In this document: positions 1 to 64,000 of the stretch, one piece after another | How the letters are laid out: each line of letters begins with the position of its first letter | Position numbering within the stretch: the first letter of the stretch is position 1 | Assembly: GCA_951406725.2 (NCBI GenBank) | Contig: OX597830.1 | Span: 31,744,001-31,808,000 of the forward strand | Direction: 5' to 3' | DNA from: Octopus vulgaris | Taxonomy: Eukaryota | Length of the DNA stretch: 64,000 nucleotides | Notes under the pieces: model-generated | What the model saw: only the letters and a program-made list of their open reading frames with translations | What the model was told of the DNA's origin: nothing | Databases searched by the model: none | Made by a program: the position numbers and the translations under genes

Positions 1-30
1 CACAGACACACAAACATATATATGTATATA

Positions 31-79
<49 letters not shown>

Positions 80-236
80 GGCAGGTTTCTTTCAGTTTCC
101 GCCTACCAAATCCACTCACAAGGCTTTGGTTGGCCTCAGGCTTCGTTGAAGACACTTGCCTAAGGTACCACATGGTGGGATTGAAGCCAGAACCCTGTGG
201 TTGGGAAGTAAGCTTCTTACTACACAGCCATGCCTC
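1..236 (-). mobile_element. SINE family A (tRNA head, CORE-like segment), 5' half; continues off the window edge
   Basis: Reverse complement of the head, CORE-like segment and internal (TA)n/(TG)n seen in the full copies, e.g. 24167-24585. Confidence 0.85.
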
Positions 237-477
237 AAGATTTGGGCCACATGAGACATGGATCATAATGAGATAGGCCACACCACTAAAAAATAATTCC
301 AGGTAGTTTTTCATTGGGTGTACCATTCGGAAGTCCTTCAAACTAAAGTTAGCCCAAAACTGATTTATAGAGTGCCCCACAGCCCTTTTTTCACTTGCTC
401 TTTCCAGAATATGGCAGCACACCTGAACTGAAAATATAATTAAAAGGTATAGAGAAAAAAATTATTTTCAGGTTATA

Positions 478-545
478 CTGCGGCACACCTAGCATCGGCT
501 CGTGGCACACTGGAGTGCTGTGGCATACTGGTTGTGGATCTTCTT
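478..545. mobile_element. Decayed terminus of a hAT-type DNA transposon or MITE
   Basis: GCGGCACAC..CTCGTGGCACACTGGAGTGCTGTGGCATACTGGTTG resembles the repeated CGGCACAC subterminal motif of hAT-type MITE ends. No partner end was identified. Confidence 0.4.
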
Positions 546-709
546 TGACAGAAGTACTCAAAGTGTAAGAAATTTCAGGTTTGTGACCCAAAATAGTAAG
601 GTTCTTGGTAAAGACTTTAAAGACTTTTGGTCTTTAGAAAATGTACTGGTGACCTTAATGACAAGGGATACAGAGTGAGGGGAGGGAGGGGAAGGAGAAA
701 AAGACAGTG

Positions 710-764
710 AGAAAAAAAAGAAGGCAAGAAAGAAAGAAAGAGAGAAAGAAAGAAAGAAAGAAAA

Positions 765-803
<39 letters not shown>

Positions 804-816
804 GAAGGAAGGAAGA
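710..816 (+). repeat. (AAAG)n/(AAGG)n purine microsatellite
   Basis: Direct reading. Confidence 0.95.
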
Positions 817-1313
817 AACTGGTTAATGGTCATGAATGTGGTTGTTTAGATTATGAAGGAGATATTTATTTAGAGGAAAATACACACACAAGCCTATACA
901 AATACATATATTGTCTGATTCAAACACCAAATGCACACACAATTACATACACACACATATAAGTAGAGACACATTCACACACACATATATGTACACACGA
1001 ACACATACACACACATACACGCACATATTTAGAAGAATTTATAAAGTTCAAGCAATAGACTAGGAAAAATAAATAAAACAAATGCAAAAATTAGAACTAA
1101 AAAATAAAAAAATAAAATAAAAAGAGAATGTTGAGTAGAGAACTTTAATTAATTAAAACATGGTAATATGGTTTCTTTGTTTATTTACTACTATGAGGTT
1201 TGGATAAATGGCTATATTTCATACATACTTATTTATGTATATACCTACATTTTCTGTCTTACACACACACACACACACATGCGTAAATAAGTATGTATTT
1301 GAGAGTGCATGTA

Positions 1314-1710
1314 TACTCTTTTACTTGTTTCACTCATTTGACTGCGGCCATGCTGGAGCACCGCCTTTAGTCGAGCAAATCGACCCTGGGACTTATTCTT
1401 TGTAAGCCCAGTACTTATTCTATCGGTCTCTTTTGCCGAACCGCTAAGTGACGGGGACGTAAACACACCAGCATCGGTTGTCAAGCAATGCTAGGGGGAC
1501 AAACACACACACATACACACACATATATATATATATATACATATATACGACAGGCTTCTTTCAGTTTCCGTCTACCAAATCCACTCACAAGGCATTGGTT
1601 GGCCCGGGGCTATAGCAGAATATACTTGCCCAAGATGCCACACAGTGGGACTGAACCCGGAACCATGTGGTTGGTTAGCAAGCTACTTACCACACAGCCA
1701 CTCCTGCGCC
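1314..1710 (-). mobile_element. SINE family A, full-length young copy
   Basis: On the minus strand: GGCGCAGGAGTGGCTGTGTGG (A box), GGTTCAGTCCC (B box), CORE-like CATCTTGGGCAAGT, internal (TA)n(TG)n, and a GTAAAAGAGTA tail. Flanked by TA repeats. Confidence 0.92.
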
Positions 1711-1773
1711 TATATATATCATATACACTTATAGATCTGTATGTACATTATATATTATATGTTTATCTCATGC

Positions 1774-1827
<54 letters not shown>

Positions 1828-1877
1828 TATGTTTTTTATCTATCTATAATTTTTTTATCTATCTATCTATTTGCTGT

Positions 1878-2255
1878 GCTAACCTTGGATCATTGGGTGA
1901 CCTGCTTTGCTTGAGGAGACCTATTGAGTCAAGTACATCAACATCAAAATAAAAATCAAATGGAAATTGTAGTTGTGATACCCGTGCCGGTGGCACGTAA
2001 AAAGCACCATCCGAATGTGGCTGATGCCAGTGCAGCCTTGACTGTCGTCCGTTCCGGTGGCATGTAAAAAGCACCAACCAATCGTGGCTGTTGCCAGCCT
2101 CCTCTGAGTGGTTGGCGTTAGGAAGGGCATCCAACTGTAGAAATACTGCCAGATCAGACTGGTGCCTGGTGCAGCTTCCTGGCTTCCCAGACCCCGGTCG
2201 AACCGTCCAGCCCATGCTAATATGTAAAATGGACGTTAAACGATGATGATGATGA
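1878..2255 (+). mobile_element. Family C non-autonomous retroposon (RTE-like; GGAAGGGCATCC motif, (GAT)n tail)
   Basis: Repeated CCGGTGGCAYGTAAAAAGCACC, then GGTTGGCGTTAGGAAGGGCATCC, then CCCATGCTA..GGACGTTAAACGATGATGAT. More than 10 related copies occur in the window. Confidence 0.8.
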
Positions 2256-2690
2256 TATATATACATATGCATATATATATATATATGCATATGTATATAT
2301 ATACATATATATATATGTATATATATGTATATATATATGTATGTATATATGTATATATATATCTCTCTCTCTCTCTCTATATATATATATGATGATGATG
2401 ATATATATACATATGCATATATATATATATGCATATGTATATATATACATATATATATATGTATATATATGTATATATATATGTATGTATATATGTATAT
2501 ATATATATCTATATATATATATATACACACACACACACATACACACACACATATATATATATATATATCTATATATCATCATCATCATCATCGTCGTTTA
2601 GCATCCGTTTTCCATGCTAGCATGGGTTATATATATGGATATATAATATATATATGTGTGTGTATGTGTATATATATATATATGTATATA

Positions 2691-2773
<83 letters not shown>

Positions 2774-3184
2774 ACATAATTGGGGCAAAACCTGAAACTG
2801 TGGTTGGGAAGCAAACTTGTCACCACACATGGCACACAAACGTCATACAAAGAAGAAATTTGCCCCAATGACTAATCAAAAAAAATTGATCATGAAAAGG
2901 GAGACAAGCATCCAAAAGTTGCTACTCAAGAATGACGTTCCTTGATTCATTGATTCATTTTTTGTATTTACACAAATTTGAGAAACCCCGTGAATAAAAC
3001 GAGACTGTTTTCTAAAATGGAGGCAAACACCTCTCTCCATGTGATTGGCTTGAAGAATTGTTAAGACACTAGAATATTTTCCTACGTTTCTTAACATGAA
3101 ACCAATGAAACTTTAATTCACAATTAAAGAAATTATATCCACCAATGCAGTGTTGAGCATTCATTTCCATCATTCAACATTTAC

Positions 3185-3267
<83 letters not shown>

Positions 3268-3268
<1 letters not shown>

Positions 3269-3513
3269 CATCATCATCATCATCATCATCATTTAGCGTC
3301 CGCTTTCCATGCTAGCATGGGTTGGACGGTTCAACTGGGGTCTGGGAAGCCTGAAGGCTGCACCAGGCCCAGTCTGATCTGGCAGTGTTTTTACGGCTGG
3401 ATGCCCTTCCTAACGCCAACCACTCCATGAGTGTAATGGGTGCTTTTTATGTGCCACCCTATAGGTGCCAGACGGGGCTGGCAAACGGCCACGGACGGAT
3501 GGTGCTTTTTACG

Positions 3514-3518
<5 letters not shown>
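3268..3518 (-). mobile_element. Family C copy
   Basis: (CAT)n-TTAGCGTCCGCTTTCCATGCTAGCATGGG...GGATGCCCTTCCTAACGCCAACC. Confidence 0.85.
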
Positions 3519-3552
<34 letters not shown>

Positions 3553-4062
3553 TATATGAGCATAATACCATAAATTCCATATAAGACAATGGAATTTCTT
3601 GCTGTCTTCTTTCAATTTGTCTTAACACTTCTACTTCAAGCCTTGCTTCCTTTTTTTCTCGTGTTCTATTTTGACTTCTTTCAGTTATTTTCTACATTTC
3701 CCTCTCAAAGCTTTCCCTCTGTTTCTTCTTGTGCTACTTGTCATTTTACACCATTTCTTCTCTCTAACTATCATTGTACCTAAATTTAATCTTATGATAT
3801 TTGTCTTCACACTGCAATTTGAAATCAGATAGTTTTTACCTAAGAACATATTCCCTTATTTCACTTGTAATTAACTACAGTACATCTAAACATTTAGGAA
3901 TTATTTTTTACAAAATCATCTTTTCCTTTTATTTCTCTACCACTCTCATTATCTCACTAGCTTTCCTTAATCTCTGTAACTCATTCATATACTCCATTAT
4001 TTCTGTCTGTCTGTCTCTCTGTTCGTCTGTCTCTGTCTCTGTGTCTTTCCATTTATTTTTTT

Positions 4063-4347
4063 TATGATCAGGCTATCAGATGTTGCTACACATTGCTGGT
4101 CACAATGCAAGCAGCCTTCAAATGATGCCACCCTGTTGGCTAAGCAAGCAGGCCAACAGAAGAAAGAGTGAGATAAAGTTGTGGTGAAAGAGTTCAGCAG
4201 GGATCGCCCCCCCCCCCCTGCCGGAGCCTTGTGGAGCTTTAGGTGTTTTCGCTCAATAAACACTCACGACACCTGGTCTGGGAATCGAAATCACGATCCT
4301 ACGACCACGAGTCCATTGCCCTAACCACTGGGCCATTGCACCTTTCC
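4063..4347 (-). mobile_element. SINE family E (tRNA-derived head)
   Basis: Minus strand begins GGAAAGGTGCAATGGCCCAGTGGTTAGGGC...GATTTCGATTCCC (A/B boxes). Its 3' part recurs at 15335-15444 (+). Confidence 0.8.
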
Positions 4348-5302
4348 ATATATATATAAATATATATATATATATTTGAGCAACAAAGTTTTCCAACTAC
4401 TGCATTTTCCAAATGTCCTTAAGAAGGGGTCATAACCCTGAAATACAAGATAAAACTGCAAATTTACTTAGGTTTTGTTTTTCCTTTTGTAGTTCACTTT
4501 GTACCTGTTCACACTGTTCCAGTCTTACACAACAAATCTCTTTAAAATATATATGTATATATATATGTATATATGTATATATATATATGTATATATATAT
4601 GTATATATGTCATCATCATCATTTAGTGTCTGCTTTTCATGCTGGTATGGGTTATGTATATATATATATATATATACATATGCACTTGTGTTCTTTTATA
4701 AGCTGCTCTGGGAACCATCACAGAGTTGGATCTACAGTTTGTACAGATTAGGCACCTATATGTCTATATACATATGCCTGTATACTTATATATAGACAGA
4801 TGTGTAGATATACATGTACAAATAACAGCAGACAACCAGCAAAAAATAACTTTAATTGTTCTGCATATTGGAAACCCAGTACATGACCTTTCCTAGCACC
4901 ATTAATGTTGAAATACCAAAGTTCTTATGAATCCTGCAACTGAACATTATATCATCATCATCGTCATCATGATTGTTTAAAATCTGCCTTCCATACTAGC
5001 ATGGATGTAACGGTTTCACAAGAGTCAGCCAGGCTGAAGCCTGCACCAGACTTTTGTGACTGTTTTGGCAGGATTTTTACAGGTGGGTACCCTTCTTAAC
5101 ACCAACCACTCAACAGAGTGGACTTAGTACTTTTTACATGGCACAAACACCAATGAGGTCAGTTTTGGCAAGGTTTTTACACCTGCATGCCCTTTCGAAT
5201 GCCAACCACTTTACAGTGTGGACTAGGTGCTTTTAAGTAGCACCTGCACTGACAGGGTTACTAACTACTTGCAACACAAAAAAGAAAAAACATGTATGGA
5301 TA

Positions 5303-5520
5303 TATTGGTTTCAAATTTTGGCACAAGGCCAGCAGTTTTGGGGGAGGGGTTTCGCCAATGACATCAAGCCCAGTACTTTGACTGGTACTTGTTTTATCGA
5401 CCTCGAAAGGATAAATGGCCATATTCACACTGACAGGATTTGATCTCAGAATGTAAAGATGGACAAAATGTCGACAAGCACTTTTCCTGGTGTGCTAATC
5501 TTTCTGCTACCTTGCCGCTG
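5303..5520 (-). mobile_element. SINE family B, diverged copy
   Basis: Matches the 46199-46411 and 37720-37947 copies (GGCACAAGGC, CTGGTACTT..TTTATCGACC.CGAAAGGAT). Confidence 0.75.
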
Positions 5521-5649
5521 TATATGTACATACTTATATTGATGCTTGTTTTTATGTTGAGTTATAATAGAAGCAAGTGATATTTTCGTAGAACACATTT
5601 ATCTTCTATCTGTCTCAATCATAGATCTACATATGCACACATATATAAA

Positions 5650-5935
5650 TGGCAGGCTTCTTTCAGTTTCAATCTACCAAATCCACTCACAAGTCTTTGG
5701 TCGGCCTGAGGCTATAGTAGAAGACACTTGCCCAAGGTGCCACGCAGTGGGACTGAACCTGGAATCATGTGGTCGGGAAGCATACTGAGGTAGAAGTTTA
5801 GTTTTTGATTTTGAGGCATGGCTAGCAGAAAAAGACATGAGAAAATGCAGAGCCAGGAGTGGCTGTGTGGTAAGTGGCTTGCTTGCCAGCCACATGGTTC
5901 CTGGTTCAGTCCCACTGCATTACCACACAGCCACA
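5650..5935 (-). mobile_element. SINE A 5' half carrying an inverted templated insertion (5784-5920)
   Basis: The head is interrupted between GGGAAGCA and TACCACACAGCCAC by the reverse complement of 6692-6828. Confidence 0.85.
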
Positions 5936-6094
5936 ACAAAAATATTGCTGAGAGTGACTTTGAAGTTTCAAACTGCTTGACTTTTATCAGGCAAAATGTG
6001 CACGCACACAGACACACACACACGCACACACACCAACACACACACACGTAGTTACCTTACTATTACCTCACAATCAAATTTTCCTTCATACTGG

Positions 6095-6291
6095 CTCTTT
6101 ACTCTCTTTTACTCTTTTTACTGGAGCACCGCCTTTAGCCGAAGAAATTGACCCCAGGACTTATTCTTTGTATGCCTAGTACTTATTCTATTGGTTTCTT
6201 TTGCCGAACTACTAAGTTATGGCGATGTAAACACACCAGCATCAGTTGTCAAGTGATGTTGGGGGACAAATACAGACACAAATGTATACAC

Positions 6292-6344
<53 letters not shown>

Positions 6345-6550
6345 CGTTCGCCAGCCTCGTCTGGCACCTGTGTCGGTGGCACATAAAATCACCCACTACA
6401 CTCTGGAGTGGTATAGGAAGGGCATCCATATGTAGAAACACTGCCATATCTGACTGGCCTGGTGCAGCCTTCGGGCTCCCCAGACCCCAGTTGAACGTCC
6501 AACCCATGCTAGCATGGAAAACGGACGCTTGATGATGATGATGATGATGA

Positions 6551-6607
<57 letters not shown>

Positions 6608-6760
6608 TATGATGAGCTTCCATCTACCAAATCCACTCACAAGACTTTGGTCAACCTGAGACTCTAGTAGAAGACACTTGTCCAAGATGCCATGCAGTGG
6701 GACTGAACCTGGAACCATGTGGCTGGTAAGCAAGCCACTTACCACACAGCCACTCCTGGC
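6095..6760 (-). mobile_element. SINE A split by a family C copy (6342-6553, +) inserted in its internal (TA)n
   Basis: 3' half at 6095-6300 and 5' half at 6613-6760, with the family C body between two TA tracts. Confidence 0.8.
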
Positions 6761-7109
6761 TCTGCATTTTCTCATGTCTTTCTCTGCTAGCCATGCCTCA
6801 AAATCAAAAACTGAACTTCTACCTCAGTGTGTTAGTCTGTTTGTGTGCGTGCGCGCGTGTGTGTGTGTGTGTTTATTTTTGGTGTGTGTCTGTTTTTCTA
6901 GTTCTGTCATTCTCTCACTCTTATTAACTGCTCTTATATCATCATCATCATCATTACCACCACCACCACAACCACCACCATCACCATCCGCTTCATCATC
7001 ATCATCATCATCGTCGTCGTCGTCGTCGTCATCATCACCACCACCACCACCACCATCATCATCATCATGATCATGATCATCATCATCATTATTATTATTG
7101 TTGTTGTTA

Positions 7110-7140
<31 letters not shown>

Positions 7141-7555
7141 CATCCCTCAAATTCCCTCTGTTTGTATTGCAAAATATTCAAGATTACTTGTTATTTTTTT
7201 CTTCAATCACTCTTTTTCTTGTATTCCTCCCAATATTTCATTGTCTGCTCACATGACAGACTGTTTTGAAAGCACTCTGGCTCACTGACAGCTGACTACT
7301 TAACCCTCTCCTTCTCACTTCTCATAATTTTCACTTACTTTTCTTAACCTCTCTCTTAGTTTCTCTGTCTTACCCGTTATCAATGTTCCTCCAGTCTATT
7401 TTTACTATCTAATGTAATACTTTTCAATACTTTCTTTCTCTCTCATATCTCACTCAGCACAGTCATTGCTTTCTCCTTCCCCATTCTTACTATAAAGCAG
7501 AAAGGCAGAAGCCAACGAACAAAAAGACACTTGAGCTTGTATATACAATATGTGT

Positions 7556-7597
<42 letters not shown>

Positions 7598-7782
7598 GTG
7601 TGTGAGTGTGCATGTGGGTGTACACATATTTTTGAGCAGAAATGCATGTGTATTTTGTGTACAATTTTATCTTGAAATAGTTTTACTACTTCACTTAAAA
7701 CTTGAAGCAAAGTACAAACACACACACACATTCATTGATGTACACATACATACATATATGTATACATGCATATTTATGCATG

Positions 7783-7862
<80 letters not shown>

Positions 7863-7912
7863 TACACACATATATATACATGTGTAAATATATGTCTTCA
7901 AGTGTGTGTGTG

Positions 7913-7945
<33 letters not shown>

Positions 7946-8118
7946 GCATTTATGTGCGTGTGTGTGTGTGTGTGTATACAAGTACACATACATATATTGT
8001 GTATATATTACATGAAGTATTGTTTAAACATCTTGCTCAGAAGCCTTCGAAATACAAGGAAAATTCAAACAATTGCTTCAATATACAGCAACAGACAGGG
8101 AGAGAGAGAGAGAGGAGA

Positions 8119-8160
<42 letters not shown>

Positions 8161-8487
8161 AAAACCAAAAGCACATCTATCTATCTATGTATTATTTTAC
8201 ATATAAGCAGAAATCAAAGAATCTGAAATTAAGACATACGATGCATGCAAAATTATACATTGATACAGATACACATTCATGCATATATTCATGTATCTTT
8301 TATAGATATCTTAATATATGTATGCGTCTGCAAGAGAAAATCAAACACAAACAAACCATAGGTACACCATGTATATACCGAAAATTCTGACATGCGTATA
8401 CATGCATACATACATACATACATACATACATACATACATACATACATACATACATACATGCATGCATACATATATACATACATGCAT

Positions 8488-9455
8488 ATCATCGTTTAAC
8501 GTCGGTTTTCCATGCTGGCATGGGTTGGACGGTTCCACTGGAGTCTGGGAAGCCAGGAAGCTGCACCAGGCTCCAGTCTGATCTGGCAGTGTTACTACAG
8601 CTGGATGCCCTTCCTAACGCCAACCACTCCAAGAGTGTAGTGGGTGCTTTTTTACATGCCATCGGCACAGGGGCCAGAATGAGCTGGCATATAAATGTAT
8701 AAATGTGTGGCTGTGTGGTAAGAATATTTTACTTCCCAACCCCATGGTTTCAGGTTCAGTCCCACTGCATGGCACCTTGGACAAGTGACTTCTCTTATAT
8801 TTTTTCTCCATTTTCTTATATAAATGTAACTATAAATTAGATTATGAGAGAGGATTTGGTAGATGGAAACTGAAAGAAGCCCGTCATATTTATGTGTGTG
8901 TGTGTGTGTGCGTGTATGTGTGTATGTTTGCATGTCTAACTGATGCTGGTGTGTCTACATCTCCGTAACTTAGCAGTTTGGCAAGAATGACTGATAGAAT
9001 AAGTACTAAGCTTACAAAGAATAAGTTTTGGGGTCAATTTCTTCAACTAAAGGCGGTGCTCCACCTTGGCCACAGTCAAATGACTGAAACAAATAAACAA
9101 ATAAAAGGATATCATTGATAACACCAGTTGATCTCTGGATTTCGTAATCCCTAAAGAGGAAATTAGAAGCTCAGATTGACTATATATATATGCATATATA
9201 TATACATATATATGTATATATATCATCATCATCATCATCATCATGTAATGTCCACTTTCCATACTGGCATGGGTTGGACTCTTTGACTGAGGACTGGTGA
9301 GCCAGAAGGCTGCACCAGGCACCAGTCTGATCTGGCAAAGTTTCTATAGCTGGATGCCCTTCCTAAAACCAGCCACTCTCAAATCTCAATGATGCTCAAA
9401 TGGTGTTTTTTGCATGCCACCTGTACAGGAACCAGTCTGGTGGCACTGGCAATGA
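8488..9455. mobile_element. Cluster: family C (8488-8672, -), SINE A (8704-9108, +), family C (9223-9455, -)
   Basis: Diagnostic motifs of each family. Confidence 0.8.
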
Positions 9456-9491
<36 letters not shown>

Positions 9492-9509
9492 ACATATACA
9501 ATCCCTCTA

Positions 9510-9567
<58 letters not shown>

Positions 9568-9589
9568 ATATCAAAATGTAATTCATGCA

Positions 9590-9770
9590 AATCTTTGGTG
9601 ATTTCCTTTTCCTCTGTCTTCCTTTTGTACTTTCTTCTGTTTCTGAAGAAGAGCTTTGCTTGAAATGTTAAACCATGATTCTTTCCTTCCTTGAGTGTCT
9701 GCTAATATTTTACATGTACCACGTCCTCACATTGTTGTTTTTTGTGTTTATTCTTTGTTGTTTTTCGCTT
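9590..9770 (+). mobile_element. Penelope-like pLTR-type fragment with a decayed minimal hammerhead (9639-9673)
   Basis: GTTT-CTGAAGA-A-GAGC-TTT-GCTT-GAAA-TGT-T-AAAC. A related, more decayed copy lies on the minus strand at about 20205-20345. Confidence 0.5.
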
Positions 9771-9791
9771 ATATATATATATATATATATG

Positions 9792-10005
9792 TTGAGACAC
9801 CCTTCAGTCATGACTGACCATGGGATTGCACCTAGAAAGTTGCCCTCCAGGCAAGATTGTTTATGGAAGACAAGCAGTCACCCAGGCATACTGGCCACCC
9901 CTCTCCATGCCATCAGTGTTATCCAAGGGAAAGGCAAAGGCCGATACAGCTTGGCACCTCATGGTTGTAAGCTCGATGCTCTAACCACTGAGCCATGCGC
10001 CTTCA
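9792..10005 (-). mobile_element. SINE family D1 (tRNA head), internally deleted
   Basis: Minus-strand head GAAGGCGCATGGCTCAGTGGTTAGAGC. The body GTTATCCAAGGGAAAGGCAAAGG is shared with 42435-42637. Confidence 0.8.
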
Positions 10006-10673
10006 CATATATATATATATATATATATATATACCCACATATAAATATATACCCATATCTATACATGCACATACACATGTGCATATCTGTTAAATACATT
10101 CTTTTATATACATATACAAGGAACATGGATGGATAAATATATTTTATCATAGATATATGTCTGTAGATTAGAATGAACATTTTAAACTGTGAAATTAACT
10201 CCATGTTCATACATATACAAATCTGGATATACATACATAAATCTACATATAGACACCCAAACATTCGCACAAACATCTATCCCAACTCACACTTATATAT
10301 ATGGATATGCAAAAAACATACACCTTACATTTATATTATATGTATTATTCAAGCACAGAGATTAACGTACCATAAACATACAGATCTTATACAATAAGAC
10401 TTACAAATACATTTACACACAACCATATACACAAACATATACATACACACACATATACGCACTTACAGACGTATAGATATTGTCTTGCAAGCAGATATAT
10501 GTAGAAATGTATACATAGGCACATTACTTAATGGTAAACCTCAATCAACATTACACACTGTTATAGTGAGAATATTTTGAAATATAGCAGCTGGTTTAAT
10601 TAAAATATTTTCAGAGAAAAATAAACTTTTATACACACATGAGTGTGTATATACACACATATATATCTATGTG

Positions 10674-10717
<44 letters not shown>

Positions 10718-11233
10718 TATATTTACATATATATATACATGTATATATATATGTGTGTATGTGTAAAAATACATATGTATAAATGTATATACATATATAT
10801 GTATATATGTGTGTGGATGTATAAGTGTATGTGAATTTTTTTTTTTCCTCGATTCTCAAGAATAAAAGACGTGATATTTTTATATATTGCTAAATAAAAT
10901 TTAGAATAAAACAAGAAATAGAAGGGTGGGAGGGAGGAAGATAAATTTCTTCAAGGAGAAATAATTAATATACTGAAAAAATTATTTAAAATATGTAAAT
11001 AAACTTTACAATAGTATTGTTTGATATTTTTGTTTTTATATTTCTTTGTCATATTATAAAAGTTTTTTTTTTTCTCTGCGTTGTGTTATGTATTTTCATC
11101 TCTTCTTAGTCAGAAATTATTCAAATTTATTATAAACGAATATACATACATACACATGTACAGATATAATTATACATACATACATACATAAATACATACA
11201 TACATACATGCATACATACATACTTACATACAG

Positions 11234-11267
<34 letters not shown>

Positions 11268-11510
11268 ACATACACACATATACACACACTCACAAATACA
11301 TATATATTTATACACACATATACATGCATATATATATGTATACACATGCACTTACTCATGTATATAAAAGTTTGTATGTATGTGATTGTATGTGTAGATA
11401 TGCATATTTAATTTCTAAATCTTGTACAGATGTATAAATTAATATTCACAAATATGCAGCTATGTGCAATACAAATATATATACATTGCAAATATATGTG
11501 CATGTATATT

Positions 11511-11548
<38 letters not shown>

Positions 11549-11758
11549 TATGTATGTATGTATATATATATATTTATATATATATACTTATATAAATATA
11601 CATATATATATTCATATGTATGTATATGTATGTATATATGCATTTGTAGGAATTATATACATACGTGTGCATATTATATTTGATTTTAATAAATACTTTA
11701 GTTCGTTTTTATAAGAAATTTATACCAACATAAATGAAAAGAGATGAAAAGATTTCAT

Positions 11759-11798
<40 letters not shown>

Positions 11799-11943
11799 GT
11801 TTTATATAAATGTATATACATCAGTATATATGCAGGTATATTATATATACAGTTATATACATTATATATTGTTTTACCTATATACATATGTATATTTTTT
11901 TATGTATCTCTCTATCACATATATGCTTGTGCATATACATACA

Positions 11944-11977
<34 letters not shown>

Positions 11978-12293
11978 CATACATACATACATAAAGACAC
12001 ACATACACACACATATAAAGAGATTTATGGGTAGATAGATACATAGACACATCCAAGCAGCTATGCATACATACTTTCATACACCCATATGTACACAAAT
12101 TCATACATGCAGATACCCTTAATTCTATTTAAAAGCTTGATTATCCTGTACCCGTATAACCATGGTAAGCAGATAACAATATAACCAAACAATTATCCAA
12201 GCTTTTAAGAAATTTCTTACACTTTATATTTTTGCTTTGAATTATAGAAGCCCATATACAAACATATCTGTACATATATTCATACATATGTAC

Positions 12294-12347
<54 letters not shown>

Positions 12348-12385
12348 TATATTTTATATACATACACATATATATATACATATAG

Positions 12386-12493
<108 letters not shown>

Positions 12494-13356
12494 CATGGAT
12501 ATTTACATATAAATAAACACAGACATGTACATATATATATATATATACATGGCAGGTTTCTTTCAGTTTCCGTCCACCAAATCCACTCACAAAGCTTTGA
12601 TCAACCCAAGGCAATAGTACTAGATTCTTGCCCAAGGTGCCACACAGTGGGACTGAACCCAGGACCATATAGTTGGGAAGTAAGCTTCTTATCACACAGC
12701 CACACCTGTACCTAATATATATATATTAATTATATACAGATACCAAATTAAGTACTCAATACGTTATGAAACAGAAAATTAAACACTCAATAATTTAAGA
12801 AACAGAAAATCATTGATAACATATGATTTGAAATATTAAGAAAAAGAATTCTTGTTGGGTTTCAGCTGATTTTTTAAGAATTGTTAGAATTAAAACAAAT
12901 TTAACAAAATTTAACTGCATATAAACGTATAATTGTTAGAATTAAAACAAATTTAACTGCATATAAACGGAAGTTAATCCGATACACACATGCACATACA
13001 TACCAACACATACAAACATATACTTATGTACATACATGCACACAAACATATATATATATACGAAGAATAAATGCATACATCAGTATGTCTATATACATAT
13101 ACAAAGATACATACATACACACATATATATATATATATATACATATAGATACATATATATATATATATATGTATGTACATATATATATATATATAATATA
13201 CATATATAGGTATTTGTGTGCATCACATATACATGCATACATGCAATCATGTATATATCAATATGTATAAATATGTGTGTGCATGTGTGTGTGTGCAAAT
13301 TGATACCTATATATATGTGTCTGTGTGTGCCTGTGTATATGAATGTATAAGTATAA

Positions 13357-13395
<39 letters not shown>

Positions 13396-13577
13396 TATAT
13401 ACATATATATATAGGAATAACTAATAATTTTACAAACATCTAAATATATATACTCTCATATATATATATAGAGGTAAACACATGCATATATATATATATA
13501 TATATAGATGTATATGTATATATGTATATATATGTATGTGTATATATATATATATATGTATATATATATGTATATGG

Positions 13578-13623
<46 letters not shown>

Positions 13624-13735
13624 TCATACATATATGTCTGTTAGTGTATAATAATATTCTTTATTCATTTGCAGCACTATCTTGCATTTGACCTTGGGTG
13701 ATACGAAGTGCAATCGTTGCATACATGTGCATACA

Positions 13736-13784
<49 letters not shown>

Positions 13785-13993
13785 ATACTAGCATAACATA
13801 CATTAATTGTGATGGAGTAAGTAGTTGCTAAGCCTCTTATTTCCGTCTTGCATTTTTTGCTGCATCCATGATAATTCTTCGGCAGGGGGAATAACAGAGA
13901 GGGAAAAAATGCATAATGGCAGATGGCTGGGCAATCAGTTTGGACAGGGAGTGATTATACGTGCTTGGTTCTTGGGGGTGTATGTGTGTATAT

Positions 13994-14040
<47 letters not shown>

Positions 14041-14527
14041 TGCATGTGTGTGTGTATGTATGAATGTATGTATCTCTTGCTCTTGCTCTCTCTCTCTCTC
14101 TGTATATTTATGCATATATATATAAGTGTATACACACACACATACACGCATGCACACACACACACAAACAAACACATATATATTTATACTCATATCTGTA
14201 TTAATTGATTGATAGATAGATCGATAGCTATATATATACATACATACATACATACATATATACACACATACATACATACATATATATATGTATATAATTA
14301 CCTACATAAATATATATATATGTATACATATATGTGTATATATATATATATAGATATATATACATATATATATATTTATGTGTGTATATATATATATATA
14401 TATACATGTATATATGCATATATAAATTTAAATATACATATATATGCATTTACATATAATACATTTCAATATTCTAATTATTATTGCTGTTATTGGTCTT
14501 ATTTTTCTTCTTCTTCTTCCTGTTCGT

Positions 14528-14945
<418 letters not shown>

Positions 14946-15219
14946 AGATTTTTATTGCTAAGGAACTTGAAGCCTTTCTTACAATTGGTGTCTTGTGCCA
15001 ACAATAATTACTTGCAAACTTCGAAGTCACTAACAAAAAATTTGATGCTGAAATATCTGATATTACTATTGCAGTGATTTGTCTCTTTTGTTTTTAATAT
15101 TCACAGCTTTTATAATTTTATTCTAAAAATAGAAAATAGATCTTTTATACAAACATACATACATGTACATGCACACACATACGTATATATATACATATGA
15201 ACATACTTGAAAATATAGA

Positions 15220-15291
15220 TATATTTGTCTGTGTGCCCATATATGTATATATATATATATATATACATATATGGGCACACAGACAAATATA
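15220..15291. repeat. Perfect 72-bp palindrome centred on (AT)n
   Basis: TATATTTGTCTGTGTGCCCATATATG-(TA)n-CATATATGGGCACACAGACAAATATA equals its own reverse complement. Confidence 0.95.
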
Positions 15292-15298
15292 CATATAC

Positions 15299-15337
<39 letters not shown>

Positions 15338-15518
15338 CCTGCTCACTTAGCCAGCGGGGTGGCGTCATTCGAAGGCTAAAACAATGCGAACGCATTGTAA
15401 CCAGTGATGTGTAACTACATCTGATGGACTGGTCGGTCACGTGATATATATATATATGTATTTTTTATTTTTATTTTATCTAGTTTCAGCTCACGAGCTG
15501 TGGCCATGCTGGGGCACA

Positions 15519-15582
<64 letters not shown>

Positions 15583-16126
15583 TATATGCATGTAATTTGT
15601 GTATATAAATGTGTATATGCATTTGTATGGATATGTTTGTACAAGCATGGAAAAAATACATTTAAAGCAGTGACGATGATAATGATGCTGATGATGATAT
15701 GTGTGTGTGTGTGCATGCACCTCCCCTCATTCCCGACATACACACCAATATATATCCTTGTGCAGTCCATGGTTGCCGTCTCCTGGTTGAAATCAAACTA
15801 CAAATGAATAACAACGTATTTTGTGAATCATATTTCGGTGTAAGCATTCTGTCTTATGTAACCATTTGACCACATAAATACTAGCTACTTTTTCCACAAA
15901 TTACACATACATGTTGCAATATATATATATTTACTGCCATGCTATGTATTCAAACGTTCTCTGGTGTAGTTTCTCTTGCTATGACGTTCTTATTGTGTAA
16001 TATTGTCAATGTTGTAGAATTCCATACCACCTCACATCAGATTTTTTTTTTAAGATATAAGCATTTCACCTTTGTCCATCCTGCATATACATACATATAT
16101 AAATGTATATAAATATATATATGTGC

Positions 16127-16179
<53 letters not shown>

Positions 16180-16249
16180 AATGTGTATATACATATGCAT
16201 ATATATATGTATATGTATATGCATATATATATATATATGTATATGTATA

Positions 16250-16310
<61 letters not shown>

Positions 16311-16352
16311 ATATATATATATATGTTTATATATATATATGTATATATATAT

Positions 16353-16403
<51 letters not shown>

Positions 16404-16453
16404 TCTATATATACATATACACACATACATATATGCATATATGTATATATATG

Positions 16454-16485
<32 letters not shown>

Positions 16486-16799
16486 GTGTGTGTGTGTGTA
16501 TATATATTTATATATATGTATATGCCTAGTACACACACACACATGCACTATCCCTAGCCATTTTTCTTTTCACATGGTACTATGAAGTCTCAGATACATT
16601 TTTCCTCCAGACATTAGCCTGTATTTCAAGTGAAATTTGGCTGTTATTTCGTTTAGGTCTGATGACCATGTTTATTACATGCATGCATCTCTGCTATAAT
16701 GTTCTGTTGATCATATTGTTTAGCCCCACCAACTCAGCCTTGATTAAGCTGACAGGATTAAAGATATTTCAATCATCACTCTCCTGTTTTGTCAAGGTA

Positions 16800-17215
16800 T
16801 TCTTTTATTCTTATTTTTGTTTCACTTGTTTGACTGTGGCCATGCTGGAGCACTGCCTTTAATCGAGCACACTGACACCAAGACTTATTTTGCGTGAGCC
16901 TAGTACTTACTCTATCGGTCTCTTTTGCCAAACCACTTAATGACCAGGTCATAAAAACACCAACATCGGTTGTCAAGCGATGGTGAGGGGACTAACACAG
17001 ACACACAAACATACACACACACATACATATATATATATATAACTATATATATATGATGGGCTTCTTTCAGTTTCAGTCTACTAAATCCACTCACAAGGCT
17101 TTGGTTGACTTGAGGCTATAGCGGAAGACACTTGCCCAAGGTGCCACACAGTGGGGCTGAACCCGGAACCATGTGGTTGGTAAGCATGCTACTTACCACA
17201 CAGCCACTCCTGTGC
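16800..17215 (-). mobile_element. SINE family A, full length
   Basis: Head, CORE-like segment, internal microsatellite and tail are all present. Confidence 0.9.
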
Positions 17216-17708
17216 TTATGTATACAGGACTATATTAACTAACACTCATTGCTCTTACATAAAACAGAAGGATATGATTTCAGGATAATCCAACTGCTAT
17301 TTCTAGTATGTTGAGAAGTTTTGTAGATAAAGCAGGCTTACAACCGAAGGCTTTCCTACTGTCAACTGCCCCATCATTTCACTATATAGAAAGAAGCTGA
17401 GAGTACATTATCCAGTTGCGCTATTTTTTATAAGTGGCTGTTGTGTAGATTGATGTTAATTTAGCTATTATTTCTGGAAGATTGTGTAATCTTAAGAAGG
17501 TTGAATTATTCTATATTGTGTGATATGGCTTTTATGTACCAGTTCTATCAAGTCTACCACGAATCATAAATATTTATAGTTTGCTTAGCAAGGCATTCTT
17601 CGCTTGCACGCCTTCACATATACATTGAAAAAAGAGACAGACAAACACACACACATGCATGCAAACAGGCACACAGCCACTCACACAAGCATCTGCACAT
17701 GCACGCAT

Positions 17709-17751
<43 letters not shown>

Positions 17752-18063
17752 CACACGTTTATACAGTAAAACATGTTTGCAGAAAGTTTCACATTGAAAT
17801 ACGAAAGGTTCAATAATTATTAAGTATTACACACGTGTATTTATAGATGCATAGGTAAATGCATGTGAAGTATTCTATATACATGTATACATTACCATGC
17901 ATATAAACATCTCTGCTCTCATATGTGCATGTGAGTGTGGGTGAATGTATAGATGAATGAAGATAAGTATATATGCAACAAGTATGTATTTAATGCATAC
18001 AAGTACCAAAAAATTGTTTGTAGCATATATATATATGTGTGTATAAATATGTGTGTACACACA

Positions 18064-18182
<119 letters not shown>

Positions 18183-18227
18183 GTTTACATGTGCACACAC
18201 TCATACATATCTATTTATTGTAAATAG

Positions 18228-18859
18228 CTTGACTGGCTCCTGTGCCGGTGGCATGTAAAAAGCACCATCCAAGTGTGGTTGATGCCAGTACTGCCTGACT
18301 GGCCCTCATGCCGGTGGCGCGTAAAATGCACCCACTACACTCTCGGAGTGGTTTGCATTAGAAAGGGCATCTAGCTGTAGAAACTTTGCCTGGTACAGCC
18401 TTCTGGATTGCCAGTCCTCAGTCAAAACATCCAACCTATGCCAGCATGGAAAGCGGATGTTAAACGACGACGACGACGATGATGATGATGATGATGATGA
18501 TGACGATGATGATGATTATGATGATGGTTATGATGATGATGATACAAACTTAATAGATAAGCATACAATTCATATATACACGAAGGTCCATATACAAAAA
18601 ATAATGTGCATCCTTGAGCTTTTATACATACATATATATATGCACAATGCAACCAGGTGTCATGCAAATGGCACCTGTGCTGGTGACACATAAGAGCACC
18701 CATTACACTCTTGGAGTGGTTGGCATTAGAAAGGGCATCCTAGCATAGAAAACCATGCCAAATCACACTGGAGTCGGGTGCAGCCTTCCAGCATGCCAGC
18801 CCAGCCAAACCATCCAACCCATGCCAACATGGACAACAGATGTTAAATGATGATGATGA

Positions 18860-18901
<42 letters not shown>

Positions 18902-19560
18902 TTATCATCATCATCATCGTTTAACGTCTGCTTTCCATGCTAGCATTAGTTGGACGATTTTGACTGAGGGCTGGTGAACCAGATGGTTGCACCAGGCTCC
19001 AATCTTGATTTGGCAGAGTTTCTACAGCTGGATGCCCTTCCTAATGCCAACCACTCCGAGAATGTAGTGGGTGCTTTTTATGTGCCACCGGCACGCGGGT
19101 CAGTCAGGCAGTACTGGCAACGACCTCACTCGAATCCTTTTACAGATGCCACCAGCACAGGTGCCAGTAACGCGACTTTTACGTGCCACTGGCATGGAAG
19201 CCAGTTGGCTGCTCTGGCAACGATCACACTTGGATGGTGCTCTTGGCACCCTACTAGCATGGGCACAAGTGCCAGTAAGGCGACACTGGTAACGATCACG
19301 CTCGAATGGTGCCCTTTAAGTGCCACTGGCACAGAAGCCGGTTAGCCGCTCTTTCAATGATCATGCTTGTATGGTGCTCTTTGCACCTTGCCAGTACGGA
19401 CCCGGTCATTGAATTTGATTTTGATTTTGTTTTTGATTGAGTTGATTTCAGTTGCCTCAACAGGTCTTTGCAAGCAGAGTTTTAGTGTCCAAAGAAAGAA
19501 AAGGTACGCATAAGTGGGCTGGTTATGCCCCCGGCATAGGCCATGAGATTATGGTTTCAT
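18228..19560. mobile_element. Three family C copies: 18228-18500 (+), 18655-18862 (+), 18905-19560 (-, long copy with internal 60-70 bp tandem units)
   Basis: Each has the GGAAGGGCATCC-type motif and a (GAT)n tail. AACGATCAC..GATGGTGC units repeat at 19180-19400. Confidence 0.85.
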
Positions 19561-20415
19561 TTGGCTTTATATATATATTTATATCATCCCATCCATGCCT
19601 CTATGGAAGGCTGACAAACAATGATGATGATGATGATGATGGTGATGATAGATAAATATATATATGTATGCATATTTAGATATGTATACATATTTGTATG
19701 TCTGTCTGTCTTTGTGTCTGCTTAACAACCGGTGCTGGTGAAGTTTTGTCCCCATAGCTTAACAGTTCAGCAAAGTAGATCAATGGAATAAGTATCAGGT
19801 TTTAAAAAAGATGTACTGGAGTCAATTCTTTTGACTAAAAATTCTTCAAAGCATTACCTAAGCATGACCACAGTCTCACTGAAACAAGTAAAGGATTAAA
19901 GATAAAATATCTATTATATAAAATCCGTTCTGTCTGTCTGATATTCTGGTGATCTGATTAGCTAGCTTTGTTCATTTCAAATAATTTGCGAATATACATG
20001 TTAATGCAAACATGCACTCATAATTTCTTGCATACTGAAATTTGTAATTCATGAAGGAGGTTGTGAAACAGCTGTAATCCTATGGAAGTAAGATGATTAA
20101 ATAAACATGAATTCACCTGTTATAACTCCTGATTTTGTGGCAATATATACATACAAACATACATAAGCACAACCACACACATACACACACACAAACACAC
20201 ACACTATTCAGAGGTACAAAAAGCATAAGACAAAGACAGGTGAGGGAAGAACAAGCAGGTTTATTGGTTTGATGCTCAAGAATAATGGAAAAAGGTTTGA
20301 CATTTCAAGCTTATGCTCTTTGATAGAAAGGGGTGAGAAGAATAAAAAATGGAAAGAGAACAAAATGTGACAAGTTTAACAGTTTAACATGATGGAAAAA
20401 TAGTTTAACAGATGG

Positions 20416-20456
<41 letters not shown>

Positions 20457-20457
<1 letters not shown>

Positions 20458-20836
20458 CTTCTTTTATTTGTTCGAGTCATTTGACTGTGGTCTTGCTGGA
20501 GCATCACCTTTAGTTAAATCGACCCCAGGACTTATTCTTTGAAAGCCTAATACTTATTCTATCAGTCTCTTCTGCCAAACCGCTATGTTACGGGGATGTA
20601 AACTCACCAACATCAGTTGTCAAGCAATGGTGGGTGGAGGGACAAGCACAAGCACACAAATACATACATATACATATATACAACAGGCTTCTTTCAGTTT
20701 CCATCTACCAAATCTACTCACAAGACTTTGGTTGGCCCAAGGCTATAGTAGAAGACATTTGCCCTAGGTGTCATGCAGTAGGACTGAACCCGGAACTATG
20801 TGGTCGAGAAGCAAGCTTCTTGCCACACAGCCACTC
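20457..20836 (-). mobile_element. SINE family A
   Basis: Family motifs. Confidence 0.85.
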
Positions 20837-21261
20837 TGGCGCCTGTGCCATATATATATGCTTACCTTCTTTCAATGTAATAATGTCTCACAACATTACC
20901 TTTGTACACTTTTCAATTACACCTTCCATATTCCTCCTGCTTCTACATGCACCGTTTCCCTGCATCTCCAGCACTTTGGAGACCTTACTCTTGGGATTAC
21001 CCTAGTACATCATCGTCATCATTTAACATCCATTGTCCATGTTGACATGGCTTGGACGATTTGACCAGAGCTGACAAGCTAGGGAGCTGCATCAGTTTTC
21101 ACTGCCTGATCTGGCATTGTTTCTACAGCTGGCTGCTCTTCCCAATGCCAACCACTTTACAGAGTGTACTGGGTGCTTTTATGTGGCACTGCTACAAGTG
21201 TTTTACAACACCAGAATTATCAGTCTTAACACTTCTGCTGCAGAGAACATATATATATATA

Positions 21262-21672
21262 TCTTTTACTCTTTTACTTGTTTCAGTCATTTGACTGCGG
21301 CCATGCTGGAGCACCGCCTTTAGTCGAGCAACTCGACCCCATGACTTATTCTTTGTAAGCCCAGTACTTATTCTATCGGTCTCTTTTGCTGAACCGCTAA
21401 GTGACGGGGACGTAAACACACCAGCATCGGTTGTCAAGCAATGCTAGGGGTACAAACACACACACACAAACACACACACTTACACATATATAAACATATA
21501 TACATATATAGACAAGCTTCTTTCAGTTTCCGTCTACCAAATCCACTCACAAGGCATTGGTCGGCCCGAGGCTATAGCAGAAGACACTTGCCCAAGGTGC
21601 CACGCAGTGGGACTGAACCCGGAACCATGTGGTTGGTTAGCAAGCTACTTACCACACAGCCACTCCTGTGCC
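21262..21672 (-). mobile_element. SINE family A, full-length young copy
   Basis: Nearly identical to 1314-1710; TA flanks. Confidence 0.92.
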
Positions 21673-22270
21673 TATATATTATATATTTATATTTATAAAA
21701 TATTTGTATTAATGTGTATATCTATATATTTATTGATGCATTTATAATATATATATATATATATATACTGTGTCTAATATATTTGTAATATGCATATATA
21801 TATGTGTTTATATAAATATGTATGTAATAGTGTGTGTGTGTGTGTCTGTGCAGATGTGTCATTGTGTATATTCATATATATATAGACACATATATATATA
21901 AAGCACTCACATGGGCACATACCTAGACACATACACACTAACGACCATACATAATCACATCCCCAAAAAACCGAATATTAGTCTGTAAGAAAAGTGCAAT
22001 TTATTTCAGTAATTTGCAATTATTTATTGATGTATAAAACATCTCTGTTCTACTCATTAATGATATAATTTTAAGCTAAACATTCACATCAATAAGGATC
22101 TCTTAAATACTTAGCTAGGAATTATGGTTATATTTTCAGCATGTTTACTAATATAGAAAAATGGTTATGGCTCTCATTTCCTCCTTCCCTCTTCATCTCT
22201 CCATCTCTGTTTCTCTGTCTGTCTGTGTGGCTGTCTGTCTCTTTGTGTATATACATACATACATACATAT

Positions 22271-23339
<1,069 letters not shown>

Positions 23340-24166
23340 TATTTATTTTGTTTTGAATTAATCATAGCCTATCTCCTAACTACGAGATTTCAATGATTTG
23401 ATTGCTTATTTTTTAGAATGACATTGAAGGTAAGTGCAAGAGGTTGGATATGTCTAGTTCAAATGCCAAACTGTTAATGAGGAATTGCAACAGTTGTCTG
23501 AACAATGTTTTAGCAGGATTAGGAACTCCAGCCGAAATATTGCATCCTACATTATAAACCATTATCAAACGCCTGATTGCTTTCACCAAACAGTCTTAAC
23601 CAGGAGAAGAGAGCACACTTTATAGGTGTAACCTATGGCACTGAACACTCTAGTGCTGCCCTTGCTTTTTCTGAAGATGTAATGCTGTGGATAAAACCTA
23701 AGACCTCATGATTTACAAAATCCGATTCTGATGCAATCCTCTGCTCTGTAAGTTATTCATAGTGCTAACCTTGGAAACCTGGAACCTTGGAATCTTGGAA
23801 TCATTCAATTTTGGAGCAACAGTGTAATATACATAAAAAAAAAAAAATTATCTATTTATTTTATGGTATGATATCTTAATGCTTCAATCTCCCATGTGAT
23901 ATAGAGATTGAATCGTGGAATTCTAAATGAATATCTTACATGTGTTTTCAAAGGTTTTTGTTATTTCTAGTGAAACAGAAATACCTAAGTAAAAATTTGA
24001 ATATCATTTATGTGTATAGATAGCAAAGAGTGAGTATAATAAACATGTTACTGAAGTATTTGATTAAATTTCATGTTTGATACACTGGTAGGAAATTAAA
24101 AGTCTTGGGTATCAAGTTTTGTATGATGAGCTGTTGGAATATTTGTCTCTTTATATGATATATAAA

Positions 24167-24585
24167 GGCGCAGGAGTGGCTGTTTGGTAAGTAGCTTGCT
24201 AACCAACCACATGGTTCCGGGTTCAGTCCCACTGCGTGGCATCTTGAGTAAGTGTCTTCTGCTATAGCCCCGGGCCGACCAATGCCTTGTGAGTGGATTT
24301 GGTAGACGGAAACTGAAAGAAGCCTGTCCTATATATGTATATATATATATGTGTGTGTGTATATGTTTGTGTGTCTGTGTTTGTCCCCCTAGCATTGCTT
24401 GACAACTGATGCTGGTGTGTTTACGTCCCCGTTACTTAGCGGTTCGGCAAAACAGACCGATAGAATAAGTACTGGGCTTACAAAGAATAAGTCCCGGGGT
24501 CGATTTGCTCGACTAAAGGCGGTGCTCCAGCATGGCCGCAGTCAAATGACTGAAACAAGTAAAAGAGTAAAAGAGTAAAAGAGTA
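24167..24585 (+). mobile_element. SINE family A, full-length young copy with (AAAAGAGT)3 tail
   Basis: GGCGCAGGAGTGGCTG...GGTTCAGTCCC...GTAAAAGAGTAAAAGAGTAAAAGAGTA. Confidence 0.93.
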
Positions 24586-24629
24586 ATATCAAAATATGGA
24601 GGCAAAATAATAATAATGATTATAATAAT

Positions 24630-24850
24630 AATCTTTTCTCCTATAGACACAAAGCTTGAAATTGTGAGGGAGTGGGCAAGCCAATTATATTGAATCCCAA
24701 TACGTAAATTGGTACTTATTTCCTCAATCTCGAAAGCATGCATGAAAGGTAAAGTCAACCTTGGTGGAATTGAAACCCAGAATGTAAGGATGGACGAAAT
24801 GCAGCTAAGTACTTTGCCTGGCATGCCAACGATTCTGTCAGCTCACCACC

Positions 24851-24923
<73 letters not shown>

Positions 24924-25145
24924 TTCAAATTTTTGCTACAAGGACAGGTTAGGCGAGGTGGGGATGGTGAGTCAATTACATCGACTCCAGTGTTCAACTG
25001 CTACTTATTTTATTGACACCCCCCCCCGAAAGGATAAAAGGCAAAGTCGACCTTGGTGGAATTTGAACTCACAATGTAGCGAGAGGTGAAATACCGCTAA
25101 GCATTTCATCCAGCATTCTAAAGATTTCTACTAGCTCACCGCCTT
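24630..25145 (-). mobile_element. Two tandem SINE B copies (24630-24852, 24920-25145) separated by (AAT)n
   Basis: Each ends on the + strand with GCTCACC.CCTT and carries CAAAGTC.ACCTTGGTGGAATT-type sequence. Confidence 0.8.
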
Positions 25146-25149
25146 GATG

Positions 25150-25198
<49 letters not shown>

Positions 25199-25300
25199 CA
25201 ACAACAACAACAACAATAGCAACAACAACAACAACAACAATAGCAACAACAATAACAATAACAACAACAATAACAATAACAATAACAATAATAATAATAA

Positions 25301-25811
25301 TACTTGACAGAGCAAAAATGTGATACAAACTTAAACCTGAAGGCATCATTGAAAATGATAGTGCAAAGATCCTATGGGATTTTATGATTCAGTGCAACCA
25401 TGAGATAGAGAATAGGAAGCCAGACATAGTGTTAATTGAGAAAGGAAACAAACTATGCTGGATCATAGATATAGCATTCCCAGCTGACAATAAGGTATGT
25501 GATGAGGAAGAAAGAAAAGTTGAGGGATATGACAGGTTAGCTTGGGAGGTTAAGCAGTTGTGGCCGATGAAAAAGGTGGTAGTAGTACCAATAATTGTCG
25601 GAGCCCAGGGAACAGTGAGTAAAAATTTTGAGAAGTACATGGAACAAATAGGGGCTGCAATAAGGGTGGAGCACTTGCAGAAAACAGCACTGCTTGGAAC
25701 TGCTCGAATACTCCGGATTGTGCTCGAAAGATAAGGGGTGTCACCTTAGTTCACTGGTAGTGAACAGCTGGCACCGTAGTACATCTCCAGTGTTAGAAGC
25801 TGTGCAAAGGC
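25301..25811 (+). mobile_element. 5'-truncated R4/Dong-type LINE: RLE domain plus 3'UTR, inserted in (AAT)n
   Basis: ORF 25384-25734 reads KPDIVLIEK..IIDIAFP..EVKQLW..VVPIIVGAQG..LQKTALLGTARILR (PD-(D/E)xK endonuclease of RLE LINEs), preceded by KILWDF. AAT/AAC arrays on both sides. Confidence 0.92.
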
Positions 25812-25827
25812 AATAATAATAATAATG

Positions 25828-25906
<79 letters not shown>

Positions 25907-25913
25907 TAATAAT

Positions 25914-25957
<44 letters not shown>

Positions 25958-25961
<4 letters not shown>

Positions 25962-26172
25962 CCTTTCTACTATAGGCACAAGGCTTGAAATTTTGGGGGA
26001 GGGATTAGTCACTTACATAAACTCTATTTGCTCCACTGATACATGTTTTACAACCTCACCAAAAAAAAAAAGATAAAAGGCAAAGTTGATCTCAGTGGAA
26101 TTTGAACTCAGAATGTGCAAACAGACAAAATACTGCTAAGCATTTTGCCCAGTGTGGTAACGATTCTGCCAG
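25958..26172 (-). mobile_element. SINE family B
   Basis: CCTTTCTACTATAGGCACAAGGC tail next to (AAT)n; GAATTTGAACTCAGAAT B-box region. Confidence 0.85.
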
Positions 26173-26299
26173 GCTACTGTCCTGATTACAATAATAACCC
26201 TTACTGCTCTTTGCCTCCGGAGGTTGCCTGGTAGTAAGGCAGCAGAAATAAAAGTCATAATGAAAGGAAACCATAAATAATTATAACAACAACAACAAC

Positions 26300-26340
<41 letters not shown>

Positions 26341-26356
26341 TAATAATAATAATAAT

Positions 26357-26765
26357 ACAGCAAAAGAGTTTGACAAGCTCAGAAAATATAAAGACCTACT
26401 CATTGAAATTGAGAAAATGTGGCATCTCAAGGCGGTAACAATACCAGTGATCGTAGGAGCACTAGGAATGATCAAGAAGGGAACCGAAAATTATATGAGA
26501 ATGATCCCTGGCTTACCATCCCTGCAAGAAGTGCAAAAGATTGTCTTAACTGGTACATCACACGTATTGAGAAGAGCATTGTCAATGTGAGAACTATTAC
26601 TACCCATGTATTTTAATTTAACTTAAAAAAAAACAAAGCAAAAAATGAACGAACTATTGACTTTAGTTTAATGGCCTACCAATGTATACTATGAGTTTCT
26701 TTGCCCTAGGAGTCGGGAAGACACTCGGCAAGAAATGGAAGCAAATTTGAAAGAAGAAAAAAAAA
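26357..26765 (+). mobile_element. 5'-truncated R4/Dong-type LINE, second family (RLE C-terminus plus 3'UTR), in (AAT)n
   Basis: Translates KEFDKLRKYKDLLIEIEKMWHLKAVTIPVIVGALGMIKKG...LQEVQKIVLTGTSHVLRRALSM*, with the stop at 26588-26590. Confidence 0.9.
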
Positions 26766-26832
<67 letters not shown>

Positions 26833-26835
26833 ATT

Positions 26836-27023
26836 ATAAAAGATCAGACAAAAAAGGTGTGTTTATTTGACATGAGTATTCCTTGCAATCACAATATAGC
26901 GGTGAAAGAATTTGACAAGATCAGTAAATATAAAGACTTGCTAACAGAAATTGAAAAAATGTGGCATCTCAAGGCGACTACAGTACCAGTGATTGTAGGG
27001 TCTCTAGGAATGATAAAAAAAAG
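26836..27023 (+). mobile_element. Third RLE LINE fragment, related to 26357-26765, 3'-truncated
   Basis: ORF 26857 reads CLFDMSIPCNHNIAVKEFDKISKYKDLLTEIEKMWHLKATTVPVIVGSLGMIKK. Confidence 0.88.
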
Positions 27024-27224
27024 TCTTGTATCTTTATATTCTGTATTCAAAACCACCTGAGGAGTCAGTTTAAATTGGCGGTGTTATAGAAGTTGTACGA
27101 TAAACAATAAATAAGTTGGTTTGTTGTGGTGTTCAAACTGACCATACCACCCTCCATACACACACACACACATGCATGCATGCTTCCTCTTGTAACAAGA
27201 AATGTGGTCTTGTGTCCAATGGAA

Positions 27225-27690
27225 GAAATCATCATTTCATTCATCATCACCACTACCACCATCAATGTCATTGTCGTCGTCATCACTCTCATTGTCTTTG
27301 TCATCATCATCATCATCCTCATCATCATCATCACTGCTTGCCACCATTCCCATCACCTCCACCACATTCAATGCAGGGACTACGACCATCATCACTGCCA
27401 CTGATATCGTCATTGCCATCCTCCTCCTCCTCTTTCTCCCCTTCCTCCTCCTACTCCACCTCCTCCTCCTACTCCACCTCCTCCTCCTCTTGCTCCTCCA
27501 CCACCTCATCATCGTTGTCGTCGTTGTCATCTTCGTCATCAACATCATCATCATCACCACCATCATCATCATCATCATCGTCGTCGTTGTCATCATCACC
27601 ATCATCAGCATCCTTCTCCTTCTCCTCCTTCTTCTCATCATCATCAACATCATCATCATCATCGTCGTCGTCGTCGTCGCTGTCATCAGC

Positions 27691-27722
<32 letters not shown>

Positions 27723-28412
27723 CTTCTTCATCATCAGCATCCTTCTCCTTCTCCTCCTACTCCTCCTCCTCATCATCATCAACATCATCATCATCATTAC
27801 CATTCTGCTGCTACCACAACCACAACCACACGTCACTGCCCCACCACCCCCACCACCACCACCACCCTTGCATTAACAAATAATTCCATCTCCTTCAACA
27901 AATATCATTTAAATGTGTTCAATTCCATTCCCCCCCCAACCCATCAACTCACCAACCCACCCACCCACCCACCTTTACTCTCGCATATACACACATTCAT
28001 TATCACATCTTCATTATCACTTCAAAATAATGATTATGACGATCGTCACAAGTAGCACAACGAACCACAACCACCACCACCACCACCACCACCACCACCA
28101 CCGCCACCGCCACCATAATTGTCACAGTCATTATTGTATATTATCATTCCTGTGTGTTTTCGTAATTATAATGACGATATTATTAAGATGAAGAAGAATA
28201 TGATGAGGACGGTTGCGATGATGATGAGGATGATATTAATGACAACTCGAGATGATGATAATGTTGTTCTTGTCGTTGTTGTTGCAGTTGTTGTTGTGAT
28301 TCCCGGTCAGGTTTTTGTTCATAATTTCAGCGGGCATGGCATTTGTCAGGTGTATATAAAAGGTGTATATAACTATGTATGTATGTACGTATGTATGTAT
28401 GTATGTATGATA

Positions 28413-28469
<57 letters not shown>

Positions 28470-29176
28470 GTGTGCATGTGTGTATATATACATATATATA
28501 TACGTGTGTATTACTACATATGAATATATATATATGTTATATATATATATGGGTGTGCATGTGTGTATATATACATATATATACATATGTAGTAATACAC
28601 ACACACACTCTCATGTTTATATATATATATATTTATATGCATGCACATATATATGTATGCATATATATATATATATGTACGTATGTATATACACACACAC
28701 ACATATAATATATGTATGTGTGTGTGTGTATACATATATATATATGTATGTATCTACATATATATGCATACATATATTTATATCTCTCTCTCTCTATATA
28801 TATGAGTGTTTGAGTGTGTGTGTGTGAGTATTACTACATTATATATATGTAAACATATATACACAGACATGTGTATGCATAGATGTATGCGTGTATGGTC
28901 ATATACACCTGTCTATAGAAGATTTAGTTGTATATATTACTATGACTATGCTTTGATAAAAATCAATCACCTTATCATTATCGCAATCATCATCACCATC
29001 GTCGTCATCGTCATCTTAATCGTCGTCATCATCGTCGTTGTCCTTGTCATCATCCACATCATCATTTTCATCATCATGATCGTCATTCTCATCTTCACTG
29101 TTATCACCACCACCACCGCCGCCGCTGCTGCCACCACCAACAACAACACCAACACAAACACCACCACATGCATTCT

Positions 29177-29256
<80 letters not shown>

Positions 29257-29501
29257 TCATCATCATCATCTTCATCATCAACATCATTGTCGTCGTCATC
29301 ACCATCATCACTGTTATCACCACCACCACCACCACCGCCATCAACAACAACATCAACACCACCACATTCATTCCCTCCGTCATCATCCTCTTCATCATCA
29401 TCATCATCGTCGTCGTCATCGTCATCATCATCGTCATCATTATCATTGTCGTCATCACCATCATTATCATCGTCGTCGTCATCACCATCATCACTGTTAT
29501 C

Positions 29502-29538
<37 letters not shown>

Positions 29539-29558
29539 CCACATTCATTCTCTCCATC

Positions 29559-29622
<64 letters not shown>

Positions 29623-29917
29623 ACATCATCATTATCATCACCAACATCTGTTGGCATTCATCGATGGTGTGTTGTTCTTGCTGTTGTCGTTATGAATTAT
29701 TATTACCACCGTATTCATTATCCTCGTTATTACTGTGTCATTACTGTCGGTGTTGTTGTCGGTGTTGTTGCTGTCGTTGTTGTTGTTGTCATTATTATTA
29801 TAGTCGTTTGTCCTTATTATCTTACTTCTTTGTAATTGTTATTTATTGTCACAATCTTCGACAGAATGATGAAGGCGCATTACACCCCCACCTCCACACC
29901 TCCTCGTTCCTCCACCA

Positions 29918-29948
<31 letters not shown>

Positions 29949-30038
29949 TACGATGTCCAACATGTCATTCATCTCCTAGCCGTCATTATTGCTATTGTTA
30001 TTAAAACAATAATCAGCATAATGATGATGATAATAATG

Positions 30039-30098
<60 letters not shown>

Positions 30099-30586
30099 GT
30101 AATAATAATAATAGTAATAATAGTAATAATAGTAACGGTAGTAATAATTGCAATTATTGTTGTTGGTGTTCATGTTGTTATTGTCATTGTCCCCAATGTT
30201 ATGAAAAGTTGTCTATCTCTGTCATCAATATCGTTATCTTTGTGAACGATAATGATGAAGTTGATGACAGCAATGATGATGATGTTGTGGTGGTGGTTGT
30301 GGGGCTGTTTGAATTTGTTGGTGGTGGTAGCGGTGGCAGTGGTAGTGGTGGTCGTTGTTGTCGTGATGGTCGTGATGGTCGTGATGGTGATGGTGGTGGT
30401 GGTGGTGGTGGCGGCGGCGAAGGTTGTGGTAGTAATAACGATGATGGTTTAGATCATGATGGGTATGATAATGATGATGATGATGATGATGATGATGACG
30501 ACGATGATGATGACGGTGATGATGATGATGACGATGATGATGATGATGATGACGATGATGATGATGATGACGATGATGATGATGAC

Positions 30587-30633
<47 letters not shown>

Positions 30634-30809
30634 CAATGATGACAATGATGATGATGATGATGATGGTGGTTGTGTTATAGTCATCATAGTGATTTTGGTA
30701 TAATTGTTTGTGGTTGTATTGGTAGCAGGTAAGGGTGGTGGTGGAAGTAGTCACCGAATGTATAGGTGTTTAATGTATATATATGTGGTGGTGGTGATGA
30801 CAATGATGA

Positions 30810-30843
<34 letters not shown>

Positions 30844-31380
30844 GGTGGTGTTGGTGGTGATTTACAATGATGATGATGACGATGACGACTACAACAACTA
30901 TTCAACTATGCTGACAATGATGACAACGACAACGATGATGACGACGACGATGATGATGATGATGATGATGATAATGATGACAACGGCAATGCTGACGAGG
31001 ACAGCAATGACGACGATGACGACGCATTGTTGATGAAGAAGGTAAATGACAACAGTAATGATAACAATAACAACACTAATTATCATCATTAACATTATTA
31101 TCTCGATTATTAAAGCATGTTGTTATTCCTTCGCTCCTTATTTAAACTGTTTGTTTGGTGTCTTTACTTCCCTTACACAAAGTTAATTTCAATTTGCCTA
31201 ACCTACATAAATACCCCCCCACACACACACACAAACACACACACATAAACATACATGTATACTATATATTAATATGCATGTGTAGATACACGGACTAACA
31301 AACACTACGAGCATCTCTCTTCCTCCCCCACCGCCAACACTTTCACCGCCACTTATATACTCAAGGATATCTATATCGAC

Positions 31381-31413
<33 letters not shown>

Positions 31414-31617
31414 GACACACGTAAATTAATGAATGAATATATATATATATAATGAATACACATATATATGTTTGTGTGTATTTTTCACACACACACACAC
31501 ATACATATATACATGTGTGCGTGTGTATATATATATATATATATATATATTTTTCTCTAATTTATATTTTATATATATATAGAGAGAGACATATGTATAT
31601 ATATGTGAATGTGTGTT

Positions 31618-31662
<45 letters not shown>

Positions 31663-34600
31663 ATATATATCTGTATATGTATATATATGTATGTATATAT
31701 ATTTATGTATATATATATACACACACATACACACACATACACACACACACACACACATATGTATATACATTAAACACTTATACATTCGGTGACTCCTTCC
31801 ACCACCCTTCTTACCTGCTACCAATACAACCACAAACAAATTATACCAATATCACTATGATGACTATAACACAACCACCACCACCACCACCACCACCACC
31901 TAATGACATTTGAGGCAGTGATGGCAGTGGTAGTTTTCCCAGGCTGGTGGTAGATGATGGTGATGGTGGTGATGATGATGATGATGATGATGATGACGAT
32001 GATGATGATGATGGTGGCGGTGGTGGTGGTGGTGGTGGTGTTAGTGGTGGTGATAATTATGATACTGATGATGATGCTGATAACGATGACGATAATGATG
32101 ATGAAGATGACAGAGGCGACAATGATGATGAAAATGATGATAATGTTGATAACGATGACGGCAATGACAATGATGATAATGATAGTGATGGTGGCTGATG
32201 ATGATGATGACGATGATGAGGAATGGTGTTTAGTGGAGTAGGTGCGTGTGATGGTTGTTGGGGGAGGGGAGTATGGGGGAGGCAGTGGTGATGGTGGTGG
32301 TAATTGCTCGCATAATTTCTTGTTGATAAACAAGAACTTTATCAATATGATAAGTAATTAACAAAGATGTTTGCTGACAACAGCAGCACTTAACGAGTGT
32401 GATGCAGTTTATTAACGACTGATTGCAGCTTTATCAGTCATCAATTAAGGCAAATTAATGATGATGATGATGATGATGACGATGCTAATATTGATGGCGA
32501 TGATGACGATGGTGATTGTGATTATGATGATAACGAAGATGATGATGGCAATAATGGTGGTGATGATGATGATGATGATGATGGTGATAAGAATCATCAT
32601 CATTAGCATCATCATTGTCGTTGTCATCCCCCTCCTCCTCCTGCTCATCATCATCATCACCATCATCATCACTATCATAGGACGTGTGGGAATGGTAGCT
32701 GCTGATCTGTTTAAAAGGGTGAGTTGATGAGTTTGTGAATGGTACCCAGTGATTAGTAGTTAAGCTGTAGCTGCTGTTGTTGTTGTTGTTGTTGATGTCT
32801 TATAGGTCCTTACGGTCCTTACGATGGTGCTGATGGTGGGGGAAGTGAAATTAACAAAGATGATCATGAGGACATGGGTTATATTGATGACGATGATGAT
32901 GTTGATGATGATGATGAGGAGGAGGAGGAGGAGGAAGAGGAGGAGGAAGAAGAAGAAGAAGAAGAGGAGGGAGAGGAGGTCGGTGGTGATGATGATAATG
33001 ATGATGATGATGTTGATGATGAGGAAGAGGAGGAAGAGGAAGAGGAGGGGAGGAGGTCGTTGGTGTTGGTGGTGATGATGATGATGATCATTATGGTTAC
33101 CATAGTTAGTTATTGTTGTTGTTATTGTTGTCAATGACGACAACGACGATGACGATGATGATGTCGTTAGTATAGTATATTTTGTTAAATAAACATTAAT
33201 TTGAGGAGTTCATGGAGGACAATTAGAAGAGGATATGAGTCAGTTCATTAGAATCTCTTCTATTTTTTTTACATTTTTGTCAAGAGGTTCTATGAATACC
33301 CCTCACTCATTGGACAATAGACCTTGCCTGTGAAGACCTATTGAGGCAAGTGAAATCAAAATCAAAATTGCTGATGTGGCTGATGATAGTACCACCTGAT
33401 TGGCACTTGCGCCAGTGGAATTTTAAAAGCACATCGAAATGTAGGGTGCAACTGATCCACTTATGAGTACCCCTCATTCATTGGTCAATGTACTTTGCTT
33501 GCTTGCTAAGACCTATTGAGGCAAGTGTAAACAAATCAAAATCGCTGGTGTTAAAAAAAGAAAAAGGAGAACAGGGGTTGATTTGTTTGACTAAAATTCC
33601 CCAAGGTGGTGCTCTAGCATGGTCACAGACTAATGACTGAAACAAATTAAAGATTAAAAGATAAAAGATTAGAAGATTAGATATTGTAGTCCTGATTATA
33701 TCATGCTTAAAACAAAACTCATTGCTGGTGACCTGGGGTTAAACAACAATGGCAAATTTATGATCACTCCTACTACTACCTTAACTACTGCCTTTAGTGA
33801 TGTCAAAAAATACCATCTCTGTCAACGACTTCACCACCACTACTACCATTACCAACACAGCAACTACACGTGTTGCTGTCTGTGAGTGCCATGGACACCG
33901 TCACTGTTGTTACTTAGCAGTGCCTCCATCACTACGACCAATATCACCACCACCACTACCACCAATGCCACCGCTACCACTAACACAGCCATCCCCATTT
34001 AACACTGTCATCACCACCACCATCACCATCACCACTACCACCACTAAGTCTGCCACTACCACCTCAACTGCCACCATCACCACCATCATCACCACCACAA
34101 CCGCCACCATCACCACTGCCATAGCCACCACCTCTCTCACAATCATCATCACCACCACCACTATGATAACTGTTACCACCACCACCACAACCACCACAAC
34201 CACCACTACCACCACCACCACCAACACCATCACCACCACAATCTCTGCTAACACCATTACTGCCTCTGTTGCCATCGTATTATTCATTATCATTATCGTC
34301 ATCATCACTGTCATTGTTTTCTAACAAGGGCAGAAGACCAAAGTTGGAAAAGAGGATTCTAACTGATGAAAACCAACCTCAATATATGACTGGTATATTA
34401 TTTCAATTGATAATGGTTAAAATAATGAAAAAGAGAAATGAAATAGACCTTGGTTATATTTGAACTCAGAACACAGAGGTGTGGCAAAATACCTCATTGC
34501 TCTTTCGTTTGAGCTCTAACGATCCCAGCTAATTAGCCACCTTCGTCATTCACCAGTATGTGGTCATCATCATCATCATTGTCATGGTTACCATCATCAC

Positions 34601-35300
34601 TACCACCACCACCACCACTACCATCACCACCATCATCGGTCATCATTATATAGTCATCAGCATCACTGTTATCACTATCATCATCAGCATCATCACCATC
34701 ATCATCATAATCATCACAACTATCATCCTAGCTGTATCATCATGATTATTATTGTCATCACCAGCATCGTCATTATTATCAGTAACAACCCCATCCCAAA
34801 CCACCTTCCTCCCTGACACCCATGTTACTCTATACCTCCCCCCACCGATCTCATAAGTGAAGATGCATATATTGAAACACATCACCACCACTACTACCAC
34901 TATCACCACCAACATCATCATCATCATCATCATCATCACTATCACTAATTAGGAATTTCACACCGCAATCACAAGCACACACACACACACATACACACAC
35001 ACACACACATAACTATGCATGCACACACCTTCACATACCATCTTAATCACCACCCTCACCATGTTACATCACCACCACTATGAAAATGCTACATATGACC
35101 AAGCACACACATACACACACGTACCACCCACCACCATCACCACCACGACTATCATCATCATCATCATTGTCGTCATCGTCATCGTCGTCGTCATCGTCAT
35201 CATCATCAACATCATCATAACTGTTATCACCTGGTGACCACCAACCCAAATATATTCATCATCATCATCATCATTATCATCATTGTCATCACAATGAATA
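27225..35300. repeat. About 8-kb low-complexity mosaic of (ATC)n/(ACC)n/(TCC)n/(GTC)n/(AAC)n blocks in alternating orientation, interleaved with (AT)n/(AC)n
   Basis: Direct reading; source of the poly-H/I/S/D/M ORFs. Confidence 0.95.
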
Positions 35301-35528
35301 ATTAGAAGCGTAAGACACTGCGCTAATCGCTACCTTTAACTTCCACCTGTATCGTCGACACCCCTACCTATACCACCACCACTACAACCACCGACGTCCC
35401 CATCATCAAAAGTGTTCATCAGTGTTCACATACATACCGTCATCCTAACAATCACACCCATATAGAGACGTATATGTATACATGCATACATACATACATA
35501 CATACATATATACATACATATATATATA

Positions 35529-35745
<217 letters not shown>

Positions 35746-35847
35746 TGTATATATAAATATATATCAGTATGTATATATATATAATTAAATATATGCATGC
35801 ACACATATAATATACAAATACATTTATATATATACATATTTATTGTA

Positions 35848-35921
<74 letters not shown>

Positions 35922-36403
35922 CATGCACATATATACGCATATACTTATATGTATACATATTTATTATAAGCATATATATATATACAAATATATTTATACA
36001 TAATATATATTTATATAATTTATATATACATATATGTATATGTATGTATATATATGCATTTACATTTATATATTTATATATATATGTAGATATATATGTA
36101 TATATATATATATATGTATATATATATGCACATATGTATTTATTCACACATGAACACACGCACACACGCAGACACACACACATATGTACATATGTATGTA
36201 TTAACATTACAATTACGCATGTAACTCACCCCAAGTCCAAAGGCATGTCAAAAGTTGAAGCCGGAAGGTCAACTGTGTTAAGACCAACACATAATCATCA
36301 AAACGTCCAAGTATACGCAAACACACACAATCACACAATCACACACACACATCAATACATATATATAAATATAATACATATGTAAATATATATTTATATT
36401 TTA

Positions 36404-36441
<38 letters not shown>

Positions 36442-36727
36442 TACATGTATGTATATATATGTATATGTAACTATATGTATACCTTATCCAATGATTATGC
36501 TGTAAGGGAATGGTAAAGATGCATGGTGGTAGCAAAGTACTGTCCTGGCATCTCCTCTTAGAGCTGCTGCTGCTGCTGCTACTACTGCTGCATCTGTTGC
36601 TGCTACTTTTTATACACTAGCCTGCAGATATGCTAAACATACACATGCATATGCATATGCATATGCATATATATATATAAGCGCTACAGTACCCTTGCAG
36701 CTACTGTTGCCATCGCTGTTGTTTCTG

Positions 36728-36940
36728 ATGGCAAGCTGGCAGAACTGTTAGAAAGCCATACAGTATTTCATTTTGTCGTTATTTATATTATGAGTTCAAA
36801 TCCTGCCATGGTCAACTTTGTCTTTCGTTTTTTTGGGAATCAATAAAAAAAAAGTACCCTTTTTGTCCTGTAGTTGGGTCGATGTAAATTACTCACCCTG
36901 AATAATTCCAAGCCTAGTTGTCTATAATAGAAAAGATTAT
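36728..36940 (+). mobile_element. SINE family B, diverged
   Basis: GGCAAGCTGGCAGAA...TGAGTTCAAATCC...AGAAAAGATTATT. Confidence 0.75.
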
Positions 36941-36944
36941 TAAA

Positions 36945-37235
36945 AAAGATCTGGACTAAGCACTTTCCCCTTGGTGCTTAGGGCGATCTTGGACAGTGGG
37001 TTTCCTCGAGTATCCCCAAAGGGTCTCCTGTATCATTATCATCCTATTACCCCTACTTTTCTTTCCTTTTACTTTTGTGTACCATGTATGCTTCTTTTCT
37101 TTGTTTTATGATATACTGTCTGTCCTTAATATTTAAAAAAGTGTTTTCTATATAAGTAAACCCCCACACTTTATGCCTTTGTTTTGTTCCCCACCTCATA
37201 CATTGCCCTAGTGGCAAATAAAAGAAATGAAATTA
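36945..37235 (+). mobile_element. Probable LINE 3'UTR remnant ending GTGGCAAATAAAAGAAATG before (ATT)n
   Basis: Pyrimidine-rich tail with AATAAA; its end resembles the tail of the SINE B variant at 37880-37947. Confidence 0.4.
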
Positions 37236-37256
37236 CCATTATTATTATTATTATTA

Positions 37257-37291
<35 letters not shown>

Positions 37292-37544
37292 ATTATTATT
37301 ATCATCATTGATATTATTATTAAGGCAGCGAGCTGGCAGAATCGTTTGCACACTGGGTGAAATTCTTAGCAGTATTTCATCTGTAGCTACATTCTGAGTT
37401 CAAAGTCCGGGAAACCATTTTTCTTTCCCCACCACCACCACCACCACCACCACCACCACCTGTTATAAAGGTCATGGGTGTTATCTTCCCTTCTCTAGAT
37501 AAAAAAATAAGAACTGCCTCGAGACTTAGGACTCATAAGGCTAG

Positions 37545-38123
37545 TTTGGACTCACAAGGCTAGTTACCCAGTTTCCATGATGTATGGCTGGAGTACTAAG
37601 TCAACAAGGGTTCCAGTTGATCCAATCAACGGAACAGCCTGCTCATGAATTTAACATGCAAGTGGTTGATCACTCCAGAGACATGCTTGCCCTTAACGTA
37701 GTTCTCAGGGAGAATCAGCAAGCTGGCAGAAATGTTAGCACACCGGGCGAAATGCTTAGCGGTATTTTGCCTGCCGTTACATTCTGAGTTCAAATTCCAC
37801 CGAGGTTGACTTTGCCTTTCATCCTTTCAGGGTCATTAAATTAAATACCAGTTATGTACTGGGGTCGATGTAATCAACTCAATACCTGTGTCTGTCCTTG
37901 ATTGTCCCTTCTGTGTTTATGCCTTTGTGGGCAATAAAGAAATAAGAATGTGTCAAAGCAGGGTCTTTGAGTTACAGGTAGAGCTCATTTTTGCCAGCTG
38001 AGTGGACTGGAGAAAAGTGGAATAAAGTGTCTTGCTGAAGGACATAATGCATCACCAGGAATCGAACTTATGGCCTTACAATTGTGAGCTGTATTACACT
38101 AACCACTGAGCTATGTGCCTTCA
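37545..38123 (-). mobile_element. SINE family D2 (tRNA head) with a nested SINE B (37720-37947, +)
   Basis: Minus head GAAGGCACATAGCTCAGTGGTTAG..AGTTCGATTCCC. The nested copy carries GACTTTGCCTTTCATCCTTTCAGGGTC. Confidence 0.75.
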
Positions 38124-38354
38124 CTCAATGGTATATGAATGACAAGGATCACAACATTTTCTCTAAACAGAACATCGGTCTTTTGCAGGAGTTACATATT
38201 TAGGGCTGAGTGAACTGGAGCAACATGGAATAAAGTGTTATGCTCAAGAACATGATACACATCCCAGTCCAGGAATCGAAACCACGATGCAGTGATCATG
38301 AAGCAGCACTCTAACCATTATGCACCTTCTCCTTGAAATAAACTGTGAAAAATT

Positions 38355-38530
38355 AGTGGTTGTGTGGTATATAGCTTGCTTACCAACCACATGGTTCTGG
38401 GTTCAGTCCCACTGTGTGGCACCTTGGGCAAGTGTCTTCTACTATAGCCTCAGGCCAACCAAAGTTTGTGAGTGGATTTCATAAATGGAAACTGAAAGAA
38501 GCCTGTCATATATATATATATATAAATGTA

Positions 38531-38604
<74 letters not shown>

Positions 38605-38815
38605 TGTATGTTTGCGTGTCTGTGTTTGTCCTGCCAACCTCGCTTGACAACCGATGCTGGTGTATTTGCATTGCTGTAACTTAGCGGTTCAGCAAAAGAG
38701 ACCAATAGAATAAGTACAAGGCTTCCAAACAATAAGTCCTGGGGTCGATTTGCTCGACTAAAGGTGGTGCTCCAGCATGGCCGCAGTCAAATGACTGAAA
38801 CAAATAAAAGAATAA
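38355..38815 (+). mobile_element. SINE family A
   Basis: Family motifs. Confidence 0.88.
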
Positions 38816-39395
38816 AGCAAAATAAAAAGAAAGTTTCAGCATGCACTGCACCTAAAAATATAAACAGGATGGTCACATTCTGGAACGACTTTTGATTAAA
38901 CAAGACTTCTTGATGGAAACTGACTTGTAGTCTACAACAACAACAACAACAACAAGAATAACAACAACAACAACAATAACAATAACAAACAGACTCTGAG
39001 TTCCCATTTCTCATGCGAGGGTTCACATTTTACTTGCCATGTTTCACTGCACATCATCATAGGAACAGGCAACGTTTCGTTGAGATGATTGCATCCATAG
39101 CAAATTAATGCCGCCTTTGACTTAAGGCAGCTTATGCCATCTTGATACCTTGACTTCTTTTATTTAGTTCCTCTACATAATTAAATCAGAAACGAGATGA
39201 ACATTCATCTAACGTATTAAGGTAATTCAATGCAGAGGTTCTTAAAACATATCAAACCAAGTGATTTGTTAATTAAATATGATTTCATCAAGAAGCCAAT
39301 ATACATATGCAGATTAATTATGTTTGATTTGTAAATAAAGAGGAATAGAATAGGATTTATTTAGTAATAAGTAATTTTGAAAGAAATCTACATAA

Positions 39396-39426
<31 letters not shown>

Positions 39427-39534
39427 TAAGTAAATAAATGATAAATTTCATAAATAAAATAAATAAAAACCTGTAATGAACCCTAACCCATTAACAAATT
39501 AATATTTGTGCAAGTGATTGTATGTGTGTATATG

Positions 39535-39574
<40 letters not shown>

Positions 39575-39676
39575 TTATATGCAGATACAAATGCATATAT
39601 ATTTCAGCATATGGATTAATTTATGCATATGTGTATGTGTATACACATGCATGCATGCATGCACACACACACACAC

Positions 39677-39751
<75 letters not shown>

Positions 39752-39833
39752 TGTATAGATAAATATACATGTGTTTTTGTGTGTCTATATATATATATAC
39801 ATGCATATGAATATGTATATATTTATATATGCA

Positions 39834-39885
<52 letters not shown>

Positions 39886-40477
39886 GAGATATATATATAC
39901 ATATATATAAAATGAGTGTACGTTTATACAAGCACTTTCACATACACTCGTACAGAACCCACTAGAATCTGCTCTGTTGTTGTTAAATTGAGAAATGACA
40001 AAACAGGGTCAAAAGGACCTTTCAATGTTTTCTTGATGAGGTCATGGCAACCTCTATTGTGGTGATACCCTTATAAAACATGCACCTGTAGATTCCATAA
40101 AGTGGTTGAAGAGAGAAAAGACAATAAGTCAATAAAAAAAAGAAACCATGTCAAAAATAAAATGTAATGAATCAGGGAATGTGGTGTGGTGCCTCGACAC
40201 ACCCACAAGGACAAACATTCTGAATTAGAACTGACTCAGAGACGGTAATGAAGTGCCAAGCTCTTGCCAGCTGTTATATCATATTTTCCAGCATATGCGT
40301 CAAATTTTCAGACCAAAATTCCAGGTGAAATGCAGGCAGGATTTTGAAAGGTAGTGACTGTGTATGAACGTTAACACTACATGTTTGCACTATATACTAC
40401 GTTGAGGTGCATGCCAGAAAATATGGTAAAATAATAATGATATTCATGAGTATGTGTAATGTTATTCCAACTTTATA

Positions 40478-40890
40478 GGCGCAGGAGTGGCTGTGTGATA
40501 AGTAGCTTGCTTACCAGCCACATGGTTCCGGGTTCAGTCCCACTGTGTGGCACTTTGGGAAAGTGTCTTCTACTATAGCATCGGGCCGAATAAAGCCTTG
40601 TGAGCAGATTTGGTAAATGGAAACTGAAAGAAACCCGTCGTATATATATGTGTGTGTGTGTATGTGTGTGTGCGTGTATTTGTGTGTTGGTGTTTGTTCC
40701 CGTAACATCACTTGACAACTGATGCAGGTGTGTTTACGTCCCCATAACCTAGCAGTTTGGCAAAAGAGACCGATAGAATAAGCACTAGGCTTACAAAGAA
40801 TAAGTCCTGGGGGCGATTTGCTTGACTAAAAGGCTGTGCTCCAGCATGGCCGCAGTCAAATGACCGAAACAAGTAAAAGAGTAAAAGAGT
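40478..40890 (+). mobile_element. SINE family A, full length
   Basis: GGCGCAGGAGTGGCTG head through GTAAAAGAGTAAAAGAGT tail. Confidence 0.92.
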
Positions 40891-41126
40891 ATATATTGAC
40901 ACACACATGCATTATGATCTAAATGGGAGAACACAGGAAAACTTTAACACTTCTTTCCTGATCCGTTACAACAGTTTCTGTAAATAGTCTAAAGCTCAGG
41001 TTGTGTGCTACATTTGAAAAACCCTGGCTTTCTACACTCCAAAGACCTTGCGTGTGTGTGTGTGTATGAGTGTTACTCAAAGGAATTCTGATTTTCACAT
41101 TTTATTTACAATCTTATAATAACATA

Positions 41127-41289
41127 GGTGCAGTAGTGGCTGTGTGGTAAGTAGCTTGCTAACCAACCACATGGTTCCGGGTTTAGTCCCACTGCGTGGC
41201 ATCTTGGGCAAGTGTTTTCTGCTATAGTCCCGGGACGACCAATGCCTTGTGAGTGGATTTGGTAGACGGAAACTGAAAGAAGCCCATCA

Positions 41290-41342
<53 letters not shown>

Positions 41343-41560
41343 TTGTGTGTCTGTGTTTGTCCCCCTAGCATTGCTTTACAACCAATGGTGGTGTGTTTAT
41401 GTCCCCGTCACTTAGTGGTTCGGCAAAAGAGACCGATAGAATAAGTACTGGGCTTACAAAGAATAAGTCCCGGGATCGATTTGCTCGACTAAAAGCGGTG
41501 CTCCAGCATGGCCGCAGTCAAATGACTGAAACAAGTAAAAGAGTAAAAAGAGTAAAGAGT
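41127..41560 (+). mobile_element. SINE family A, full length, probable TSD TAACATA
   Basis: TAACATA at 41120-41126 and 41560-41566 flanks the element. Confidence 0.92.
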
Positions 41561-41599
41561 AACATAATATAATGAAATAATAGTATATTAAAATTAGAT

Positions 41600-41644
41600 T
41601 GAACTAGTACTTTCATGCATTAAACTATGCAATCTTCAGGTTCA
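41600..41644 (-). ncRNA. Minimal type I hammerhead ribozyme
   Basis: Minus strand: TGAAC-CTGAAGA-T-TGCAT-AGTTTA-ATGCA-T-GAAA-GTAC-TA-GTTCA. Stem I TGAAC/GTTCA, stem II TGCAT/ATGCA, palindromic stem III AGTACT. Confidence 0.8.
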
Positions 41645-41702
41645 TGTAGTGGTGCTGACGGTTATGTTTTACAATTTACAACTTTATATATATATGTGTA
41701 TG

Positions 41703-41761
<59 letters not shown>

Positions 41762-42434
41762 ATACACATATAAATATATACATATATATATATACATATC
41801 TGGTATTTACAGAATGTTAAACGTTTTCAGTATGCAAATTAGAAACTCCTTCATAGAATAACTGCTGCATTTGTTGAGTATATAATCAGTTTGGCTGCGT
41901 GTTTCTCTGGAGACTGTCAGAATGATATGGATGCCTCTGATGAAACTGTAATAAGGTCTAAAATTTGATTAATGCTGTTCATTGTTTTTTTCTCAGTCTG
42001 CAGAGAAATGGCTAAAATTTGCCCTGTTTATAATTGTACCATATGTTATATATATATGTATATATGTATATATATATATATGGGTATGTATACCAGTCTC
42101 ATCATCCTAATAATTTTTCTTAGTGTCCATTTTCCTGTACTCAAATAGGCCAAATGGAATACCTAGTGACAAATTTTCTATGGCCTGATGACGTGGAAGA
42201 AATTCCTGTCTTTAAGCTCTACCTGTTTCCAAATAATGTAATATTATTTCGTGGCAGGAAACGGTTGCATGGAAGATTAGAAGCGAAGGACACTTATTTA
42301 CAACTACCACGCAATGTCCAGAGATTGCACAATATTCACACGTAAGCAAAATTCTATAACCATGCACACACACATATGCACACACACTCACATATACATA
42401 CATTTCCAATGATTATTTTGGAGTACCTATTTCT

Positions 42435-42637
42435 CAGTGTTATCCAAGGGAAAGGCAAAGGGGATGATACAGCTTGGCACTAGGGATGTCGCAACACATT
42501 ACTACAGCTTAGTGAACTGGAGCAACGTGGAATAAAGTGTCTTGCTCAAGAACACAACACGCAGCCTGGTCCGAGAATCAAATTCACAACCTCACGATCG
42601 TAAGCTCAATGCTCTAACCACTGAGCCATGTGCCTTC
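42435..42637 (-). mobile_element. SINE family D1
   Basis: Minus head GAAGGCACATGGCTCAGTGGTTAGAGC; body shared with 9792-10005. Confidence 0.85.
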
Positions 42638-42645
42638 ATATATTC

Positions 42646-42713
<68 letters not shown>

Positions 42714-42866
42714 GAATATATGTGTGTGTGTGAGTGTCTATATATATTTTATATGCATATGCATCTGTATAGGCCATCAGCATCATTATTATCATCATCA
42801 CCTTCATCATCATTATTGTTATTTAATGGCTATTTTCTATGCAGACATATATTGGGCTATATACAT

Positions 42867-42899
<33 letters not shown>

Positions 42900-42966
42900 T
42901 ACACACACACATATATATACACATATATATATATACATATATATATGTATATATATACATATATGC

Positions 42967-43006
<40 letters not shown>

Positions 43007-43277
43007 ATGTTTTTATATATCTATCTGTCTTGCTAACTATCTATCAAGCAATCTGCATATCTATTTACCTATCTCTTTCATTCCTCTCTTTCTTCCTCTC
43101 TCATGCTTTCTCTGCCTGTATTATCTATATTAATATTTATGAATGTATGTAAGTATCTATACATACATAATATATATATATGTGTGTGTGTGTATATATA
43201 TATGTGTATGTATATATATATATATAGAGTGAGAGGGAAAGTGAATGAGAGATTGTGGTAGAAAGAGAGAGAGAGTG

Positions 43278-43322
<45 letters not shown>

Positions 43323-43421
43323 TCCATGCATATATAAAAAAAAGAAAGCAAGATAGACATCTAGCTAAATATATTATTACCCATCCATTCTTCAATCCCG
43401 CTATCCATGTATCATTATAAT

Positions 43422-43479
<58 letters not shown>

Positions 43480-43849
43480 ATATATCCCACCTCACAACAC
43501 AGTACACCACCACAACCACCACGACGACCAGCCCCAACTCCCTGCCACCATCACTTCCTCTGCCACCACCATTACAGTCCATAAATTACTCTCAACCTCT
43601 CAAAAGTGTTTCTATACACATACTTACCTTACATGGCTGCCATCATCATCACCATTGTCATTGTCACAGCTCATTCCCATTAAACCGCCCGTCCCCTCCC
43701 TGGATGATGTGCGTATAAGTATATATATATATATATATATGTACGTATGTATATGTGTGTGTATATATATATATGTGTGTATATATATGTATGTGCATAT
43801 ATATACAAATATATATAAATATACATATATATGTACATATATATATATA

Positions 43850-43885
<36 letters not shown>

Positions 43886-43959
43886 CAAAATTGTAATTGT
43901 GCATGCATGTATGCGTGTCTCCAGCATATGGGTGCATGTGCGCGCATGTGTGCGTCTGT

Positions 43960-44305
43960 ACAGCCCTCTTCTCTCCTCTCCTCTCCATCCAGTTCTCCCC
44001 CGCCGTCGCAGCCGCCGCTGCCGCACCCTCCCCCGCCCTCCCCCGCACCGGTCCCACTGCTAAGCTTTCAATGAAACGAACAAAAATGTACATTTTCAAG
44101 GAATTCAGTAGGCAGCTACGGGTTTTTGTTTATCATTAGATAGCTAACTCTTTGGGTGAACCTCTCCAGACAAAAATGCAGGCTACTGCAACTCTGTTGT
44201 TGTAATAGCAGGGTGGAGAGTGGTTGGCGGGGTGGGGTGGGGCTCGAGGTTTTCGGTGGAGGATACGGTGAGCGGAGAGGGAGGCTGCGGGATGGGTGGG
44301 TAGGT
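43960..44305. promoter_or_regulatory. GC/CpG-rich island with GC boxes and opposite-strand G4 motifs (candidate regulatory element)
   Basis: CCCTCCCCCGCCCTCCCCC (44026-44044) and GGGAGGCTGCGGGATGGGTGGG (44279-44300) flank a unique core of about 150 bp. Confidence 0.35.
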
Positions 44306-44439
44306 TGATGCTGGAAAAGGAATGTTGCAGTTGACAGATGACAGTATATATAGAATATACGGTGTATACAGTACGTGTGTAGGTGTGTGTGTGTGTGTAT
44401 AAATATATATATACATCCACCCTTCACACACATGTATGC

Positions 44440-44519
<80 letters not shown>

Positions 44520-44565
44520 TATATATATTTATATTTATATATATATATATATGTATCTATCTATC

Positions 44566-44610
<45 letters not shown>

Positions 44611-44753
44611 TGGAAAATGTCTGAGATCCTTGGTACACTTAGGTATATTTGAAAAAAGAAAAAGAATGGCTTTACTGGTAGTTCTAATCAGTTTAATTTA
44701 TTATTCTTTAAATTTTTTAATAATATAAATTTTAGTTCAGAGATCTATATATA

Positions 44754-44853
<100 letters not shown>

Positions 44854-44975
44854 TAGATATATATGTACACACACACACAAACACACACATACAATATATA
44901 TATATATATACATACATATATATATGTATATGCATGTATATCATCATGCATATATGTATATGTGTTATAGATGTG

Positions 44976-45013
<38 letters not shown>

Positions 45014-45777
45014 ATGTTTACGTATCATATATACATATGAGTGTACATGTGCATATATGTGTGTGTATATATGTTTATGTATGTATATGTGTATGTATGT
45101 ATGTACATCCGTATATGCATATATGCATGCACACACGTACATGCGTAGGCTTTCTTACTTACTTACTCCAGAACTAAACCGAAGGGAAGGGAGAGAATTC
45201 AACCTAGACCAAAATATTGGGAAGGAAAATAAAAAAAAAAAAAACGAAGACTGGCAGAGGAGCGAGTGAAAGAGAGAGAAAGAGACCGACAGATGAGGGG
45301 AGTGAGAGACAGGCAGAGTAAGAGACATGGTGGAAAAAAGAGATAGAGAAAAAGAGAAAGGAACAGAGGAAGAGACAGAGGGGGACTGTGAGAGAGAGGA
45401 GGAGAGGAAAGATAGACACAGAGACTGAGAGAGCAAGACAGACATGATGGGGAAATCTGAATTGTATTTTTACAGGGGGTTTTTTTTTGTGTTTGGGCAT
45501 GAGTGTGGGTATGTATATGTGTGGCAAGGTTCAAGGGTGTAAGTTTGTTTACATTACCCGTTGTTAGAGAAGTTGTGGCATTCATTATGGGCAATTTTCA
45601 GAGCAGGATATATGACATGGCATCCTTAGTTGTTCTTTTACCAACTTACAAATATTCAGGAATTCAGGACTTGAGGCCAATACACATGATAGGGTGCTCC
45701 AGCCCCTTATCATAATAGTTGGTTTGAAGGACTTCACGGCTGTTCTAGACGTAAGCCTCATACTGGTTTGTATCATT

Positions 45778-46446
45778 TATCTTTTATCTTTTGCTTGTTT
45801 CAGTCATTCGACTGTGGCCATGCTGCAGCACCGCCTTAAAGAATTTCTGGATGAACCAATCAATTCCATTATTTTGTTTTTGCTCAGCCTGGTACTTATT
45901 GTATCAGTATCATTTGCTGAACTGCTAAGTTATGGGAACGTAAATGCACCAACACCAGTAGTCAAGCAGCGGTGGAGGGCAAACACATTCACAGACACAT
46001 ACACACTCACACACACTCACACACACACACACACATACACACACACATACACACAAACATACACATGTCACGAGCTTCTTTCAGTTTCCATGTATTGAAT
46101 CTACTCTCAAGGCTGAGGCTATAAGTAGAAGACACTTGCCCAAGGTGCCACGCAGTGGGACTGAACCCCAAACCATGTGGTTGGGAAGCAAGCTTCTTTT
46201 CTATTCTAGGCACAAGGCACAAAATTCTTTTTCAGAAAGGGGCCAGTCGATTAGATCATCCCCAGCACACAACTAGTACTGAATTTATCGACCCCAAAAC
46301 GATGAAAAGTAAAGATGACCTTGGCAGAATTTGAACTCAGAATATAAAGACAGATGAAATACTACTAAGCATTTTGCCCAGCGTGCTAACATTTCTGCCA
46401 ACTCACTGCCTTTGGGAAGCAAGCTTCTTACCACACAGCCACGCCT
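45778..46446 (-). mobile_element. SINE A with a nested SINE B (46199-46411) and an 18-bp TSD
   Basis: TTGGGAAGCAAGCTTCTT at 46181-46198 and 46412-46429. Confidence 0.9.
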
Positions 46447-46870
46447 AAGTAAAAGAAAGTTATGTCAGTTTTCATGTTGATGAAGACATACACATAGTGA
46501 TCTTGTTGTTGCTGCTGTTGTCACTTTCACTGTTGTTGCTGCTTAACCCCAGGTCAACCCTGAGATTACCATGTTCTCTGTGTTTTTTTTGTTTGTTTGT
46601 TTTTTTGTCTTTCTTGCCGTACACATTCGCTAGATGTCTTATAAAGGGGTCTAATGATCTTAGCTTAGACTTTTTTGAGGACAACCAGATCGAACGATCT
46701 CAAGTGTAACTGTCCAAAATGGTCATGACTTCTGGTACTTGGCTGAAAAAAGAAAGCCAAGAATGACCCGTCTTTTTTTGCCTGTCCTTCTAATTGTTGT
46801 TTCTCTTGTCCACCTTTGTGTTGTCTATCTGTCCAAATGTTTTAATGGCCTCTATTACGTTTTTGTTCCA

Positions 46871-46909
<39 letters not shown>

Positions 46910-46911
<2 letters not shown>

Positions 46912-47118
46912 TACTCTTTACTCTTTTACTTGTTTCAGTCATTTGACTGTGGCCATGCTGGAGCATTGCCTTTAGTTGAGCAAATCGACCCCCAGGACTT
47001 ATTCTTTGTAAGCCTAGTACATATTCTATAAGTCTCTTTTGCCAAACCGCTAAGTTACGGGGATCTAAACACACCAGCATCAGTTGTCAAGCAATGTTGG
47101 CGGACAAACACAGACACA

Positions 47119-47168
<50 letters not shown>

Positions 47169-47339
47169 CACATATTAATGACAGGCTTCTTTCAGTTTCC
47201 GTCTACCAAATCCACTCACAAGGCTTTGGTCGGTCTGTGGCTATAGCAGAAGACACTTGCCCAAGGTGCCACACAGTGGGACTGAACCCGGAACCATGTG
47301 GTTCGTAAGCAAGCTACTTACCACACAGCCACTCCTACG

Positions 47340-47342
<3 letters not shown>
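46910..47342 (-). mobile_element. SINE family A, full length, in (TA)n
   Basis: Family motifs; TA arrays on both sides. Confidence 0.92.
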
Positions 47343-47423
<81 letters not shown>

Positions 47424-47687
47424 TGTATGAGAAGAAATAATTTTCATTTCTTTTTATGGAAACAAAAAAATAATTATATATACGGCTGCAAAAAAGAAGT
47501 GCTCAAGTGAAATTGAGACAGAGACAAAAAAGTCATTGATTAGAGAACAAACATCAAATCTGGCCCAACGACATTATGTCAACCCTCGCTTCTATACATT
47601 TCCCTATATACAAATAATACCCTGGCCTTCAACATATAAAAGGAATACATATACAAGCACAGAAGGTAAAAGATATATATGCACATA

Positions 47688-47870
47688 GAAGTGTAGGAGT
47701 AGCTGTGTGGTAAGTAGCTTGCTCACAAACCACATGGTTCCGTGTTCAGTCCCACTGCGTGACACCTTGGGCAAATGTCTTCTACTATAGTCTCGGGCTG
47801 ACCAAGGCCTTGTGAGTGGATTTGGGAGACGGAAACTGAAAGAAGCCCATCATATATATGTATATATATA
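47688..47870 (+). mobile_element. SINE A 5' half, ending in its internal (TA)n where the hammerhead element begins
   Basis: Head and CORE-like motifs present; 3' half absent. Confidence 0.85.
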
Positions 47871-47901
47871 TACGAGAAAGAAGCAACAAGAATGGATTGG
47901 T

Positions 47902-47992
47902 TTTTAGTACAATTGTTTCATACAAAGACAGGCTTTATTACAAGTTGCAAAAATTGCAGCAGATAAAAGTGTCCCGTACTCATCAGCTAAAA
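47902..47992 (-). ncRNA. Type I hammerhead ribozyme with a 60-nt stem II
   Basis: Minus strand: TTTTAG-CTGATGA-[GTACGGGACA...TGTCTTTGTAT]-GAAA-CAATTG-TA-CTAAAA. 6-bp stem I, palindromic stem III, GUA triplet. Confidence 0.85.
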
Positions 47993-49019
47993 TACATTTG
48001 AGCTCTCTAGACATCTTAGTGGGTGAGGTTATACTCATGAAATATTGGAGATGTGTGTGTGTATGTATTTGTGTGTCTGATCTTTCCCTTCTACAAATGT
48101 CCAAAGAATGAAACCTCCTTCAGGAGGAATATGGAAAAATATTTCATAACTAAGTTCACCCCCAAGTTGAATGGCTGAAAATATCTCTATAATAAGCTAT
48201 AAAGATGAAGGACCAAATTTGTTATGTAAACTGTATTAAACACACACACGCAGTTCTACACATATGTTTTGGTTTTTGAAAATACAACATTGAACAAAGG
48301 ATATTCTAATATTTGAATGAAGCCATTTTACTTTAATTTGTGGAACCAGTTGCTCCTGTATGATAAAACTTAATATTTATTTAACTGTCAATCAGTGAGA
48401 TATTAGACTAAATCAATTGAAAATCAGACAACAGACTCAGTGGTTGTCAGTTTGTATTCTGTCATCTGTAACACACACACCTCCAGAAAACAATAATAAA
48501 AAGAATTCCAGACAAGTCTTCTTTTCTAAAAACCAAAAACCATTTACAGTTGCAAATAAATAAAAATAAAAGTGGCACTGATTACTCTTAACAACTTGAC
48601 CATTCCTCCTTAAACACACACACACACTCTCTCTCTCTCACAAGAAAATGATAAAAAGGAAATATAATTTATGGTCTACCTTCCCTCCCCTTCCTTCCTT
48701 TTCTTCTTCTTTTCTAACACTCCCTCCCGATACAAACACACACACACACACACACACACACATGCTGTCTCTCACTTTCTCCCCATTCATCACCCTCTTG
48801 TACTGTCTTATGTCTCTCCCCACCACTAAAATGGTCAAAAATTTTTCACAGGAACTTAGTTCGATTTGAAAACCCCACTAGAATGGGAGAAAGCGCTAAT
48901 ATATTATCTAAGTTATATGATGTATAAAAACATGTAATATACAAATAAATATCTGTAAATATAAAACCATCCAAATTTATGAGTACCTCATTTCTTCTAA
49001 TACATATGTTTATATATGT

Positions 49020-49054
<35 letters not shown>

Positions 49055-49107
49055 GAATGACAGACAGACAGGCAGACAAACAGACAGATAGACAGATAGA
49101 TAAATAG

Positions 49108-49278
49108 GGTGAGGTCATGGCATTAAGGTTATGAAGTACACTGCACAGCCACACAGTTTTAGGTTCAATTCCAGTATGGGGTTCTTTGAGCGAGACTTTC
49201 CTTCTATGGCCTTGAGTTGACCAATGTCTTGTAAGTGGATGGATATTTAATAGACAGAAGCTGTGATGAAGCCAGTCA

Positions 49279-49341
<63 letters not shown>

Positions 49342-49785
49342 ATATGCATATGTATATGAATACATGTGTATCTGCGTGGTAAAAAGTCTACTTCTGAACC
49401 ACATGGTTCTGTATTCAGTCCTACTGTGTAGCACCTAGGGCAAGTGTCTTCTGCTATAGCCACGGGCCAACCAAAACCTTGTGAGTGGATTTGGTTGATG
49501 TCAACTCAAAGGAGTGCATTGTATATATCTGTGTATGTGTTGGTGTGTGTATGCGTATGTGTGTGTGTGTGTGTTCTGTGTGTGTGTGTTCTGTCTGTTT
49601 GTCCACTACCACTGCTTGACCATCGTTGTTGATGTGTTTACATAGCAGTTCAGCAAAAGAGATCAACAGAATGCACATTAAGCTTAAAAATAAAGTACTG
49701 GGGTCAAATCATTGACATAAAATTCAAGATAGTGCCCCAGTATGGCCATAGACTAATGATTGAAACAAATAGAAGATAAAAGATA
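49108..49785 (+). mobile_element. Two diverged SINE A copies (49108-49280 partial; 49372-49785)
   Basis: Family motifs with many substitutions. Confidence 0.75.
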
Positions 49786-49823
49786 TATACATATACATAT
49801 GTATATATGTACATATTCATGCA

Positions 49824-50039
49824 TACAAGGGGATGCTGAAAAGATCCTGGGTTTAAGGGTGTTACAAAAAGAGGCCCAACCTACCGAGTTCTTTTACAGG
49901 ACTTAGAAAAACTGAAGGACCACTGCAAAAGGTGTATGGATAAATCTGAAAGGAGAATATGTTGGATAAAATCTTAGTTAATTGGACCTCCTGTATTTTC
50001 TTTTACCCAAAGCCATGAACTTTTCATCACCCTGTTGTA
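49824..50039 (+). mobile_element. Tc1/mariner MITE with imperfect TIRs, TA target sites and a transposase C-terminal remnant
   Basis: TA-CAAGGGGATGCTGAAAAGATCCTGG ... CCATGAACTTTTCATCACCCTGTTG-TA. The interior reads (frameshifted) TGLRK/LKDHCKRC..NLKGEYVG*, like the mariner C-terminal 'GEYVE' motif. Confidence 0.8.
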
Positions 50040-50304
50040 TATATACAAATGTATATACATATGTATATATACACAATGACCTCGAACCCACAAGAGTAAA
50101 CAAGAGAGACAGGGACAGGCAGAAACAAGGAAAATGCCCCTTGTATTTGAATACTATGCAAATATTCTTTTATAAAACTTTTCTGCTAATTTTGCCAAAA
50201 TTTTGTTGTTTTCCATAAATAGAGTTGAAAAAGTCTCAATGACTAAAACCAGAACTGAAATGCTTTTTATAAAATTATTTTAGCATTTTCTACCTTGACT
50301 TTTT

Positions 50305-50400
<96 letters not shown>

Positions 50401-50415
50401 TGTATATATATATAT

Positions 50416-50496
<81 letters not shown>

Positions 50497-50708
50497 TATA
50501 CATATATATATACAAACCCGCACACATATATTACCTATAAATATATGTATGTGTATATCTATATGTATGTCTATATATATACATATGTGTGTGTGTGTAT
50601 GTGTGAGTATATATATATATGTACATATATATATATATTGATAGATGGAGACATACACTATATATGCATTCATATATATGTACACAGACACACACTCACA
50701 CACACTCA

Positions 50709-50746
<38 letters not shown>

Positions 50747-51493
50747 TGCATATATATAATGCATATACATATAAATCTCCTAGACAGAGGTGTTATTTCC
50801 TTACAGGTATTCAGACAATTTGCTTCTTGGTCAGTTTATGAGGCTGCTCATTGGCTAGCAGATTATTTTAGAGACATCTATCTGTCTGTCCAGCTGCCTG
50901 TCTATCTGCCTATCTGTCTGTCTGTCTCTCTCTCTCTCTACCTCTCTGTCCATCCGTCCATGTATCCGCCTGTCTGTCCGCCCATCTGTCCTTCTGTCAG
51001 TCTGTCCTCCTGTCTGTCTGCCTGTCTGCCTGTCCCTCTGTCTGTCGCTTATTCATTCCCTGACTGCCTGATTAGATGAAGAATTTAGCTGGCACGTATG
51101 CATGTAGGCATGTCGGAATGTAAGAATGCAAGGATATGCGTGCATATGCCTGCATCTATCCTATGTAAGTATGTATGCATGCATGCATGCATGCATACGT
51201 GCTGTACGTATGTATCAGTATAGATTCATCTGCGATGTAGGTAAAGAAAAAGTAAATGAGTGATGGTGGTGGTGGTGGTGGTGGGTCGGATGGAGAAAAG
51301 CCGACTGAGATCTGTCTGCCTCTGAGTGCAGTGGTGGCAGTGGTGGTGGCAGCAGCAGTGGTGGTGGCGGCAGCGGTGGCAGCTGTAGTGGTGGTGGTAA
51401 TGGTGGTGGCAGCAGCGATGGTGACGTTGGGCAGCTTTCCTCATACAGTAGGCGCTTCACAATGCTGGATGATAAATAGGATATAAGGATAGA

Positions 51494-51560
51494 CGGATGG
51501 ATGGATGGATGGATGGATGGATGGATGGATGGATGGATGGATTGATGGATGGATGGATGG
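51494..51560 (+). repeat. (GGAT)n microsatellite
   Basis: Direct reading. Confidence 0.95.
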
Positions 51561-51749
51561 AGAGAGTTTTGGACGGACGAATGAAAGGGGAAAGATGAGA
51601 GAGTGAATGGGGTGCGGTTTGGATGGGGTGGGGCTGAGAGGGCAGTGGTTAAATGGATAAATGGAGGGTGAAGAAGGATAACTGATAATAACTAGGTGAG
51701 TACTATCACCTGTTAAGATGAATATGATTAGTCATCAACATCAGTTTCA

Positions 51750-54030
<2,281 letters not shown>

Positions 54031-54467
54031 TAAGTATGAGGTTAAGAATGATTCAAAATAGCTGCAATAGTTGTGGCGGTGGTCATGGCCATTTTAAAAG
54101 CAATGCAGTGGGGCTCCCACTTGCACAGCCATGGCATTCATAAATTAGCATTGGGCTCCCGTGACTCGTGGGACTCTGGACACCTGCCCAGTCAACCCAT
54201 GCTTCAAGACTTCACAGGTGGTGGTGGTGGCAGTGGTGGTGAAGGAGGAGGAGATTAAGATGATGATGTTGATGGTGATGTTGACATCATACTTGGCTAA
54301 CAAGGAATTCCAGAAAAAATGACAGAAATATCTTCGGCCATATGAATAGCTCTCTGATTCTGACATCATCTTCTAATCTCACATATTAAAGTCATCTGTC
54401 ATACCCATACAAGAGTGAATATTGTCCACTAGAGGGCTCTTGAAAATGCGAAACTAATTAAACACAT

Positions 54468-54682
54468 ATTCTTTTACTTGTTCCAGTCATTTTGACTGCG
54501 CCCATGCTGGAGCACTGCCTTTAGTCAAACAAATCAACACCAGGACTTATTCTGTGCAAGCCTAGTACTTATTCTATTGACTGTGTTACTGTACTGCTAA
54601 GTTACAGGGACATAAACATACCAGCATTGGTTGTCAAGCGATGGTAGTAGGGGGAAACACAGACACAAAAACATATACATAA

Positions 54683-54714
<32 letters not shown>

Positions 54715-55640
54715 GCAGGAGGGCTGTGTGGTAAGTAGCTTGCTTACCAACCACATAGTTCCGGGTTCAGTCCCACTGCATGGCACTTTGGGCAAGTGTC
54801 TTCTACTTTAGCCTTGGGCCGACCAAAGCCTTGTGAGTGGATTTGGTAGGCAGAAACTGAAAGAAACCTGTTGTATATATGTATATGTATGTATATGTAT
54901 GTGTGTGTGTATGTGTGTGTGTGTGTGTGTGTGTGCCTGTGTTTGTCCCCCAAACATCACTTGACAAGCGATGCTGGTGTGCTTACATCCCCGTAACTAA
55001 GCAGTTCGGCAAAAGAGACCGATAGTATAAGTACTAGGCTTATAGGTACTAGGCTTAGACAGGAAGTTTCTGTCTACCAAATCCACTTACAAGACTTTGT
55101 TCAGTCTGAGGCTATAATAGAAACACTTGCCCAATGTGCCAAGCAGTGGGACCGAACCCAAAACCTTGGGGTTTCGAAGCAAGCTTCTTACCACCCAGCC
55201 ATGCCTCATGTTTTTGTTTTTGGTCAAGCTGTGTTGTACAGGTGTATGTGGTAAGACGTTTGCTGCTCAACCACGTGGGTCCTGGTTCAGTTCCACTGCA
55301 TGGCACCTTGTTCAAGTACTCTTCTGTAGCCTTGGACCAACCAAAGCATTGTGAATTGATTTAGTTGACAGAAACTGAAAGAAGCCTGTCATAAATGTAT
55401 GTGTGTGTTCATGCATGCATGCATGCATGTGTGTGTGTGTTTGTCTCCCACCAGCGCTTGACAACCAGTGTTGGTTTGTTTACATCTCTATTACTTAGTG
55501 GTTCAACAAAAGACACTAATAAAATAAGTACCAGGTTTTAAAAAAATGTACTTGGGCCAATTCACTCAATTAAAGTCTCTGCCAGCCGGTGTTCCAGCAT
55601 GGTTGTAGTCTAATGCTTGGAACGAGTGAAAGATAAAAGA
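54468..55640. mobile_element. SINE A cluster: 54468-54680 (-), 54714-55040 (+), 55060-55206 (-), 55240-55640 (+)
   Basis: Family motifs in alternating orientation. Confidence 0.8.
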
Positions 55641-55832
55641 TTTTCTTCGGCTACCTTGACAAAGTGGACAGAGTGGAACCTTGATGCATGGACTACCACT
55701 GGTTTTCCGTAGCAATGACATCTTTACTTGGGGCTGCATCTAAAGGGCAAGGAACATTCCAGGTGCAAGTAAATGGTCAAGATTTTCTTCTAGCTGTGCA
55801 CCTAGTGTAAAGAAAATAGTAGTAGGCGGGCC

Positions 55833-56060
55833 ACATGCAGAGGCAGCACCACATGTCTGCTTGGTGGTCAGTACAACACAAGTACTTCTGTATAGGAAGT
55901 GATGTCACAGGACTCTGCAAGCAGACATGAGGATGTATGTGAGCAAGACAAAGGGTCCATTCAAGAATAGATCTAACAACCATAAGTCTTCCTTTAGTAT
56001 CCAGGAGAGGTGAAATGCCACAGTGCTGAATAGGCATATATAGTGGTTGAAGATAAGAAC
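55833..56060 (+). mobile_element. Decayed Penelope-like element GIY-YIG endonuclease fragment
   Basis: TCRGSTTCLLGGQYNTS (resembling the CxC..CPL.G.C linker), then from 55933 MYVSKTKGPFKNRSNNHKSSFSIQER*NATVLNRHI*WLK, matching the PLE pattern YIG.T...FK.R..NHK.SF....T.L..HIW.LK. Confidence 0.75.
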
Positions 56061-57401
56061 TATATAAACTTGCTTCCAAACCCCAAGGTTCTGGGTTCAG
56101 TCCCACTGCATGGCACGTTGGGCAAATGGTTCTGTTATAGCCTCAGACTGAACAAAATCTTGTAAGTGGATTTGGTAGATGCTGGTTTGAGGATGTAGCT
56201 GTGAAAACAGCTTGAGAGGAGAATTTATCTAGGACAGAAGTGAGGAAAATCCAAACTTGCTCTGGCTAATCACACCAAAATGGTTTCTTATAAAGCCATA
56301 GCTGCAAGAATTCTCTAGAATTATCACGTGAACACTTGACCTTGATTGATTCAAAATGGAGCCTTCATGCATGATAGGCACTTGAATCACATGTGATTGA
56401 ACATGAAAATGAAATCAACTGCCATATATGTATGAATGTAGTATATGATGAAATGGACATGTATTACACAATCAACGAAACTTTAAGCAATGTGGGGCTA
56501 AGGCAAACTTTTGTTAAATACATGCAACTCCAAGCAAATGTGTTGAGTACTACTTTGTTTCATTTGTTCCCTCTCTGGCATACACAGACAGACAGACACA
56601 CACATACACATGTATGTATATATATGGAAAGTATGATATTGTATGCATGTATGTGTGGTTGTGTGTGTACATGTCTGAATGTGCATTTGTTTATGTGTTT
56701 CTGTGTATATTCACACTCATACAAGCACATGTATAGTGTTACACAAATAGTGCTACAAAGAACCTTATATATATATATAAATACATATAAATACACAAAT
56801 ACCTACATTACAAACATTTTACCAGAGAGAGTGAGAGAGAAAGAGAGAGAAGGAGGGAAATGAAATACAGAGAAAGAGTGAGCCAAAGAATCTGAAAGAG
56901 AGAGATGGTGAGAGATAAAGACAGCCAGCGAGCTGTAAGTAAGAGAAAGAAAGATAAGGACATGACAGAGAAAGAGAAAGTGAAAGTAAAGAGATTCACA
57001 GTTAGACAATTACACATAGATATAAATATGTACATGTAAAATTGTTTTGATTCTCTTTTCTTATGTCCCCTTGTTCCATCCAATCTTCCTTCTGCTCCAG
57101 CCCTACACCTATACACACTCTAACGGATGCATGTATACATACAAACTGTGCATATACATATACACACAAGCAGTGAGACAGTTACATTTCCAATATATTT
57201 CTATGAATGTGTACACACTGAACACTGTGTTAAAATTAAATTATGTATAGATAATTAGAATAAATAGGAACATTCCACTGTCTTGTGCAGGTGAGCAGCG
57301 ATCCATTCCAATTATTTATATATATACAAGACATAATTTTGGTGTATACTTGGAAACATGCACACATGTTTACTCTATGCACTCAGATATCAGTGTGTAT
57401 G

Positions 57402-57513
<112 letters not shown>

Positions 57514-57752
57514 TTATATATATACATATATATTTATATGTATATATGTACACACACATATAACTACAAATATAGACATATATATGTATATAATATACAC
57601 ACATATATATGTATATAACTTATATATGTATGTAAATCTACATCTATTGATATACATATGCATACATGTATACATATACATATGTATGTATGTATGTATG
57701 TATATATACATATATGTATATATGTATGTATATATATATATATATATGTATA

Positions 57753-57817
<65 letters not shown>

Positions 57818-57865
57818 AGTGTCTTTGGGTATTTATATACATTTGTGTAATAGTGTACATAAAAC

Positions 57866-57901
<36 letters not shown>

Positions 57902-57918
57902 AATACATACACACACAG

Positions 57919-57950
<32 letters not shown>

Positions 57951-58498
57951 GTGTATATATACATATATATACATATTTATGTGAGTGTGTATACATACAT
58001 ACATATGTGCATACATACATACATACATATCATAACGTACATAATATGAGTCAGATGGCTACTGGGAAAGAAGTCAAACATACACCTTTTGAAAATGTCC
58101 TCAAAATATTAATTATCTATTTAAAACTGAATCCAGAAGAGAAAGGATTTGTTTATAAATATATATCATTGAAGCTATAACAGTTTTTCTTTCTGAAATT
58201 TTATTTCAGACGCTCTGTGTGTTATAATTATCTTTCTATAGTCTATGTTGATGGGCTTGTGCATGTGTGCATGTGTATATATATATATATATATACGTGC
58301 ATATATATATATATATATATACCTGCATGCACACACACACGCAAACAGAGAGAGAGAGAGAGAGGTCTATAACTATATTCTGAGAACATGTGTATTTATA
58401 TGTTATTCTTTTCAGAAGGTTGATTAAATATCTAAACAGCTATGTGTGATTTACTTATGTATATGTATGATACACCGTGCTTATGAGGGAGAGTAAGG

Positions 58499-58533
<35 letters not shown>

Positions 58534-58617
58534 TGTGTGTATAAGTACCCAAGTATGTACATACACGTATTTGTGCTAGTGATTGAAATTTCACGTAATA
58601 TATACATACATATGTAT

Positions 58618-58692
<75 letters not shown>

Positions 58693-59075
58693 TATATGTA
58701 TATAAATATAGATGTATGTGTCTGTGTGTTTATATAATTAAGTGTCCCTTTTTAAAATGGCCTGCATCTTGCTAAATGCATCTATAGAAAGGGATCTTGA
58801 TGAAGGGGAGTTTGTAAGGAAGGGAGCACAAAAGAGAGTAAGAAACTGTATGTACGTACGTATGTATGTATGTATGTATGTATGTATGTATGTATGTATA
58901 AAAAGTAGTAGGTAGAGTTAATTAAAGAGGGTGAAGGTGAATGAGAGAGAGAGGGAGGGAAATTGAGAGAAATGAAGAAATACAGTAGAGAGAAAGAGAG
59001 AGAGTAAATTTTGAAAGAGAGAAATGAGATTGGACCGACAGTAAGTATGAATGGATGATTATGGTAAGAAACAGG

Positions 59076-59127
<52 letters not shown>

Positions 59128-59341
59128 CAGCAAAGGGGTTGCTATGTGATAATCAGAAAGAGTGACAGGGGATTCTGTGAAAGAGGAAGGAGACACAGAA
59201 ATGGTGATTAAAGAGAAAAATACACAGTCATGAACAGGTAGACAAAGGTGAGAATGTGTTATGTATTTATGTATTTGTTTACAGGCATAAAATACACACA
59301 CAAGTGTGTGTATATATGTATATAGATATATATATATATAT

Positions 59342-59479
59342 AGGTGCATCCATGGCTATGTTCTAGGAAGCTTGCTTCCCAATGACATAGTTCCGGGTTC
59401 AGTCCCACAGCATGGCACCTTGGGCAAGTGTCTTCTACTTGTGAGTGGATTCGGTAGACAGAAACTAAAAGAAGCCCGT

Positions 59480-59516
<37 letters not shown>

Positions 59517-59790
59517 GCATATATTAGTATGTGTGTGTTGTGTGTGTGTGCATGTGTGCGCATGTGTGTGTGTGTGTCTGTGTTTGTCTTCTCACCATTG
59601 CTTGACAACTGATGTTGGTGTGTTTATGTCCCCTGTAACTTAGCAGTTCAGCAAAAGTGACCGATAGAAAAGTACTAGGCTTACAAAGAATAAGTCCTGG
59701 GGGTCGATTTCTTTGTCAAAAAAAAAAACCTTCAAGGTGGTGCTCCAGCATGGCTGCAGTCAAATGACTGAAACAATAAAAGAGTAAAAG
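59342..59790 (+). mobile_element. SINE family A
   Basis: Family motifs. Confidence 0.88.
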
Positions 59791-59809
59791 ACTAGAAGAA
59801 TATATATAT

Positions 59810-60126
59810 ACAAAATTTAGAGGACTGAACACTAAAAGTGGACAGCCTATATGCTAAACATAGACGTCAAATCACCATTTACCACGAAGAATGTGTTCTC
59901 AAGAAAAATCTCAGCAAAAAACCAAAGTGTAAAAATAAGCAAGACACATGAAAATATATGAAATGAAAAACGATTACCTATGTACCAATTGGTTTCACTT
60001 GTTAATATTTACATATATAGATATGCAAACATCTGCAAGATCATCAGCATAGTCTGTCGTTTACAAAACACAATTTCCAGAACTAGATACAGAATGCTCA
60101 ACCGAAATCCTGGATTTCGGTTGAGC
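59810..60126 (-). mobile_element. Hammerhead-bearing Penelope-like pLTR or retrozyme-type fragment ending in a 31-bp palindrome
   Basis: Contains the hammerhead at 59978-60052. Bounded by (TA)n on one side and GCTCAACCGAAATCC-T-GGATTTCGGTTGAGC (60096-60126) on the other. Confidence 0.6.
59978..60052 (-). ncRNA. Type I hammerhead ribozyme with an extended stem I and a 44-nt stem II
   Basis: Minus strand: (AAACGA-caga)CTATG-CTGATGA-T-CTTG...CAAG-T-GAAA-CCAATTGG-TA-CATAG(gtaa-TCGTTT). Confidence 0.88.
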
Positions 60127-60406
60127 CCATCATATATGTGTGTGTTTATCTGTTTGTGTTTGTGACTGTCCTCCCACCAATTGGCAAATAGTGTTGGTTT
60201 GATTCCATTATTTAATTCTTTGGCAAAAGAGACCAAACAGAATATATACCAGACTTTGAAAAAAATGGGTTGTGGCATTGATTGGTTCAACTAAGTTCCT
60301 TCAAGGCAATGCTTCAGCATGGCCACTATCCAACATTTGAAACAAGCAAAAAATAAAGAACGTTAAATGATACATACTTGAGAGACTTAGATTTAGTGAG
60401 ATATAC

Positions 60407-60446
<40 letters not shown>

Positions 60447-60871
60447 CAAGAGAGAAGGAGAGAGAGATAAATAGATAGATAGAGAGAGAGACAGTTTACA
60501 ATTTTCAATATTGTTTGAAGAAATTTGAAGAAATCTGAAGAAATCATCGTTGCTTTTGTTTCCATGAACAAATACGTGTAAATATTTATCTCCTTCAATT
60601 TGAATCTTTGAATGGTCACAAATTTAAAATTCTTCAACAACATACTGATCTCTCTCTCTCTCTCTCTGTCTAAAACATCTCCTTTTCCACTTGGAGAAAC
60701 GTATTTTAAATGTTTTATACAAAAGACTAAAAGCTTTATCAAAAGGAGTCTCATGCTTTTTGTCAGTGAAAAGCAGAAAGAAAGACAACAGAATATATTG
60801 ATTCTGAATATAAGTTCAAACCCCCATAGTACCCAGCAATAAACAATCTCTTCCCACTTTTCAAGACAATC

Positions 60872-60889
60872 TATTATTATTATTATTAC

Positions 60890-60944
<55 letters not shown>

Positions 60945-60951
60945 ATTATTA

Positions 60952-60994
<43 letters not shown>

Positions 60995-61020
60995 CATTAT
61001 TATTATTATTATTATTATCA

Positions 61021-61063
<43 letters not shown>

Positions 61064-61152
61064 CATTATTATTATTATTATTATTATCATCATTATTATT
61101 ATTATTATTATTATTATCATCATTATTATTATTATTATTATTATCATCATTA

Positions 61153-61213
<61 letters not shown>

Positions 61214-61240
61214 CATCATCATCATCATTATTATTATTAT
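60872..61240 (+). repeat. (ATT)n array with ATC variants
   Basis: Direct reading. Confidence 0.95.
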
Positions 61241-61786
61241 TGAGTGAGAGAGCAGTTCATGCCATCAATGTGACACTGGGGTAAAATATATGAAGCCCAA
61301 TATACCCATCATGACTACCCGTCTGATAAAGGTACACCAGGCACATGCATCACAACCATATGTGCGCGACATGGTGATCTCATATCAAGATAAACAGCAC
61401 ATGACCTTGCAGGTGGGGCCCAGTTAGAATTTTCTTCAGGTTGAGTAGCCCATCCCGCTCAAAAGGTCCCTGAATAAGGGTTGTTTAAGGATGTTGAAAG
61501 AACCACCCATGTTTCCAGAGGTGAATTATTCAAACCCCAAAGAATCCCTCTCAACACATGGCTATGATGCTCCCCCACTACTTCTGCTCGTGATCAGAGA
61601 TGCACATATCGTCAGCCACTAAGGGACATACTCAACTGGTTAAGGTCAAACAACTGACAAGCAAATCTGTGGTATTGAGCAGAATATTTGCTGTAGCCCA
61701 TCTTTTATACCAAGACAAAACAATGTACATGATAACACTTCCAATCAGTTAAGATCAGAAGCCATGAAAGCCATTGCCTGGTACTG

Positions 61787-61789
<3 letters not shown>
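61241..61789 (-). mobile_element. Non-coding element of about 550 bp inserted cleanly in a (TAA)n array (LINE 3'UTR or non-autonomous element)
   Basis: Complex sequence with sharp boundaries against (TTA)n on both sides and no listed ORF. Orientation is inferred. Confidence 0.5.
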
Positions 61790-61847
<58 letters not shown>

Positions 61848-61982
61848 GCCTTTGCACAGCTTCTAACACTAGAGATGTACTACAGAGTCAGCTATCGTAC
61901 ATCATTACACAATTTTCAGTTTTGATGGCACCGGCCTTCTTTGTATGTTTTGACAATAGCTCCACGGCATTTTTTATATACA

Positions 61983-62153
61983 TAAAAAGCACCCACTACA
62001 CTCACAGAGTGGTTGGCGTTAGGAAGGGCATCCAGCCGTAGAAACATGGCCAGATCTGTCTGGGCCTGATGCGGCCTTCCGGCTTCACAGACCCCAGTTG
62101 AACCGTCCAACCCATGCTAGCATGGAAAGCGGACGCTAAATGATGATGATGAT
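61983..62153 (+). mobile_element. Family C copy nested in the LINE
   Basis: TAAAAAGCACCCACTACAC...GGAAGGGCATCC...GGACGCTAAATGATGATG. Confidence 0.88.
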
Positions 62154-62676
62154 AAAGCTTTTTTCTTCTGCTTTGATATAGTCTTGGCAACTCATCAAAC
62201 CTCTGCCACCCTTTCTTCTGGACAAGTACAGCCTATCAGTGTCTCTTTTAAGGTGGAAGACTCCTTGTACTTTGAGCATTTTGTCTGGTTTTAGTTTTCA
62301 TTTTAATCACTTCTCTCCTTTGCCATCTTATAATTTCCATTCTATACCATCGCTCATGTATTAACTGCTTGCATTTTATTCCATCCATTCAATTTTGAAT
62401 GCAACACCAGCCTTAGTCTTGAGAAATACTCCACCCTCAGTTGCTCTTTCATTTCCTTTTTCCATTATCTCGTCGAACTTTAGTACACTAAAGTATTTGT
62501 AGCCTTCTGTTTCAATTTGTTTAATCAAGTCTCTACTTGGTAATTTTATCCCTGCTAGGGACTGTACCTTGCCTCTTTTTAGGTAGATTATCCTGCCCTT
62601 CTTGAGTCCAAATTCTATTCCAATATCAGTACTAAAACAGTGGACTGTGCTCACCAAGGAAGTCACTCGTGTCTCA

Positions 62677-62969
62677 GTCTTTATTTCATAAAATTGGCCA
62701 TGGCGGTATTACAAAGAGTAGGGTCACAGCAGGTCCTCATCTCATGGAGAGTACATGGCGTAAAATGTGTGCGGAACCTAGCAACACTATTTTCTGAAGT
62801 TCTCCCACATTAACACTGCAAGGGAATTTTTTGAGCTGCTTATCAAGGCCCTTTTTAATTAGCCCTAATGCTCCAATCTCCACTGGTGCTGTGCTGCTTT
62901 TCATTCCCCACAACTTGGTCACTTCTATTTCTAGGTCTTTGTACTTAAATAACTTCTCAACTTCTTTAA
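62677..62969 (-). mobile_element. Nested 5'-truncated RLE LINE (endonuclease C-terminus plus 3'UTR) with a 7-bp TSD
   Basis: IKEVEKLFKYKDLEIEVTKLWGMK..IGALGLIKKG..LQKIVLLGSAHILRHVLSMR*. TGTCTCA at 62670-62676 and 62970-62976. Confidence 0.92.
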
Positions 62970-64000
62970 TGTCTCATCCTTGCTACACAGTTTCAAATCA
63001 TCCATGGAGACAGTTGGTTGTTTGGGAATTTGCCTTTAGTTGGTACCCCAGGTTCATTTTCCTAAGTACCAAGGTCAGGGATATAATGCAGAGAACAAAA
63101 AGTAACGGGGATAAACTATCACTCTGGAAAATTCCTCTTATGATCCCCAGGGTGCCCAAGCTTTTCCCATCAGATGTCTCTTCAGGAAACACATTACATT
63201 CCTCGCAATTCCTCACAGATCTAAGCACTCAATGATCCACGAATGTGGAATCATATCATAAGTTTTGCGATAGTCAATCTAGGCCATTCCCAAATGTGTT
63301 CTCCTTCGTTTACAATCTTACATTACCATTCTATCTATCAATAATTGATCTTTGGTACCTCTGCATCTCCTTCTTTTTGTTCCATTGGTAATATATTGTT
63401 CTCATCAAGGAATTTGTACAGTTCTTCTGTAATTCCTCCTGGCAGTAATTTCCACATTAATGAGAGGCAAGAAACTGATCTGTTATTGTCAGCAGCATTC
63501 TTCAGACACAACACCGTTTATCCAGACACAACACTGTTCTTAGGACACAACAACATTTAACAAAGCTAAAACTGTCATATCAAAAACTGTCATATCAAAA
63601 AAAAAAACAAAAACAGAAATGAATATCATCTGAGATTGATGCATTTCCACTTAGTTACAAGTGTCTATAAGAAAATCCAATGAAATACTTTGAGCATCGA
63701 AGATACCTTAGCTTACAGTTAATGATCATAAAGATAACCTACATCCAAAACACAATTTGATTAAGCAATCCTGTTAAATCAGATATCTGGATAATTTACA
63801 AATACATACTAGGCAAAAATTTTTCTATAGTTTCAACAAGTGGTATCGTTACCTAAGTAACAATTAATTGGTTAAGTTTATTCTTAGAATTTGACATGAA
63901 ATACTGTTACCAAAACACTACTCATAGGAACCTTACATTTTGCAAAATGAGATACCAACATTAAGAATTCTGAAATTCATAAGATTACAAGCACATGAAA

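Follow-up and report, generated by a model that had tools for sequence, protein, structure and literature searches.

The question raised by this locus is whether its minus strand encodes a genuine self-cleaving hammerhead RNA and, if so, whether a single copy could cleave alone or two copies would have to act together. The window, i.e., the complete 64-kb stretch of Octopus vulgaris DNA analyzed here, consists of animal DNA in which (TA)n tracts and SINE copies abound. An earlier note on this stretch had described a hammerhead with an extended stem I and had suggested that this variant may be competent for cleavage as a monomer.

Structure of the Hammerhead Motif

Comparison of the minus strand with the hammerhead core consensus (C3 U4 G5 A6 N7 G8 A9, G12 A13 A14 A15.1, U16.1 H17) revealed 0 mismatches at 59968-60062, and the predicted fold arranges three helices around this core with the open end in helix I, corresponding to the type I layout (Table 1). 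The elements described in the earlier note were recovered. Stem I (CTATG/CATAG) continuing past a 4x4 internal loop into AAACGA/TCGTTT was found element by element on the minus strand, stem II (CTTG/CAAG plus a 12-bp hairpin with two G-U pairs) was found in the sequence as well as in the pair list of the fold, and the cut proposed at the GUA site, between 59982 and 59983, is correctly positioned according to sequence and consensus. The same applies to U10.1/U11.1 reported in place of G-C, which were located at 60040 and 59997. Stem III had been left undescribed.

Table 1. Coordinates of the hammerhead motif, of the repeat carrying it and of two further motifs in the window.
Feature	Position	Strand	Basis or remark
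Dispersed high-copy ~300-bp repeat with ribozyme	59809..60110	-	Deep contig cover in 4/4 runs, dropping at both ends
(TA)n tract at 3' end of repeat	59800..59810		Loose contig ends; 47 X1 contigs enter TA repeats
Perfect 15-bp fold-back, 1-nt spacer, centred on boundary 60110	60096..60126		
Type I hammerhead motif including extended stem I	59968..60062	-	Sequence and fold
Distal stem I, AAACGA/UCGUUU, 6 bp	60062-60057/59973-59968	-	Pair probabilities 0.81-0.99 in 111-nt construct
Stem I 4x4 internal loop, CAGA/GUAA	60056-60053/59977-59974	-	Fold
Proximal stem I, CUAUG/CAUAG, 5 bp	60052-60048/59982-59978	-	
Core C3-A9, CUGAUGA	60047-60041	-	Position 7 = 60043
Core G12-A13-A14-A15.1, GAAA	59996-59993	-	
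U10.1 and U11.1	60040 and 59997	-	U·U at base of stem II
Stem II, two-part, spanning 44 nt	59997..60040	-	U·U, 4 bp, 2x2 loop, G·U, 12-bp hairpin
Stem II, proximal, CUUG/CAAG	60039-60036/60001-59998	-	
Stem II, distal: 2x2 loop, G·U pair and 12-bp hairpin with two G·U	60032-60021/60016-60005 (hairpin)	-	Pair list
Stem III, 10-nt palindrome	59993-59984	-	As monomer 3 bp and AAUU loop
Predicted cleavage site after GUA	between 59983 and 59982	-	G16.2-U16.1-A17 = 59985-59983; hammerhead consensus (PMC3088659)
Second type I hammerhead, palindromic stem III, long stem II, G10.1·U11.1	47902..47992	-	Descriptor
Third type I hammerhead, palindromic stem III, U10.1·U11.1	41600..41644	-	Descriptor

A paired 10.1-11.1 position, usually G-C, is absent from the motif, which features U·U instead. 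Since U10.1-U11.1 has been published as a tolerated natural variant, being described as the best-tolerated mispair (Perreault et al. 2011, PMC3088659), the motif was classified as a U·U variant and not as canonical.

The hammerhead also represents the minimum-energy fold of 59960-60070 (-24.4 kcal/mol, z -2.1), with 3 of 200 shuffled sequences folding equally well. For the plus strand of the same stretch a comparable z of -2.17 was obtained, so folding energy alone does not choose the strand. Screening of 59700-60300 against Rfam yielded five matches at E values up to 10, the hammerhead family being represented in none of them, and for the entire 64-kb window microsatellite-driven microRNA look-alikes were found among the 150 of 501 matches listed. 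Judged from its sequence, the hammerhead motif at 59968-60062 is genuine and of type I, and self-cleavage is predicted for it.

Chance Expectation and Further Motifs in the Window

A descriptor scan of the window retrieved three type I motifs (at 60052, 47992 and 41644), all of which are located on the minus strand and possess a palindromic stem III; the palindromes of the other two motifs comprise 8 and 6 nt. Among 900 windows shuffled block-wise (2-, 3- and 4-let), any motif occurred in 3 and a palindromic one in 0. The motif count is far above chance. Relaxing the descriptor by allowing one core mismatch gave nothing beyond the same three motifs in the window.

The earlier note had likened the U·U state of the motif to that of the copy at 41600. 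U·U is indeed common to both, but they are not the same repeat: 59968-60062 produced no self-BLAST match and aligned poorly with 41600-41644, as it did with 47902-47992. The three motifs thus appear unrelated at the sequence level. In all three, position 11.1 is U rather than C, and (TA)n tracts lie nearby. The own folds of 47902-47992 and 41600-41644 are weak.

The core of the motif also lies within a 21-codon open frame (60060-59998) containing Y-A-D-D-L-A, which we take to resemble the active site of a reverse transcriptase (RT). Accordingly, the motif might be a look-alike originating from a decayed LINE RT, an origin that is considered extremely improbable. The 21 residues gave no Pfam match and no alignment to the nearby RT-like frame, for which reasons the active-site interpretation was rejected. 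Moreover, the frame is closed by a stop at either end, the stretch is part of a defined 300-bp family featuring a compensatory change, and the window holds two unrelated motifs built in the same way.

A prokaryote genome scan returned 0 loci, and two metagenome scans returned 0 and 1 locus. The single metagenome locus (L001) was rejected as a chance match, being GC-rich, matching over 21 bases and missing the 3' half of the hammerhead. A scan for sigma-70 promoters and terminators is irrelevant for an animal and just re-found the fold-back at 60110.

The Repeat Carrying the Motif

Contigs of four runs (4 of the 24 listed, bearing three organism labels) were mapped at 80% likeness. In total, 3756, 1555, 1611 and 590 contigs per run matched, these totals including approximately 40 bp of flanking SINE. 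Relating depth to single-contig depth, 750-3500 copies were roughly estimated, depth not being equivalent to copy number. Run X10 possibly represents RNA and possibly DNA, and its cover says nothing on expression.

Among the 24 of 601 loose contig ends listed, ends were located at 59800 and 60110. At 59800, contigs enter TA repeats with mixed flanks. Past 60110, 27 X1 contigs share one continuing sequence; the window does not contain it, and it probably represents the body of the parent element. Furthermore, 10 of the 15 contig joints listed (of 18) connect opposite strands, 3 of these at 60110, and head-to-tail joints were not among them (0/15); each joint stands for one contig per run, and short contigs can miss tandem arrays. 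Self-BLAST detected no tandem copy of the repeat within the 64-kb window. In a linear fold of the whole element, the window copy is not unusually self-paired (z -0.37).

These features bear on the possibility that the repeat is a solo unit of a tandem non-LTR retrozyme making a circular RNA of ~300 nt. Its length is within the range of 170-400 nt, and also within the 150-450 bp of tandem retrozyme units bearing one type I hammerhead each, and retrozymes are known in a mussel (PMC7229834). A preprint traces retrozymes to pLTRs and describes solo monomers as common (bioRxiv 10.64898/2026.07.22.740005), for which reasons this interpretation overlaps with the preferred one outlined below. Nevertheless, the joints listed include no head-to-tail case, the 3' end enters (TA)n with mixed flanks, a tandem copy is missing from the window, and the fold of the whole element is unlike the highly self-paired circles published for retrozymes. 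A retrozyme unit is therefore regarded as rather unlikely.

The ribozyme repeat is flanked by two members of an abundant SINE-like family on opposite strands (59311-59810 and 60137-60377), the second of which is strongly decayed. Within this decayed SINE, a 9-base part of the stem III palindrome recurs at 60176-60184, 192 bases off, probably by chance. Elsewhere in the window, broken frames are located at 62150-63500 (minus strand) and 25324-25734 (plus strand), which resemble relics of a LINE reverse transcriptase and a restriction-like endonuclease; Pfam gave no relevant match for them.

Variation within the Family

The variants considered here are the 40 of 62 rows listed, each amounting to 8% or more in one or more runs; the others are probably rarer. 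In these rows, 10 of 302 places in the window copy depart from the majority state. Eleven variants affect paired positions, and the pair is kept in 9/11 cases on the minus strand and in 6/11 on the plus strand, corresponding to p of about 0.05 (base rate 32/60 transitions; a two-sided change was counted twice). This two-sided change affects 60024/60013, where A-U in the window copy is replaced by G-C in 90% or more of family depth. The variant at 60060 results in G·U in distal stem I.

The earlier note had made its reading dependent on family copies preserving the pairings. They mostly do so, including the stem I extension, but pairing breaks at two sites, namely 59971 (1-12%) and 59986. At the latter position, the majority letter (60-84% of depth) replaces the third stem III pair by C·A. 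The letter of the window copy is the minority allele, accounting for 16-40% across the four runs, and completes the 3-bp stem III.

Conserved core places are invariant among the rows listed (0/12 variable, p 0.19), position 7 (60043) being variable. Likewise, 0/12 internal-loop places vary compared with 2/4 places in the terminal loop (p 0.19; rows listed), and for conservation at the domain level p was 0.15. Positions 10.1 and 11.1 show no variant among the rows listed; U10.1·U11.1 is the family state, which answers the question that the earlier note had raised on this point. Overall, the variation agrees weakly with a conserved structure, the statistics not being strong alone.

Predicted Folding of One and Two Copies

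All fold predictions are based on nearest-neighbour calculations, in which tertiary contacts are ignored. For the window copy, the predicted hammerhead share amounts to 0.27 in the 111-nt construct and to 0.02 in the whole element. Stem I is predicted to hold at 0.88-0.90 while the transcript ends at 59950-59940 and to collapse beyond 59900. Helix III is marginal, showing predicted pair probabilities of 0.44-0.48 in the window copy and 0.00 with the majority letter at 59986. With the latter, the predicted hammerhead share decreases to 0.0002, because core bases 3-7 (60047-60043, CUGAU) pair with the stem III strand 59985-59989 at 0.79-0.97. In the window copy, the same helix is predicted at 0.39-0.48. 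The pairing between CUGAU and the stem III strand possibly represents an off state, or chance.

The minimum-energy fold of two copies, obtained without constraints, is a double hammerhead of -60.0 kcal/mol versus -48.8 kcal/mol for two monomers (11.2 better). In this predicted structure, the stem I strands are swapped and 10/10 stem III bases are paired across the copies. Energies of forced double hammerheads were set aside, the forced structure being unchecked. In the dimer carrying the majority letter, stem III is not predicted to form, and with the cores held open -48.4 was obtained versus -50.6 for two monomers. This modelled result would count against a simple dimer model, which leaves it unexplained. 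Moreover, just 1/9 predicted Xenopus retrozyme dimers cleaved according to the preprint cited above (10.64898/2026.07.22.740005), which counts against the dimer reading here.

Cleavage as a monomer by way of the canonical stem I loop contact, as suggested in the earlier note, was not supported. The canonical contact of fast type I hammerheads is made between helix I, of 6 bp, and the loop capping a helix II of 4 bp (PMC4209133), but stem II of the motif has no terminal loop at the required place, its sole candidate for such a contact being the 2x2 internal loop. The monomer idea is further weakened by the perfect palindrome of stem III, by the prediction of a double hammerhead for the dimer and by the third stem III pair, which is present in just 16-40% of family depth. 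In an alternative version, the 4x4 loop of stem I would dock with the 2x2 loop in stem II, enabling fast single-copy cleavage at low Mg2+. Nearest-neighbour folding ignores tertiary stabilization of this kind, and the version is in line with the hammerhead being the minimum-energy fold of the 111-nt construct, with a well-formed stem I in short transcripts up to 59940 and with the invariance of the internal-loop places. Moreover, retrozyme monomers from a coral and a mussel reach ~0.8 and ~0.1 per min, respectively, the mussel RNA being devoid of most canonical loop bases (PMC7229834). On the other hand, the hammerhead share nearly vanishes with the majority letter, which locks the core, and the rival helix competes even in the window copy. 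U·U additionally weakens helix II, and an axolotl U·U monomer cleaved to 22% in one hour, its dimer performing far better (PMC7229834). Fast monomer activity of the window allele is therefore possible but unlikely and not favoured. Based on the modelled folds, the window copy could cleave slowly alone. A high-copy cephalopod family missed by Rfam and relying on an internal-loop to internal-loop contact in place of the loop 1-loop 2 contact, with the majority allele silenced by pairing of CUGAU to the stem III strand until a partner or protein opens it and the minority allele active as a monomer, is considered quite improbable.

The majority allele, which disrupts the palindrome and leaves the core locked in predictions for both monomer and dimer, would also fit a ribozyme that is dead family-wide, the master copy having lost stem III function before amplification and the motif being carried passively. 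The conservation statistics, none of which is significant, are compatible with such a loss. However, the core is unchanged in the rows listed, pairs are kept mostly on the ribozyme strand, and the intact allele persists in 4/4 runs. A dead family is accordingly judged very unlikely.

Proposed Lifestyle and Probable Penelope Link of the Element

Based on motif structure, repeat anatomy and predicted folds, the locus is probably best explained as a type I hammerhead in a likely Penelope-like pLTR or solo derivative, cleaving mainly as a two-copy double hammerhead. For a Penelope-derived element with the retrozyme variant counted in, confidence is high.

Two motifs in a full or tandem element would pair via their palindromic stem III and exchange the strands of stem I. 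Cleavage after GUA would free an RNA of unit length for reverse transcription. The majority of insertions, the window copy included, would be single end pieces in (TA)n and probably inert. Owing to its minority allele, which completes stem III, the window copy may cleave slowly alone in vitro, like axolotl HHR_Amex2.

For Penelope-like elements, (TA)n targets have been described, as have 5'-truncated copies lying inverted beside the pLTR (PMC8557442). The insertion anatomy of the repeat, with its (TA)n end, inverted joints and fold-back at 60110, fits these elements. Screening of 39 of 475 candidate segments against Pfam identified no RT or GIY-YIG frame beside any of the three motifs, yielding two weak irrelevant matches below the cut-off, so the Penelope link is inferred from insertion anatomy. 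The motif does not match the published Penelope consensus; because the extra base after A9 and G10.1-C11.1 are absent, it was not classified as a consensus min-HHR. The Penelope-type palindromic helix III/loop 3 is perfect in the window copy and imperfect in 60-84% of family depth. Penelope-like DNA has been reported to account for 6.83% of the Octopus vulgaris genome (190 families), the annotation as available to us mentioning no ribozymes (PMC13282606).

Significance

With these results, the cephalopods gain a large repeat family carrying a hammerhead, and no fewer than two additional families within 64 kb. Rfam misses the window motif, and Rfam-based hammerhead counts are therefore probably too low. 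The literature searched yielded just one such count for this lineage, 235 Rfam hammerhead matches in the giant squid (PMC6962438). Furthermore, the two stem III alleles provide a natural pair for comparing monomer and dimer cleavage. The U·U variant and 3-bp palindromic stems III were known already; as far as can be judged from sequence data, the family would represent a further example of a known element type. The current picture of hammerheads and Penelope-like elements would change only if an atypical tertiary contact or a switch between conformations proved real.

Comparison with Known Hammerheads

In the literature on hammerheads in octopus and cephalopods, mainly open-access texts, the family is not described, which does not establish its absence from print. 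The part of the PMC4209133 supplementary listing that was searched contains no octopus hammerhead, and no mollusc is named in the accessible text of the 2026 preprint (10.64898/2026.07.22.740005), in which animal retrozymes are traced to pLTRs.

Compared with canonical fast type I hammerheads, helix I of the motif comprises 5 bp, and helix II runs via a 2x2 loop into a long hairpin. The U10.1-U11.1 hammerheads described in PMC3088659 share the mismatch but differ in hosts and architecture.

Non-LTR retrozymes of Mytilus galloprovincialis (PMC7229834) likewise represent a mollusc system with ~5000 type I motifs, repeats of 350-390 bp and most canonical loop bases lacking. They are tandem, expressed as circles and were measured to cleave as monomers. 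Axolotl HHR_Amex2 (PMC7229834) resembles the motif in its type I layout, the U·U at the base of helix II, the short helix III and a unit of ~300-350 bp. Its helix III is more stable, and weak monomer but strong dimer cleavage was measured for it. Moreover, the axolotl units are tandem, give rise to circular RNAs and feature a contact between loop 1 and loop 2, whereas the octopus repeat looks dispersed, has a (TA)n end and lacks a terminal loop 2 near the core.

Penelope-like hammerheads are characterized by a palindromic helix III, a long helix II and a short helix I, and thousands of them occur dispersed, with several families per genome (PMC4209133; PMC6765202). Helices III of 3 bp with palindromic tetraloops are listed for Aedes and Saccoglossus in the supplement of PMC4209133, the Penelope-associated hammerheads of Aedes aegypti having a 3-bp stem III and a palindromic tetraloop. 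The motif described here differs from Penelope pLTR hammerheads in U10.1·U11.1, the two-part 44-nt stem II, the continuation of stem I past an internal loop and the GUA site, and no ORF link was seen for it among the 39 segments screened. It resembles the metazoan pLTR hammerheads with a small palindromic helix III, as described for Aedes aegypti and Drosophila (PMC4209133), in the type I layout and the 5-bp helix I, and shares with them the long helix II, the occurrence as thousands of single dispersed motifs, the presence of several unrelated families in one genome and the predicted action as a dimer.
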